Of a stretch of DNA of 64,000 nt, positions 1-64,000 are shown one piece after another (the first letter of the stretch is position 1; the number at the start of each line of letters is the position of its first letter). The DNA is taken from positions 1 through 64,000 of the forward strand of contig JAEOTE010000027.1 of the NCBI GenBank assembly GCA_016839945.1. Reading direction: 5' to 3'. Position numbers and translations under genes: made by a program. The notes under the pieces are model-generated. The model saw only the letters and a list, made by a program, of their open reading frames with translations, was not told the DNA's origin and made no database searches. The DNA comes from Candidatus Heimdallarchaeota archaeon (GTDB lineage Archaea > Asgardarchaeota > Heimdallarchaeia > Heimdallarchaeales > Heimdallarchaeaceae).

Positions 1-2
1 AT

Positions 3-941
3 TCTATAATAGGCTTACCAACAGGTTTAAAGATTCTCGCTGAAGGAGGATCTGCTTTGGATGCTGTTGAGGAAAGTATTCGACTTATTGAAAACAATCC
101 TTATGATATAACAGTTGGTTTTAATGGCTTTCCCAATCTTATGGGAGTTGTTGAGCTTGATGCATCAATTATGGAAGGAAAAACAAGGAAAGCAGGTGCC
201 GTAGCTGCAATAAGAAATTATCGTCATCCAATCTCAATTGCAAGAAAAGTTATGGAAATAACTCCCCACGCATTTTTAGTAGGTGAGGGAGCAGAACGTT
301 TTGCTCGTGCTCTTGGGCATGAAGATGAAGAAATTATTGACGAATTAGGTATTAGAAATTATCATAATATTATGGAAGGAAGAAGCTTAGAAATGCCTCT
401 TGAAGCTCAACAACTGGTAAGAGAGTTATTTATGAGATTTGACGATCATTTACAAGAAGTGATGTCAGAATATCCTGTTAAAGAATGGTATCAGAAACTT
501 AGTTTTGAACAGCAAGGAACTACTAATGTAATTTGTTTGGATAGGACAGGAGATTTAGCAGTTGGAGTATCTACTTCAGGTTTAGCAATGAAATTCCCAG
601 GAAGAGTTGGAGATTCACCAGTTTTTGGAGCTGGGATTTATTGCACAGAAGAAGCAGGAGTAGCTTGTACAGGAAACGGAGAAATAGCTCTCAGATTGTC
701 AACAGCAAGAATGGTAGCTAATAGAATTGAAAGAAAACAAACTCCTGAAAGAGCTGCTGAATTAGGTATTCTCGAATTAAAACAAATTCCAGATAAGGGA
801 GTTTTGCATATCTTAACAATGGATAAAAAAGGTAGATGTTCTGGTGTTACTAATAAATCTGGTTTATATCATTATTATGCAGATTCTTCAATGAAAGAAC
901 CTGAAAAGCGAGCAAGTCATTATATCAAAATTTCCAAATAA
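3..941 (+). CDS. Type-2 asparaginase / isoaspartyl peptidase (Ntn hydrolase), 5'-truncated by the window edge
   Basis: The frame is open from nt 3 (SIIGLPTGLKILAEGGSALDAVE). Family motifs: ELDASIMEG, HPISIARKVM, TPHAFLVGEGA, STSGL..K.PGRVGDSP, CTGNGE. The catalytic Thr is probably in QQG-T-TNV. Confidence 0.9.
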   Translation, partial: SIIGLPTGLKILAEGGSALDAVEESIRLIENNPYDITVGFNGFPNLMGVVELDASIMEGKTRKAGAVAAIRNYRHPISIARKVMEITPHAFLVGEGAERFARALGHEDEEIIDELGIRNYHNIMEGRSLEMPLEAQQLVRELFMRFDDHLQEVMSEYPVKEWYQKLSFEQQGTTNVICLDRTGDLAVGVSTSGLAMKFPGRVGDSPVFGAGIYCTEEAGVACTGNGEIALRLSTARMVANRIERKQTPERAAELGILELKQIPDKGVLHILTMDKKGRCSGVTNKSGLYHYYADSSMKEPEKRASHYIKISK

Positions 942-981
942 CATAGATATGAAATAGAAAGAAGAAACATAAGATGCTTCT

Positions 982-2685
982 TTAACCGAAGTATCTTAAT
1001 ATTATGCCAAATATAAACCACACTAATATTCCAACATCTGCAAGTGCAACTACTACAAAAGTGCCTATATTGAAAATTTTGTAATTTTGATCAGTGAGCT
1101 TTGGAATAACAAATTGGTAGACAAGTGGGATAATAATTAAAACACCAGCTATTGTTGCTTGTAGAAGTATTGTAGTTAATGGAATTATTTCGACATGTAA
1201 TAAACTACCAATTAGGTTACCTACAATTGAACCAACAATAAGTACAAGTACAAGAATTAAGATTAATATCAAAGAATTTCTGTGCATTTCAACATTTTCT
1301 TTTGTACGATTTTCATCAGCACTATTTTTAATATTTGAAATAATTTGAATAGACAAAGGAACAACAATCAGTACAGATATCCACGTAAATGTTAGAATTA
1401 ACATTTCATTATAGGTAGTGAGAATTCCTCCAGTGATAACTCCTCCAATAAGATAAACAGCAACCATAAAAAGTATCATAGGTATTAGGATCCATCTTAA
1501 TGTACCAGATACAAATTCAGGTTTTCTAATTTCGGTAGGAGTAATTGTTTCATCTCTTTCAGGTTCAGATATGACTTCAATTTCAATCCGATCATATTTT
1601 ATCATGGAATACTGATAAGCTACCATCAGTGCCCCAAAAATAACTATTCCATCATGTGGGAAGAAATTCCAAGGCAATATAAACACAAATGGAATAAAGG
1701 TTGCGAATAAGGTAATCCATATTCCTTTAACTACTTTCTCGTTGGGTTTTTTATCTATGTTTTTTACTTTTTCTGTATCCTTTTTCCTAAAAATTTGAAC
1801 AAATTCATTCCATCTTGTTTGAAATCCAAAAAATGCTCTTGAGTAGAACTTTTTATCATCAATGAATGATTCTTTTCTCTTGAATTCCGTCTCCCTTGCT
1901 TCTTGTAATACCATTCTTTCTCTTACTGTTCTCTTTGATGTGTAAATGACAGCAATTAGAATAAATAAGAGTATAAATGGATACATAATTCCCCAGGAAA
2001 TTTGTAGAGTGTTAAAATGAAATCTTGGTTCAGACAAAAACGAGAAGAACTCAAGAAATATTTCTAGTCCCCATAATACAGCTCCAGGAATAATTACTTG
2101 TATGATATTTCTTCCACCCATTCTTGGTGAGTTTTCAGGACCACTCGAACTCCAGAATTTCATAGTTAACAGAAATCCTACAATAATGAGTAAATAGAGA
2201 ATCTGATTGCCTATGATAAAACCGTAATTATCTCGAGATCCTGCTAAAAATAAACCAAAGAAAGAAGCAACTAGAATAACAATTTTTAGAACAGTGAAAA
2301 TTAATTTTCTGTACACAAATTGCTTTTCCTCTTTTGTGTTTGTATTAGGATCTTTATATCCCACTTCCTTTAATTTCATATCAAAATCATTTTTAGCAGT
2401 ATATACTTCTGGCATAATTTTCATCAATAAAAATAAAGTAATTATGATGATGAATATTCTAGAGCCAATAATTATCATTTGGTATGCTGTTGTTAAACCA
2501 TCTTTTAGTGGATCACTTAGTAAAATTATTGCGGGTATTCCCGAAACTAATGCGAGAATAAATAATACTTTGAACCAACTTTTCATACCTGAAGATTTAT
2601 TTAAAGCAACACCTAATGCTTCGTATCTTCTCCTTTGACGTAAAACTGCTGGTGGGATAGAATCATCTGAAGACATTTTAGACAC
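982..2685 (-). CDS. Polytopic membrane protein of unknown function (alternative ATG start at 2676)
   Basis: 567-aa ORF with roughly 11-13 hydrophobic segments separated by charged loops; no recognised motif. Confidence 0.7.
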   Translation of the reverse strand: MSKMSSDDSIPPAVLRQRRRYEALGVALNKSSGMKSWFKVLFILALVSGIPAIILLSDPLKDGLTTAYQMIIIGSRIFIIIITLFLLMKIMPEVYTAKNDFDMKLKEVGYKDPNTNTKEEKQFVYRKLIFTVLKIVILVASFFGLFLAGSRDNYGFIIGNQILYLLIIVGFLLTMKFWSSSGPENSPRMGGRNIIQVIIPGAVLWGLEIFLEFFSFLSEPRFHFNTLQISWGIMYPFILLFILIAVIYTSKRTVRERMVLQEARETEFKRKESFIDDKKFYSRAFFGFQTRWNEFVQIFRKKDTEKVKNIDKKPNEKVVKGIWITLFATFIPFVFILPWNFFPHDGIVIFGALMVAYQYSMIKYDRIEIEVISEPERDETITPTEIRKPEFVSGTLRWILIPMILFMVAVYLIGGVITGGILTTYNEMLILTFTWISVLIVVPLSIQIISNIKNSADENRTKENVEMHRNSLILILILVLVLIVGSIVGNLIGSLLHVEIIPLTTILLQATIAGVLIIIPLVYQFVIPKLTDQNYKIFNIGTFVVVALADVGILVWFIFGIILRYFG

Positions 2686-2771
2686 TTTTTGTAATCCTAT
2701 AAGAGTTTATAAATTTTTACTACGATATGTTCAGACAAAACAAAAGAAGTTAAAGAAAAAAAGAGGAAAAA

Positions 2772-3521
2772 TTAAGAATCTTTATACTCTGAAACCTCTT
2801 TGATTGATTCTACAAGCTTAGATACAGTTATCTCTAAAACTTTTTCTCCTTTTTCTTTCGAAAAACCTTCTAGAGGTCCTGCTATACCTGTTTTTGTAAA
2901 TTGAGCTGTTCTAGAAGTAAGATGTAGTCCACCAACTTCTCTACCCCATTTCTTTACAGATGTCAGTCCTTCAAATCTTTCTTGAATTACTAAATCAGGA
3001 CATACAGCCCAGACTACAGAAGTTTCCATTGTAGCAGCGTGTATTCCTGAACGGAAACCAAACACAGATTCTATTAAATCTTCATCTGTCCACCATTCAA
3101 ATAGAAAACAAAGCATGTTGTGAATATCATTGTATTCAGTAATTGCATTAGTTAACGGATTAGTATTACCTCCATGACCATTTACAATGACAATTTTTCT
3201 AAAACCATGGATATGTAAAGAGTGGATTACTTCCTTAACCATTTCTTCGAATGTTTGATGTGAAAGATAAAGAGTGCCTGGAAAATCTCTATGGTGAGGT
3301 GCTACTCCTATAGGTAAAGTGGGTAAACAAAAAACAGAAGGTAATTTTTCAGCAGTTTTTCTCGCGATATGTTCAGCAATCAGAAAATCAGTTCCAAGTG
3401 GATTTTGTGGCCCATGTTGTTCGGTACTTCCAATAGGAATAAGGAAAACAGTTTTTTCTCGATCAAGTTTTTCTACATCAGTCCATGAAATCTCATGCAA
3501 GAGATATCTTTCTGAATTCAT
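2772..3521 (-). CDS. Creatininase / creatinine amidohydrolase family protein
   Basis: Family motifs PIGSTEQHGP, LGTD, HHRDFPGT, VNGHGGN, HA..ETS. Confidence 0.9.
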   Translation of the reverse strand: MNSERYLLHEISWTDVEKLDREKTVFLIPIGSTEQHGPQNPLGTDFLIAEHIARKTAEKLPSVFCLPTLPIGVAPHHRDFPGTLYLSHQTFEEMVKEVIHSLHIHGFRKIVIVNGHGGNTNPLTNAITEYNDIHNMLCFLFEWWTDEDLIESVFGFRSGIHAATMETSVVWAVCPDLVIQERFEGLTSVKKWGREVGGLHLTSRTAQFTKTGIAGPLEGFSKEKGEKVLEITVSKLVESIKEVSEYKDS

Positions 3522-3560
3522 AAAACTAATCTAGAGAATTACTATTTATTTGTTGTTGTT

Positions 3561-4514
3561 TCATTTCATGTATTCGTCAAAATATTTCAGCATGATATCT
3601 GGTTTCTTTCCAAAATAATTATACATATCAAAACGATGTAATTTGTAATTTTCTTCAAAGAATAAGACTTTCTTTGGATCAGGGCTATCATCATAGAACT
3701 TCTGAATATCTTTCAATGATGCCCACTTATCTGTTTTAGCTTGTACAAAGAAAACTGGACATGTTATAGCCTTGCAGTAATCTAAAGGAGACATTTCTGA
3801 AAACCATTTTCCACTCCAAATCCTGCTGATAAGAAATACAAATGGAATTACAAATATTGCACTTATAACAGTATATAGATTAACTACTAAATTCCAGATA
3901 AAGTGGTTAGCCGAAACAGGTTGTAGAGCAAATAGACATTCAATATCTTGATATAATTCTGGATTATGATGCATACCAATTATTGTTGCATTAGCCCCGG
4001 TACACATGCTGAAAAAACCTTTCTTCTTATTCTTCAAATCTGGTCTGGAATTGATATAATGTATTACAGCATTAACATCTTTATATTCGTCTAAACCAAC
4101 ATAGACTTTTCCAGATTTACTTTTACCACTTTCCCCATGATTTCTTAAATCAAAGAAAATTACTGAATAACTAGCATTTTGAAGTTGTTTTACGGTTGGA
4201 AGAAATTTAACTTCTATTTCTGTAATTTTTGCTAATCCTTGATTCTTTGAATCAAATCCCACTCTACTAAAATAACCTGGATGAACCATAATGATTAATT
4301 TCTCAGAATCAGCAGGGATATACCAACCTTTCAGAATAATATCATCTTCAGTCTTAAATGATATATCTTCAAACTTTAAACCATAATCGCTAGGATTCTC
4401 TTTAATAGGTTGATTCATTGGATAAAGTAGAGAGTAGGAGAAGTATATTGAGATTAAGATTATTATAAAGAACAAAACACCAATAATTATACCAATTATT
4501 CCTCCAACATTCAA
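3561..4514 (-). CDS. Membrane-anchored alpha/beta hydrolase with Cys at the nucleophile elbow
   Basis: N-terminal TM helix; FKTEDDIILKGWYIP; FDLRNHGES; elbow S-M-C-T-G; C-terminal D (KTDKW) and H (LHRF). Confidence 0.8.
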   Translation of the reverse strand: MNVGGIIGIIIGVLFFIIILISIYFSYSLLYPMNQPIKENPSDYGLKFEDISFKTEDDIILKGWYIPADSEKLIIMVHPGYFSRVGFDSKNQGLAKITEIEVKFLPTVKQLQNASYSVIFFDLRNHGESGKSKSGKVYVGLDEYKDVNAVIHYINSRPDLKNKKKGFFSMCTGANATIIGMHHNPELYQDIECLFALQPVSANHFIWNLVVNLYTVISAIFVIPFVFLISRIWSGKWFSEMSPLDYCKAITCPVFFVQAKTDKWASLKDIQKFYDDSPDPKKVLFFEENYKLHRFDMYNYFGKKPDIMLKYFDEYMK

Positions 4515-4604
4515 GCTAATTCATCTCTTTGTAAATATTGCAAAACTATTAGAAATTTGGTGTATATAAGGAATACTGCAGAAATGTTCATGATACAAAG
4601 GATA

Positions 4605-4620
4605 GAAAAGCTTAAAATAA
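4605..4620 (+). promoter_or_regulatory. Putative BRE/TATA promoter of tRNA-Pro
   Basis: GAAAAG followed by CTTAAAATAA, ending about 25 nt upstream of the tRNA 5' end. Confidence 0.5.
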
Positions 4621-4645
4621 AATAAAGATGAACAAAATTGATTAA

Positions 4646-4722
4646 GACCGGGTAGTCAAGCTTGGTATGATACATGCTTGGGGTGCATGTGATCGCGAGT
4701 TCAAATCTCGCCTCGGTCACCA
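4646..4722 (+). tRNA. tRNA-Pro(GGG), intronless, CCA encoded
   Basis: Cloverleaf: acceptor GACCGGG/CTCGGTC, D-stem GTCA/TGAT, anticodon stem CATGC-TTGGGGT-GCATG, T-arm GCGAG-TTCAAAT-CTCGC, discriminator A plus CCA. A T-tract follows. Confidence 0.95.
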
Positions 4723-4835
4723 TATTTTTTACAAAATGTCTATTAAGTTTTTTCTGAAAAAAGCATCATATGACTCTATGTTATATTTTTTAAATGGATT
4801 GTAGCATTTAAGATTAAAATTGAGAAACGATTAAA

Positions 4836-5069
4836 ATGACACAATCCGCTTATATCTTACTAAACGTTCAACCTGGAATGTTAGAACAAGTGCAAGAAGG
4901 ACTCAAGGAAATAAAAGAAGTTACTGAAGTTTATGCTGTATATGGTATATACGATTTAATTGTTAAGATTGAATTTACTTCGATGGATGAATTAAAAAAT
5001 CAAGTACTCAACAATAATATTATTGTTGAAGGAGTAAAAAACTCAATGACTATGATTTGTGTCAATTAG
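4836..5069 (+). CDS. Stand-alone Lrp/AsnC ligand-binding (RAM) domain protein
   Basis: AYILLNV.PG, V.EVYAVYGIYDLIVKIE, GVKNSMT; no HTH. Confidence 0.88.
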   Translation: MTQSAYILLNVQPGMLEQVQEGLKEIKEVTEVYAVYGIYDLIVKIEFTSMDELKNQVLNNNIIVEGVKNSMTMICVN

Positions 5070-5078
5070 TTCTTGTTT

Positions 5079-6269
5079 TTATTTTGGTTTTGATAGTATA
5101 TTTTCTATTCTTTCTACAAGTACTGTTGCTGGAATATCAAGAATGGTAATTTTAGCTCTTCTACCTCTTTTCCCCTCATCAATAGGACCTACAGTTTTTC
5201 CAATAATGCCAACTTTATGAAGCGTTTCCACTGCTGATCTGAAGGTTGATTTTCCTCTTGATTCTTCATCATATTCTTCACAAACAACAACATAATTTTC
5301 GTAACCTTCATCTACTGTTGTTGAAGTACTCCCAGATGATTTAAATTTTCTAGCAATCCCTAATGCAGCTAGAAGTTCCTGTGTTCTCAACTCCTCTAAA
5401 ACATCTCTTCGTAATTCAGGATAAACATCTGATTTAGCTGCTCGAATATACTCTGGATTGATAAAGGATTCATTCTTTAAATCAGCAAGTTTTCCTGATC
5501 TGTAAAGTATTTCTAGTCCATGTCTAGCATTTTGAGATGATGCACAAATATCAGCAATCATATTCAATGTTTCTTCATTATATGAAGTTGGATAAAGAGC
5601 CATACTTGCTCTAAATTCAAGAATTTGAAGAAGTTCATTTCGATTATAACCTGAAACATCCATTTGATCGTGAATATGACCACTGAGTGGGATATTTAGT
5701 AGAGATCGCCATTCCATTGGTCTTGATATAATTATTGTTGAAATCATACTCTTCTCAGAACCAAAATACTCTCCAGCATGGAATATGCTTAAGATGTCCT
5801 CAGAATGGAGCATATTGGCTTCATCAAGAGCTATTATTAATCTTATTTCCTCTTTAGTCAATCTCTTTACAAGCATGTCCAGAATCTCTTCATCACTAAA
5901 ACCTCTTGATTGTATTCTGAAGTGCTCAGAAAGAATATTACGGAGAATAGCAGTTTTACTTCTAAAAGAGTGACAATTATAGTAAAGAAATTTAACATTA
6001 ATGTTTCTTGAGTTTGCAGCTTGCTCGAATCGATTCATAGTATATTTACATAAATTTGTTTTTCCAACTCCTGCGTCTCCGATTATCGCTACATTCACTG
6101 AAAAAGATCCTTCAGCTCCTAGTAAAGACCTGTAATTGCGCGCTAAACGCGCTATTTCGTCTTCTCTTGTAGGTAATTCAGGAGGAATAAATTCAGGATA
6201 CATGGTTGATTCATTTTTGAAAATTGACTTACCAAACATTGCTTCTTCTACGAAATCGTAGCCTGACAT
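5079..6269 (-). CDS. cdc6: Cdc6/Orc1 replication initiator
   Basis: SIFKNE..YPEFIP.ELPTRE; Walker A GDAGVGKT; Walker B IALDEA; NARHGLEIL; C-terminal winged helix ending in RGR. ATG at 6269 preferred over TTG at 6287. Confidence 0.93.
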   Translation of the reverse strand: MSGYDFVEEAMFGKSIFKNESTMYPEFIPPELPTREDEIARLARNYRSLLGAEGSFSVNVAIIGDAGVGKTNLCKYTMNRFEQAANSRNINVKFLYYNCHSFRSKTAILRNILSEHFRIQSRGFSDEEILDMLVKRLTKEEIRLIIALDEANMLHSEDILSIFHAGEYFGSEKSMISTIIISRPMEWRSLLNIPLSGHIHDQMDVSGYNRNELLQILEFRASMALYPTSYNEETLNMIADICASSQNARHGLEILYRSGKLADLKNESFINPEYIRAAKSDVYPELRRDVLEELRTQELLAALGIARKFKSSGSTSTTVDEGYENYVVVCEEYDEESRGKSTFRSAVETLHKVGIIGKTVGPIDEGKRGRRAKITILDIPATVLVERIENILSKPK

Positions 6270-6391
6270 ATCAAATCTCCTTGACAAGAAATTAGTTAAT
6301 ATTTGAAATAAAAAGTCTTCCGCTATTAAATCAAATAATCTTTTTGCAAAAACAAAATGGTTTTAAAAAAGGAAATCTAAAATGCTTTATA

Positions 6392-6871
6392 ATGAGCTCT
6401 GAAGAAGAACATCAAAAAAGAGACATAAAAGTTCATCTAATAGATTACGATGATGTTCCAGCTCACTCCTTTCCGTTTTTTACATCTTATAGAATGTTCT
6501 TTGATGAGCAAATAAGATGTTATGGTTTTTATGAAGATGAAGAACTAGTTGCAGTCACAGCTATTATTCCAGAAGAACAAGATTTTGAGGGTGGTTTTAT
6601 ATCTGTAGGATGTCCTATAATTTATGTCTTTGAGGTTCGAGAAGATCTTAGGAAAAAGGGTATAGGATACCTATGTGCTCAAACTTTGATACATAATGTA
6701 ATAGAAGGAGATACAATTCAACTTTGTTGTTCACCCTTTGTTCGACCCTTTTGGCAAAAAGTTGGATTTGATATTGTTTATTTTGACCAGTCACTTTACA
6801 TGAATAAAATGGTTCTAAAAAAAGGTGGGATAAAAGAAGAAGATGAAATTGAAGGATTCTCTTCTCCTTAA
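6392..6871 (+). CDS. GNAT-family N-acetyltransferase
   Basis: Motif A FEVREDLRKKGIG and motif B PFWQKVGF; ATG at 6392 is the likely start. Confidence 0.85.
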   Translation: MSSEEEHQKRDIKVHLIDYDDVPAHSFPFFTSYRMFFDEQIRCYGFYEDEELVAVTAIIPEEQDFEGGFISVGCPIIYVFEVREDLRKKGIGYLCAQTLIHNVIEGDTIQLCCSPFVRPFWQKVGFDIVYFDQSLYMNKMVLKKGGIKEEDEIEGFSSP

Positions 6872-8395
6872 TTATACTTTAGGTCCTGAAGAAATTCGTT
6901 TTATTATCATCCCTTCTAAGATATATGGACTTAGATTCATAGATAAGTTCAGAGCCTCTGTAAGCCTTCCTTCACTGTTAGAATAAATAGTCATTAATTC
7001 ATCATCTTTTGCACAATAGTCTCCTAGCTTCTTATGAAGATAAACTCCGGAAACTTTATGTTTAGGAGCTCCTGCAGCAAAAGCAATTTTCTTTATTGTA
7101 GAATTAGATAGTTTAACAATATAACCATCTTTAGGAGCTGTAACTGTTGCTGTATATTCTCCAACAAGAATATCATCAGGAGTTACTGTTGAATTACCTC
7201 CTTGTACTCCTATAATTTCTTCCATTTTCTCTTTTGTTTTTCCCTTTTCTATATAATCTGATGCTAGTGAAGCTCCTTGACCTGGTTGTGCTAAACCTGC
7301 CATTTCAAACAAAATTCCAGCTAATTCTGCACTTTTTTCAAAAACACTTGTTGGACCTTTACCCATTATTACATTCAAAGCTTCTCTAGCTTCTAAAGCA
7401 GGTCCTATTGCTTTTCCAAGAGGTTGTTCTCCATAGCTCAATGCTCCTTCAATTTGTATGCCTAATCGACGACCAAGTTCTGTAGCTTCATGAGCATAGT
7501 TTATTGCATCTTCTTTTGTAGGCATTTTTGTACCTTCTCCTGTAGGGATATCAAGAACTAAATAGTCTACACCAGTTGATACTTTTTTGCTAAAAATGCT
7601 TGCAAGCATCTGACTATGAGGATCAATACCTAAAGGTTGTTCTACCCTATGAATTACTATTTCATCTAAAGGTGAAAGATCTAAAGTTCCTCCCCAAACT
7701 AGCATTCCTCGTGTTTTTGGTGCTATTTCAAGTATTTCATCTGCTGAGAAGTTAACATCACATAAGACTTCCATAGTGTCAGCAGTTCCAGAAGGACTTG
7801 TTATTGCTCTGGAACTTGTTTTTGGAATCAATAAACCAGCAGCAGCGACAGTAGGAACAATGATTAGTGAAACCTTGTTTCCTGGTATTCCACCTATAGA
7901 ATGCTTATCATATACGGGTTCATCAAAATCAATTGTAGTTCCATATTCACTCATTGAGGAAGTTAAGAATTGTATTTCATCCATATTCAATCCTTTGTAA
8001 AATTGTGCTAGTGTAAACATCGAAATTTCTAAATCAGTATATTGCCCACTACAAATGTCATTTACAATTGATCGTATCTGGTTTTCCTTCCAAACACTCC
8101 CTATCCTTTTATTTTTTACATGCTCTAAAGAAGCGGGTTTTCTTCTAGCATAAACACTTACTTTTTGATCTTTTTTAATATTTAACAACTTAATCGAAGA
8201 TTCTTTCAAACCTATTAATTCTGGTTCGATTAGATTCTCAGTAGCGATAATCTCACACATTATTTCTGCTGAATCACTCTTTACTTTGATATATGATGAG
8301 TGTTTCATTTTTAAATTACTTAAAGTTTGAGAGTTAATTAATGCAAAATCTCTCTCAGTGTTAAGATCAAATTTCTTAGTTTTCAAACTTGTCAT
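6872..8395 (-). CDS. deoA: AMP phosphorylase (archaeal thymidine-phosphorylase family)
   Basis: DKHSIGGIPGNK, PKTSSRAITSPSGTADTMEVL, GPALEAREAL; N-terminal beta-barrel extension typical of AMP phosphorylase. Confidence 0.93.
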   Translation of the reverse strand: MTSLKTKKFDLNTERDFALINSQTLSNLKMKHSSYIKVKSDSAEIMCEIIATENLIEPELIGLKESSIKLLNIKKDQKVSVYARRKPASLEHVKNKRIGSVWKENQIRSIVNDICSGQYTDLEISMFTLAQFYKGLNMDEIQFLTSSMSEYGTTIDFDEPVYDKHSIGGIPGNKVSLIIVPTVAAAGLLIPKTSSRAITSPSGTADTMEVLCDVNFSADEILEIAPKTRGMLVWGGTLDLSPLDEIVIHRVEQPLGIDPHSQMLASIFSKKVSTGVDYLVLDIPTGEGTKMPTKEDAINYAHEATELGRRLGIQIEGALSYGEQPLGKAIGPALEAREALNVIMGKGPTSVFEKSAELAGILFEMAGLAQPGQGASLASDYIEKGKTKEKMEEIIGVQGGNSTVTPDDILVGEYTATVTAPKDGYIVKLSNSTIKKIAFAAGAPKHKVSGVYLHKKLGDYCAKDDELMTIYSNSEGRLTEALNLSMNLSPYILEGMIIKRISSGPKV

Positions 8396-8541
8396 TCTAA
8401 ATCACACTTTATTGTATAATAATCAGAATTAAAATATCTTTTCTTCCGGAGAAAAAAAAGCAGAAATATTAACATATAACATTTTCGTTAATTGGTAAAA
8501 TACCTAAAAATAGACAAAAACAAAGAGAAAAGAGATGAAAT

Positions 8542-9444
8542 TTACTCTCTTTGTGCAAGTTTCTTTGATTCTCTATAGATTTTTATTTTCTGGAATACTC
8601 TAAACTGAAGGGCTGCAATTAAGGCTACAAATACAATTATTATTGGTATCCAAACAACCCATGTTGTAGTAGTATAGGGTAATCCCCATCCATGTAATCT
8701 TATCAACGTAATGTTTGCTCCTGCGAAATGTCCTGTAGCATTAGAATAGAACATTTCATAGGTCATATCATTTAGTAATCCTGTTTTTTTATCAAACACA
8801 AGAGTCATTACTGTTTTATTACTTACTTCGGTATATACTGTATTATGATAAATAACAACATCTTCTTGAACTTCCCATATTGTTTGATTAGCACTTGCAG
8901 CATTAGCTAAATATCCAAAATAGCCATCTGGATGATAAGTGTAATCTACAAAATCTTCAGTAATATTGATAGTTAAAGGTTGTAGGAATTTAAAAACAGC
9001 TAACTTGTGAAGATCAGTTGATTCATACCTAGCATTAACATCATTTACATATACAGAACACCACTCATGCACTCTTGGACGAGACAAAGTAGGTTCTGAA
9101 TCTATTTGAATGAGAATTGTGTCTCCAGATTTTAATTTCTTGTCTCCTTCCGAAACATGAAAATTATCAGTTTTTTCAAAGTCATCTATTTTCCATCTTA
9201 CCTTTTTGTCCTCGTTAATCGATTGATGATAATCAAGAGCATTCAAAAAAGCGTTAGTGATATTCATTGTATCTGGAACAAAAATTGTTTCAATTAAATC
9301 TCCAGGTTGTACTGTTTGATTAGGACTAATTTGATTTGATGGAGCAGAATTATCTAACATAGCAGCTCCAATTGATGCATTAAATAAGGTTAAATTGAAG
9401 AACAATAAAACTGACAATATACCAAAGATTCTTTTTTTATTCAT
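8542..9444 (-). CDS. Secreted, C-terminally membrane-anchored surface protein
   Basis: Signal peptide MNKKRIFGILSVLL..., beta-rich body with N-x-S/T sequons, C-terminal TM helix and basic tail. Confidence 0.75.
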   Translation of the reverse strand: MNKKRIFGILSVLLFFNLTLFNASIGAAMLDNSAPSNQISPNQTVQPGDLIETIFVPDTMNITNAFLNALDYHQSINEDKKVRWKIDDFEKTDNFHVSEGDKKLKSGDTILIQIDSEPTLSRPRVHEWCSVYVNDVNARYESTDLHKLAVFKFLQPLTINITEDFVDYTYHPDGYFGYLANAASANQTIWEVQEDVVIYHNTVYTEVSNKTVMTLVFDKKTGLLNDMTYEMFYSNATGHFAGANITLIRLHGWGLPYTTTTWVVWIPIIIVFVALIAALQFRVFQKIKIYRESKKLAQRE

Positions 9445-9527
9445 ATTGACCCCTATTTCTTTTATGTATTCTCGTTCTATCGTTCATTAACACACATTTT
9501 TAATGTTTTTGGTTTAAACTAATCATA

Positions 9528-10244
9528 TTATTCTATAGTGAAATAAAGTCTCTTGTTATTCTTCCCTCTATTTTCAGATTTTAGAGGCTTAAATACGCCT
9601 ATTTCTTTTGTATTTGCAACATGTACTCCTCCATCAGCTTGTTTGTCAACATCTTTTATTTCTACTATTCTTATTATCTTCACGCTTTCAGGTATTAGAT
9701 TGACCTTAGTACGAATTAAATCTGGATCCTTGAGAGCTTCTTCTCTTTCCATAAAGGAAATTGAAACATCATAACCTTCTTCAATAATCCTTTTCATTTC
9801 TTCTTCGATTTCTTGAACACGATCTTGTCTTAAATGATCAATTTCAAAGTCAACTCTGCTTTTTTCAGGAGTTATATTCCCGCCAGTAACTACCGAATTG
9901 TATTTCTTGTAAAGCAATGAAGAAATCGAATGAAGAGCTGTGTGCATTTTCATTTGACTATAACGGTTTTCCCAATCAATTTTGCATTTTACCTTCTCAC
10001 CCAACAGACTACTTGATGGAGGGGGTAAAAGCAGATGAAGGACTTTACCTTTACTGAAGATTACTTCTTTTACATTATAATTTTGACTTTGAGATGTAGT
10101 TAAAACACCTGTATCACTCTGTAAACCTCCCCCTCGGTATGAAAAAGCTGTTTTATCAAGGATAACAGCATCTTCTTCAACTGCAATTATCTCAGCTTCA
10201 AATTCTTTAATATAAGAATCAGTTTGAAAAAGTAATTCTGTCAT
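9528..10244 (-). CDS. alaXM: AlaX-M type trans-editing (misacylated tRNA deacylase) protein
   Basis: LFQTDSYIKEF, GGGLQSDTG, MHTALH, ADGGVHV.NTKEIG. Confidence 0.9.
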   Translation of the reverse strand: MTELLFQTDSYIKEFEAEIIAVEEDAVILDKTAFSYRGGGLQSDTGVLTTSQSQNYNVKEVIFSKGKVLHLLLPPPSSSLLGEKVKCKIDWENRYSQMKMHTALHSISSLLYKKYNSVVTGGNITPEKSRVDFEIDHLRQDRVQEIEEEMKRIIEEGYDVSISFMEREEALKDPDLIRTKVNLIPESVKIIRIVEIKDVDKQADGGVHVANTKEIGVFKPLKSENRGKNNKRLYFTIE

Positions 10245-10295
10245 GATTTTATGCAAAAATAGAGATAAAAAAACCTTGTGGATTGGAATTAAAGA

Positions 10296-11795
10296 TCATT
10301 TAAGTGTTTTGAATACCTTACCTTCATTGTGACACAAAAGCTCAATCGCATGTCTCCCTGAGTAGATTACAGTCTGAACGCCACCTGTTGTCATAGCCCA
10401 CTGTCCAGTCATATAGAAACAGTCCAACCCAGGAAGCTCTTTTTCAACACTTGCATAAAATGTTTTTGAACTAGGGAGGAATCCCATATACGCTCCTTTT
10501 TGATTAAGTGTATATCTCCAAAAAGTATATGGAGTTGCAACATCTGTAACCTCGATCTTCTTTGATATTCCTGGGTATCTCTTTTCTAACCATTTTATTA
10601 CTTGGTCTACTAGTTTGTTTTTTTCTTCATTATACCTTTTCTTATCCTTACTTAACTCAAACCAATATTCCCACTCAGTTTCAAAATCTACTTGAATAAC
10701 AGTTTTTCCTTCAGGAGCAAAAGAAGGACTATAATTGAAAAAACGAATCATTGTTAGAAACTTATCTTCATTTGCTACTTGTACAGGATTTGGAGTTTTA
10801 AAAAAAGTCATCCAGACTTCGTCTTTAAATTCCATATCTACTCCAAAACTTATGCAAACAAAAGGCTCTACAACCTTCCAATTTTTATATCTGTTTTTGA
10901 TTTTTTCATTAACATACTTGCCTTCAAGCATGTTAAATATAACATTATAACCATCTATTGCAGAGATAACAAAATCTGAATTGAAAGCACTTCCATCTTC
11001 TAGGATAACGCCAACTGCTTTGTCATCTTTGACTAGAATGTCATCTACTTGTGATCGATATTTAATCGTACCTCCCAACTCTAAAAACCTATTTTCTAGC
11101 TTCTTAACAAAATCAAAAGAACCTTTTTTTAGAACTCCTAATTGTTTTTGATATACAAAACTTAAAATCATCCATAGAAATGCTACTGGCACTTCAGGTA
11201 GGAACATATTAAGCAAAAGCTCCCTAAACATTGGATCTTTTATTTTTTCTACATAATCCTTTACTTCCATCAAAGATTTTCCAAGAAAATATCTGAGTGA
11301 TTTTCTATTTTGCCAAAATTCAACAATCCAATCTTTAGTTTTCATAAGTTCCATGGGTTTTTTGAAGCCAAATTCACTGATATCTGATTTTGCCATCCCT
11401 CGAATTCCCTTAATAAAGTGTTTGATAATTCTTTTATCCTTAGGAAAAAGTGAGAGTAAATCATTCTGAAATTTATCTAAATCAGCGGAAATATCTATAG
11501 ATCTTTGGCTTGTTTCATCAATATATCGAGCATATACTTCTAAGCCCACATATTCAGCTTTATGAGCACCCACTTCTTCAAATATCCTATAGAGAGAAAG
11601 GCCAGGCTTATATCCTGCTATGAAATGAATTCCACCATCAATTAAGTATTGTTTCCTTCTCCAACATGCAGCTAAACCACCTGGAACAGGATTTCTTTCA
11701 AAAATAGTCACATTGTAATCATTCATTAAAGCATAGATTCCGGTTGACAATCCACCTAATCCCCCTCCAATAACTATAATTGATCTCTTGCTCAT
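10296..11795 (-). CDS. Phytoene-dehydrogenase-like FAD/NAD(P) oxidoreductase (CrtI/COG1233-type)
   Basis: GGGLGGL dinucleotide fold, FERN..PGG, DVATP.TF.RYT.N.KGAY, C-terminal GQW..GGV. Confidence 0.85.
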   Translation of the reverse strand: MSKRSIIVIGGGLGGLSTGIYALMNDYNVTIFERNPVPGGLAACWRRKQYLIDGGIHFIAGYKPGLSLYRIFEEVGAHKAEYVGLEVYARYIDETSQRSIDISADLDKFQNDLLSLFPKDKRIIKHFIKGIRGMAKSDISEFGFKKPMELMKTKDWIVEFWQNRKSLRYFLGKSLMEVKDYVEKIKDPMFRELLLNMFLPEVPVAFLWMILSFVYQKQLGVLKKGSFDFVKKLENRFLELGGTIKYRSQVDDILVKDDKAVGVILEDGSAFNSDFVISAIDGYNVIFNMLEGKYVNEKIKNRYKNWKVVEPFVCISFGVDMEFKDEVWMTFFKTPNPVQVANEDKFLTMIRFFNYSPSFAPEGKTVIQVDFETEWEYWFELSKDKKRYNEEKNKLVDQVIKWLEKRYPGISKKIEVTDVATPYTFWRYTLNQKGAYMGFLPSSKTFYASVEKELPGLDCFYMTGQWAMTTGGVQTVIYSGRHAIELLCHNEGKVFKTLK

Positions 11796-11836
11796 TTTTT
11801 CACTCTAGTAAATAATGACTTTCAACTTAATAATTC

Positions 11837-13603
11837 TTATTCACTGATAATTGGATTTATTATTTGAAGATTATCTACATCGATCAGACCATGATCTGTT
11901 ATTTTTAAGTGGGGAATAACTGGGAGAGCTATAAAAGCTAAAGCCATGAAAGGTTCGGAGATTGATGGTTTCAATTCATCTAATGATTTAGTTAAAATCT
12001 TAAATTGTCCTACAACCTCTTTAAGTGGAAGAGAGCTCATGATACCTGCAAAATCTAATTGTAAAAGAGTTGTTTTCTCAGGAGTCACAATCACTTGACC
12101 GCCTTGAGATTCTTTTAGTTGCTTAATTGCAGCCAAGATTAAGTTATAGTCAGTTCCTGTGCAAATAAGCTGATGACTATCATGAGCAACAGTACTGGCA
12201 ATAGCTGAGTTTTTTAGACCTAATCCCTTAACAAAACCTTTCCCAACTTTTTTCTCTTTTGTATGTCTATTTACCACAAAAACAGGCAGAATATCTTTTT
12301 CAATATCAGGAAGCAAAACTCCATCTTTGACATTAACTGTATGTTGAATTTTCTCTGTAATAAGAGAGTTCTCCTGTATACCAATTACTCTAACAACAAC
12401 TTTCTCTTTATCTGACTTTATAACAAGATCATCAAACGAAGGTGTTTCTAGATTTGCCAGTGTATTGAAAATAAAACTAGGATATTCAGCTCTTTCCACT
12501 GGAATAATTAATTCTCCATTTCGAAAGATGATTTTACCATTAGATATCACTAGAGAAATATCAAAATCATACAGATTATTGACTACAACGATATCAGCTT
12601 TTTTTCCAGGAGCAATACCTCCTATTTGATTTTGAAGTCCAAGGTGTGTAGCTGTATTAATAGTCATCATCTGTAAAGCTTCTATTGGTTTGATGTCCAA
12701 ATTTATCATTTTCTTATATGAATAATCTAGATGTCCTTTTTCAAAAAGATCGATTGGATTTCTGTCATCAGAAGCAATTAATAGGTGTCTTGAATCTATT
12801 TTATTCAAATCCAGTTTTGAAAGAATATTTTGTAAATCTTTTGCAAAAGATCCTTCCCTTAATTGAAGCTTCATACCCAAACGTAATTTTTCTAGTGCTT
12901 CATCAACTGATGTTGCTTCATGGTCAGAACTAATACCTGCAGCGATATAAGTCTGTAATTCCTTTCCACTTAGAAGAGGAGCATGACCTTCAATCATTTT
13001 TCCTGCTTCTTTAGCAGAATTGATTTTATTGACTACATCACCAAATCCATTTATTACTCCCGGATAATTCATCATTTCAGCTAGAGCAAAGATTTCCTTT
13101 TGTTTTATTAGTTCACTAATTTCTTCAGCTGATAGAACAGCTCCTGATGTTTCAAAACCTGGTAATGAAGGAACACAAGAAGGAAGCTCAATTAGAAAGG
13201 TAATAGGAGATTTTGATGCTTCAGAAATCAATAATTCCAATCCTTTCTTTCCAGTTATATTTACTAATTCATGTGGATCAATTACAACTGTGGTAGTCCC
13301 ATGTGGTATAACAGCTTTAGCAAATTCTGTTAATGTTAACATTGATGATTCTATATGTATATGAGATTCAATCAGTCCAGGACAAATAATACTTCCAGAA
13401 ACATCAATAACCTCAGTTTCTGTATCCTCAAAATCTATACTTAATAATCCTACATGTACTATTCTTCCTTTGGTTATAACAACATCAGCTTTAATGAGTT
13501 CTCTAGTATAGACATTGACAACTTCCCCTCCACTAAGAATTATGTCTGCTTTTATCTTTCCAGAAGCAGCATTGATTATCTCATGTGTATCCAAATCTAC
13601 CAC
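11837..13603 (-). CDS. ade: Adenine deaminase
   Basis: HIHIESSM, DPHEL, EMMNYPGV, EGHAP, DHEA, DD, STVAHDSH, LPVIPHLKITD. Confidence 0.95.
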   Translation of the reverse strand: MVDLDTHEIINAASGKIKADIILSGGEVVNVYTRELIKADVVITKGRIVHVGLLSIDFEDTETEVIDVSGSIICPGLIESHIHIESSMLTLTEFAKAVIPHGTTTVVIDPHELVNITGKKGLELLISEASKSPITFLIELPSCVPSLPGFETSGAVLSAEEISELIKQKEIFALAEMMNYPGVINGFGDVVNKINSAKEAGKMIEGHAPLLSGKELQTYIAAGISSDHEATSVDEALEKLRLGMKLQLREGSFAKDLQNILSKLDLNKIDSRHLLIASDDRNPIDLFEKGHLDYSYKKMINLDIKPIEALQMMTINTATHLGLQNQIGGIAPGKKADIVVVNNLYDFDISLVISNGKIIFRNGELIIPVERAEYPSFIFNTLANLETPSFDDLVIKSDKEKVVVRVIGIQENSLITEKIQHTVNVKDGVLLPDIEKDILPVFVVNRHTKEKKVGKGFVKGLGLKNSAIASTVAHDSHQLICTGTDYNLILAAIKQLKESQGGQVIVTPEKTTLLQLDFAGIMSSLPLKEVVGQFKILTKSLDELKPSISEPFMALAFIALPVIPHLKITDHGLIDVDNLQIINPIISE

Positions 13604-13703
13604 ACATTAGACTAATTAACTTAAGATAAAAAGGTTAGGGATAAACTAATGCAGAGATTGAGGAAGGTTTTTATTAAACTCTAGCGGATATTTTACTGAT
13701 AGT

Positions 13704-14564
13704 TTGAAAATCAAAGTTGTTTCAGATTCTGCAATGGATTTACCAATGGAAATTATAAAAAAGAACAATGTTTCAGTAGTTGCTCATATTGTTCACTTTG
13801 AAGATGAAGAAATGAAAATAGGAATAGAGATATCGGTAAAAGATTACTACAAAAAAATGAAGGAAATGAAAGAAATTCCAAAAAATGCTCCTCCTACTCC
13901 TCAAGATTTTTATGATGTCTTTCAAGCATGTTTTGAAGAGGAGAAATCAGAACATATTGTCTATGTTGGAGTTTCAGAGAAACTATCATCAACTGTAAAT
14001 GTTGCTAGAATTGCATCAAGGAAATTCGAAAAAGGAATAACAATTTTTAATACAGAATCAGCTTCTGGAGTAGAAGGATTAATGGTTCTAGCAATTACTA
14101 AACTTCTGAAGAAAGGAAAATCATTAACCGAGATCTTGGAATTTATGGAGAAATTAAAAGAAGAATATATCTTGAGTGTTGGTTTCCATACCTTAGAGAA
14201 TGTTCACAAATCTGGAAGACTAAAATCAAAATTTATTCTCAATCTTACCAAAATTATGGGAATAAAACCAATCGCTATTATGGAGTTACCTGGAGTTCTG
14301 AAATCAACATTACCCGGTTTTTTCACAGAGAAATCAATGGAAAAAAGAATAATCAAAACTGTAATGAAAAAAGCAAAAAGAGATAGAACATATGATATGG
14401 TAATTTCTCATGTAGAAAACTCAAAAGGCTCCCAAAGAATAGCAAAAAAAATAATAAAAAATCTGAACATAAAAGAACATTATACTACAGAAGCATCTCC
14501 AGTTGTAGGAACAAATACAGGAGAAGGAACAATCATAGTATCACTTCTACCATCAATTAAGTAA
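13704..14564 (+). CDS. DegV/FakB family fatty-acid-binding protein (copy 1)
   Basis: VVSDSAMDLP, SEKLSST, SGRL, IKPI, C-terminal SPVVGTNTGEG. Confidence 0.88.
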   Translation: MKIKVVSDSAMDLPMEIIKKNNVSVVAHIVHFEDEEMKIGIEISVKDYYKKMKEMKEIPKNAPPTPQDFYDVFQACFEEEKSEHIVYVGVSEKLSSTVNVARIASRKFEKGITIFNTESASGVEGLMVLAITKLLKKGKSLTEILEFMEKLKEEYILSVGFHTLENVHKSGRLKSKFILNLTKIMGIKPIAIMELPGVLKSTLPGFFTEKSMEKRIIKTVMKKAKRDRTYDMVISHVENSKGSQRIAKKIIKNLNIKEHYTTEASPVVGTNTGEGTIIVSLLPSIK

Positions 14565-14587
14565 TCATAAAAAAAAATTAATAAGAA

Positions 14588-15430
14588 CTACTTCTTTCGA
14601 TTTTCTAGAAAAACATTAATTCTCTTTGCTATCTCTTCTTCTTTTCCTTCATGAACTCTATGCATTTGTGTTTTAATTTGATTTACTTCTGATTCTTTGA
14701 GTACTAAAAACTTTTGAGCTTTTTCTGGTCCAATAAAATGGTCTTTTTCAGAAACGAACATTTGAATTGGTATATCAATTTCACTCTGTCTCCCTCTTAT
14801 ATCAAATGGATGAATAAATTCAACAACAAACCTTCTTAGACTCCAGTCATCATTTTTCTTCAATCTCTCTGCTGCCCAAGTCACATTTGCTGAATCACCT
14901 GTTCCTCTGATTTTTAAATAAAATCTATAGAGAGCAATAATCATTTTTTGAACAAAGGTCATTATAAATGTTGGAATCCAACCTAAGACTGGTAACCAGA
15001 AAGGAGTTCCATAATGCTCTTGAGGACTGAAAACTATCAATGTATGAGGTTTAGGTCCTTCCCCATCTAGACAATATTGAAAACTTTGAGATCCTCCACT
15101 GCAACTTCCAAGAATTATAAAATCCTTATCTTCAAAATTCAAATGCTTTATTAATATGGAAAGCTCAATGTTGTAATCATTTGGATTGAAATAACCTTTT
15201 TTGTGAGTAGTAATAGTTTTTCCGAAACCTCTAGGTTCGTAAAGAGTAACATTGCTATAGTATTGCAAAGCTTTGGCTATATTTGTGAAGTTATCAATTG
15301 CACTAAGCCATCCAGGGATTAATATAATGTTACGATGAGAATATTTCTCGTTAATGCAAGGAAATTTAGCTATTCTTACCTGAAATTCTGGTTTCTCTTT
15401 AACTTTGACATATTCAATAGTTGGTTCCAT
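14588..15430 (-). CDS. Alpha/beta hydrolase, G-S-C-x-G family (copy 1)
   Basis: PGWLS, YEPRGFGK, elbow GSCSGG, EKDHF, HRV. Confidence 0.85.
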   Translation of the reverse strand: MEPTIEYVKVKEKPEFQVRIAKFPCINEKYSHRNIILIPGWLSAIDNFTNIAKALQYYSNVTLYEPRGFGKTITTHKKGYFNPNDYNIELSILIKHLNFEDKDFIILGSCSGGSQSFQYCLDGEGPKPHTLIVFSPQEHYGTPFWLPVLGWIPTFIMTFVQKMIIALYRFYLKIRGTGDSANVTWAAERLKKNDDWSLRRFVVEFIHPFDIRGRQSEIDIPIQMFVSEKDHFIGPEKAQKFLVLKESEVNQIKTQMHRVHEGKEEEIAKRINVFLENRKK

Positions 15431-15490
15431 TATACCAATTTGAAAATATATACATTTATCTGTTTCTGAAGAGAAAAAGAAAAAGAGAGA

Positions 15491-16162
15491 TTATTTGTCA
15501 GGATTCTCTTTGTGGCATAACCACCAATCTAAGCATTCAATACTTTCATCAGCAAGACGTTCTTTTGCTGTCTCAACATCACTTGCAGGAGGTATTATTA
15601 CATGGTCTCCAAAAAGCTCGTTGTCAGGCCAATTTGCAGGCATGGCAACATCATATTTAGTAGCTACTTTCAAACCCTTAATCATTCTTAGAATCTCTTT
15701 CATATTACGACCAAGTTCTGAAGGATAGTAGAGAATAGCTCTAACAATTCCTTTAGGATCAAGAATAAAAACAGCTCTAACTGTATTGGATGATTTTGGA
15801 TGGATCATCCCTAATCTTTTTGCTATCTCTCCATGATCTGCAATTATTGGGAATTTTATTTCTTCACCAATGTTCTCTTTAATCCAATCAACCCATTTAA
15901 TGTGACTAAAAACTTGATCAATGCTTAATCCAAGAAGTTCAACATTCATTGATTTAAATTCATCGTAATGTTTCTGAAAAGAAACAAATTCAGTTGTACA
16001 TACTGGAGTATAATCTGCAGGATGACTGAATAGAATAAGCCAATGTCCTGTGTAATCTCCTGGCAATTTCTTCATTCCATGAGTGGTTTGTACAACCATT
16101 TTTGGAAATGGAGTGCCTATTAGTGGGATTTTTCCTGTTTCTTCATATTCTTTTTGAGTCAA
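15491..16162 (-). CDS. Peroxiredoxin (archaeal Prx6/TDXH type)
   Basis: [30 protein letters not shown]-terminal CLDWWLC. Confidence 0.95.
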
Positions 16163-16332
16163 TTATATCACTAATCAAACGTTCAAAGAATCTTTTTAAA
16201 TCTTTTATTTTTACAAAAAATCTTACTGTAGTCTTTGTAATTATATTAAATACAGAAGGTTGTATAATATAGATATTATTCACGTTTTTAAAAGAAGAAT
16301 CAATTCTTCTAAAATTAGCAAGGTGTATTCCT

Positions 16333-16599
16333 ATGACATTTGAGGTAATAGATAAAATTTGTAATGAGCATAAAATGACAAAAATACCATTATTAAATTC
16401 AATAGAAATTAAAGGTGACAAAATTTTCTTATTTAAAGAGAAGCTTGATAGTGAGCTTCTGAAAACATACAAATATGACAAAATTACATCTAAGAAAGAA
16501 CCTTTTACTATTGAAGATATTGATGGAGTTTTAGGAGAATTAAGAAATTACTTCAAAGAGAAGATGATTATATTCTATAAAAGTTCAAAAAAGATATAG
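16333..16599 (+). CDS. Small hypothetical protein
   Basis: 88-aa ORF filling the gap between genes, with host-like codon usage; no motif. Confidence 0.45.
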   Translation: MTFEVIDKICNEHKMTKIPLLNSIEIKGDKIFLFKEKLDSELLKTYKYDKITSKKEPFTIEDIDGVLGELRNYFKEKMIIFYKSSKKI

Positions 16600-16620
16600 T
16601 ATCACAATTTTAAATTGCAA

Positions 16621-17220
16621 TTAGTAAAAAACATCTTCTCCTTCTTTTGCAACTTCTTCTTCTCTAGCGATAATAGACCTTATCAGTCCATGAATAACAT
16701 TAAATCTTGGAACTTTTTTCATGTATAATCGATAGGGGTAACCATAAGATTCTTGGAAGAGACTGTCTTTTTCATAAGAAGAGAGAAAGAAAGAGATTAC
16801 AGCCATAATTGATAAAACATTAGATAATATTGAATTTATTAGAAAGATTAGAGAGAAGGATGCTATAATTATCCCTAGTGTTATTGGGTGTCTTACATAA
16901 GCAAAAATCATTAAATTTTTGAATTTGTTAAGATTGGTTGTTCCTTTTCTTTTTATCCATCTTCTGTGTGATGTAAGAATACCTAATAGTATCATGATTA
17001 TCGCTAACAGTGCCAGTGAAGCAGCTATTATTGTGTAGTATGGTAGTTCAGTATACTCACCTATTGTCTCAGGTAGACTCAGTGAGAGTATAATGAACAA
17101 CAAACCTATAGCTTGGAAAGTTTCATATCGAATACTTTTGAAAACTGAATGAATGAACCACAATAAAGCTACAAGGGAGAGGAAACCAATAGCTATCCAA
17201 AACCACACTTCATCTATCAC
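16621..17220 (-). CDS. ICMT/PEMT-like membrane methyltransferase
   Basis: Multi-TM; YVRHP..LG and YG..Y..Y.KKVPRF motifs. Confidence 0.8.
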   Translation of the reverse strand: MIDEVWFWIAIGFLSLVALLWFIHSVFKSIRYETFQAIGLLFIILSLSLPETIGEYTELPYYTIIAASLALLAIIMILLGILTSHRRWIKRKGTTNLNKFKNLMIFAYVRHPITLGIIIASFSLIFLINSILSNVLSIMAVISFFLSSYEKDSLFQESYGYPYRLYMKKVPRFNVIHGLIRSIIAREEEVAKEGEDVFY

Positions 17221-17311
17221 AAGTGTATATTTGTATAGCTACTTATTGAATTTTTCTGCTATTAAAAATTCTTTTAAATGAAAGTATATCCATAATAACA
17301 GAGAATGGAAA

Positions 17312-18034
17312 ATGTCTTCAAAACAGAATGTAGGATTTCTACTAATTCATGGATTTACAGGAACTCACTACGAAATGCAACCTTTAGCTGATTTTCTTAT
17401 AGAAAAAGGTTTTACTGTAGAAAACATAACCTTACCAGGACATGAAACAACAGAAGAAGACCTAATTACTAAAAAATGGACAGAATTTACAGATTCTGCT
17501 CAAAAAGAGTTAGACAGATTAAAAGAAAAATGCGAAAAGGTTTTTGTCTGTGGACTTTCAATGGGTGGTGCAATTACTTTATATCTAGGTGCAACAAATC
17601 CTGACATTAATGGCGCTATTCCTATGGCAGCTGTTTGCAAACCTCCTGATTGGAGAATGTATTTCTTAGCTATTCCATTTGTACATCATATTTATCCTAA
17701 GTATAGAAATACTGAAAGTGGTTGGGAGGATTTACAAGCTTTGGAAACTCACAAAAGCTATGAAAATTATCCTATTAAATCAGTTAGTCAGCTTTTTTGG
17801 ATGATTAGAAAAGTAAAGAAACTAACGAAGAAAATAGAAATCCCAATTTTAGTAGTACACAGTAAGAAGGATCTAAGTGTTCCAAAAAAACAAGCTGAAT
17901 GGATATTCAATAATGTTCAATCTAAAGATAAAGAAATTGTAGAAATTGTCAAAGGAGGACATGTAATTCCTAAAGATGCAGGTAGGTTTCAGCTTTTTGA
18001 AGCTGTTGAGAAATGGATAGAAAAAAGGATATAA
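17312..18034 (+). CDS. Carboxylesterase / monoacylglycerol-lipase-like Ser hydrolase
   Basis: HGFTG, LPGH, elbow GLSMGG, D (KKDLSV), H (GGHV). Confidence 0.9.
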   Translation: MSSKQNVGFLLIHGFTGTHYEMQPLADFLIEKGFTVENITLPGHETTEEDLITKKWTEFTDSAQKELDRLKEKCEKVFVCGLSMGGAITLYLGATNPDINGAIPMAAVCKPPDWRMYFLAIPFVHHIYPKYRNTESGWEDLQALETHKSYENYPIKSVSQLFWMIRKVKKLTKKIEIPILVVHSKKDLSVPKKQAEWIFNNVQSKDKEIVEIVKGGHVIPKDAGRFQLFEAVEKWIEKRI

Positions 18035-18039
18035 TAAAA

Positions 18040-18891
18040 CTAAAAACTATTAACTGCTTCTTTTATTGCATCATAGCATTTGTCTAGGAGTAAATTCATT
18101 CTTTCTTGTTCAACTTCATAAGGGAATTTAGGTAGATCAGATCTTTCTAACAATTCTTCCTTTGTTGTTTCATCAACCACTAAATCCTCTATTTTCTTTA
18201 CTAGAAGCTCTAGATACTTTTGCTGAATTTCTAGTTCTTCTTTATATGTTATTGGTCCATGTCCTGGAACTACTTTCTTTGGTGTTAAATAGATCATTTG
18301 TGTGTATGCATCAATCCATAGATAAGGGTCTACTGTTGGATCTCCTCCATATGGGAACATCTCTGAAAAAAGTAAATCTCCTGCAATTATTACTTCATCT
18401 TTTGGAACATAAACATAACAACTTCCTTTGCAATGTCCATGAGTTTCGATAATCTCTACTTGTTCATCGTTTTCTTTTATAACATAATCTCCTACAAAGG
18501 TTTTAGTGGGTAGTGTAAGTTCCAAATCTTGCCATTTTTCCTTAAATTCAGGATTCTCCGAAAGAAAATTAGCTATTTTCTCTTCTGTCCAATTTTCTGC
18601 AAAATCTTTCTCCATCATCTTTTGAGTATCAACTGTAGCGATGATTTCGCAATCCTTGAAAACTTGATTACCACAAATATGATCATAATGATAATGGGTT
18701 AAAACTAGATACTTGATAGGGACTCCCATGATTTTTTCAGCTGCATCTCTTGCATTCTTAGCAGAGATAGGATCTAATCCACTATCAACCATTATTCCAA
18801 TGTTCTTTAATTTAATAGAAGCCACATTACATCTAGTTTCTCCTTTTGTATGAGCCCAAACATTATCTGAAACTTGTTCAAGTTCAACCAT
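18040..18891 (-). CDS. MBL-fold metallo-hydrolase (cyclase-like)
   Basis: THYHYDH, GH, AGDLLF, VPGHG. Confidence 0.9.
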   Translation of the reverse strand: MVELEQVSDNVWAHTKGETRCNVASIKLKNIGIMVDSGLDPISAKNARDAAEKIMGVPIKYLVLTHYHYDHICGNQVFKDCEIIATVDTQKMMEKDFAENWTEEKIANFLSENPEFKEKWQDLELTLPTKTFVGDYVIKENDEQVEIIETHGHCKGSCYVYVPKDEVIIAGDLLFSEMFPYGGDPTVDPYLWIDAYTQMIYLTPKKVVPGHGPITYKEELEIQQKYLELLVKKIEDLVVDETTKEELLERSDLPKFPYEVEQERMNLLLDKCYDAIKEAVNSF

Positions 18892-19038
18892 TAAAATCAA
18901 AGAATGAATTTATTGGTTGAATAAATAGTTTTCTGAAAAATTATAAATTTCACAATTTCAACGAGAAACAACATATTGATTGATTTAGTATCATTTTATA
19001 TATTGCAGAAAATTAAAAAAATAGAAGAACTAGTCAAA

Positions 19039-20526
19039 CTAGTTCAATTTAGATTTTTTCTTACGAATTCTAGTAACTACAAACAGGAAAATACAAGCAC
19101 TAATTATCGTACTAAAGATTATGGTATATTCAGTAAGATTAAAGTCAATTTTAGCCAATTCAGGAACAATTGGAGGTTCTCCAAAATATTTGTAAAAAAC
19201 ATCATAGTCTGTTCCAGCACCTGCATAATCAGTCCAATCACTCCATGCTACATGAACAGTGCCATCAGAATTGATTGCAAGAGAAGGATTAACAGAAGAA
19301 CTAGTACTTTCTGTGGAAATGACTTCGGTAATGGTCCAAGAGGAGGAGGAAGCATTCCAACTCTTGTAGAAAATATCTACATCTGTTCCAGCTCCAGCAA
19401 AATTTGTATAATCGTACCAGACTATATGCACGTCCCCTGCAGAATCGACAGCAAGAGAAGGACGCTCCGAAAGAGCTGTACTTTCTGTTGACACAACTTC
19501 TGTTATAGTCCAGGAGGAGGAAGAAGCGTCCCAGTGTTTGTAGAAGATATCCGTATCTATTCCAGCTCCAGCATAATCAGTTTCATCATACCAAGCTATG
19601 TGAACATTTCCAGAACTATCGACAGCAAGAGAAGGATGATAAGAATGACCTGTACTTTCTGTTGACACAACTTCTGTTGTGGTCCAGGAGGAGGAGGAAG
19701 CATTCCATTGTTTGTAGAAAATATCAAAACTTGCCCCTGACCCATCCCACCACACTATATGGATATTACCAGAGGAGTCGATTGCAATTGAAGGATATAC
19801 AGAATAACCTACATTCCCTGAAGAAACGATTTCTGTTAAAGTCCACAAGGATAAGGAAGCATTCCAACTCTTGTAGAAAATATCATTATCTGTTCCAGCT
19901 CCAGCATAATCTGTTTGATCCTGCCATGCTATGTGTAAATTCCTAACAGAATCAGTGATGAGAGAAGGATTATAAGAGTAACCTGTACTCTCTGAAGAAA
20001 CGATTTCTGCAGTGGTCCAGGAGGAGGAGGAAGCGTTCCATTGTTTGTAGAAAATATCAGAGTCTGTTCCACTCCCAGCATAATTAGTATAATCGTACCA
20101 GACTATATGCACGTCCCCTGCAGAATCGACAGCAAGAGAAGGACGGATAGAATCATTTATACTTTCTGTGGACACGACTTCTGTAATGGTCCAGGAGGAG
20201 GAAGAAGCGTCCCAGCGCTTATAGAAAATATCATCTATTATTCCACTTCCAGCATAATCAGTAGTATCCTGCCAAGCTATGTGTATATTTCCTGCATTGT
20301 CAACAGCAAGAGAGGAGGAACCAGAATAATCCGTACTTTCTGTGGAAACAACTTCTGTTATGCTCCATTTCCAAGTAGTTCTATCAAAAGAATTTATGTT
20401 GTAATGGCTATTTTTTTCCTCTACCAGTGCTTTTACATTATTTACATTCAGAGAAGAAGTGTTTATTAAAAATCCTATAAGAATAATACTTGAAATCATA
20501 AAAAATCTCATTTTTTTCTTTTTCAT
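19039..20526 (-). CDS. Cell-surface protein with 7 tandem ~58-aa repeats (probable beta-propeller)
   Basis: N-terminal signal/TM; 7 repeats of WT.TEVVSTES...S..PSLAVDS.G.VHI.W.D.T.YAG.G.D.DIFYK.W.ASSSS; C-terminal TM and basic tail. Confidence 0.85.
   Translation of the reverse strand: MKKKKMRFFMISSIILIGFLINTSSLNVNNVKALVEEKNSHYNINSFDRTTWKWSITEVVSTESTDYSGSSSLAVDNAGNIHIAWQDTTDYAGSGIIDDIFYKRWDASSSSWTITEVVSTESINDSIRPSLAVDSAGDVHIVWYDYTNYAGSGTDSDIFYKQWNASSSSWTTAEIVSSESTGYSYNPSLITDSVRNLHIAWQDQTDYAGAGTDNDIFYKSWNASLSLWTLTEIVSSGNVGYSVYPSIAIDSSGNIHIVWWDGSGASFDIFYKQWNASSSSWTTTEVVSTESTGHSYHPSLAVDSSGNVHIAWYDETDYAGAGIDTDIFYKHWDASSSSWTITEVVSTESTALSERPSLAVDSAGDVHIVWYDYTNFAGAGTDVDIFYKSWNASSSSWTITEVISTESTSSSVNPSLAINSDGTVHVAWSDWTDYAGAGTDYDVFYKYFGEPPIVPELAKIDFNLTEYTIIFSTIISACIFLFVVTRIRKKKSKLN
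19190..20370 (-). repeat. Intragenic tandem repeat, ~174-bp unit x7 (unit 4 is 15 bp shorter); boundaries approximate
   Basis: Recurrent ccaggaggaggaagaagc and tactttctgt; exact 59-bp duplicate at 19406-19464 and 20087-20145. Confidence 0.9.
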
Positions 20527-20720
20527 ATTATCAAACCTATTTCATTATCAATTTCGAACATATTTATACGAAATTTATGAATCATGAACATTAAGTGTAA
20601 AAAATAAAAACTTTTTCCAGTCTTTTATAAGCAATTAAATTTTTGAAACCTAAATTTCTTCAACTTAATAATGCAATTCTGAAGAAAATCCAGCTTATTA
20701 GATATAAAGAAAAAAGTCGT

Positions 20721-22661
20721 CTACAATTCATCTAGTAAATTGTAGATTTCTTCATCTATGTTATTCAATCTTTCTTCTAATTCTTCAATCAGTTTTCTTT
20801 TACCTTCCATCGTTTCAAACAGATTATTCATTCTTTCTACATATTTCGCTCTTGTTTTTCCTTCGTCTCCTTCACTTATTAAAACTTCAATAGAAGAGGT
20901 TATACGTTGATACTCCTGATCAATTCTATTTAGATTTGATTGTTCAGTGTTTATTTGCTCATCAATTTGTTTTTTCTCTTTTCTAATCTGTTTGATTTTC
21001 TTCAAAATATCAACTTGTTTTTCTTTTAGTGTATCTAATTTCAAAAGGTCATCCAAGTAGTCATCAGAAATTGATGCTATTGAAACACTTTCAGATGTTT
21101 TTCTAAAGGTTGGAATCTCTATCTTTGTAAGAGATTTAGGTTCTACATCTATTTTTGCTCTGAAATAGTTTGGAGTTTCTTTTGTATCAACTTTTATTTT
21201 CTTTTTATCTATTTCATAATCATACATTTTTGGAACTTCACAGATTACTGTTTTTTCCTCATCGCATTTATTGTCGATTTCCAATTTGTATTTTTTATTG
21301 TTAATATAGGTTTCAACATAGTATTGACCTGATAGAGATATACCTATTTTCTTTGACATAGATGTTTCTTCTTGTTTAACAACTATATCTTGTTCAACTA
21401 AATAAGGTACTATTTGTTTTTCTCCTTTTGGAACTCGCTTTAGCATAGCTTCTCCAGCATATTCACCTAAATCATAGATAGTTACTGGTCCTTCTTCCCA
21501 TCCATAGCTGGTTATGTTTTCTATTTCAATTGCTTTGAATGGATGAGTTGCATGTTGCTGTTGATTATAGATATTGATTGTTTCTTTTGGAATATCCATA
21601 GAATTAAGCAATAACAAAGCTGATTCCCCTTTCTTAATTGATACAGGCTGTTTTAAGCTAAAGGAAACACTCTCTGTAGTAGTTATAATTTCAGCTGATT
21701 CTGCAGCTCCAACTGCATATTCATAAGGTTCCTCTTCCATATCCATATCAGCTACACTTGCAAAAGCTCTAGCTCGCTTTGCTTTCTTCATCGGTGCCCC
21801 TGCTACAGCAGCTGCCATTGGAGGTGGTGCAGCTCTTAAAGCTTCTTTATATTCTGCTTCAGGTGTCATTACACTTATTCCCATTTGTTTCGGTCTTTGA
21901 ACAAAAGGACGATCGATAATCCAGGGTGAACTGATATCATATCTGAACGAGATTGGTAATCCAGTGATAAGTTTCATATTAGCATCTATCCAGTCTTGTT
22001 GTGAGTTATTTGTTACTAAACTCCACAATTCGAAAACAGCGTTTTCTTTATCAAGTGAATAAATTCTATATGAAGATTGCCAAGCTGGAAGTTCTGTTAG
22101 ATAAGAAACATTAACTACTTTTTCTCCTTCTTCCGTAAAGGAAATTTTCAGATTTTTTACATCCTCTTTCTTACTTTTTACCAGTATTTCTAATTGATCT
22201 TCAAGCGTTTTTTGAAAGAATTCTTCAATTGGAACAACGTGTTTGATCTCATTTGAATCAAGGTGAAGAATTTGAGAATTTGCATCAACCAAAATAACTT
22301 CAAGTTTGGTTACTTCTTCACTTTCAGATTCTAGATATTGATAACCTACTAATTGTCCTTTTACAGTCTGTCCATCTTTAGTAGTTATATCAACTTTTGA
22401 GCCGGAAAGAACATCTAGAATTGAAGTAAATGCTTCACCTTCGTAATCAATCTCAAGATCTTTCATAATATCAGTGTCAAATGCAATAGATGAAAGCAGA
22501 GCTTCCCCTTCAATTTCTACTTTGAAGGTTTTAAGGAAATCATTTTGATTTTTAACTAGAACTGGAAATAACACTTCTTTTTCACTAAAAGAAGCATTGG
22601 ATTTAAGCCATCCCACACCCATCTTATATAATATTACCTCATTAACTTCAAAAACTACCAT
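20721..22661 (-). CDS. DUF4139/DUF4140-type protein with C-terminal coiled coil
   Basis: VILYKMGVG, SYLTELPAWQSSYRI, VTNNSQQDW, LITG.P, F.LKQPVSIKKGESALL, HPF, EGPVTIY. Confidence 0.75.
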   Translation of the reverse strand: MVVFEVNEVILYKMGVGWLKSNASFSEKEVLFPVLVKNQNDFLKTFKVEIEGEALLSSIAFDTDIMKDLEIDYEGEAFTSILDVLSGSKVDITTKDGQTVKGQLVGYQYLESESEEVTKLEVILVDANSQILHLDSNEIKHVVPIEEFFQKTLEDQLEILVKSKKEDVKNLKISFTEEGEKVVNVSYLTELPAWQSSYRIYSLDKENAVFELWSLVTNNSQQDWIDANMKLITGLPISFRYDISSPWIIDRPFVQRPKQMGISVMTPEAEYKEALRAAPPPMAAAVAGAPMKKAKRARAFASVADMDMEEEPYEYAVGAAESAEIITTTESVSFSLKQPVSIKKGESALLLLNSMDIPKETINIYNQQQHATHPFKAIEIENITSYGWEEGPVTIYDLGEYAGEAMLKRVPKGEKQIVPYLVEQDIVVKQEETSMSKKIGISLSGQYYVETYINNKKYKLEIDNKCDEEKTVICEVPKMYDYEIDKKKIKVDTKETPNYFRAKIDVEPKSLTKIEIPTFRKTSESVSIASISDDYLDDLLKLDTLKEKQVDILKKIKQIRKEKKQIDEQINTEQSNLNRIDQEYQRITSSIEVLISEGDEGKTRAKYVERMNNLFETMEGKRKLIEELEERLNNIDEEIYNLLDEL

Positions 22662-22700
22662 TATAATCAAAAATTAATATGCTTGGTTTGACTTAAAACC

Positions 22701-23543
22701 TTATTGTTGCGATTCTATTTTATTAACAAAATCTTCTACATACTTAGTAATTTTTGCTTCTTTACCAGCATAAACTCTATGTACATCTCCCATGTTGACT
22801 ATTTCCGATTTGGGATGGTAGTGAACAAATTTCATTGATTTTTCAGCTTTAATAAACCAATCACCTTCTCCATAGAAAATTATCTGAGGAACATCTAACT
22901 CTTTTTCTCTGCCTCTAATATCATAACCAAAAAAGAATTCAAAAAGAAAACGGAAGAGAGGATATAAATCGTTTTTAGTAAATTTATCTTTTGAGTACTT
23001 CAAATTTTTCATTTCATTTGGACTTTTAATTCTTAAATAGAGCATTAAGAAGAAGAAGATTATTTTATAAGCTAACCATAGAAGCGGCCAAGGTAAAAAC
23101 CTTAACAACATAAACCACCACTTTGTGTCGTTTTTCGCACTTGGACTTGCAGCTAAGAAAGCAATAGGTTTTGGACCAAGTTTTTCGAGGAAGTATAGGT
23201 AACCAATATTGATCCCTGAGCAACTTCCCCAAAGATAAAATTGAGAATCTTTTAAATCATAATGTTTGATTATCTTTGCAAGCTCTTCTATAATAAATTT
23301 AGGTTTGTAAATTCCTCTTTTGCGAGGACCATTTGATTTTCCATGCCCTCTTGGCTCATAAACAATTATACTAGCAAATTGTTGAAATTGTTGTACTAAA
23401 GGCATTATACCTTCAAAATTTCCTAACCAGCCAAGAATTATGAGTATAATTCTATCTTTGTATTTCTCATTTTTGCAAGGAAAGAATGCATGATGTATTC
23501 TAATAAGCGGTTTTTCTGAGACAACAATAAAATTATCATGCAT
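22701..23543 (-). CDS. Alpha/beta hydrolase, G-S-C-x-G family (copy 2)
   Basis: LGWLG, YEPRGHGKS, WGSCSG, EGDWF, HRV. ATG at 23543 aligns with the paralogue starts. Confidence 0.85.
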   Translation of the reverse strand: MHDNFIVVSEKPLIRIHHAFFPCKNEKYKDRIILIILGWLGNFEGIMPLVQQFQQFASIIVYEPRGHGKSNGPRKRGIYKPKFIIEELAKIIKHYDLKDSQFYLWGSCSGINIGYLYFLEKLGPKPIAFLAASPSAKNDTKWWFMLLRFLPWPLLWLAYKIIFFFLMLYLRIKSPNEMKNLKYSKDKFTKNDLYPLFRFLFEFFFGYDIRGREKELDVPQIIFYGEGDWFIKAEKSMKFVHYHPKSEIVNMGDVHRVYAGKEAKITKYVEDFVNKIESQQ

Positions 23544-23625
23544 TTTTGAAAGTTTATTTATCATATAAATAAGTATATTGTAAGAAACATTAACGAATCA
23601 TAATTTAATTAATTCTTAGATTTTA

Positions 23626-24465
23626 TTAATGCGATTCTATTCTTTCAATGAATTTCTCTACATATTCAGCGACTTTTTCTTCATTTCCAGCATAAACTCT
23701 ATGTACATCACCCATGTTTACAAGTTCTGAATCAGGATGATATTGAGCTAATTTCACAGAATTTTCAGGTTTAGTGAACCAATCACCTTCAGAGTATAAA
23801 ATAATTTGAGGAATATCCAATTCCTCTTCTCTACCTCTAATATCATAATCATGTATGAATTCGAAAAGAAAACGAAATAAAGGATATAAATCCATATTAG
23901 CAATTCTGCCTTTTGATTTTTTTAGGTTTCTCTGTTCATCTGGATTTTTTATTCTTAAATAAACATTTAATGAGAAAAAAATAAACTTATAAGTTAGCCA
24001 CAGAAGTGGATAGGGTAATATTTTAAGTATGTTAAACCACCATTTAGTGTTATTTTTATAATCGGGACTTGCAGCGAGAAAAGCTTTTGGTTTAGGACCA
24101 AGTTTTTCAATATGGTATAAATATCCAATTTCAATTCCAGCACAGCTCCCCCAAATATAAAATTGGGAATCTTTTAATTGATATTGTTCGATAATTTTAG
24201 CAAATTCCTCTGATATGATCGTAGGACCATAAATTCCTCTCTTATGCGGTTTACTTGATTTTCCATACCCTCTTGGATCATATGATATTATATTTGCAAA
24301 TTGCTGAAATTGTTCTATTAATGGTAATATACCTTCAATGTTTCCCAGCCAACCAGGGATCATAACAATAAATCTATTTTTGTGCTTTTCTTCTTTACAT
24401 TCGAAGAAAACATGACGTAGTTTTATGAAAGGTTTTTCAGAAATGGTAATATAGTTTTCTTCCAT
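23626..24465 (-). CDS. Alpha/beta hydrolase, G-S-C-x-G family (copy 3)
   Basis: PGWLG, YDPRGYGKS, WGSCAG, EGDWF, HRV. Confidence 0.85.
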   Translation of the reverse strand: MEENYITISEKPFIKLRHVFFECKEEKHKNRFIVMIPGWLGNIEGILPLIEQFQQFANIISYDPRGYGKSSKPHKRGIYGPTIISEEFAKIIEQYQLKDSQFYIWGSCAGIEIGYLYHIEKLGPKPKAFLAASPDYKNNTKWWFNILKILPYPLLWLTYKFIFFSLNVYLRIKNPDEQRNLKKSKGRIANMDLYPLFRFLFEFIHDYDIRGREEELDIPQIILYSEGDWFTKPENSVKLAQYHPDSELVNMGDVHRVYAGNEEKVAEYVEKFIERIESH

Positions 24466-24507
24466 CACATCTAATTCGTTTTATTTGTAATAAACTTATT
24501 CCATAAT

Positions 24508-25338
24508 TTATAAAGCTTGTAAATATTGATTAATATGATTTACAATATCATCTTCGTTTCCATCTATGAACCTATGAGCTTTACTATACTTTACAAGCTT
24601 TGATTTTGGATGGAATTGTGCTAAGTTCTCTGATTCTTTGGGTTTTGAGAACCAATCTTTATCTGCATAGAATATTAATTGAGGGACTCCTATCCCATCC
24701 TCTTTTCCTCGTATATCATATTTATGTATAAATTCTAGGATAATTCTGGCTTGCACATAGAAATCTAGTTCATAAAATCTCTCCATTGAATAATCAAAAT
24801 TTTTTATATCTTCTGGACTTTGTTTGTTCAAATACATCTTAAAAATGATTTTATATATTTTATAAGCAGCCCATAAGATGGGGTAGGGTAAATAATTTAC
24901 AATGCTAAACCATCTAAAAGTATAATGTTTAGAAGCAGTACTCACAGCCAAGATAGCTTTAGGTTTTGGACCTTTATTGTCAATGCAATATTGATAAGCT
25001 ATTTCTGCACCAACACAGCTCCCCCAAATAAAATATTCATCTTCTTTTAATTGATAATGTTTTACAATTTCAGAAAGATCATCTGCATAACAAATTGGTT
25101 TATACAATCCTCGTTTTCTTGGTCCTGAGGATTTACCAAATCCTCGTGGTTCAAACATAATTACATTCGAAATTTCTTGGAAGGCTTTAACTAAAGGCAA
25201 TCTCCTATCAATACTACTTAACCAACCAGGTATTAGAAGTATAGTTCTATTTTTGTATTCCTCATTAGTTGTAGGAAAAAAAGAATGTCTTAGGACTATT
25301 AGTGGTTTTTCTGAAACTGTTAGATATTTCTCTTCCAT
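24508..25338 (-). CDS. Alpha/beta hydrolase, G-S-C-x-G family (copy 4)
   Basis: PGWLS, FEPRGFGKS, WGSCVG, DKDWF, HRF. Confidence 0.85.
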   Translation of the reverse strand: MEEKYLTVSEKPLIVLRHSFFPTTNEEYKNRTILLIPGWLSSIDRRLPLVKAFQEISNVIMFEPRGFGKSSGPRKRGLYKPICYADDLSEIVKHYQLKEDEYFIWGSCVGAEIAYQYCIDNKGPKPKAILAVSTASKHYTFRWFSIVNYLPYPILWAAYKIYKIIFKMYLNKQSPEDIKNFDYSMERFYELDFYVQARIILEFIHKYDIRGKEDGIGVPQLIFYADKDWFSKPKESENLAQFHPKSKLVKYSKAHRFIDGNEDDIVNHINQYLQAL

Positions 25339-25477
25339 CCATTTGTGTGTAATATAGTTAATTAATAAATCATTCTTTCTAACTAACTGAAAATATAGCT
25401 GACAATAATATAATAATATACGTTAAAAATTTTCTTTAAATTAAATTTATATATTACACAAGTTTATTTCTAATATT

Positions 25478-26347
25478 ATGAAAGTTAAAATCTTCACAGA
25501 AGTAACTACTTTTATCCCTGATGAGTTAGCAAAAGAATACAATATAGATTTCGTAGAGTTTTCTTTGTTAATTGACGGAAAATCTTACAAAGAAAAATCA
25601 GAGATTAATAGAGAAGAATTCATCAACACCATGAATGAGATGGACCCTTATCCAACTTCAAGCATGGCAAATCCAAACGAATATTTGGAAGCTTTTCAGA
25701 AAGCTGAAAATGAAGGATATGAAGAAATTCTATATATTGGGATTACCACTAATCTTTCTCAATCTCAAAATTCAGCTAAAATTGCATCCAAACAGATTAA
25801 GAAGGCTAAAGTTACTATATATGATAGTGAGATAATGGGTGCTTGTCAAGGAATCTTGGCTTTATCAGCTGCACATCTTTTTCAGAAAGGAAAATCAATG
25901 GATGAGGTCATTAAGCATCTTGATTCGATTAAAGAAATAACTTATGGTGCTGGATTATCCTCAAGTTTTGAAGTCTTATTTAAAACTGGTAGAGTTAAGA
26001 AAGGAGTAGCAATTTCAGCTATTTCCACAATTATGAGATTAAAACCTATGTATGAATTCAATTATGAGAAAGGAATAACAAGTTTGGGAGGAGGAAGAGG
26101 TTACAAAGGTGCAATCAAAATCTTGATAGAAAATTTCCTTGAGAAAACAGATGAAAACTTGGACTACATTCTAATTATGGGTGATGTCATTAATCCTGAT
26201 CTAATGAAAAAAGTAGAAGCAGAAATAAAGAAAATAAGAAAAATTAAGGAAACATTCTATTGGCCTGTAACAGCAATGGCTGCACATACTTTAGGAAAAG
26301 GTTGTGTTGTTGCTGTTATTGGTCCGTCATGGGAAGTAGAACTGTAA
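25478..26347 (+). CDS. DegV/FakB family fatty-acid-binding protein (copy 2)
   Basis: P.ELAKEYNI, PTSS, TTNLSQS, YDSE, KTGRV, LKP, AAHTLGKG. Confidence 0.88.
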   Translation: MKVKIFTEVTTFIPDELAKEYNIDFVEFSLLIDGKSYKEKSEINREEFINTMNEMDPYPTSSMANPNEYLEAFQKAENEGYEEILYIGITTNLSQSQNSAKIASKQIKKAKVTIYDSEIMGACQGILALSAAHLFQKGKSMDEVIKHLDSIKEITYGAGLSSSFEVLFKTGRVKKGVAISAISTIMRLKPMYEFNYEKGITSLGGGRGYKGAIKILIENFLEKTDENLDYILIMGDVINPDLMKKVEAEIKKIRKIKETFYWPVTAMAAHTLGKGCVVAVIGPSWEVEL

Positions 26348-26352
26348 TTTAT

Positions 26353-27414
26353 TTAGCCTGAACCTTGGCTAAGTAAAATATTTCTTAATTCTAAAATATC
26401 ATTTAATATAAGATAAATTGCATTATCCAAAGAACGGAAAATATCACTTATTGAAACTATTAGCTTGAGATTCTTTCTCCTTTCTGCTTCATTAAATAAG
26501 GATTTCTTAATATTCAATTCCAATTCCTCCGCTCTTTCTATTGTAACAAAGAAGTATCTTGCAGTTGGATCATTTTCTCTCAATTCATCAATATTCTTGA
26601 TATGCCTAGAAGTAGTTTCAGCATCTTCACATGAAGCCAGATAAATATAGTAATCCATTTCTCTAAAGAAGTCCTTTCCTGCAATTTCTTCGAGGTCAAA
26701 TAATAGTGTTAAGACTATTCTCATAAAATATGTGTCAATTCTTGTTATGTACTCGTTTCTATCCAACTGATAGATGAAATCTATATTTTGATACTGAAAA
26801 AGTGCTTGAATTATAATATTATATGCGAGAGAATCTGAGGTTATAATACCTATTTTTGTTCTTCTGTTCAACAGATGTGAGATTTGTTGTATTGTGTTGA
26901 ATCTTGATGCAATTTCTCGAACAATTTCTTCAATAGTTTTTGATCTGATTTGTTCATCAAGAATAACATTTTCAGTTAACGATTCACCTAGATACAATAA
27001 CATTTCATCTGAAATCTCTTGAACATCATCAAATTGTTGTAAGAAACCTTCAATTGTTGTATAAATTTGATTATGTCCAAATTTCACTTTTTGATCACAT
27101 TGTTTGTCATAGAAGATTAATATTTGACACATTGCTGATTCATTATTGAAAAGAAGGCGTTGATCCTTTATTTGAGAATCAGGTTTTTTAAAAGATACAA
27201 TTAACAGATGATATAATGGAAAATGAGGTATTGGTAGAGGTCCATAGATTTCTAGGTGGGGGGAAGAAGCAGAAATCACTGGACTGTAAAAATTCCCAAT
27301 TCCCATAATTTCCTCACTTGGTATATCAGGAATAGGTATTGAGCTACGTAAAGACATCCCAGCGTCATCTAAAACGAGTAAAGAGATGTAAGGTATGAAT
27401 AAATTAGATGACAT
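26353..27414 (-). CDS. Longin/uDENN-like N-terminal domain plus degenerate small-GTPase-like domain
   Basis: Shares (I/L)(Y/F)GP(L/F)P, SF...D...KD.R with 50630..51637. The C-terminal half follows GTPase topology (KIGII; FFREMDYYIYLAS) but has no GxxxxGKS/T. Confidence 0.5.
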   Translation of the reverse strand: MSSNLFIPYISLLVLDDAGMSLRSSIPIPDIPSEEIMGIGNFYSPVISASSPHLEIYGPLPIPHFPLYHLLIVSFKKPDSQIKDQRLLFNNESAMCQILIFYDKQCDQKVKFGHNQIYTTIEGFLQQFDDVQEISDEMLLYLGESLTENVILDEQIRSKTIEEIVREIASRFNTIQQISHLLNRRTKIGIITSDSLAYNIIIQALFQYQNIDFIYQLDRNEYITRIDTYFMRIVLTLLFDLEEIAGKDFFREMDYYIYLASCEDAETTSRHIKNIDELRENDPTARYFFVTIERAEELELNIKKSLFNEAERRKNLKLIVSISDIFRSLDNAIYLILNDILELRNILLSQGSG

Positions 27415-27476
27415 TTCAATCAGATTACTAATATTTGTTGATTTATTAAGAATTACATGAAATAAAAATCATTTCC

Positions 27477-27983
27477 TTAAGGCTTATTGACAGCTTTATA
27501 ATCTGCATAAATTTTTTCAAGCTCTACTCTTCTCTTATTGGGATTTCTTTCTATTAGTGCTTCTAGAAAACAGAATATTGAAAGAAGTCTACATAAGCGA
27601 ATCAAATGATAGCCAATTTTAACGGATTCTACAATTATTGTATCTTCTGGAACCATAAACAAAATACTTTGTTCCCAATAAGTTGTATCAGTGAGAAAAA
27701 CATTAACAGATAGTTCCATCGCAAAAGACATTCCAATTGCAATAACAATGAGAATCAATCTAATCCATCTTAAATCTGTTCTTCTTATTACCTTGATTCC
27801 TTCTAACCATTTAACATCATGAGTTGTTACAATCAAAGTGCATGTTAAGAAAATCCAGAGAGGAGGTGATTCTGATAGATCAATCCAAGTTGAAACATAA
27901 TCTTCAATGAGAAGAACAGGAGATAGTAAGCTAAGAAAGGCAATAACAAATGAAAGAAAGGAAAGCGACGATGATAATCTCAT
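27477..27983 (-). CDS. Small 4-TM membrane protein
   Basis: Four hydrophobic segments; no recognised motif. Confidence 0.65.
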   Translation of the reverse strand: MRLSSSLSFLSFVIAFLSLLSPVLLIEDYVSTWIDLSESPPLWIFLTCTLIVTTHDVKWLEGIKVIRRTDLRWIRLILIVIAIGMSFAMELSVNVFLTDTTYWEQSILFMVPEDTIIVESVKIGYHLIRLCRLLSIFCFLEALIERNPNKRRVELEKIYADYKAVNKP

Positions 27984-28089
27984 TATTCATGATAGTCTGG
28001 AAGAATTTATATAGTTTTGTTTTTACTTTCAAGTTTCATAAAGTCAATACTCCGCAAACTTATATACAAGAAAGAAAAAATTTTTCCAG

Positions 28090-29016
28090 ATGATTTCTGA
28101 ACCTACTAGAAAGCATATTACCAATGCTTCGTTATTTGCTGTATTATCGAAGATGGTGAGTATGGCAGTTGCTTTCTTCCAAACAGGTTCAGCCTTAGTC
28201 TATATCAATTTGGTTTTTGGAGTACTCTTCTATTTATCTGTGATATGGATAGGTTATGGATTGTGGTTATTTTATAAAGATGAAAATAATATAAAACTTC
28301 AATATGTGAGTTTGTTAGTGGCTATAGGAGGAATACTTGCTATCCCTATAGAGATTGTTAATCTTTTAGTTAAAACTGAAATAATAACAACAAATAATAC
28401 TGGTACTATACTCTCTATGATATCGAAAAGTCTCCCAGCAATTGGTTTACTTGTAGGTTTTATTATATTGAAAAGTATTTTAGATTCATTTGTTCCTGCT
28501 AGAAGAAATATCTTCAAAGGGCAATTATCTTTACCTATTGGTTTTGCAATGACAGCAATTTATGTAATTGTATTAACTATTGTACCACTTGAAACAATGG
28601 TTATAGAAGTAGATGGGCAGAATCAAATAAAAAGTGAGTATCTTTATCTTTACTATTTTGTTAGTTTTTTGGAAATGGGAATGATTGTAATGGTTGTATT
28701 AGGATTCTGGTATTTAAGAAAGACTTTTCTAATGTTGGATAAGGTACCAAAAGAGTATTTTGAAAGAAAAAAGCAAGTGGAAGAGTATCCAGCTCAAAGA
28801 TCTTATCCTGGAACATTTACAAGATTTTCTAGAACTCGAAGTCCAATAGTTCCCCCCTCAGCTGCTAAGAGTGAACCGGAAATTATTGATACCACGAGTA
28901 GTTCTGAGGTTATTTCTAAGAAAAAAATGTTTTGCGTTAAATGTGGTCTTGAACTTGAAGAAGATGCAGCTTTTTGTGCAAATTGCGGAGAAAAGAATCC
29001 ATATTTAATAAAATAG
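28090..29016 (+). CDS. 6-TM membrane protein with C-terminal zinc ribbon (paralogue 1)
   Basis: About 6 TM segments, Pro/Ser-rich linker, FCVKCG...FCANCG. Confidence 0.8.
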   Translation: MISEPTRKHITNASLFAVLSKMVSMAVAFFQTGSALVYINLVFGVLFYLSVIWIGYGLWLFYKDENNIKLQYVSLLVAIGGILAIPIEIVNLLVKTEIITTNNTGTILSMISKSLPAIGLLVGFIILKSILDSFVPARRNIFKGQLSLPIGFAMTAIYVIVLTIVPLETMVIEVDGQNQIKSEYLYLYYFVSFLEMGMIVMVVLGFWYLRKTFLMLDKVPKEYFERKKQVEEYPAQRSYPGTFTRFSRTRSPIVPPSAAKSEPEIIDTTSSSEVISKKKMFCVKCGLELEEDAAFCANCGEKNPYLIK

Positions 29017-29739
29017 GTGAGGATGATGAAAGTTTCTGAGGATGTTGCAAAGCATTTGTTTTACACAACTTGGGTTCTAATGGTACTCCAAATGCTTAAA
29101 GTTCTAAATACAACATTTCTAGGAATTTATGTCCCTCTTTTAGTAAATATTGTAGACGTTGCATTTGATTGTGCACTTATTCTCTTAGCAATAGGGATCA
29201 TGCGTTTAGGAAAAGAAATAGAGAACATCAAGAAATGGATAGTGTCTAGTATTGCACTAATAATCGCAGGAGGAGTTGATATAATTACTTTAATTCTTTC
29301 ATACAGCTTTCCTAATGAATCTTGGATTTTGGCTCCTTTCTTATACATAAGACTAGCTTTACTTATCTTTTATCTTGTTGCTTTACCTATTGCTTTTGCT
29401 TATATTAAATTCCATATAGATGATTTAGAAGAGATGAATATAATTCCAAGAAAAGGTAGATTTTTCATTCCAGCTGGTTATTTACTACAAATCTATCCTT
29501 ATCTTATTCCTTGGATTGGAGATTATATGAATCCAAAAATTTTACCTCCAATAGTATCAAATCTTGGATTATTCTTCATACTTATCTCAGCATTTCTAAT
29601 TATAGTAGGTTTTCTAGAACTAACAGTTGTTGTAAAAATGATACTAAAAGGATATACAGGTGAGGAATTTATTAAAAACGAAATTCAATTTTCTGCTGAA
29701 GAAACTATCGACCAAAAAATAGAAGGTGATGAGAATTAA
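29017..29739 (+). CDS. 6-TM membrane protein (paralogue 2)
   Basis: Same TM spacing as its neighbours; abuts the upstream stop. Confidence 0.75.
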   Translation: MRMMKVSEDVAKHLFYTTWVLMVLQMLKVLNTTFLGIYVPLLVNIVDVAFDCALILLAIGIMRLGKEIENIKKWIVSSIALIIAGGVDIITLILSYSFPNESWILAPFLYIRLALLIFYLVALPIAFAYIKFHIDDLEEMNIIPRKGRFFIPAGYLLQIYPYLIPWIGDYMNPKILPPIVSNLGLFFILISAFLIIVGFLELTVVVKMILKGYTGEEFIKNEIQFSAEETIDQKIEGDEN

Positions 29740-30409
29740 TAGACTTCAAGTATCAAAATTATTTACAAGTGGAACTATGATGGTGTTTGTATTTTATGTA
29801 ATATTAGCAATTTTTTCAGTTGGATTACGTAATACAAGTTTACCAGGTTTAACTGCTATTCAATTACTCTTTCTTCCTATAATTATTGGAATTGCAGGAA
29901 TTGGATATGGAGCATATCATCTCAGTTTTGACGAAAAAGAACCTTGGAAAAGTGGTAAAATAATCTTCTATATTATTACAATAGGAATAATATCTTTACT
30001 ATTTGGTCAAATTGGATTAATTATAGCTGGATATGATGATGTGCAAGAGGTTGCTATACGTCCAGATTTTGTAATTGTAGGAAATGTCTTAATGATACTA
30101 TCCTGCCTAGTTCTTGCAGTTAGTTTCTTTTTCTTGCATAAGCAGCTACGTGAGATGTATTTCAAAAAAATCTTCATTAAGATTCCGAATTGGTTCACAG
30201 TATTTTCTTACCTCTTACAAGCAGTTGCATATATTTTATTCTTTACCGCTTATTTCACTACTCAAGGGAATACACAAACAATTTTGGATGCTATTGGCAT
30301 TGGAACTGCTGTAGTTGCTTTAATATTCCTATTAGTAGGTTTTATTCCAATCAACATATCTTTTAGAACATATTCACATTTAGTAGAGGATGAAGAATTA
30401 CGAAAATAA
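29726..30409 (+). CDS. 6-TM membrane protein (paralogue 3)
   Basis: Same TM pattern; overlaps the upstream gene end. Confidence 0.75.
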   Translation: MMRINRLQVSKLFTSGTMMVFVFYVILAIFSVGLRNTSLPGLTAIQLLFLPIIIGIAGIGYGAYHLSFDEKEPWKSGKIIFYIITIGIISLLFGQIGLIIAGYDDVQEVAIRPDFVIVGNVLMILSCLVLAVSFFFLHKQLREMYFKKIFIKIPNWFTVFSYLLQAVAYILFFTAYFTTQGNTQTILDAIGIGTAVVALIFLLVGFIPINISFRTYSHLVEDEELRK

Positions 30410-30414
30410 GAAAA

Positions 30415-31284
30415 TTATTTTTGAGATGAAAGAAGAGCATGTGATGTCTGGATTAAATCGTTGATTTTTCTTTCTATATGTTCAGGATTTGATAATATTG
30501 CAAAGGAAACTTGAAAATTAGTTGCTCCTTCTGTTAAAAAGATAATTTCGGTTAGAGAATTAGCAATTTCATTGAGTTTCTCTGTTTCATCATCCTTTAA
30601 AATAGCTAGAAAAGATACAAAAATATCTGTATCTCTTTTAGTTTTTAGGTAATCAACAGTTTTCTTCATTTTGTTAACTTGATGTAGGTCTAAAGGTTCG
30701 AAAATAAAAAGAAAACCTTCTGCTAGCTCAAACAATAAAGGAGCTAAAGAAACCAGATCTCTTTTGTAATCAATTATCGACATTTGGCATGAAAAAACAT
30801 CATTTCCAATCGTCTTTTCAAAATTGATTGGTTCATACCCTCCCATAAATTGATAATCAGTCTGAGCTCCTTCTTTTGAAAAATACTTATCTATAACTTT
30901 CTGAACAAGAAAATTATCTCCATAAACAGATATTTTCACTTTAGGTTGTTCATCTGTTACTAATCTGACAGGGGAAGTATCCTTTGTTACTTCACTTTTT
31001 TGTGTTTGAACTTTTGAAAAGCTATCCGGTTCAGTGTTTTGATGCCAATTTATGAAATTATTCTTGATTTCCTCTTTTGCATCTATAACTAATTCAGGTG
31101 TTATAGAAACCTTTTTCTCATAAATAGACAGCCCATAAGCCATTGGTAGTGTTTTTATGAAATTAGATAAGGCAGTCGAATCAATATCTATTATAGATGA
31201 GAGAATATCTAAATCCCAGACATTCTTTTTTTCTATTAAAGACAACAAATGCTCTGCTAACGATTTTTCTTTTTCCATGCTCAT
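30415..31284 (-). CDS. Winged-helix-like N-terminal domain plus P-loop-less small-GTPase-like domain
   Basis: KVKISVYGDN (no GKT), Y..MGG, CQMSIID, LAPLLFELAEGFLFIFEP mirror the Ras-fold strands. Confidence 0.55.
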   Translation of the reverse strand: MSMEKEKSLAEHLLSLIEKKNVWDLDILSSIIDIDSTALSNFIKTLPMAYGLSIYEKKVSITPELVIDAKEEIKNNFINWHQNTEPDSFSKVQTQKSEVTKDTSPVRLVTDEQPKVKISVYGDNFLVQKVIDKYFSKEGAQTDYQFMGGYEPINFEKTIGNDVFSCQMSIIDYKRDLVSLAPLLFELAEGFLFIFEPLDLHQVNKMKKTVDYLKTKRDTDIFVSFLAILKDDETEKLNEIANSLTEIIFLTEGATNFQVSFAILSNPEHIERKINDLIQTSHALLSSQK

Positions 31285-31386
31285 TACACTATCTGTTTTT
31301 TATAGTTTAAAATATTTTCTTAAGTTTGTTAATTGCATTAAAGTTTTAAAGATATACTAGTTGTAATTTTAAGCAACGGTGGAAAA

Positions 31387-32331
31387 ATGGTTCTTTTTGC
31401 AGACTTTCAATGGTGGACATATATTGCTCTGTTTGGTGCAGGACTAGTCAGTGGGGCAGTTTCACCTACTTTTGGCATAGGAGGGGGTCTTTTGAATGTC
31501 CCTATCTTGCTACTTGGATTTTCTTACCTTTTAGGTAGTGATCCTGGAAGCACTGCTACAGCTACCTCTCTAGGAGTAATTTTATTTACAGCATTGAGTG
31601 GTTCAATTTCTTACATTAGAGAAAGAAGAATTGATTTTCGAATTGCCTTAACGTTCATGATTTTTGCAATTCCTGGAGCTGTTTCTGGAGGTTTATTCTC
31701 AAATTGGTTGAAGGAACAAAACTATGAGACTGATGTATTTCAAATTATATTTGCATGCACAATGATAGTTATCGCAATTTACAAAATAACAACAATCTTT
31801 CTTCAACGGAGAAAGAAGAAAAAAGATCTTATTTCTGAAGATGATGAGTGCATGGAGTTAGAATGTGATGAAGAGCAACAAAATAAGCCTTTGTGGAAAC
31901 AAACTGTGTTATACCGCGATTTTGAAGATAAAAGAGGTATAAAATTTACATACAAAGCTAAACTAATCCCAGGTATTTTCATAGCATCCGTAGGAGGTTT
32001 TATTGGAGCAACTCTAGGGCTTGGTGGTGGTATTATCTATGTTCCTATTCTAACTATGGCTCTTGGTATTCCTGCAGCGATTGCAACAGCAACGTCAACG
32101 TTTACCATTTTATTTGCTACACCTTTTGCAGTTGGTATTAGATCAATTGATAATATAATACGTTGGGATATTGTCTTCTGCATGGCAGCTGGAACTGTCA
32201 TTACAGCTAATATAGTACCTAGGTTTCTCCACAAAATTAAATCCGAATTTATCTTAACAGGTTTTTGGGTGATTGCTATAGGGGCAGCAATTAGACTTTT
32301 AATTAAAGTTTTAACTGAAGCCAATATCTAA
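31387..32331 (+). CDS. TauE/SafE family sulfite/sulfur-compound exporter
   Basis: Two GxGGG..xVP repeats (GIGGGLLNVP, GLGGGIIYVP), ATATS twice, about 8 TM. Confidence 0.9.
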   Translation: MVLFADFQWWTYIALFGAGLVSGAVSPTFGIGGGLLNVPILLLGFSYLLGSDPGSTATATSLGVILFTALSGSISYIRERRIDFRIALTFMIFAIPGAVSGGLFSNWLKEQNYETDVFQIIFACTMIVIAIYKITTIFLQRRKKKKDLISEDDECMELECDEEQQNKPLWKQTVLYRDFEDKRGIKFTYKAKLIPGIFIASVGGFIGATLGLGGGIIYVPILTMALGIPAAIATATSTFTILFATPFAVGIRSIDNIIRWDIVFCMAAGTVITANIVPRFLHKIKSEFILTGFWVIAIGAAIRLLIKVLTEANI

Positions 32332-33651
32332 TCATTTAATGATAGCTCTAATCCTGTAACCCTTTTTCAACACATCAGGAATAGGGATAGGTTGTCCTTT
32401 TTCATCATAAACCATTGTTACTTGGCAATGAAAATTGTTTTCCACAACTGAACGTTTCTTGTCTTCTTTCATTTCCATCATAAAGAATGATTTTGACCCT
32501 TGTCTATACAATTCTGGAGACTTAAACTCTATATTAGACCATCTTTCTTCTATTATGTTCAGAATTTTACTACTAGCATAGCCATCACCATATGGATTAC
32601 CAAACTCTTCAAATTTATTCATAAAATCCTCATTTGTTAATGTTTGATTCAAAATTTGAATAATCTCCTTCTCATCAACCTTTACTAGAAAGTTTATCTT
32701 TGATTCTACAGTTTCAGGTCTTTCTGTATTAGGTCTGATTGTAATGCAAGGTTTCTTAAGAATAGAAGCTTCTTCTTGTAAGCCACCTGAATCAGTCAAA
32801 ATTATTTTACATCTATCATCTTTCATTAATCTCAGAATAGATAAATAATCAATAGATGTGTAGATATGTATCTTCTTATTCTCTTGAAGCTTATCATAAA
32901 GATTAAACTCATTCAATTGTTTTTCTGTTCTAGGATGCATCAGGAAGATTATTGGCATTTGAATGAAATTTGATAAAGCATTTGAAATTTCTTTGAGATT
33001 TTGTTTGTTATCTACATTCGATACTCGATGAATTGTACATATGATAAATTCCTCATTTATTTCATCTAGTATTTCTTTTGCTTTAGGTGTGTGTTGTTCA
33101 AAAATATTATCACCATATAGTCTTATGGAATCAACGATGGTGTTACCAGTAAAATAAATTCTTTCAGGGTCTAAACCTTCATAAAGTAAATTAGTTATTG
33201 CTCGTTGAGATGGAACAAATAGAAGCGAAGAGATACTATCTACTAGCTTCCTATTAATCTCTTCTGGCATTGTGTTATCATAAGAACGTAATCCTGCTTC
33301 AATATGTCCAAAAGGAATGTTATTTTGAATACTAGCAAGGCAAGCTGCAACTACACTATTAGTATCCCCCACTGCTAAAACAATACTTGGTTGTGTTTTT
33401 TTTAATTCATCTCCAAGTTTACTAATCATTTCTCCTAATTGTACACTCTTATTCTCTGATTGAATATCTAGATTAATATTTGGTGAAGGTAAAGCTAAGG
33501 AATCAAAAAACTGTTTTGACATTTCTTGACTATAATGTTGTCCTGTGTGAATGATATATATTTGAAGATCACGAACTTTTGCTTCATTTATAATAGGAGC
33601 CATTTTTATTATTTCAGGTCTTGTTCCAACCACTAAAGCTATAGAACCCAT
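32332..33651 (-). CDS. wecB: UDP-N-acetylglucosamine 2-epimerase (non-hydrolysing) with short C-terminal extension
   Basis: GTRPEIIKMAP, HTGQHY, HIEAGLRS, MPEEINR, TDSGGLQEE, TERPE, NPYGDG. Confidence 0.95.
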   Translation of the reverse strand: MGSIALVVGTRPEIIKMAPIINEAKVRDLQIYIIHTGQHYSQEMSKQFFDSLALPSPNINLDIQSENKSVQLGEMISKLGDELKKTQPSIVLAVGDTNSVVAACLASIQNNIPFGHIEAGLRSYDNTMPEEINRKLVDSISSLLFVPSQRAITNLLYEGLDPERIYFTGNTIVDSIRLYGDNIFEQHTPKAKEILDEINEEFIICTIHRVSNVDNKQNLKEISNALSNFIQMPIIFLMHPRTEKQLNEFNLYDKLQENKKIHIYTSIDYLSILRLMKDDRCKIILTDSGGLQEEASILKKPCITIRPNTERPETVESKINFLVKVDEKEIIQILNQTLTNEDFMNKFEEFGNPYGDGYASSKILNIIEERWSNIEFKSPELYRQGSKSFFMMEMKEDKKRSVVENNFHCQVTMVYDEKGQPIPIPDVLKKGYRIRAIIK

Positions 33652-33706
33652 CAATACTTTGTTACCACAAAGGAGAATATAAATCTTAGTGATTTATTAG
33701 TTGAAT

Positions 33707-34789
33707 CTAAGAAATAAGATAAAAGTTCTTTTCCAAAATTTCAAGTAAATATTCTATTTGTTCTTCTGTTGGTAGTTGATTTGCTTCAAAATCCTTCAGA
33801 AAATCATCAATTTGTACTAGAATTGTTTTAGCAGTTTTTTCAAGTAATTTGCTTGATATTTTTGTTTGGATAATCATAATTATCTTATCACTTGCATAAA
33901 ACGATAATGTAGATGTTGTCGTTTTTAATTCTTTAAACTGCTCTTCACTTGTTGTAGCTACATAATCTGAAACGAAATGAAATAATCCTGATAAATATCC
34001 TGAGGCAGCAACGATTTTCTCTTCGAAAGAAATTCTCATACTTCTTAATGGTGAGTATCCTAAGAGAGGATTACCTTCTCTATCAACAAGTAATATTGTT
34101 TCTATGCCATGTGACATCGATTGACTTTGATAAATTGATACAACTGAAACTACTAAAAATGTATAAATAACATCTACAATCTCAAAATATTCCAAATTAT
34201 TCTCTACTAATCTTCGTCTAATTGTAACAATGAATGCAAATCCAATTAACATCAAAATTATAAAGAGGGTAACATCTCTTTTCAGTTTTAATCTTCTTTT
34301 CCTAGAGATTTTTGCGAGTTTCATATATCTTACATATACTCCTATAAAGAGAAAAGCACTTATTAAAATACAAAAACCATAAATGAAGCTGTAGATATCA
34401 GTGTAAATCACATTATAGATTGAAATTGTTAAAGTTTTGAATTCTAAGAGATTAGCTTCTAAAGGTATCAAAACGAAATATAGTACAAAAACTCCAAAAA
34501 TTGCTGTAACAATTCGACTTGCTCTAGAAGGTAAAATCATTGATTGTTCCAAACATGCACCAAACAGAATTATTAAGGATAAAGATTGAAAAATTTGTAA
34601 TAATCTGTATAATGTTGCAGTTTCATAAGTATACTCAAGAGCATCTATTATTATGAAAATTCCATAACTACTGAGAAATAAGGACCAATTAAGGTAAAAT
34701 GGATTTTGCCTTCTTCTTCCCCAATATAGTGTAAGGATTCCTCCCATAATCAACGAAACAGCGAGAATATATTTGATGAATATTTCCAT
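33707..34789 (-). CDS. 7-TM membrane domain fused to a C-terminal longin/roadblock-like domain
   Basis: Seven hydrophobic helices, then ILLVDREGNPLL...SGYLSGLFHFV...FKELK, matching the longin beta-beta-alpha-beta pattern. Confidence 0.65.
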   Translation of the reverse strand: MEIFIKYILAVSLIMGGILTLYWGRRRQNPFYLNWSLFLSSYGIFIIIDALEYTYETATLYRLLQIFQSLSLIILFGACLEQSMILPSRASRIVTAIFGVFVLYFVLIPLEANLLEFKTLTISIYNVIYTDIYSFIYGFCILISAFLFIGVYVRYMKLAKISRKRRLKLKRDVTLFIILMLIGFAFIVTIRRRLVENNLEYFEIVDVIYTFLVVSVVSIYQSQSMSHGIETILLVDREGNPLLGYSPLRSMRISFEEKIVAASGYLSGLFHFVSDYVATTSEEQFKELKTTTSTLSFYASDKIIMIIQTKISSKLLEKTAKTILVQIDDFLKDFEANQLPTEEQIEYLLEILEKNFYLIS

Positions 34790-34880
34790 GTTTAACCCCA
34801 ATTGTTAACCATACCCTAACAAGAAATATATCCTTTGATTCCTTAAAAAATTTCCTAGTACCTTGAAAGATAAAATTTCA

Positions 34881-36545
34881 CTATTTAGTATCTTTATCTT
34901 CTTCGAATTCAGCTTTAGGATCCCAAATTTTACTTACTTTTTTTGTCTTTCTGATATTGAAGAATATGTACACTGAAGCTGAACCTCCCATCAAAATACC
35001 TATTATCCAGAAAGATGCTGAAAATCGACGAGGTTTGATTTTGACATAAAGATTTGCTTCGCTAACATCAGTCACCCAATCCTTTCCATCGAAAACTGCT
35101 ACTTTAAGGTAATATGAACCAGCTTTCACATTTGTAAGATTCCAAGTATATGTGTTATATCCTGTTATGTTTGATGCTAAAACTGTCCAATTCCAACCAT
35201 TCTCTGATATTAGAACTGTACTATTTAATGGATCATTATCTTCGTCATCCATTGCCCAACTGAAATCATAAGTATCATTGTAAGATATTGATCGCGAAGG
35301 GTTGGTAATCTTAACAGCAGGCAGATTGTTTGAATAGGTAAGGTGAGGTTCAGTTGCCATATAAACTAGAGCTGGAAAAACTATTTCACAGTTTGAAATA
35401 ATCCTATCTCCTGGAGGGTTATAATAATCAAAATATGAACCTGTCCATAATGTTTCATAGCTCTCTATAGTTATAGGTACTATATCATAAGCATAATAGC
35501 AATAATCATTCCAAGTCCCTGAAGCTTCGTAACCACCTATTTCAGACCAAGCTGGAAAACCAGTTATTGATTTAAGTTCATCTATGATGGATTGAAATTC
35601 TGCAGCATCTTTCGCAGGGAGAGAGCTGTTATGACCCCAAGGTGCAATAATCGCTTCAATACCGCTATGAAGACTAACTGCAAAATTTATGAAATGAGTT
35701 TTAAGAAAATCTCTCACAATCCTTGTTTCAATCTCGCTAAATGGATATTCTCCTCTATAAAGATCATTAATTTTGTCTGTTGAAGCTCCTCCAGAAACAT
35801 TCCAATAAGCGCCATAGTTTCTGTTTAAATCCACTCCTCCAGGTCTATCTTCTCCTGTAGTACCATCTGCATCTATATGAGTTGCATTTATTTCTGCCAT
35901 GCTTGAAGTCTCATTCCAGAAGTAAACTTCTTCATATTCATCATCCAATCTAGTATCATTATCATCATCAATAGGATGAAGGTTTTTCCTTTGTTCAGGG
36001 AATATATGCATTATAGACACACCATCAGGATTAAGCATTGGGATAACATAAAGTTCAGTAGTTGTGAGCAAATCTTCATATTCTCCATTTTGAAAAGAAT
36101 AAACTAATTTATCAATAAAATACAAGGAATCCTCGACTGAAATCAATTCTCGAGCATGATGAGCTGCATCAACATAGAATTCAGTCTTTGTTTTTGTTAC
36201 TGATTCTTGTGTAATTCTTACACACCAGATATCTCTATCGTGGTATGTTTTACCTAATGAAAAAACTTCAATAATTTCAGGGAAAGAACTATTAAGATTC
36301 TGGAGTTTATCTGTTAGCTCATCATAATTATGATAAGGACCTAAAGACTCTCCCCAAAAAACCACATCATCACTAGGAATGCTACTAGGAGCTCCTAGCA
36401 ATTCATCCCAAATCCAAACATAAGTATCACCATTTTGTTTTCTAATAGGGTATTGAGCTGAAGAAGAAGTTGTTACTTGAAAAAACTGATAATTGATAAG
36501 TAGAAAAATAAACATAAGAGTGTATAAGAAACTCCTTTTTCTCAT
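34881..36545 (-). CDS. Secreted, membrane-anchored M14 zinc carboxypeptidase with Ig-like C-terminal domain
   Basis: HHARE, NPDG, GVDLNRNY, PFSEIET, SLHS, TIES; signal peptide and C-terminal TM. Confidence 0.92.
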   Translation of the reverse strand: MRKRSFLYTLMFIFLLINYQFFQVTTSSSAQYPIRKQNGDTYVWIWDELLGAPSSIPSDDVVFWGESLGPYHNYDELTDKLQNLNSSFPEIIEVFSLGKTYHDRDIWCVRITQESVTKTKTEFYVDAAHHARELISVEDSLYFIDKLVYSFQNGEYEDLLTTTELYVIPMLNPDGVSIMHIFPEQRKNLHPIDDDNDTRLDDEYEEVYFWNETSSMAEINATHIDADGTTGEDRPGGVDLNRNYGAYWNVSGGASTDKINDLYRGEYPFSEIETRIVRDFLKTHFINFAVSLHSGIEAIIAPWGHNSSLPAKDAAEFQSIIDELKSITGFPAWSEIGGYEASGTWNDYCYYAYDIVPITIESYETLWTGSYFDYYNPPGDRIISNCEIVFPALVYMATEPHLTYSNNLPAVKITNPSRSISYNDTYDFSWAMDDEDNDPLNSTVLISENGWNWTVLASNITGYNTYTWNLTNVKAGSYYLKVAVFDGKDWVTDVSEANLYVKIKPRRFSASFWIIGILMGGSASVYIFFNIRKTKKVSKIWDPKAEFEEDKDTK

Positions 36546-36688
36546 CGATTCTATTTTATCGTTAATATTAATAAATCTCTCCCTTTAATTCATAACAACA
36601 AAATTAGTAAAAATGATTTTTAGCTAAAGCCAAATGCTTATAAATCGCTTGTGCGTAGTTGTGCCTAAACCGTAACGAAGTGAAAGTT

Positions 36689-36928
36689 ATGTCAGATTAC
36701 GATATTGCAATTGAAATCGATGCTCGTGGTAGCTTCTGTCCAGGACCAATGATGGAACTCATTAAAGCCATCAGACAAGCTGAAGTTGGAGAATATTTAT
36801 CTCTTCTAAGTTCTGATGAAGGGACTAGAAATGATGTTCCAGCTTGGATAAATAAAGCTAAACATGAACTTTTGGAAATCATCAATGAAGATGGTCACGA
36901 TAGATACATTGTAAAGAAACTACATTGA
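36689..36928 (+). CDS. TusA-family sulfur carrier
   Basis: IDARGSFCPGP, DEGT..DVPAW. Confidence 0.92.
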   Translation: MSDYDIAIEIDARGSFCPGPMMELIKAIRQAEVGEYLSLLSSDEGTRNDVPAWINKAKHELLEIINEDGHDRYIVKKLH

Positions 36929-36937
36929 GGTCTCAGG

Positions 36938-38080
36938 ATGAAGAAAGTTGTTATACTTGGTGGTGGATTTTCAGGGATATCAGTAGCTAATAAATTAGCT
37001 ATGAAAACTAAAAGAAAGGACGTAGGAATCGTTCTTATTGAACCTAGAGATCATTTGGTATATGAACCACAATTATTATTCTGGGCTTTTAAAAACTATC
37101 CTCTATCTAAATTTACTAAACCTGTCACCAAAGTGCTAAATCCTCGAGTAACTTGGATTCAAACTAAAGCAACAAAGATTGATGATACTCAGAGAGCTGT
37201 TGAATTATCTAATGGTGAAACAATCTACTATGATTACTTAATTATTGCAACTGGTGCAAGCATGGAAGAGGATAAAATAGGAGCAACACATGATGATAAT
37301 GTTCATCACTTCTATCTTCCTAAAGCAACTGAAGAACTTCAAAAGTCTTTAAGTAACTTTGAGGGAGGAACAATACTAATCTCCCCAACAACTATACCTT
37401 TTAAGTGTCCTCCTGCTCCAAATGAGTTTGCTTTCCTTTTAGACAACTACCTTAGGAAGAGAGGAATCAGAGATAAAACAAAGATAAAATTTCTATATCC
37501 ACTTCTACGAGCTTACCCAGTACCTTCTGTTGCTGAAAAAATTCAAGAATTATATGAAAAACGTGGAATTGAATTTGTTGAATTTTTCAATTTTGAAAGT
37601 GTAGATAAAGATAACAAAAAAGTAATATCTTTAGAAGGAGATGAATTCGAATACGATATGTTAGTTTTGGTACCTCCTCATGAGGGTCAAGAAGTGATAA
37701 AGAATTCCGGGTTAGGTGACAGAGAAGGATTTGTACATACTGATAGATTTACACTTAAGGTTAAAGAGAAAGAAAATATTTATGCTATTGGTGATTGTAC
37801 TGATTTACCTGTATCAAAATCAGGAGCTGTATCACACTTCTCTTCTGGTACTCTAGTAAAAAACATTCTCTCCGAAATTAAAGGTAAATCTGCGAATCAT
37901 AAATACAATGGCAAAACCATATGCTTTGTAGTAACCTCATTCCGAAGATCTCTATTATTAGATTTTAGTTACAATTATCCTCCAAGAAGATATGGGATAC
38001 ATAACTCGTTCATTTACGGTTTATTCAAAAAAGTGTTCAAAATAGCATTCTTTCAAGTTTTAGTGAAAGGCTATATGTAG
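36938..38080 (+). CDS. sqr: Sulfide:quinone oxidoreductase-like flavoprotein
   Basis: GGGFSG, YDYLIIATG, FKCPPAP.EF, YAIGDCT, SKSG, YNGKTIC (second Cys). Confidence 0.82.
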   Translation: MKKVVILGGGFSGISVANKLAMKTKRKDVGIVLIEPRDHLVYEPQLLFWAFKNYPLSKFTKPVTKVLNPRVTWIQTKATKIDDTQRAVELSNGETIYYDYLIIATGASMEEDKIGATHDDNVHHFYLPKATEELQKSLSNFEGGTILISPTTIPFKCPPAPNEFAFLLDNYLRKRGIRDKTKIKFLYPLLRAYPVPSVAEKIQELYEKRGIEFVEFFNFESVDKDNKKVISLEGDEFEYDMLVLVPPHEGQEVIKNSGLGDREGFVHTDRFTLKVKEKENIYAIGDCTDLPVSKSGAVSHFSSGTLVKNILSEIKGKSANHKYNGKTICFVVTSFRRSLLLDFSYNYPPRRYGIHNSFIYGLFKKVFKIAFFQVLVKGYM

Positions 38081-38090
38081 GTGAAAAAAA

Positions 38091-38330
38091 ATGTCAAATA
38101 TAAAAATAGCAAAAACTCTAGATGCAAGAAACTTGAGTTGTCCCCTCCCTATTCTTAAGACAAAAAAAGCAATAGCTGAAATTGGAATAGGTGACTTTTT
38201 AGAAATTTTAGCAACTGATCCCGGATCAGAATCAGATTTTCAAGCTTGGACTAAATCTACAGGTCATGAGCTTGCAGATCACTCTCAAGATGGTGGGATT
38301 TATCGTTATATAATTAAAAGAACAAAATAG
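38091..38330 (+). CDS. tusA: TusA-family sulfur carrier
   Basis: LDARNLSCPLPILKTKK, ATDPGS..DF.AW...TGHEL. Confidence 0.92.
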   Translation: MSNIKIAKTLDARNLSCPLPILKTKKAIAEIGIGDFLEILATDPGSESDFQAWTKSTGHELADHSQDGGIYRYIIKRTK

Positions 38331-38340
38331 AGGTATTGAA

Positions 38341-38814
38341 ATGTCTGAAAAAAAGAAAAGAATCGCAATAATAGCTTCTAAAGCTGATATTCCTGGAGCT
38401 TATCCTCCCTTATTATTAGCTACAACAGCAGCTGCAATGGACTATGAAGTAAGTATATTTTTCACATTTTTCGGTTTAAATCTACTGAAAAAAAAGAAAT
38501 TGAAGAAAGTAAAAATAACACCTGCTGGTGAAACTGCAATGCCAATGCCAATTCCTCAAGTCGTTGGTATGTTACCTGGAATGACAGCAATGGCAACCAA
38601 AATGATGAAAAGCTGGATGAAAAAGGCAAATGTAGCAACTCTTCAAGAGTTAATGGACATAGCAATTGAATCAGGTGTTGAGCTTATAGCTTGTGAAATG
38701 ACAAAATCAGTAATGCGAATAAAGGATAAACAGCTTATCGATGGGTGTACACCTGGAGGAGCTGCAACTTTCTTAGAATATGCATCTGAAGCAGAAATAA
38801 CACTCTTTATCTAG
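38341..38814 (+). CDS. DsrE2 (DrsE_2) family sulfurtransferase
   Basis: AYPPLLLATTAAAM, FFTFFGL, ACEMT, GAATFL. Confidence 0.9.
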   Translation: MSEKKKRIAIIASKADIPGAYPPLLLATTAAAMDYEVSIFFTFFGLNLLKKKKLKKVKITPAGETAMPMPIPQVVGMLPGMTAMATKMMKSWMKKANVATLQELMDIAIESGVELIACEMTKSVMRIKDKQLIDGCTPGGAATFLEYASEAEITLFI

Positions 38815-38822
38815 GTGATTTT

Positions 38823-39191
38823 TTGACACAAAAAGTTCTCATTATGGTCACTTTTGGGGAAGATTATCCTGATAGACTAGAACCCCCACTTCATTTGGCA
38901 ACCTTAGCTTCTACTCTTGATGCTGAAGTACAGATGGTGTATACTGCTAGCGGTGGTTTATTGCTTAAAAAAGGAAATGCTGAAAGAATCATCCCGATGG
39001 AAGGGAAAGAACCATACATTGAGCATGTTAGACAAGTGAAGGAATTTGGTGTAAAAATCTTTGTTTGTACTCCAACTTTAGAAAGATATGGATTAACTAG
39101 AGCCGATTTCATTGATGAAGTTGATGACATAGTTGGAGGAATGTACGCAATTACTGAAGCACTTGATTCTGATGTAACTTTTACATTCTGA
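38823..39191 (+). CDS. DsrE/DsrF-like protein
   Basis: PLHLA.LA, LLKKG.AE, GVKIFVC, C-terminal TFTF; TTG start after AGGTGA. Confidence 0.85.
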   Translation: MTQKVLIMVTFGEDYPDRLEPPLHLATLASTLDAEVQMVYTASGGLLLKKGNAERIIPMEGKEPYIEHVRQVKEFGVKIFVCTPTLERYGLTRADFIDEVDDIVGGMYAITEALDSDVTFTF

Positions 39192-39192
39192 T

Positions 39193-39609
39193 GTGAAGAA
39201 AATGACTTTTTCTCTTTCTTCCTTTGAATCGGATGATTTAACTTGTTTTGATATTCTAAAGGTTTATTATGCTCTTACAAATATTGAGTTAGAGATACTA
39301 TCTGCAGTTCATATAAATCAACCTATAGATATTAAGGGAATTACTGAAATAATCCCAAAAGATAGGACTACAATTTCAAGATCAATTAAGAGATTGATGA
39401 GTATTGGTTTTGCAAAGCAAGATAGAATTTGTTTAGAAAAGGGAGGTTACAAATATCTTTACTCAACTCTATCAATAAAGGAAATTAGAGAAAAAACCAC
39501 TAAATTAATTGAAAGGATAAACAATAGAATGATTAGTGCTATATCTCAATTAACTGAAGAGAAATGTATACAGATTTACAAGGAAATAGAAGAAAAATAT
39601 CCCAAATAA
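39193..39609 (+). CDS. wHTH transcriptional regulator (COG3355/TrmB-like)
   Basis: LTCFDIL...LTNIE, KDRTTISRSIKRL, GGYKYLY. Confidence 0.85.
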   Translation: MKKMTFSLSSFESDDLTCFDILKVYYALTNIELEILSAVHINQPIDIKGITEIIPKDRTTISRSIKRLMSIGFAKQDRICLEKGGYKYLYSTLSIKEIREKTTKLIERINNRMISAISQLTEEKCIQIYKEIEEKYPK

Positions 39610-39671
39610 TAAATTCAGAACTAAAAGACTAATTTGTTATTTTTCATTTTAATCATTTATGCTTATTCAAA

Positions 39672-40568
39672 TTAGGTATAAAAGAGGGATAAGGATTTAA
39701 CTAATTGAGCATGAAATTTATTTCTTCTTGAGAACGGAATATCTAATTGATATCTTTTTGTGAATAGTTTTTGGAGTTCTTTATGCTCATCATAATATTT
39801 TCCAATTACCCAGTTTGCATGTTCTTTGAGAAGTTTTTCATACTCTTCTCTGACTATTAAATATATATACCAATCTAGATATTTTTCCTCTTCTTCTGCA
39901 ATTTTTGTTATTTTTGATTGTAGATTGCTTATTTTTACTTTATCTAAATATACTTCTTCTTTTGAGAAAAAGTAGAGTAAATTATGTACTAAGAATTTAT
40001 TACAATTTTCATCAGAATAGCTTATTAAGGAAAAATCATATGAAGCTTCGAAGGGTATAGCTTTATCAACAAGACTTACTAAATCTATTAAATCTTTAAG
40101 TTCTAAATCAGGTTGAACTATTACACGCGGTTCTATCATAGCAGCAACAATCAGTTCTCTAAGTGTTTTCATTTCTATTTTATCTAGTATTTCATTTTTC
40201 GATCTTCGAAAAGCATCTTCTTCTAACAATCCAGGTTCTTCGTTTATATCATCAAACAATTTTGTATGAGTTAAAGGTGAGGAATAGAAATTAAGTGAAT
40301 TGAAGTTGTATTCTTCAGAAGGAATGATTAGACTATGTGACAGAGCTTTTGGTCTCCCATATTGATCAAATCCGTCACTTCTAACTAGTTTCACAATGAT
40401 ATTTCCTGATTCATGAGTATATTTTGAAACATATTTAAGATGAGGATGTTCCTTTGTTGAAAGTTCTGGCATAAAAACAATAGAATCTTTGGATAATTCT
40501 TCAGGTAAATCAGATAGAAAGATATGATAACCCACATTATCGTCTCTTCTTGCTATAACTTGGAACAT
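39672..40568 (-). CDS. GAP1-N2/DENN-like protein
   Basis: GY near the N-terminus and D-x-x-G-R-P...S-H-x-L motif, followed by an alpha/beta domain (IP...DFSLISY). Confidence 0.5.
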   Translation of the reverse strand: MFQVIARRDDNVGYHIFLSDLPEELSKDSIVFMPELSTKEHPHLKYVSKYTHESGNIIVKLVRSDGFDQYGRPKALSHSLIIPSEEYNFNSLNFYSSPLTHTKLFDDINEEPGLLEEDAFRRSKNEILDKIEMKTLRELIVAAMIEPRVIVQPDLELKDLIDLVSLVDKAIPFEASYDFSLISYSDENCNKFLVHNLLYFFSKEEVYLDKVKISNLQSKITKIAEEEEKYLDWYIYLIVREEYEKLLKEHANWVIGKYYDEHKELQKLFTKRYQLDIPFSRRNKFHAQLVKSLSLFYT

Positions 40569-40668
40569 CTATGTCTACTTAAGTTTAGTACAAATTTAAT
40601 TTTTGTGATATTATTTTCATTAAAGTAGTTTCAAAATATTCTTAAGTATTGATTGGAAAAAATATTCA

Positions 40669-41700
40669 ATGTCTGAAAATCCACAACTCTCTGAATTGCT
40701 ACTAAGAATTGAAGATTTAATAATAGAAAATAAAACAAATGATGCTATAAAAATCCTTGAAGAAAGACTATTAGAATTCGAAGATTGTTCAGAAATTTTT
40801 AACGCATTGGGTGAGTTATACTTGATGGAGAACAATGCAAATACTGCATTAAGATATTTGAACAGAGCACTAGAATTAACCCCGGAAGATTTGGATACTT
40901 TAGAGCTTCTTGGGGATGCTTACAATTCAATAGAAGAATACAATCAAGCCAAAATCTCATGGATTAAAGTCATTGAAATAGACTCACGAAAATACAAAAT
41001 CTGGCAAAAGTTAGGAGTGTTGTACTATGAAACTGGAGAGTACGTAAATGCAAATCAAGCTCTATCCAAATTTTTAGAATTCGAAGAAGATGCAGAAATT
41101 TATAGCTTATTAGCTACAATCTTCCAAAAGATGGGAAATGAAATAGAGTGTTGGAACAACCTGATGAAAGCTGAAGAAATTGATCCCACTAATGACAGAA
41201 TACTTGTCCAAATAGGTCAAACATATTTTGAGCTTGATAATTTTGATAGGGCTGTTGAATACTTAATCAAAGCTTCAGAAGCTAATCCATCCAACTTGTC
41301 TGCTTGGTTTCAACTAGGAAAATCTTATACAGAAAAACAAAGTTTCGTACAAGCAATAGAGTCATTCTATAAAGTTATAGAAATTGATCCTGATAATGTG
41401 CTTGGATACTATAACTTAGCAAAAATTTACGCTGCTGATGCAAAAATCGAAGACGCTATCAAGTATTATAAAGAATGTTTGAACCATGATCCTTCTTTTG
41501 AAGATGCTTCATTATCCTTAGCTTCCCTTTATTGGGCTTCAAAAGAATTTGAAAGTGCATTATCATTGCTCCAAGAAGCTCTTCGATACAATGAAAGTAG
41601 TCAGATATTTCGTTTGATAGGGGACATATTTGAAGAGCTGGGAGAGATAGAAAAAGCTCAGAACAGCTGGGAAAGAGCATCAAAATTAGAAGAGGGATAG
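40669..41700 (+). CDS. TPR-repeat protein
   Basis: About 9 canonical 34-aa TPR units (LG..Y...A...Y.K..E.DP). Confidence 0.93.
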   Translation: MSENPQLSELLLRIEDLIIENKTNDAIKILEERLLEFEDCSEIFNALGELYLMENNANTALRYLNRALELTPEDLDTLELLGDAYNSIEEYNQAKISWIKVIEIDSRKYKIWQKLGVLYYETGEYVNANQALSKFLEFEEDAEIYSLLATIFQKMGNEIECWNNLMKAEEIDPTNDRILVQIGQTYFELDNFDRAVEYLIKASEANPSNLSAWFQLGKSYTEKQSFVQAIESFYKVIEIDPDNVLGYYNLAKIYAADAKIEDAIKYYKECLNHDPSFEDASLSLASLYWASKEFESALSLLQEALRYNESSQIFRLIGDIFEELGEIEKAQNSWERASKLEEG

Positions 41701-41720
41701 CTATTTTACGTGGAGCAGTT

Positions 41721-42110
41721 ATTGAATTTACTCAAGAACTAAATGGAACCTATATGCTTTTTCTTGAGATAATTAAACCTTCTAATATTCAAATAGGAAA
41801 TAAAGAAATTTTGCTTGAAAATGGATTCTATATCTATGTCGGAAGCGCTTTTGGAGGAGGGGGATTGTCATCCAGAATTCATAGGCACCTTCGAAGAGAA
41901 AAAAAATTACATTGGCACATTGATCAAATCACTTCAAAGGACATATGTCAATTTCATGGTGTAGCTGTTTTCCCAAATGAAAAATCTGAATGTGAAATAT
42001 CTAATTCATTATCTAGAACTAACAAGATAAGACCAATCAAAGATTTTGGTAGTAGTGATTGTACACAGAGATGTATTAGTCACTTCTTTTTTGTGGAACC
42101 TGAATCTTAA
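41721..42110 (+). CDS. DUF123 / Uri-type GIY-YIG nuclease family protein (start uncertain)
   Basis: GTY (in frame, upstream of the ATG at 41754), YIYVGSA, RI.RH, LHWHID, EC, FGSSDC..C.SH. Confidence 0.85.
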   Translation: MEFTQELNGTYMLFLEIIKPSNIQIGNKEILLENGFYIYVGSAFGGGGLSSRIHRHLRREKKLHWHIDQITSKDICQFHGVAVFPNEKSECEISNSLSRTNKIRPIKDFGSSDCTQRCISHFFFVEPES

Positions 42111-42131
42111 ACTATGTGCTAGAGAGACTTC

Positions 42132-43235
42132 TCAAGCAAGTAGATGTTTATTTCCTAGGTTTACGTTCTTCAAATGTTTCTTTGCAACTCTAAAACAGCT
42201 TTCTGCTTGTTCTCTAGATGTCAAAAGCATATCAGTAAATTCAAAGTGAGGATAGAAACCTAATAATGAATAAGGAATATTTTCATTTATGGATGCAATG
42301 AAAGATGCAATATTTTCTACTTCTTCTTCATCTATATAACCTGGAACTAAGAGAGTTGTTGCATTCAATACAGGAAGCTCAAGTCGTCTTTCAAAAAATG
42401 TTTCTCCTACATATCTGAAATTCTCCAGAACCGGTTTATTATCTACACTTGTTAGAGCTTTGTGAATGTTGGTATCCCAAGCCTTCAAATCAAATTTTAT
42501 ATTTCCTCCAGAAAGTAGTGATAATTCAGCAGCTTTTTCAACATATTTTTGCTTTCCAAAACCATTCCACTCCCAACATATTCTAGCAATTCTCTTTTGT
42601 TCTTTTGCTACTTCAATTATCCTTTCAGAAGTATGTATAGCGAAAGGAAAATGTGGTTCTGGAGAACCTCCAAAATAGCATACACAAGTTATGCTTTTGT
42701 TTGTTTTATAAACATCAACTAATCTATTTGTAGAGACTTTAGCTCCAACTTTGATATTCTTATGATTCTGATTCTGACAAAATAAACAATCAAAGGAGCA
42801 ACCGTAAAAGAAGATTGAAAGATTATGATGTCCATACTCTTTTCCCTTTTTTGCAGCATATTCAGGAAAACCTGCTCCTGTTCCTGCTGGACAGAACCAA
42901 GCTGCACAACAATTACAGGGGAGGGGGTCAAGATAAAAATCTAAGATACCTTGATCGCTGCTAGGCAAAGAAATGAATTTTCCATCTTTATTATATCGTA
43001 ATCCACAGAAGCTTTTTTCGTTAAATCCTATTCCACACATATGATTACATAGTGCGCAGTTTGTATCAACACTATGTGGGGCAACAATTGGTAAATTCAT
43101 CCTTTCTCTTGCTTTTTTATGAGCAATAGAAATATATTCACCTGTTTTTTCCGGTTCTTTTCTTAGACAATCTTTGCATACTTCTAAAGTGTCAGCAATA
43201 AGACTTTCATTCCCACAAACTGCACAATTCTGCAT
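42132..43235 (-). CDS. Radical SAM protein, PFL-activase/AmmeMemoRadiSam-like, with N-terminal Cys clusters
   Basis: GCSFDCLFCQN, YFGGSPEP, KFDLKAWD, TLLVPGY; N-terminal CxxC...CxxC and C..C...C...CGLR. Confidence 0.9.
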   Translation of the reverse strand: MQNCAVCGNESLIADTLEVCKDCLRKEPEKTGEYISIAHKKARERMNLPIVAPHSVDTNCALCNHMCGIGFNEKSFCGLRYNKDGKFISLPSSDQGILDFYLDPLPCNCCAAWFCPAGTGAGFPEYAAKKGKEYGHHNLSIFFYGCSFDCLFCQNQNHKNIKVGAKVSTNRLVDVYKTNKSITCVCYFGGSPEPHFPFAIHTSERIIEVAKEQKRIARICWEWNGFGKQKYVEKAAELSLLSGGNIKFDLKAWDTNIHKALTSVDNKPVLENFRYVGETFFERRLELPVLNATTLLVPGYIDEEEVENIASFIASINENIPYSLLGFYPHFEFTDMLLTSREQAESCFRVAKKHLKNVNLGNKHLLA

Positions 43236-43348
43236 TTTTTTACTTCGTTCAGAGAGAAAGAACATCTGAAGAAACATAGAAATTCTACTTTGTTAATGTT
43301 GCGATTACTTTGAGAAAATTTATTTACTAGCACTTCAATCAACTTATT

Positions 43349-43744
43349 ATGGCTCACACAGTTGTAGTTATTATACTAAACATCGTTTTCCTCTACATTT
43401 CTGCAGCTATTCTCTGTTCAATAATGTTTAGAAGAGATGCTAAGAAATGGAGCTGGCTTAACCTAATAATAGCAGGAATCTGTACTTTGGTTTGGGTATT
43501 CGCTCTGAATCTCCCATTAGGTAGTGCAGCTATAATTACATTCGGAATTATCTTCTTCCTGATTTGTTGGGGACTATGGGTATTAGTAGGCGGTATTTCA
43601 GAGAGAAGATCTGTATATGCAGCAGCAGGTACTCTAGTAATCTGGTTTCTGATAAGTTGGGTTTTTATGGTAATAATGACCCTTTTCCAAATAACATACT
43701 TCTCAGTTGCAGAATTTCCAACCTTAATACCATGGTTACCATAA
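43349..43744 (+). CDS. Small 4-TM membrane protein
   Basis: Four hydrophobic helices. Confidence 0.7.
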   Translation: MAHTVVVIILNIVFLYISAAILCSIMFRRDAKKWSWLNLIIAGICTLVWVFALNLPLGSAAIITFGIIFFLICWGLWVLVGGISERRSVYAAAGTLVIWFLISWVFMVIMTLFQITYFSVAEFPTLIPWLP

Positions 43745-43753
43745 ACGGCTAAA

Positions 43754-45124
43754 TTAGGAGAAAAAGAGAACGAAATCTTCAAAATTCAATGGATAGGATA
43801 ATCTATTTTCTATCCCTTTTTCTTCTGCATAGTTACTGATTATAACTCTTTTATTTGCACATAGTTTTGAAACTAAGAAAATTGCATTTTTAAAATAAAC
43901 ATGATTTACTAAACATTCAATATGATTAATTTCTTCTATTTTCTTTATGTTCAACTTTGATTTCCAATCTTCACATGGTCCCCCACAATAATATCTAATT
44001 GGACATTCCTTACATTCTAAAGTAAATATATCTTTTGATTTTTTAAATTCAGTAATGTTGTTAGAAAATAATCCTTCAGACATTGAACCTATCTTATATT
44101 TCTCAATACCAATTAATCCAGAGCATGGATAAAAATTCATATCTGGGCTAATGGCAATTTCATTCTTTCCTGCTAAACATCTTTTATAATATCTCTTTCT
44201 AGAGATTATTCTGTCAATGAATCTAGCGAGATAATCAGATGAACCAAGTTTATAAAGAAAATCTAGTAATTCCTCTTCATTTAATGATAGAAGTTTCTCT
44301 ATTAGTTTTACTAGTTCAAGTTTAAAATCCGAAACTGATTTTTCTGTCCATGGTATTTTGGAATTTGGTGTAACTCTAACAGGTCTCATTGAAACATAAT
44401 TGAATGATTTCATATAAGTTGAATAAGTGCTGAAGAGATTAATCATTTTAGAATTTAAAGGTATAATGCAATGCTTTACAACTGTTGCATCAAATCTTGA
44501 AATATTTTTTAGTACAGTTTCAATCTGTTCTTTATTTTCAAGATCTAGTGATACATTGACATAACCATATTCATTGATGAAATCCACAAATTCATCTGAC
44601 AAACTCATTAAATTTGTTGAAGCAGGAAAGAGATAGAAATCAAAATTATATTCTTTTTTAATCTGATTAACATACCGTTCTACTTCTTTGAATAATGAAA
44701 AGTCTAATGTAATTTCACTTGTGAAAAACATAGAAACTGCTAAAGGTGTAGTTGAATTTAGTTTGTTCTTATAATCTGCAAAATAACTGATTGTACGTTG
44801 TATATCAATCAGTGATATTCTTTCAAAATCTATATGATGATAATCTCTTGAATAACAGTACCAACAATCTAAATTACACTCGAATGTTGGATTGATGACT
44901 ATGTGTTTAATATCTTCTTTTAATTCCTTAATATCAATTACAAGCTCTTTTGTCTGTTTGAAAAAATTGTATTTCTTCAATTGATCAATATTTGAAAGTA
45001 GACTATCATCTTCTAAATCCTTAACAAACCAAAACATCTGAGAGTATGGATCTAAGATAAAAAATTGATCATTAATTTCATACAAATACATATCATCTGA
45101 GGATTTGATCATATCAATCAGCAT
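43754..45124 (-). CDS. Radical SAM / SPASM-domain protein, probable peptide maturase (alternative start 45112)
   Basis: CNLDCWYC; SPASM C.AG...I..D...YPC, CKEC..RYYCGGPC...C; N-terminal RRE-like segment LYEINDQFFILDPYS. Confidence 0.88.
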   Translation of the reverse strand: MLIDMIKSSDDMYLYEINDQFFILDPYSQMFWFVKDLEDDSLLSNIDQLKKYNFFKQTKELVIDIKELKEDIKHIVINPTFECNLDCWYCYSRDYHHIDFERISLIDIQRTISYFADYKNKLNSTTPLAVSMFFTSEITLDFSLFKEVERYVNQIKKEYNFDFYLFPASTNLMSLSDEFVDFINEYGYVNVSLDLENKEQIETVLKNISRFDATVVKHCIIPLNSKMINLFSTYSTYMKSFNYVSMRPVRVTPNSKIPWTEKSVSDFKLELVKLIEKLLSLNEEELLDFLYKLGSSDYLARFIDRIISRKRYYKRCLAGKNEIAISPDMNFYPCSGLIGIEKYKIGSMSEGLFSNNITEFKKSKDIFTLECKECPIRYYCGGPCEDWKSKLNIKKIEEINHIECLVNHVYFKNAIFLVSKLCANKRVIISNYAEEKGIENRLSYPLNFEDFVLFFS

Positions 45125-45303
45125 GTTGATTCTGATTCAAGTCTTTCTTCATCATCTTGTAAAAACACAGCAACCTTCTCTAGCGCATCATCTTTTTTTT
45201 GAAATTTTCCAATAATTTTGTTATCTCTAGTGTCTTTAACAACCCACCAGTTTTCTTCGTCTTTATAGATTTCAAAATCACCACAGGTTTCCTTATCTGA
45301 CAT
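45118..45303 (-). CDS. 61-aa acidic small protein coupled to the rSAM gene (possible precursor or partner)
   Basis: MSDKETCGD...ESESTC; its TGA overlaps the first rSAM ATG (ATGCTGA). Confidence 0.65.
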   Translation of the reverse strand: MSDKETCGDFEIYKDEENWWVVKDTRDNKIIGKFQKKDDALEKVAVFLQDDEERLESESTC

Positions 45304-45415
45304 AGTATCTATCGTCAAATAAACGAATTGCTATAAATGGTTTTCTTTCAAACTTCTTGATTAAATGAGACCAACAAAAAAACTATAAGTTAGAAAAATA
45401 GTGTCATGATACACA

Positions 45416-45937
45416 ATGACTGAACGTAATTACAAAATCTCGCTTTGTGGTAATCCAGGAGTGGGAAAAACATCACTTGCTATGAGACGAGCTCAAAATT
45501 CATTCCCAGAGTCTCATCAACCAACCCTAGGTTCTAACTTTTTTATTTGGAATACACAGATTGATGCAAAGGACTTAAGACTCATAATAGCTGATTCAGG
45601 CTCTCAAGAAAGGTTTTACTCCATTCTCCCTAAATATTTTCAAGGTTCATTTGCAGCTGCTATTGTTTATGATATAACAGACAAAGAAAGTTTTGAAAGA
45701 CTTGATTTTTGGATAGAAAAACTGAAAGATAGTGTAGGAGATATACCATTCATTATTGTTGGTAATAAATTAGATCTTGAAATGGATAGGGTGATCTCAA
45801 AAGAAGACGGAGAAAAATTTGCAGAAGGATTAGGTGCAGAATTCTTCGAAGTTTCAGCAATGAAGAAAACAAACTTGAGTCAAATGTTTACAAATTTAGC
45901 ACGAACAGTCATTGATCAAGATAAAGATACTGAATGA
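45416..45937 (+). CDS. Rab-like small GTPase
   Basis: G1 GNPGVGKT, G2 PTLG, G3 variant DSGSQERF, YFQG, VYDIT, G4 GNKLDL, G5 EVSA; no C-terminal Cys tail. Confidence 0.93.
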   Translation: MTERNYKISLCGNPGVGKTSLAMRRAQNSFPESHQPTLGSNFFIWNTQIDAKDLRLIIADSGSQERFYSILPKYFQGSFAAAIVYDITDKESFERLDFWIEKLKDSVGDIPFIIVGNKLDLEMDRVISKEDGEKFAEGLGAEFFEVSAMKKTNLSQMFTNLARTVIDQDKDTE

Positions 45938-45970
45938 GATTAAATTTTACTAATTTGAGGAGAATCAAAG

Positions 45971-47191
45971 ATGGAAGAGCTTGAAAAAATGGAAAATCTC
46001 TCTACTAACTTACTTATTACAAGTATCCCATTTGTTGAAGCTGATTTAGGACTTTTCACAACTGTAATTATGACAGGAGATGAAGTAACACAAGATGTTT
46101 CAACAATTATGCAACTAGAAGAAGCTAAAGAGAGTATTAACATTCTAGATGAGTTTCCTGATAAAGAAATTATTTTCAAATCTTCAAAATATGAGTTTAT
46201 AGATACATCTGAAGATAAAAGAAAAACACCTAGCCTCTATATTATTAAACAAGATTACAATGAGATTTCTTTACTAAACATCATAGTTAGTCCAATTTCT
46301 GAGCTAAATATAACAAAAACTTCTGAGGTAATTGATTACATAGCTCAATCAACAGCTGGTGTTTTTAGAAGAACTGATACATTAAGAAACAATGACAGTT
46401 TATCTGAAGAAGAACAACAAGATGAGTTGAGAAAGAACCTTCGAGATCTAGTTGAATTTTACCAATGGCAGATATTAAGTGAAGAGAGTCTTCAGAAGAG
46501 CACTGAACAAGGTGTTCAGGCTCCGATGATAACTAATTCCCTATTACTAAAAGCAGAGATTATCAGAGATCAAGTTCAATGTATGGGGGGTTGTGGTAAG
46601 ACTTTTAGCAAAGAAACAGCTCCAGCAGGAGTTCAATGTGAGTGTGGAGGAGAAATTGTGATTACACCACCTTCATTAAATTTAGCAAAAGTTTCTTATG
46701 TTTACCCAGAAGGATTGAAAGAAATAATTAACAATGAAAATGCTATAACTCCCGAGAGCTTATTGATGTATACTAAAGAATCCATTATGTCTCCTAAATT
46801 ATTAACCTCATTAAACCAACTTTCTTCTTTGAAATTTCATGATTTTATCTCAATACCATCAATGATAGGATATAAATCTAAACTTACTAATGATCTTATT
46901 AATGTTCATCTGAATTATTTTCTAAGTAGTGAGGATGAGATTTATATTTTCACTTGTACAACTGACACTAGATATAGCGATCAGAGACTTGTTTCTGCAG
47001 TATCTTTACCAGTCATTATGAGAGCGTTTCAGTCAAATTTCCAAGGAGAAAATAACTGGAAAGAGGTTATACAAAGATCTGAATTAAAGGATTGGATAAC
47101 TACTCCATTTGTGAAAATAAAAACATTGAATCAATTCTCATCTTTATCAGATATCTTGGCACTTGAAATTAGGAGTGATAGCAATGAGTGA
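45971..47191 (+). CDS. Hypothetical protein with internal zinc ribbon, possibly two longin-like domains
   Basis: CMGGC...CECGG; SD-like GAGGAG upstream; directly downstream of the GTPase gene. Confidence 0.7.
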   Translation: MEELEKMENLSTNLLITSIPFVEADLGLFTTVIMTGDEVTQDVSTIMQLEEAKESINILDEFPDKEIIFKSSKYEFIDTSEDKRKTPSLYIIKQDYNEISLLNIIVSPISELNITKTSEVIDYIAQSTAGVFRRTDTLRNNDSLSEEEQQDELRKNLRDLVEFYQWQILSEESLQKSTEQGVQAPMITNSLLLKAEIIRDQVQCMGGCGKTFSKETAPAGVQCECGGEIVITPPSLNLAKVSYVYPEGLKEIINNENAITPESLLMYTKESIMSPKLLTSLNQLSSLKFHDFISIPSMIGYKSKLTNDLINVHLNYFLSSEDEIYIFTCTTDTRYSDQRLVSAVSLPVIMRAFQSNFQGENNWKEVIQRSELKDWITTPFVKIKTLNQFSSLSDILALEIRSDSNE

Positions 47192-48473
47192 TGAAATTAA
47201 AGAATCACAGTCCTTCTTTTATTCCCCAAAAGATGTTGTTGATGTAGTAAGTGAGTTTCAAAAACTCTTTTCTAAACTGGAATCAAATATCAAGCATTTC
47301 ATTGTATCTCAACCAACATTCTTAATTGAATTGAGGAGAAAAATTAAAACAGAAATAGGGTTTCTATCACCACAAAAGAAAGATATGGCTTTGGCTATTT
47401 TTGGTATAATCGTTACAGAAGATATAATAAAGAAATATGACCCTATCTTCTTTGCTGAGGATATCTCAGCTTTGATGGATGCTACAGATAAGAAAACATC
47501 ATGTACAGATGATGAATTTATTGGATTGTTAACATCATTCCTGAATACTCTAAAAACAGTTACTCATTCAATCACTATAATAATAAACAACTTCATATCG
47601 TTGAAAAGCTTAAACCTTGAGGATAGAATAACAAGACAGATTCTTATACAAAGGCATTTTTCAACTGCTTTAACAGAAGCTAACCTCTGCTTTGAAGTTG
47701 GAGAATTTAAAATAGATTTACGTTTCATTATTTCCATATTTGCACATATTATAGAAAAACTATTAGAAGAAAATGAAGTTATTGAAAAAGCAAAATCTGC
47801 TGGTATGATATATGAAGGGATAATTAAAACATACCCATTGAAAGAGGGTGAAGATATTCTCTATGATATAATCAATATTAATATAATTGAGTCCTATTAT
47901 GATTTGATTTCTCAAGCTTTCGAATCAAAGATTCAGAAAAGACTAGAAGTAGCTCATGAACAGCAAGTTGAAATTCAAAGAGAATTTCAAAGATCATCAG
48001 AACAACAAACAGATCAAGGTAGAATAGAACAAATTTTGGCTTCTATTGAGCAAGCACTTTATGAAGTAATGAAAATTCAAAGAGAAATGACAGAAGCTAA
48101 ACGTCAAAACCTAGAGAAAAACATTGAGAAAGTTATGCGAAGATTAGCTATTGAAGAGTTTGGTGTTCAAGATATAGCTGATCAACAAAAGTATATGCAA
48201 TATGTCTTAGATACTTGGTTTAGTATATTCGAGGAATACCCACAAATGTGTTTACCTCTAATCGATGTAAAACAGTATACCAAATTTGTTTCAGATCCTG
48301 TTGAATATATTGAAGAAAATAAACAAACGATAATACAGCAACTTCAATTTAAGATAAGAAGGCATACTACAGGTGAAAGATTCACTCCAGGTAATTTGGC
48401 TAATGCTTTTTCCCATATAATTTATGAAATAACTACAAATTCTTCAGTACTAACTCTAACTTTTGATAAATAA
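47184..48473 (+). CDS. All-alpha hypothetical protein with central coiled coil
   Basis: ATG at 47184 after AGGAGTG, overlapping the upstream stop by 8 nt; Q/E-rich heptad region. Confidence 0.75.
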   Translation: MSDEIKESQSFFYSPKDVVDVVSEFQKLFSKLESNIKHFIVSQPTFLIELRRKIKTEIGFLSPQKKDMALAIFGIIVTEDIIKKYDPIFFAEDISALMDATDKKTSCTDDEFIGLLTSFLNTLKTVTHSITIIINNFISLKSLNLEDRITRQILIQRHFSTALTEANLCFEVGEFKIDLRFIISIFAHIIEKLLEENEVIEKAKSAGMIYEGIIKTYPLKEGEDILYDIININIIESYYDLISQAFESKIQKRLEVAHEQQVEIQREFQRSSEQQTDQGRIEQILASIEQALYEVMKIQREMTEAKRQNLEKNIEKVMRRLAIEEFGVQDIADQQKYMQYVLDTWFSIFEEYPQMCLPLIDVKQYTKFVSDPVEYIEENKQTIIQQLQFKIRRHTTGERFTPGNLANAFSHIIYEITTNSSVLTLTFDK

Positions 48474-48607
48474 GAATAACTCCCTCCTACGCATTTGGTA
48501 ATACTGCTTCAAGAAAAAATACTTAAAAAAACTTCGATTGAAGAAGAAACTGCCTAGACAACAAAAAAAAGAATAAATTTTTATCATAGAAAGAAACTGA
48601 CTTCTTG

Positions 48608-49450
48608 ATGAGTGAAGAAATTGAATTTAAAGAAATGAAAGATTTTGGTGAATACGACATTCTAGAGGACATTCAAAAAGATGCTTGGGGAATGCCTGCA
48701 AGAGAGTTAGTCCCCAAAAGGTTAATGTATGCCACACTCAAAAGTGGGGGGGTAGTTATTGGTGCTTACAAGGGAGAAGAGATTATAGGTTATTGCTGGG
48801 GTTGGGTCGGAAAAAAAGAAAAAAACGAATTTTTCATTTACTCTCATCACAATGCTGTAAGAAAAGAGTACCAGAACAGTAGTATTGGATACAATTTGAA
48901 ATTAAAACAAAGAGAATGGGCTCTAGATCATGGTTATGAACAAATAAACTGGACATTTGATCCACTTCAATCTAAAAACTGTTACTTGAATTTTCACAAA
49001 TTGGGAGTAGTTTGCAATTCTTACAATACAAAATATTGGGGAGACATGCATGACAATCTCAATAGAGGTATTGATACAGATCGTTTCTACTGTAATTGGA
49101 TCTTGAATTCTCAAAATGTTCAAAAACATATCAAACAAGATTTTACTGATTACAGCAAGCTAAGTTTACATCGAAAGTATCATACCATTGAAACGGAAAT
49201 GGAAGACGCTTTTGTTTGTGTCAGAAAGATAAAACTTGAACTTGAATTACCAATACTGTTTGCTAGAACTCCTCCTAATTTTCAAGAAATATTAGAAAAC
49301 AATATAGAATTAATTAAAGATTGGAGAGAGAAAACTAGAGAAGTTTTTACAACATATTTTCAAAATGGTTACAAAGTTGTAGATTTTGTTATCAGGAAAA
49401 TTCCAGAAGTAGTAGATTGTTTCCACGTATTGAAAAAAAATGAGGATTAG
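48608..49450 (+). CDS. GNAT acyltransferase (COG3375-like, putative D-amino-acid N-succinyltransferase)
   Basis: GGVVIGAY, YSH..AV, LKLKQREWAL, WTFDPLQ.KN..LN.HKLG, TDRF. Confidence 0.88.
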   Translation: MSEEIEFKEMKDFGEYDILEDIQKDAWGMPARELVPKRLMYATLKSGGVVIGAYKGEEIIGYCWGWVGKKEKNEFFIYSHHNAVRKEYQNSSIGYNLKLKQREWALDHGYEQINWTFDPLQSKNCYLNFHKLGVVCNSYNTKYWGDMHDNLNRGIDTDRFYCNWILNSQNVQKHIKQDFTDYSKLSLHRKYHTIETEMEDAFVCVRKIKLELELPILFARTPPNFQEILENNIELIKDWREKTREVFTTYFQNGYKVVDFVIRKIPEVVDCFHVLKKNED

Positions 49451-49506
49451 TACAAATATATATAGTGAATTATTGTTTATTATGCAAATACATACATGGT
49501 GTTAAA

Positions 49507-50613
49507 ATGAAGATAGATAAAATTGGGATATTCCTTGTTAAAATGGAGTTAAAACACCCTTTCAGAACAAGCTTTGGAGTTACAAAAGAACGAGATGTAT
49601 TATTAGTCAGTCTGCACTCGGGAGATAAAACTGGGTGGGGAGAATGTGTAGCAGAACATGGACCATGGTATAGTGAAGAGACAATTACATCATGTAAACA
49701 CACAATCACAGAATATATTATTCCTTGGATAAAGAAAGCTAAATTTGACCACCCCAAAGAATTTCCAAGTATTGTTCAAAAAATCAAAGGGAACCATATG
49801 GCTAAAGCATGTGTTGAAGATGCGATTTGGGATTTATATGGTAAATTAGAAGAAAAAACTCTCAGAGAATTAATTAAGGGAGAGAAAAAAACGATCCCTT
49901 CGGGAATATCTTTAGGTATTCAACAGGATTTTGAAACATTATTAAAGAAAATTCAAAATGCAATTGAGCAAAAATACAAAAGAATTAAGATAAAAATCGA
50001 ACCAGGTTGGGATGTTGAAATAGTTAGAAAAATTAGGGATAAGTATTCTGATTTACCATTAATGGTTGATGCTAACAGTGCTTACAGATTAAAAGATGAG
50101 GATGTCTTCTTAGCCCTAGACAAATATGATTTAATGATGATAGAACAACCTCTCCAAAGTTATGATATTATGGATCATGTCAAACTGCAGAAGAAACTAA
50201 GCACTCCACTTTGTTTAGATGAATCAATAAAATCTGTTGATGACGCCAGAGTAGCAATTGAGTATGATGCATGTAAAATCATAAATGTAAAACCTGCAAG
50301 AGTAGGAGGAATAACTGAAACATTGAAAATTCACGAATTAGCTGATTTACTTAAAATACCTTTATGGTGTGGAGGTATGCTAGAAACTGGAATAGGTAGA
50401 GCAAAAAATGTTGCAGTAGCTAGTTTGTCAACATTTACGTTACCAAATGACATTAGTGAAAGTGCAAGATATTATACAAATTATCTAATAGATCCAATTT
50501 TTGAATTAACAGAGAATGGAACACTAGATGTACCATCTAAACTTCCAGGAATTGGAGTTTCAATTAAGAATGAAGCAATAGAAAGAAACCTAAAAGAGAA
50601 ATTAGAATTGTAA
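49507..50613 (+). CDS. menC: o-succinylbenzoate synthase / N-acylamino-acid racemase (NSAR/OSBS subfamily)
   Basis: PFRTSFG, GWGECVA, KIKIEPG, DANSAY, IEQP, LDES, NVKPARVGG, WCGGMLETGIGR, DIS.S.RY. Confidence 0.9.
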   Translation: MKIDKIGIFLVKMELKHPFRTSFGVTKERDVLLVSLHSGDKTGWGECVAEHGPWYSEETITSCKHTITEYIIPWIKKAKFDHPKEFPSIVQKIKGNHMAKACVEDAIWDLYGKLEEKTLRELIKGEKKTIPSGISLGIQQDFETLLKKIQNAIEQKYKRIKIKIEPGWDVEIVRKIRDKYSDLPLMVDANSAYRLKDEDVFLALDKYDLMMIEQPLQSYDIMDHVKLQKKLSTPLCLDESIKSVDDARVAIEYDACKIINVKPARVGGITETLKIHELADLLKIPLWCGGMLETGIGRAKNVAVASLSTFTLPNDISESARYYTNYLIDPIFELTENGTLDVPSKLPGIGVSIKNEAIERNLKEKLEL

Positions 50614-50629
50614 ATATCAAGTTTTTCTT

Positions 50630-51637
50630 TTATACTTCTAATGGAGATATTGTCCAAAAAATAGCTTCTAACATCTTCGATTTAAAATCATATGTAGTTG
50701 TGAAACTTGCTGAAAAGAATGGCATTCCAGCAATATAACGTTGAAGTCCTGTGAAAAATTTTGCATAAGAAGTGCTTGCTTTTTCAATGTTATCTGGTAG
50801 AGAAACTACAAGTGCAATTTTCAGATTTGACTTCAAATTTGAAAGTAAATCAAATATTGGTTTGTATTTTTTAGTACCTACATCTACTAAGAATATCAAA
50901 GCTTCTTGGGAATTTATGAAATCTTCATCTGCATGAGTATCTCTTCTGAAATTAAAAGAATAGTTTGCAGTTTTAATCAATGCTTTATTTTCATCATAAT
51001 TAGTTTCTTTATAGGGAAGTGATGAAAGAAAAGAGGAGTAATAGGTTTTTACTAAACTTATGTATTCTTTTGGATAGATAATTGCAAGATTTTTTCGCTT
51101 TATTCTCTTTTTCGAAGCTTCTTTAACAACTAAGAAATCTATGATTTGCTCAGACAGAGTACTTGCTTGTTGAGAGCTAAGTAAATTTGTTACAATTTTA
51201 TTATATGATTTTATGATATCGCCTAAGAAAGTTTTGTTAATTTCTTCAATTTTATAGACATTATGAAATTTATAAATCAGAATTTTTGCCAGTTCTTCGC
51301 GAAAAGCATCTATTTTTGATACCATTTCAGGTACTAACATTAGGATTAATCCTAGTGTTTTCTTCTTCATCCTTTTATCTTTCATTTTCTTATCTTCAAC
51401 AATAAAAGAAAAAGCATATTGAACAAAACCAGAAGAAAAAGCAAAAGGAAATGGTCCAAATAATTCTGAAGGTAAATCATCAAGTGTTATCATACCTTGA
51501 AACACTAGAGAATAAGTTATTGATCCAGAAAATTGGAATTTCTCAATTACTGTTTCATCAAACTCAACATTTTTGTCTACTACCATGTTTACGAGACTAG
51601 GTCCAACATCTTCTAGTTTGAACAAACAAATAAGCAT
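50630..51637 (-). CDS. uDENN/longin-like domain plus degenerate small-GTPase-like domain
   Basis: N-terminal LFKLEDVGP, LFGPFP, FSF...D...KD.R; C-terminal ALIFLVD, IALVV, PFFSAS without a P-loop. Confidence 0.5.
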   Translation of the reverse strand: MLICLFKLEDVGPSLVNMVVDKNVEFDETVIEKFQFSGSITYSLVFQGMITLDDLPSELFGPFPFAFSSGFVQYAFSFIVEDKKMKDKRMKKKTLGLILMLVPEMVSKIDAFREELAKILIYKFHNVYKIEEINKTFLGDIIKSYNKIVTNLLSSQQASTLSEQIIDFLVVKEASKKRIKRKNLAIIYPKEYISLVKTYYSSFLSSLPYKETNYDENKALIKTANYSFNFRRDTHADEDFINSQEALIFLVDVGTKKYKPIFDLLSNLKSNLKIALVVSLPDNIEKASTSYAKFFTGLQRYIAGMPFFSASFTTTYDFKSKMLEAIFWTISPLEV

Positions 51638-51676
51638 GTTTTTAGTAATGCAGATTCACTTTAAAATCTATTGTTG

Positions 51677-52192
51677 TTATGATAAAAGCTGGGAGATGAG
51701 AGAAATTACTTCTTCTTCATTCTTAGCTTCATAAATCACATCTAATCTTTTATTGTCAATCTTTTCTCCTGCTAATTTGTCAGACCAACCACCTGATGTA
51801 GAAATTGATATTATTTTTTTATTCATTTGCCATGCAAATGCTATTTCAGAAAGAGTTCCTGCTCCTCCACCAATTGAAATTACGATATCAGAGGATGCAA
51901 TTATTATCTGATTTCTTGAATAAGACATACCTGTAGCTATTTTTATGTCTATGTAAGGATTCGTTGAAGAAGTATCTAAAGAAGGGAGGATACCAACAGT
52001 CATACCTTCTTTATAATTTGATGATTCTTTTGCTCCTTTACATATTGAACTCATAACTCCCCCTAAACCTCCGCACAAAATTCTATAATCATTATCAATT
52101 AATAATTGTCCTAGTTTCTCTGTCATTTTACTTAGATCTGAATTTTCTGCTATATCTCCAAAACCTATAACAGCAACTTGTACTTTTACCAT
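51677..52192 (-). CDS. LOG/TIGR00725 family protein
   Basis: CGGLGGVM, VGILP, TGM..SRN, GGGAGTLSEIAFA. Confidence 0.9.
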   Translation of the reverse strand: MVKVQVAVIGFGDIAENSDLSKMTEKLGQLLIDNDYRILCGGLGGVMSSICKGAKESSNYKEGMTVGILPSLDTSSTNPYIDIKIATGMSYSRNQIIIASSDIVISIGGGAGTLSEIAFAWQMNKKIISISTSGGWSDKLAGEKIDNKRLDVIYEAKNEEEVISLISQLLS

Positions 52193-52232
52193 AAATGAAA
52201 TTAAAAGTTAAAGGTAAAAAATATATCTGAAA

Positions 52233-54812
52233 TTAAGACTCTTCTTTATGCATTTTACTAATATGCATTTTTAATCCACGAGAAGATTTGAATGATTTAT
52301 CACAATTTGGGCATTCAAAACTTAGTTCTTCCTCAGGTTCTTCCTTAACTTCTATCTTAGGTTCTTTAATTTCCTCAGTAACTTCTTCTTTAACTTCCTC
52401 TACTACTTCTTCTTCAGCTTCTTCAGTGACTTCATCCTTAGCTGCTTCTTCAATTTCTTCCTTAACTATATACAATCGACCATCTAAAAGTTCTATACGA
52501 GCTGAAATTTCTTCCTTAAGAATCATATCATAGATTATTTTTTCTGTTTTTTCAATTGGGTGACCAATCCTTTCAGCAAATAATTCTAGTGGAATAGATC
52601 CAACTTTTGAAAGACTAACAATATATTTTCTTTTTGTCATCTCATATTCAATAGTTTCAGGAATTGTTCTTCCTTCAAGTGTTTCTAATAATTGCTCGTA
52701 AGTTCCATCTTTGTATGTTTTAAGTATGTTTTGAACAATAGTTTTGAATGAATCACTAGCATGTAAATCTGATAGCTGAGTAATAAAATCTTCAATTGTT
52801 TTCATTGAATCGCACATAATTAGAGAGATACCAACAGAAAAACCATCAAACATAGATAAAAATAGAATAATTCTTTCTAATAATTGATTATTAGATTCTT
52901 CTTTTTCAGCTTCTGAACCATATATCTTAACTAATACCCTAGTAACAAGATTTTGTAATTCAACATCTGTTACTGCAAAAACGTTCACAAGTCTTCTGAG
53001 TTTGTTTTCTAAGTAGATATCATCTGTTTCCATATATTTCAAGATGAAACTTTCAACAGTGAATTTTGCAACTAATAATGAACTTTTTACAACTAAAGCA
53101 GCTGTTCTAACATTTTGATAGAATTCTTTCTCTTCTTTTGTATTAATTGTAGCTTCTAATAACTCTTCTAATCTTTCTGTGTAAAAATCTGGTTTATGAG
53201 CTGAGAGATAAGTAATTATTGTGGCTATTTTCTCTTCAGGATTTCTTTCTCTCAATGTGAATAGCTTCTTCATCATCATTTGATATATTTTGTCTATCAA
53301 GAATGGGTTGTTATGTAAAGAGAGTAAATCAGAAAATACAACTTCAACTCCTGCAGCATCAGAAGCAATAGCTCTGTCTATAAATGAAGATATAATGTGT
53401 TCATCAACATCCAGAGAATCTAAATCTTCCAACTCAAACTGTGTTATTTGTTCAATTCCTGGTAGAGCAAATTGATTATCTCCTTTGGAGAGTACAATTT
53501 CACTAGGTTCGATTTGATCTTTTGGTGGAGGTGTTGGAATAGATGTTGTTTCTGTATCTATAACTTCCATCTCAAATTCATCTGTAAGAGATTCAACTTC
53601 ACCTTCAGTGTCTTCAATTAATATAGTTGGTTCATCACTTTTTTCCTCTTCCACTTCTGGTTGGGTTTCTTCAACCAAAAACGTTCTAACTTCTTCTGCT
53701 ACTTCATCAATAGTATGTAGTACTTCTTCTTGTTCTTCTTCTTTCTTAGATTCTCTTGCTCTGAAAAGATTTACAAGTTTTTCTCTTAACCCTTCTATAG
53801 CTTTTCTAGGCTCTACTTGGATTGTTTCTAATGAAAGATCAATTGATTTTAGCAATGTATCAAGAAATTCCGTAGATTTTTGATTTTCTGAAGTTAAATT
53901 CTCAACAATTACTGTTATTCCAGATTCTCTTAGTTTTGGAACAAGATCCATGTTTTTCTCATCAATTATTACAGTATCAACTGATTCTTCCATGAGACTT
54001 ACAAGGTTTTCAAGGCTAGGTTCAAATTCGGATTTTTGTAAGATGTTTTGTTCTAGTTGAGTAATTTCATTTCCAGGCCAAAAAGGTGATACAAAAGCAA
54101 TTTCACCAGATGTTTTTTGCAAAACATCTCTGAATGCTGAGGATTGTAAAACAACAAACATTGATACAATGTCTGTTGGTATAATTATAACTCCAGAAGC
54201 TGACACAATCCTTTTTGTTGCTTCATTGCAGACTTTCATCTTATCAATTGCTTCTAAATCTATTATTCCTGTAATTTCAACATCATTTTGTTCTTTGGTT
54301 TTATTATTATTTTTTGCATTTGTTTTTTTCAATTCTAACTCATTAGAAACAAGGAATTGACGAACAGGAACTTCAACATCTCCTTCTTTGATATGAAGAA
54401 TCCTGGTTTCTTCAAAAAGTGGGAAAATAAACTCATCCTCAAAAATTGCTTTTGAAATTTGTTTCCACGCAGTTAGATAGTCTTTTGTCTCTGGTTTAAC
54501 ATTTGTTGCATACTTCGATATTAAATAATTCAAAGTAGATAGATGAAGTGGATTGTAAAATTCAAAAAATTGACCAAGAGTTTCAAAAACTGCTAAAGAA
54601 TCCATACTCTGTTTTGCAATAATCTCAATTACATTAGTAAACTCTAAACTATAGTTTAGGATTTTGGATGGATCAGCGTGGTGAATCTGAAAGTCCAGAG
54701 AGTTATTAGTTATGATCGAAAAGGGAATAATTTCTTTGTTTAGTATTTCCTCAAGGAAGGGACTTACTCTACACCCCACGCAGATTATTGCTATTTCTTG
54801 TTCTGATGACAT
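52233..54812 (-). CDS. Multidomain protein: degenerate CofD/YvcK-like fold, acidic linker, helical solenoid, PCI-like winged helix, C2H2 zinc finger
   Basis: CofD-like ASGVIIIPTD.VS...AFVSPF and VIIDEKN; PCI-like SIPLELFAERIG...EKIIYDMILKEEISARI; FECPNCDKSFKSSRGLKMHISKMH. Confidence 0.65.
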   Translation of the reverse strand: MSSEQEIAIICVGCRVSPFLEEILNKEIIPFSIITNNSLDFQIHHADPSKILNYSLEFTNVIEIIAKQSMDSLAVFETLGQFFEFYNPLHLSTLNYLISKYATNVKPETKDYLTAWKQISKAIFEDEFIFPLFEETRILHIKEGDVEVPVRQFLVSNELELKKTNAKNNNKTKEQNDVEITGIIDLEAIDKMKVCNEATKRIVSASGVIIIPTDIVSMFVVLQSSAFRDVLQKTSGEIAFVSPFWPGNEITQLEQNILQKSEFEPSLENLVSLMEESVDTVIIDEKNMDLVPKLRESGITVIVENLTSENQKSTEFLDTLLKSIDLSLETIQVEPRKAIEGLREKLVNLFRARESKKEEEQEEVLHTIDEVAEEVRTFLVEETQPEVEEEKSDEPTILIEDTEGEVESLTDEFEMEVIDTETTSIPTPPPKDQIEPSEIVLSKGDNQFALPGIEQITQFELEDLDSLDVDEHIISSFIDRAIASDAAGVEVVFSDLLSLHNNPFLIDKIYQMMMKKLFTLRERNPEEKIATIITYLSAHKPDFYTERLEELLEATINTKEEKEFYQNVRTAALVVKSSLLVAKFTVESFILKYMETDDIYLENKLRRLVNVFAVTDVELQNLVTRVLVKIYGSEAEKEESNNQLLERIILFLSMFDGFSVGISLIMCDSMKTIEDFITQLSDLHASDSFKTIVQNILKTYKDGTYEQLLETLEGRTIPETIEYEMTKRKYIVSLSKVGSIPLELFAERIGHPIEKTEKIIYDMILKEEISARIELLDGRLYIVKEEIEEAAKDEVTEEAEEEVVEEVKEEVTEEIKEPKIEVKEEPEEELSFECPNCDKSFKSSRGLKMHISKMHKEES

Positions 54813-55045
54813 TAATTAGACACCAAATATGGATTCTGCGGATAGTTCACCTATCGAATATACACATGACTATGTGAGAATTGCATTCATAAACGTTGTC
54901 ATGGGTTACATAGGCATCCTTTCAAACTAGAACCCTTTTACACTTACAAAAGTTCATTTCTTTATAAACTAAAACTATTAAATAAAATCATAACTTTGAG
55001 AAAATATACTCAATTAGAAGCAAAAATAACGATTTTTTACTAATA

Positions 55046-57808
55046 CTAGATGAAATGCTGACTTACAATTCTTTTTTTTGTCTCTTGAATTTTATCAACT
55101 AGTGGTTTATTTTCATCTTTTGAGAAGATATCCCAAAAGAAAATCATCTCTTGCTCAATCCAATGATAAATTTTTTCTGCTTGAACAAAATCTGTTTTGT
55201 TTACATAAATTTCTGCTTTATCTCTTAGAAGCTCAACTAACAAAATAGGATCTACTATCCACTCATAATGTTTGATTAAATTATCTAACAGCTCTGATTT
55301 GGACATTTTGATTGTTTTTTGAATTTTAGAAGGAATTTGGTCAAAGCTTTCATGTAATAATTGACTTGCAGTTACGAAGAAGTAATTCCAAGTGTGTTCA
55401 GGATAGTGGAAGATATCTTTTCTTTCTTTTAATGTTGCAATAATCCAATCAAGCATTTGCGAAGCAGAATCATATTCTTTTAGTGAAATCAAATGTTTTG
55501 AAACATGAAGATAGATTAGAAAACCTGAATCTTTTATTTCTCTTTCTTTGCAAATTTCAAAAAGTGTAGTCATTTTAGGTATCTTCTTTAGCATAAGAAT
55601 GAAAAGCTCTAAGCTCTTTTCCCAATCTTTGTATTCACAAAGTTCGCAAAAATCATTGATTGTAGCTAGTATATGTTCCTTTTTCTCAATTTTGTCATCT
55701 GGATAGATTTTCTCAATAATATCTGTTAAGAGTGAATATTTCTTATTCTCGAATTTTTCAGAATTTAATTTCAACTCTTTTAACAAATTTTTAGTTACCT
55801 TATCTTTAGATATTACAGAAGCAATTATTTTGAAGTATATACTCTCTAGGATTTTTTCCTTATTATCCAGTTTTAGAGCTATTTCGTGTAATTTTTGATT
55901 TAGTTCTTTTTTTTGTACAATTTCATCATTTTGTAATGATAGAAATTCGCCTTTAAGTTGTAACCATGCAAACTGATAGAAGTAATCCCACCAAAATCTG
56001 TTATCTCCTATTTTTAGAAAAACATTAATCATATTTTTGAAAAATTCAGATAGTTCAGCATTACTTACTGAAATCCCGTAAGCATGTCTTAATAAGTTAG
56101 TTAGAGGGAATATATCATCTTCATTTCGTAAAGATAAATCGAAAATTGTTATTGGATCACTCCGAAAAAGTTGAAGAAAACCATCATTACGAACAAAATG
56201 ATATTGTTTTTTTAAAGTTAAAGCAGAACTAAGTAACTTTGATTTTAGTATTTTGAAGTTCTTATCTTGGTTAAAATACTTAAATAAATTCAATTCTGGT
56301 GGTTGTTTGGGGAAGTATATGGTTGCTTCAGCTGCTGGACAATTTACTGCTCTTTGTATTTCTAAAAGAACAGCTTCTACATCCTCAAAATTGCTAATCT
56401 TTTGATCTTGATCTTTGGTTAATATACCAATAACAGAATAATAAGGTGATAGTGTTGAGTGTAGAGATTGAGATACGTTCTTCTCTATTTTAAAATCTTC
56501 TTTCATTAAAACATGAATAGTTTCCTCAGCAATTTTTAACTTTAAAACAAAAAAGCATTTTTCTTCTTCTTCTGTCAACCCTTCAATTTTTAATTTCTTC
56601 TCTTCTACACTTGTTTTAGCAGCTTTTTCTAGAATTCTCATAAAATGTGAATAAGAAGTTGCAGGATAACTGTTAATGGGAGAATATAAAACATTCAGAA
56701 GCCATTTTGTTGTAGAACTGTTTTCATAGATTTCAATTGATTTAATTAAAAATGGATCAAATAAGGCATCAAATGGCATATAATAAAAGATCAAACTTGT
56801 GATTTCTGTTTTTTTGAACTGTAATAAAGGTAGAATTTTCTCATATTTCTTCTCTTTTACATATTGAATTGCTTTATTCATAATCTCATTTGATTTCTCA
56901 AAGTCATTAATATCATAAAACGCATCTACAAGTTTCTGGCATAAGAAGAGATATTTTTCTTCATCCATCCAACGAGCAGTTTGAAGTATTAAATCAGCAA
57001 AACCATGGAGGATTTCAGGCTCTGTTAGCATGAGAGATTTTGCAAAAAGTGTATCCAAATTAAGTATTATATCCCCAAAAAGGTGAGTAGCTGTAGCTAG
57101 TTGATTTAAAACTGAACTAATATCATCTTTTACTTCTTTTAATCTTGATTCTTTGTAAGAAAGACTGATAGAGCCCATAACTGTTAGAAGATAAACTATA
57201 ATCATAAAAAATGAAGTGAGATCTTGGGGATCTTCTTTTATTTGCTCAAACCAGTGTAAAGTTGCATCAAATCCTCTGGCATAATCGTCTAGCTCCCAAT
57301 AGGATCTTGCTTTCAATTCACATATTACTCTTGAATTTTCTTCGTTTATATCAGAGTGTTTACTAATCTCTCTAATTTCCTTTAAAGTATCTTTAAATTT
57401 CCTAGCTCTAAATTTTTCAAATGCTAATTGAACTCTAATCCCTATTTCAATTTCATTAATTTTTAATTTCCGAGCGAGTTTTAAACTAAGATTAAGATTC
57501 GGTAAAGAATCTTCATTTCTATAATTGGATATTTGTGCTCTAAGCAAATGAGCTTTCATTTTGGTAAAATCATCTTTCCACTGGTTAGATAAGTTAAATA
57601 AGATATCACAAATCTCTTCCGATCTTTTATAATCACTATTATTTAGAAAATCTTGCCCCTTTAGAGCTAAATCTATAACAAGTTTTTCGTTATCATTTGT
57701 GAAATCAAATGTATATTTCTTAGCAAGTTTCTTTAAATCTTCCACACTATAAAGTTCTTTGTTTTTTTTATCCTTCCCCCTCTTTTTATTACCAGTGTGA
57801 GTAGACAA
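55046..57808 (-). CDS. Large (920 aa) mostly helical, TPR-like hypothetical protein
   Basis: Uninterrupted long ORF; amphipathic helix pairs at both ends and a beta-rich middle segment. Confidence 0.75.
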   Translation of the reverse strand: MSTHTGNKKRGKDKKNKELYSVEDLKKLAKKYTFDFTNDNEKLVIDLALKGQDFLNNSDYKRSEEICDILFNLSNQWKDDFTKMKAHLLRAQISNYRNEDSLPNLNLSLKLARKLKINEIEIGIRVQLAFEKFRARKFKDTLKEIREISKHSDINEENSRVICELKARSYWELDDYARGFDATLHWFEQIKEDPQDLTSFFMIIVYLLTVMGSISLSYKESRLKEVKDDISSVLNQLATATHLFGDIILNLDTLFAKSLMLTEPEILHGFADLILQTARWMDEEKYLFLCQKLVDAFYDINDFEKSNEIMNKAIQYVKEKKYEKILPLLQFKKTEITSLIFYYMPFDALFDPFLIKSIEIYENSSTTKWLLNVLYSPINSYPATSYSHFMRILEKAAKTSVEEKKLKIEGLTEEEEKCFFVLKLKIAEETIHVLMKEDFKIEKNVSQSLHSTLSPYYSVIGILTKDQDQKISNFEDVEAVLLEIQRAVNCPAAEATIYFPKQPPELNLFKYFNQDKNFKILKSKLLSSALTLKKQYHFVRNDGFLQLFRSDPITIFDLSLRNEDDIFPLTNLLRHAYGISVSNAELSEFFKNMINVFLKIGDNRFWWDYFYQFAWLQLKGEFLSLQNDEIVQKKELNQKLHEIALKLDNKEKILESIYFKIIASVISKDKVTKNLLKELKLNSEKFENKKYSLLTDIIEKIYPDDKIEKKEHILATINDFCELCEYKDWEKSLELFILMLKKIPKMTTLFEICKEREIKDSGFLIYLHVSKHLISLKEYDSASQMLDWIIATLKERKDIFHYPEHTWNYFFVTASQLLHESFDQIPSKIQKTIKMSKSELLDNLIKHYEWIVDPILLVELLRDKAEIYVNKTDFVQAEKIYHWIEQEMIFFWDIFSKDENKPLVDKIQETKKRIVSQHFI

Positions 57809-58036
57809 TCTAATTCTAACCTTTTTAAACGATTATCATCTTTGAAGTCGATATATCAAGCTTTTGCTTCAACAAAATTTCTACTGCGAAAAAACTTCAC
57901 GTAGATGTTTCAGTGCGTAAATTGAGTAATCACAACTTACAGACCAACCTGTTTCTTTTCCATTATTTCTTTATTTCTTTTAGTTTCCACAAAAGTTTTT
58001 AAATTTAACAACGTTAATTGTAGATAAGGTGGATTT

Positions 58037-58948
58037 ATGGGGATAAATTCAGGGGAAAGCGAAAAAGATCTGGAAATCGAGCTAATTGAGAGTTTAATAG
58101 ATAATAGTTTGTATGATGAAGCTTTATCTTTCTTAGATAGATTATTTAAAAAATATCAAGATGAGTACTTTATCTACCTTAGAGGGAGAGTTTTTTATCT
58201 GACAGGAAAATTCCGTCAAGCTATAGAGGAATTAACTACAGTTATAACACAGGATTCAGACTTCTGGGAAGCTTATCAATTATTAGGAGAGATATATAGA
58301 TCTACAAATCAACCAGAATTAGCTGAAAGTTATTACTTTAAAGCTACTTCACTTAATCCTAGAGCTTATCAATCCTGGTTAGGAAGAGGGAAGCTTGCTA
58401 TTCAGCGAGGGGAGCATCAAATAGCTGTTCTAAGTTTCGAAACATATTTGAGGATACAAGAAGAAGATTCGGAAGTTTGGAGATTATTAGGCAAAGCATA
58501 CAAAGATATGGAAAATTATACTTCTGCTATTGATGCATACAATGAAGCAATAGAACTTTCTCCTACAGACCAAGAAATCTATGAAGAGATGGGAGATTTA
58601 TACTTAGTAATGGGTAGAGCAGATTTAGCTAAAGAGAGATATTTACAAGGTTTGCAAGTTGAAGTGACAACTAGACCTGTTAATAAGGAGCTCTACATTA
58701 AGTTGTCGAAGTTATATATAGAAGAAAGACAACACCAAAGAGCATTCAATCTATGCAATGAACTCTTAGCTTTACAAAAAGATGAGCCTGATGCTCTATT
58801 TGTATCTGGAATTGCATTAGTTCGCATGGGACAAAAATACGAAGGTACTAGAAGAATAAAAACCGCGTATGAGATAATTCATAAAGACGAGTATAAAGAA
58901 TTCCTTGATAAGCTAGAAGCTGAAATTTATGGACCAAAATATGCATAA
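58037..58948 (+). CDS. TPR-repeat protein
   Basis: Multiple TPR units (AYQLLGEIY, WRLLGKAY...A..AYNEAIELSP). Confidence 0.92.
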   Translation: MGINSGESEKDLEIELIESLIDNSLYDEALSFLDRLFKKYQDEYFIYLRGRVFYLTGKFRQAIEELTTVITQDSDFWEAYQLLGEIYRSTNQPELAESYYFKATSLNPRAYQSWLGRGKLAIQRGEHQIAVLSFETYLRIQEEDSEVWRLLGKAYKDMENYTSAIDAYNEAIELSPTDQEIYEEMGDLYLVMGRADLAKERYLQGLQVEVTTRPVNKELYIKLSKLYIEERQHQRAFNLCNELLALQKDEPDALFVSGIALVRMGQKYEGTRRIKTAYEIIHKDEYKEFLDKLEAEIYGPKYA

Positions 58949-58995
58949 ATGCTTAGTGAACAAATTATAATTAGAACTATAATATTGTGAAACAG

Positions 58996-59748
58996 ATGTC
59001 ACAATCTAACAAAGAAACTGAATTTTTTCTAAAAATAACGGAAGAGAATTTAGCACGCTACTGCTTTCTTGTATGGGATTTTTTTACATTTCCTGAATTT
59101 GTAAAACTTGAATTAATTGAGAATACTCTTCGTTCAACTTATGAACAATATACTTTTCTTTATGGTCCTCCTAAGGAAATAATACTAGAGAATTTTAATC
59201 CTAAAGGAGAACTAATCTTGTCTTTCGACGCTGAATGGATACCTTATATAGAGAAATATTTTACAGATTTTAATTTGCTAGTTCAGGTGGAAGAAGAGAC
59301 TAAATTCAACACATTCTTATGCATGCAATTAAGTAAAGATCAATTCAAACCTAAAGAAAATTATATTTCAAGTGAAATAACTGAAAATGATAGAAGAAGG
59401 ATGCATTACAAAAGACAACTGCATCTTTCACGCGGTTTTGGGGGTGTAGGTATTTTTGAAAATGATACACTTGTAGGATGTGGATTTGCTCCTCATGTGG
59501 TACAAAATGAGAATTTCTCATTTGCAATAGTTAGAGACATATGGGTTAAGCCTGATAGAAGAAACAAAGGTTTTGGATATGATTTGAGTTCTAAAATTTG
59601 TGAAGTGTCATTCAAAAAGGGAGTGGAAACGATATTTCTGTGGGTAGAAGAAAGAAACTATCCTGCAGTGAAAATCTATGAAAAATTAGGTTTTCAAACA
59701 ATGGACAAATCTATATCAGTTGTATGTATAAAGAAGAAAAAGAAATAA
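58996..59748 (+). CDS. GNAT acetyltransferase (C-terminal GNAT domain)
   Basis: IWVKPDRRNKGFG, N.PAVKIYEKLGF. Confidence 0.88.
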   Translation: MSQSNKETEFFLKITEENLARYCFLVWDFFTFPEFVKLELIENTLRSTYEQYTFLYGPPKEIILENFNPKGELILSFDAEWIPYIEKYFTDFNLLVQVEEETKFNTFLCMQLSKDQFKPKENYISSEITENDRRRMHYKRQLHLSRGFGGVGIFENDTLVGCGFAPHVVQNENFSFAIVRDIWVKPDRRNKGFGYDLSSKICEVSFKKGVETIFLWVEERNYPAVKIYEKLGFQTMDKSISVVCIKKKKK

Positions 59749-59770
59749 ATTGAAAAAATAAAATAGATTT

Positions 59771-60304
59771 ATGTGGTTCATTGGTGGAACAGAAATTAAG
59801 CTCATTCAAGGTGATATTACTAATTCAGAAACAGATGCTATTGTTAATGCAGCTAATACTGGGCTTATTTTAGGAGCAGGCGTTGCAGGAGCTATTAAGA
59901 AAAAGGGAGGTCCAGCTATTCAAGAGAAGTGTATCGAAATTGGTCCTATTGAACTAGGAGACGCAGTAGCAACTACTGGAGGTAATCTTATTGCAAAATT
60001 TGTAATTCATGCAGCTTCTATGCATTTAGGAGGAAAAACTAATGAACAATCGTTAAAATATTCAATCTGGAATAGTCTAAGGGTAGGTAATGAAATAAAC
60101 TTACAATCGATTGCATTTCCAGCGATAGGAACAGGTATAGCAGGTTTTCCTTTAGATAAATGTGCAGAAATCATGCTAGAAGTATTTAACAATTACTTAA
60201 AATCAGAAGATCACGTCTATATTTCGATCGAAGTAGTTCTTTTTTCAGAGAAGGACTACAATACTTTCAAAGATATTTTTACTAAATATTTAAATAAATT
60301 ATAG
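59771..60304 (+). CDS. Macrodomain protein (MacroD/YmdB/AF1521 type)
   Basis: QGDIT, DAIVNAAN, GAGVAGAI, VIHA, SIAFPAIGTGIAGFP. Confidence 0.93.
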   Translation: MWFIGGTEIKLIQGDITNSETDAIVNAANTGLILGAGVAGAIKKKGGPAIQEKCIEIGPIELGDAVATTGGNLIAKFVIHAASMHLGGKTNEQSLKYSIWNSLRVGNEINLQSIAFPAIGTGIAGFPLDKCAEIMLEVFNNYLKSEDHVYISIEVVLFSEKDYNTFKDIFTKYLNKL

Positions 60305-60613
60305 ACCAATAAATTTTCTAAATTGCTTTTCTAAATCTTTTTTATCTACAGGTGTGTTTACATCCGAAACAACAATAATTGGAGTTTCTTCTTCTATTCT
60401 ATAAACATCTATTGTATCTTGTATTTCTTCTGCAGTAGATGCAGAGATTATTATTAGAGAGTATTTCTCTTCGATTGCTTTTTCTAGAATCTCTAAAGCT
60501 TCTGATGCATTGGAAACCTCTTTACCTTCAACACCTATTAATTGAAATCCACGTACTGTTTCCCTTGCTCCTAGAACAAAAGCTCTTTTTGAAGAACCTA
60601 ACATCTCTTCCAT
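60299..60613 (-). CDS. atpF: A/V-type ATP synthase subunit F
   Basis: AFVLG.RETVRGFQLIGVEG, LIII, P.IV, C-terminal RKFIG. Confidence 0.85.
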   Translation of the reverse strand: MEEMLGSSKRAFVLGARETVRGFQLIGVEGKEVSNASEALEILEKAIEEKYSLIIISASTAEEIQDTIDVYRIEEETPIIVVSDVNTPVDKKDLEKQFRKFIGL

Positions 60614-60733
60614 TAACTAGAATTACAGGTTAATGGTTTAAAGTTTTAGCTTTTGTCTCCTAATCTGATTAATGAACAACACATTCTTTGGGAAACAGTA
60701 AAGTACTTATTACGTTATTATTTATTTATCAAA

Positions 60734-62530
60734 ATGACTCTCATAGAAGAAAGTGCTCGTATTGTTTCAATAAAAGGGTCTACTGTACAGGCAAAAGGTC
60801 TTTCTTCTTATAGAATGGGAGAAATAACATATGTGGGAGAAGAGAGGCTTATTGGTGAAGTTATTGCCATTGTGCATGATACAGCTACAGTTCAAGTTTA
60901 TGAACCTCTTGAAGGATTAAGGATTAATGATCCTTTATATCCCACTGGAAAATCTCTTTCTGCTGAACTTGGTCCTGGTTTATTATCTAATATTTTTGAT
61001 GGAATACAAAGACCTCTTGATAATATAAAAAACATCTCTGGTTCAGGATTTATTGAGAGAGGGATTCAAACAAATGCTCTTGATAGACAACAAAAATGGG
61101 TATTTGAACCTAGAAAAGAATTAAAGAAGGGAGAAATCATCAAAGAAGGAGATGTTTTAGGAAAAGTCAAAGAAACAGAATCTATCACTAGCAGTGTGTT
61201 AATTCCTCCAGGTAAAAGTGGAGAGCTTGTTGAGATTATGGAAAAAGGTGAATATACCGTCTCTGATACAGTTGCTGTTTATAAAAATAAATCCGGATCA
61301 AAAGCAGAATTAACAATGATGCATGAATGGCCTGTTAGAATTGCTAGACCTTACTTAAACAAACTTCCTGTTAGTGGTCCATTAATTACAGGACAAAGGA
61401 TAGTAGATATGTTCTTTCCAATATCAAAGGGGGGAACAGCAGCAATTCCAGGAGGTTTTGGTACTGGAAAAACTGTTCTTCAACACCAGCTATCAAAATG
61501 GAGTGATGCTAATGTTGTTATTTACATAGGTTGTGGAGAGAGAGGTAATGAAATGACAGATGTACTTCGAGAATTTCCAAAATTAATTGATCCACACACA
61601 AACAATCCTCTTATGGATAGAACATTGCTTATAGCAAATGTTTCCAATATGCCAGTTGCAGCAAGGGAAGCTTCAATTTACATGGGGATAACAATGGCTG
61701 AATACTATAGAGATCAAGGCTACAATGTACTTTTAACAGCTGATAGCACATCACGTTGGGCCGAAGCTCTTCGTGAAATATCAGGACAATTAGAAGAGAT
61801 GCCAGTTGAATCTGGTTATCCAGCATATTTAGGAGCTCGATTAGCTAATTTTTACGAAAGAGCTGGTCAAGTAGTTGCATTGGGATCTCCTTATAGAGAA
61901 GGCTCAATAAATATAACAGCAGCAGTTTCTCCACCAGGTGGAGATTTTAGTGAACCAGTTACAGCTAATACAAAGAGATTTGTCAAAACATTCTGGGGAT
62001 TAGATCCTGCATTAGCAAATAGGAAGCATTTTCCATCAATTAACTGGCAAAATAGTTATTCAGGATATATAGAAGAAATAGAAGAATGGGCGTTAGAGAC
62101 AGGGTTAATGGATTGGGGGAGATATAGACAAGAGATGCTCAAGATTTTGCAGAAAGATAATGAGTTAGAACATATAGTGGAACTGATAGGATCCAAAGCA
62201 CTTCCAGCTGATGAACAACTAATTATCTTAATTGCTGATATCATTAAGGAAGGATTCTTACAGCAGAACGCATTTCATCCTATTGATACATTTTGTTCGA
62301 TAGAAAAACAAATGAAAATGATGAATCTAATTCTATTATTCCACGAACGGGCTAATATTCTAATAAAGAATGGATGCCCTATTTCTCTTATCAATTCATT
62401 AAGAACCGTTCAGATACTGAAAATGATGAAGGAAGAAATTAGAAATGAAGACTTAACTCAACTTAACAAAATTGAAGATCATATAATTTTTGATATGGAA
62501 GAACTAGGATCCAAATATGGATACAAGTAG
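60734..62530 (+). CDS. atpA: A/V-type ATP synthase subunit A (no intein)
   Basis: [63 protein letters not shown] at 60734 is the likely start. Confidence 0.97.
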
Positions 62531-62538
62531 GGATTAAG

Positions 62539-63924
62539 ATGGCTAGAATAACAGTAAAAGGTGTTGCAGAAATTCGAGGACCTTTAATCATTATTGAAGG
62601 TATTTCTGGTATTCAAATGGGTGAATATTTAGAAGTGAGATTAAATGAACAATCCACTCGAAAAGGGAGAGTTCTAGCTATTGAGGAAGAGAAAGTCATT
62701 ATCTTACTCTATCAAGGAACATATGAAATTGAGAAAGACGAAATAGAAACAGAGTTCTTCGGAAGAACAATGCAATTATTTGTTTCAGAAGATATGATTG
62801 GCAGAACTTTCAATTCCCTAGGTGAACCTTTGGATGGGCTTCCTGCTATATATTCAGATGAATTTAGAGATGTGAATGGAGCTCCAATAAATCCAACATC
62901 TAGAATTTATCCGAGAAACTATATTGAAACAGGAATATCATCAATTGATTTAATGAATACTTTAGTTCGAGGACAAAAAATTCCAATTTTTACTGGAGCA
63001 GGTCTTCCCAATAATCAACTTATAGGCCAAATAATAAAGCAAGCAAGAATAGCTGAAGAAATTGAAGGAGAAAAATTTGCTATTGTTTTTGGGGCAATGG
63101 GTTTAACTATGGATGACTATATTTACTTCCAAAGATTATTCAAAGAAACAGGCACTTTGGATAAAGTTGTTATGTTTACAAATCTTGCTAGTGATTCAGC
63201 TGCTGAGGGATTATTGACTCCGAAAGTTGCTCTAACTACAGCTGAATACTTAGCTTTTGACTGTGATTATCATGTTCTAGCTATTTTATCAGATATAACA
63301 AATTATTGTCAAGCACTAAGAGAAGTGTCTGTGGCATTAGAAACAGTTCCTGCAAGGAAAGGATTTCCAGGTTATATGTACAGTGATCTAGCTTCTATAT
63401 ACGAAAGATCGGGAATAATGGAAGGGTCTAAAGGAAGTGTGACATTGATTGCTAATTTAACTATGCCAAATGATGATATAACTCATCCAGTTCCTGATTT
63501 AACGGGCTATATTACAGAAGGTCAGATAATTTTAGACAGGTCACTACATAATAGAAGCATTTACCCCCCAATAGATGTTTTAGAATCATTATCACGATTA
63601 ATGAAAGATGGAATTGGAGAAGGCTCTACTAGGGAAGATCATCCTTCTTTAAGCAATCAGCTATATTCTGCTTATGCTGAAGGATTAGACAAAAGAAAAT
63701 TAGCGGAGGTTATAGGAAGAAAAGAACTTAATAGAAGGGATCAGATTTTTCTGGATTTTGCAGATAAATTTGAGGAAATAATGGTGAATCAAGGTGATGT
63801 TCATAGAACAATGGAAGATTCATTAGATAAAGGTTGGAAGTTACTTACTTTGCTTCCAAAAGTAGAACTAACAAAAGTTTCAGAGAGTGAGATGACAAAA
63901 TATTGTCCAGAAGAGGAGGATTAG
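62539..63924 (+). CDS. atpB: A/V-type ATP synthase subunit B
   Basis: TGISSIDLMNTLVRGQKIPIF, ALTTAEYLA, GFPGYMYSDL..IYER, DDITHPVPDLTGYITEGQI. Confidence 0.97.
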   Translation: MARITVKGVAEIRGPLIIIEGISGIQMGEYLEVRLNEQSTRKGRVLAIEEEKVIILLYQGTYEIEKDEIETEFFGRTMQLFVSEDMIGRTFNSLGEPLDGLPAIYSDEFRDVNGAPINPTSRIYPRNYIETGISSIDLMNTLVRGQKIPIFTGAGLPNNQLIGQIIKQARIAEEIEGEKFAIVFGAMGLTMDDYIYFQRLFKETGTLDKVVMFTNLASDSAAEGLLTPKVALTTAEYLAFDCDYHVLAILSDITNYCQALREVSVALETVPARKGFPGYMYSDLASIYERSGIMEGSKGSVTLIANLTMPNDDITHPVPDLTGYITEGQIILDRSLHNRSIYPPIDVLESLSRLMKDGIGEGSTREDHPSLSNQLYSAYAEGLDKRKLAEVIGRKELNRRDQIFLDFADKFEEIMVNQGDVHRTMEDSLDKGWKLLTLLPKVELTKVSESEMTKYCPEEED

Positions 63925-63927
63925 GAT

Positions 63928-64000
63928 ATGAGAGAAGCAATTACTGTACCACCTACTAGGGATAATTTATTGAAATATAAGAAGAAACTACAATTGGTTG
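63928..64000 (+). CDS. atpD: A/V-type ATP synthase subunit D, N-terminus only (runs off the window)
   Basis: MREAITVPPTRDNLLKYKKKLQLV matches the subunit-D PTR..L..LK.KL start; directly follows subunit B. Confidence 0.8.
   Translation, partial: MREAITVPPTRDNLLKYKKKLQLV

Follow-up and report, generated by a model that had tools for sequence, protein, structure and literature searches.

Archaeal cysteine hydrolases paired with DegV carriers probably move fatty-acid chains within a bacterial-type lipid pathway whose usual second enzyme is missing

One unsettled side of the 'lipid divide' is whether fatty-acyl ester lipids are made by the archaeal relatives of eukaryotes. Wu et al. 2022 (PMC8813620) pointed out that neither of the closed Heimdallarchaeum genomes encodes the enzyme that adds the second acyl chain, and the role of PlsY in Asgard archaea is unresolved (PMC9385802). 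The window studied here, a stretch of 64,000 nucleotides from a genome placed in the Heimdallarchaeaceae, contains four hydrolase genes and two DegV genes (Table 1). It raises the question of what hydrolases with a cysteine in the place of the usual serine do beside putative fatty-acid carriers. No account of this hydrolase family, nor of DegV in Asgard archaea, was found in the literature searched.

Table 1. Features of the hydrolase-DegV region, in positions of the window
Feature	Position	Strand	Evidence and remarks
DegV paralogue 1 (clade A)	13704..14564	+	PF02645 E 1.8e-54, 185 bits; PDB DegV/FakB alignments; tree and motif table
Hydrolase copy 1 (clade 1, family-wide core copy)	14588..15430	-	Cys110, Asp230, His257; AF2 model
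Hydrolase copy 2 (clade 2)	22701..23543 or ..23564	-	Cys108; AF2 model; most hydrophobic cap
Hydrolase copy 3 (clade 2)	23626..24468	-	Cys elbow; 67% identity to copy 2
Hydrolase copy 4 (clade 2)	24508..25338	-	Cys elbow; head-to-head with DegV paralogue 2
AT-rich spacer, 139 nt	25339..25477	.	Between the divergent starts of copy 4 and DegV paralogue 2
DegV paralogue 2 (clade C)	25478..26347	+	PF02645 E 2.2e-52, 179 bits; trees, loci

The four paralogues with a Cys elbow proposed in the original prediction are real: all four ORFs are open on the minus strand, the elbows read GSCSG, GSCSG, GSCAG and GSCVG, and all four conserve the shared motifs (P/L)GWL, D-[HW]-F and H-R. For copy 2, 23543 marks the second ATG, a start that agrees with the length of the homologues, and the upstream ATG would add 7 residues; copy 3 has a further ATG at 24465 within its ORF. 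The pairwise identity of the copies is only 33-67%, so that the triplet (copies 2-4) is no assembly repeat. Tandem copies around an orthologous DegV gene are also found in two relatives (G011 and G029), and an assembly artefact could be ruled out. The predicted DegV layout agrees with the coordinates as well, one gene being convergent with copy 1 across a gap of 23 nt and the other divergent from the triplet, and both proteins pass PF02645 at E<1e-51. The spacer upstream of DegV 2 is presumed to be a promoter region shared with copy 4. A scan of it for bacterial promoters gave no score over shuffles, archaeal promoters lying outside the models of the scan. A Ser esterase gene is syntenic between the two hydrolase-DegV modules.

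In the AF2 model of copy 1 (pLDDT 89), Cys110 is the single turn residue between strand 104-109 and helix 111-122. The same can be observed for Cys108 of copy 2 (pLDDT 92.5), between strand 102-107 and helix 109-119. Both models end the strand at Ser and begin the helix directly after Cys, which places Cys, and not the preceding Ser, at the elbow, as had been proposed. Ser109 was rejected as nucleophile: it lies inside the strand, and its alignment column varies among the 106 homologues (S, G, T, N, M, F). Column 110 holds only Cys (89/106) or Ser (17/106), and Cys110 is invariant across the 47 clade-1 sequences of the core clade alignment. In alignments with solved enzymes, the elbow Cys falls on the catalytic Ser motif. 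In the model of copy 1, Asp230 follows strand 222-227 and His257 follows strand 248-252; the acid is Asp in 105/105 and the base His in 102/102 ungapped homologue rows, and both align with the triad residues of 3fob. The modelled strand order and these invariant columns place the predicted Cys-Asp-His triad at the canonical positions of the fold.

Copies 1 and 2 are modelled as canonical alpha/beta-hydrolases with a cap. PF00561/PF12146 was matched in all 63 family members, and Foldseek returned capped alpha/beta-hydrolases (E 5e-14, TM about 0.73-0.74). The VIA comparison gave 3om8 (Z 26.0, rmsd 3.2, 251 aligned), 7ozm, an M. tuberculosis MGL (Z 23.8, rmsd 3.4, 246 aligned), 6i8w (Z 23.1) and 7ots, human ABHD6 (Z 22.6). 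Every structural neighbour is a hydrolase, with an identity of 10-19%, and searches of the ESM Atlas returned generic or unnamed hydrolase clusters only. The cap is helical and about 65 residues long in both models; it is hydrophobic, in support of the aromatic amphipathic lid proposed, and most so in copy 2 (maximal 19-residue hydropathy 1.92). The hydrolase sequences have no signal peptide.

An enzyme of storage polyesters (akin to PHA synthase or to an intracellular PHA depolymerase) or a catabolic enzyme resembling dienelactone hydrolase is very improbable. Copy 1 fits G-x-C-x-G-G (copies 2-4 have I, I and A at the last position), a PHB depolymerase model was matched weakly (39 bits against a cut-off of 300), and weak dienelactone hydrolase (DLH) matches occur in 11 of the 63 members (best E 0.0034). 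However, a PhaC-family Pfam match was found in 0/63 members and a PhaC NCBIfam match in neither copy 1 nor copy 4; PF01738 did not match the four copies at E 0.01, the family scores being far below the cut-off. The long helical cap also argues against such enzymes, and pha or aromatic-catabolism genes were not recognised in the neighbourhoods examined. The top fold rows are many tied esterases, and structures of PhaC and DLH were not among the top matches listed.

The hydrolase family is present in all 31 Heimdallarchaeaceae genomes. At least 5 changes between Cys and Ser are seen on its tree, and the Cys is therefore not obligatory. The Ser elbow occurs mainly in extra copies or DegV-unlinked clades, and Ser-type relatives in Spirochaetota and in the sister family have no DegV neighbour. 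Nonetheless, two Ser copies lie beside DegV (L055, L059), and some Cys members have no DegV beside them (G004/L052, L045). In the closed genome of H. endolithica PR6, the only family gene is split by a transposase/IS (L030) and is therefore dispensable there; a role as sole essential PlsC substitute was rejected on this ground.

The source genome encodes 15 DegV proteins. Two of the 14 scored DegV genes adjoin the hydrolase family, against 0.02 expected by shuffling (p ~1e-4, post hoc and for one genome). Across genomes, DegV adjoins clade 1 at 30 of 31 informative loci, in four flanking contexts, and clade 2 at 10 of 11, with different DegV clades as partners. The proposed linkage thus recurs in other genomes and goes beyond plain synteny. 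Of the two neighbourhood links that the original prediction suggested checking, to DegV and to FakA, only the former was borne out: FakA genes are absent from the family loci examined, and linkage to FakA itself was rejected.

The adjacency might also be a relic of ancestral gene order, dating from one or two events and without functional significance, the hydrolases then being ordinary small-substrate esterases or lactonases. The best sequence and fold matches are indeed arylesterases and haloperoxidase-like enzymes, synteny of the main locus extends broadly over the Heimdallarchaeaceae, whose genomes are all kin, and the pairs are convergent or divergent. Neither pair is co-oriented in the source genome, and neither is therefore an operon. 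Since the family is confined to one archaeal family, the linkage rests on few ancestral events. This reading is nevertheless unlikely. The flanks of the main locus vary (adenine deaminase beyond DegV at 18/23 loci, peroxiredoxin upstream at 15/27), and the pair persists as a two-gene unit with both flanks changed in three further contexts (L006/L009, L015/L016/L018 and L053/L041). It was duplicated as a unit and also lost as a unit, clade-2 hydrolase and DegV being jointly absent at 11 loci. Furthermore, two non-orthologous DegV clades occupy the one position beside the triplet, clade C here being unlike most relatives.

A sister hydrolase family (REK) repeats the link to DegV and PlsY in other orientations, which further weakens the reading as inherited gene order. 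It shows co-oriented DegV-hydrolase-PlsY runs (L099, L100), and FakA-DegV-PlsY operons occur in the same class (L096-L098); these loci were picked from coordinate lists and are not a blind sample. At none of the best 30 sister-family loci does DegV or PlsY lie within 1.5 kb, so only a subset of this family is linked.

In FakB1, T62, S95, R173 and H270 bind the carboxylate and R205 docks FakA (PMC10848957). Both DegVs score above the cut-off of TIGR00762 and far below the 350-bit cut-off of the FakB1 equivalog. Alignment to DegV/FakB structures of the PDB showed that both keep the equivalents of Ser95 and Arg173. DegV 1 has Asn at the equivalents of Thr62 and His270 and is missing that of Arg205, in place of which its clade conserves a hydrophobic tip resembling P-G-F-F. 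DegV 2, whose nearest solved relative is S. aureus FakB1, has Ser in place of the Thr and a His one residue off. It carries the docking Arg, which its wider clade does not conserve and which is present in only 2 of 14 DegVs of the source genome. FakA is represented there by two N-domain genes (TIGR03599 E 6e-69 and 3e-72) and one stand-alone middle domain; a true C-domain was not found in this genome. For this reason, and because DegV 1 has no docking Arg, its acyl-phosphate cargo is only putative.

PlsY is encoded in 31/31 and the FakA N-domain in 30/31 Heimdallarchaeaceae genomes, PlsC (PF01553) in 0/31. The hydrolases do not match PF01553, and their fold differs from that of the PlsC-type LPA acyltransferase. 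Several PlsY paralogues could perform further acylations. In families f2 and f7, PlsC and the hydrolase family are both absent. The description of the host as an ether-lipid archaeon found no support: GGGP synthase could not be detected in 30/30 relatives, two closed genomes among them. The source genome has a single AMP-binding enzyme and a single acyl-CoA dehydrogenase, and the fatty acids consequently look destined for lipids and not for burning.

The predicted acyl-chain role is well grounded, since the genome encodes PlsY and kinase domains like those of FakA. It is likely that the hydrolases act on long acyl chains in concert with DegV, whichever the direction. The 'new system' of the original prediction is narrower than proposed: the hydrolases are a new family that is accessory to the known Fak/PlsY route and confined to one archaeal family. 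Tentatively favoured is a membrane-surface acyltransferase that forms an acyl-Cys intermediate and has a DegV carrier of its own. Such an enzyme would be cytoplasmic and sit at the membrane surface, serving a bacterial-type pathway of DegV carriers, split FakA and PlsY, with its cap dipping into the membrane. The Cys would attack an activated acyl donor, which may be a thioester or the acyl-phosphate bound to the partner DegV, generating an acyl-thioester enzyme. Subsequently, the acceptor of the chain would be a lipid or another membrane component, not water. The extra copies, some reverted to Ser, may serve for other chains or be hydrolases. In MacB-TE, a Cys enzyme transfers without hydrolysis, an oxygen ester cannot acylate the Cys, and the C89S variant hydrolyses (PMC13288461).

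Counted for the acyltransferase were this precedent, the elbow Cys and its core-clade invariance, the DegV pairing despite changed flanks, the co-absence of clade-2 enzyme and DegV, the DegV-PlsY runs of the REK family, the FakA-DegV-PlsY operons of the class, the restriction of the elbow column to Cys or Ser, with Ser mainly in extra copies or unlinked clades, the presence of PlsY and the FakA N-domain, the lack of PlsC and the likely destination of the fatty acids in lipids. Counted against it were the repeated Cys/Ser changes, the Ser copies beside DegV and the Cys members without it, the IS-split gene, the joint absence in f2 and f7, the several PlsY paralogues, the hydrolase-only fold neighbours, the missing docking Arg of DegV 1 and FakA C-domain, the non-operonic pairs and the restriction to one lineage.

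Somewhat doubtful is a hydrolase that releases fatty acids (lipase, lysophospholipase, thioesterase or acyl-phosphatase) and in which Cys is tolerated in place of Ser. It would release chains from ester lipids, either scavenged or the cell's own, and load the adjoining DegV for reuse by FakA/PlsY. This is consistent with the Ser relatives within the family, the carboxylate-binding residues retained in both DegVs, the syntenic Ser esterase, and fold neighbours that include, among many tied hydrolases, monoacylglycerol lipases and a membrane phospholipase A. However, the Cys is invariant in the core clade, yet oxygen esters acylate Cys poorly in the precedent (PMC13288461), and the DegV-less clades are the Ser-type ones. 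Distinctly unlikely is the most far-reaching form of the acyltransferase proposal, that Heimdallarchaeaceae make ester-linked fatty-acyl membrane lipids without PlsC and GGGP synthase, the Cys enzyme being a new kind of second acyltransferase that would use acyl-phosphate directly from its dedicated DegV to acylate the lyso-lipid formed by PlsY.

The family provides small, cloneable acyl-handling candidates in a PlsC-less lineage, each with a genomically assigned carrier. Its natural Cys and Ser members also form a set in which the effect of the nucleophile on transfer versus hydrolysis can be studied. Even plain lipases would show fatty-acid scavenging machinery in these archaea, with lesser impact.

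When compared to the FakA/FakB-PlsY system of S. aureus and S. suis (PMC10848957), the DegV fold with its Ser95 and Arg173 equivalents, the FakA N-domain homologues and PlsY are shared. However, FakA is split here with no C-domain found, there are 15 DegVs and neither PlsX nor PlsC, DegV 1 lacks the equivalents of Thr62, His270 and Arg205, and the hydrolase-fold partner is absent from the described system. With the capped Abhydrolase_1/Hydrolase_4 enzymes (P. fluorescens arylesterase 1va4, P. aeruginosa 3om8, 7ozm and 7ots), the hydrolases have in common the fold, the cap position and the order of nucleophile, acid and His. They differ by an identity of 10-19%, the Cys elbow of most members, a PGW instead of an HG oxyanion loop, the H-R motif, a longer and more hydrophobic cap and the DegV linkage. 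The G-x-C-x-G elbow is shared with dienelactone hydrolase (PF01738), but the scores stay far below the cut-off of that family, and the large cap and the lipid-pathway context set the present hydrolases apart. PhaC and BAAT are further Cys-nucleophile transferases of this fold, and BAAT C235S is reportedly another precedent. MacB-TE (PMC13288461) likewise has a Cys-Asp-His triad at the elbow, an expected acyl-thioester and Ser cousins that hydrolyse. In contrast, the hydrolases have no detectable membership in these families and are stand-alone proteins; no carrier-protein/CoA pathway was identified, and the partner is a non-covalent fatty-acid carrier.

The window lies on an 82-kb contig of a 3.0-Mb genome that is 88% complete, and synteny and searches assign to the same family H. 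aukensis and H. endolithica, whose genomes are closed. Translation and ORF calls put the four hydrolase genes on the minus strand and confirm the motifs of the original prediction, and a PF02645-type domain search finds both DegV genes where it had located them. Copy 1 shares 33-34% identity with the other three hydrolases, which are 44-67% identical among themselves. Their homologues are annotated as Candidatus Heimdallarchaeaceae or Heimdallarchaeota proteins.

The hydrolase family is compact: among 1.8 billion representatives, 17 clusters are recovered at E < 1e-30, followed by generic hydrolases. Members occur in 31/31 genomes of the Heimdallarchaeaceae-type family and, as Ser types, in all three genomes of one sister family; none were found elsewhere among the 83 genomes of the class searched. 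One Ser-type clade also occurs in Spirochaetota. Trees resolve four clades, namely clade 1 (copy 1), clade 2 (the triplet, copies 2-4) and two Ser clades, with a minimum of five Cys/Ser changes (elbow columns masked; quick tree, deep forks open). The Cys is invariant in clade 1 (47/47 sequences), and Ser elbows occur in duplicates and in clades without a DegV link. In one relative (G010), the Ser-elbow hydrolase and its TGA-bearing DegV possibly represent joint decay.

The original prediction placed Cys, rather than the preceding Ser, at the nucleophile elbow, and this assignment holds. In a profile of 63 homologues, the Cys falls on the catalytic Ser motif of bromoperoxidase- and esterase-type enzymes with solved structures; their other triad residues line up with the Asp and the His. 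In AlphaFold models of copies 1 and 2 (pLDDT 89 and 92.5), a strand ends at the Ser, the Cys is the single turn residue and a helix follows. Across 106 family sequences, no residue other than Cys (89) or Ser (17) occurs in the elbow column; six different residues occupy the column before it. Because of this position in the models, the Cys/Ser-only column and the variable preceding column, the predicted elbow Cys looks like a catalytic nucleophile.

Fold searches exclusively returned capped esterase-like hydrolases (10-19% identity). The proteins fall outside the family models of dienelactone hydrolase and PHA synthase. The cap (approximately residues 140-206) contains a long hydrophobic helix, whose 19-residue mean hydropathy reaches 1.92 in copy 2; three other hydrolases of the source genome score 0.5-0.9. 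The N-termini open with a strand and show no signal peptide. A monotopic location at the cytoplasmic face is predicted.

Positions of hydrolase and DegV modules, neighboring genes and lipid-pathway genes (window, or L-numbered loci)
Location	Strand	Feature	Remark
window:3561-4514		another hydrolase-fold match	weak (Hydrolase_4, E 1e-4); N-terminal membrane anchor
window:13704-14564	+	DegV 1, clade A	convergent with copy 1
window:14588-15430	-	hydrolase copy 1	
window:16621-17220	-	ICMT/PEMT-like membrane protein	between the two modules; syntenic in most relatives
window:17312-18034	+	Ser-type esterase	between the two modules; syntenic in most relatives
window:19039-20526		secreted-type BNR/beta-propeller repeat protein	C-terminal hydrophobic anchor; no counterpart at this position in relatives' loci
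window:20721-22670		649-aa DUF4139-like protein	C-terminal coiled coil; directly downstream of triplet, often retained at locus
window:22701-23543	-	hydrolase copy 2	upstream ATG 23564
window:23626-24468	-	hydrolase copy 3	
window:24508-25338	-	hydrolase copy 4	
window:25478-26347	+	DegV 2, clade C	divergent from triplet
window:26353-27414		353-aa protein	convergent with DegV 2; 57-97% identity across family; no Pfam or NCBIfam match
L059:4816-6616		clade-2 hydrolase, Ser elbow	G010; divergent DegV with in-frame TGA
L030:5983-7840		sole hydrolase-family gene of closed H. endolithica PR6	interrupted by transposase gene
L063:3412-6103		DegV, then two co-oriented ExREK Ser hydrolases	contig C57; third DegV-hydrolase locus of source genome
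L099:1873-4612		DegV, ExREK hydrolase, PlsY	family f7; co-oriented run
L100:2058-4643		DegV, ExREK hydrolase, PlsY	family f7; co-oriented run
L001:1381-2022		FakA kinase N-domain	source genome
L002:1408-2091		FakA kinase N-domain	source genome
L065:3524-3835		103-aa FakA middle domain	source genome
L038:1426-2160		PlsY paralogue	source genome
L039:1387-2202		PlsY paralogue	source genome
L111:1467-2243		GGGP synthase	7.6-kb contig of source assembly

The ICMT/PEMT-like protein and the Ser-type esterase may be part of the same lipid cluster.

The source genome has 15 DegV genes; 2 of the 14 scored adjoin the hydrolase family, against 0.02 expected by shuffling. Matching coordinates against the loci showed the linkage across the family: of 31 informative loci, 30 have a clade-A DegV convergent with the clade-1 hydrolase (G004 is the exception), and the clade-2 hydrolase has an adjoining DegV in 10/11 (exception: G024). 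Much of this count can be put down to inheritance, since the main locus is syntenic across the family. Four patterns go beyond synteny. The pair is intact where the flanks on both sides differ (L006/L009; L053/L041), it was copied to a new site as a two-gene unit (L015, L016, L018/L062), and 11 loci lack both the clade-2 gene and its DegV. Moreover, the second DegV slot holds clade C in the window versus the non-orthologous clade B in most relatives (both 100/100 support). No DegV neighbor was found for the Ser clades in eight loci. The arrangement recurs in a sister hydrolase family with the ExREK motif, of which the source genome has ten copies, two with their own Cys elbows (C140, C154); divergent or co-oriented DegV-ExREK pairs are also found in two further genomes (G016 and G008). 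From the four patterns and this repeat, the link is probably functional, although few events, all within a single class, underlie it.

Both partner DegVs retain the equivalents of FakB Ser95 and Arg173 and deviate at those of Thr62 and His270. In clade A, a conserved hydrophobic tip replaces the FakA-docking Arg. By their residues, the partners look like specialized carriers.

FakA is split in this family, and the source genome carries two stand-alone kinase domains and one stand-alone middle domain. No true C-domain was found, and other families of the class have longer versions (about 320 aa). The two PlsY homologues are divergent paralogues. A high-scoring PlsY, present in 26/31 family genomes, is absent from the source assembly, probably through incompleteness. 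PlsX was not found in the source genome, and beta-oxidation genes are few. Family-wide, PlsY occurs in 31/31 and FakA-N in 30/31 genomes. PlsC occurs in 0/31 and is present in sister families f3 and f4; its gap in Heimdallarchaeum has already been published (PMC8813620). In family f7, with 4-13 PlsY copies per genome and neither PlsC nor GGGP synthase, FakA-DegV-PlsY operons show that DegV proteins of the class serve PlsY.

The original prediction also presumed an ether-lipid membrane. This premise gained no support, since no convincing GGGP synthase was found in 30 relatives, including two closed genomes, and the only copy among the 31 is doubtful. The PRPP synthetase next to it is a second one, sharing just 32% identity with the other copy; the GGGP synthase itself may be a private transfer, a contaminant or a stray from binning.

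Mechanistically, the Cys would form an acyl-thioester with long acyl chains that would be exchanged with DegV. Transfer from an activated donor is the tentatively favored direction, since the core copy never departs from Cys and acyl-phosphate is a cargo of DegV proteins in the known system. It is also favored by MacB-TE, an assayed enzyme of the same fold, whose Cys form is a transferase that oxygen esters do not acylate and whose Ser mutant hydrolyzes (PMC13288461). A close second is that the hydrolase frees a fatty acid and loads it onto DegV. The boldest form of the transfer reading, an acyltransferase that stands in for PlsC in an archaeon with ester lipids, we consider improbable. An essential role is argued against by the transposase-split sole gene of H. 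endolithica and by other PlsC-less families that do without these enzymes.

The hydrolases form a real, undescribed family of the hydrolase fold whose elbow Cys is the predicted nucleophile. Its genes are coupled to those of divergent DegV carriers, in Asgard archaea with an incomplete bacterial-type ester-lipid route. What had been proposed as a new system is not categorically new: the Cys-hydrolase family is a new attachment to a known pathway.
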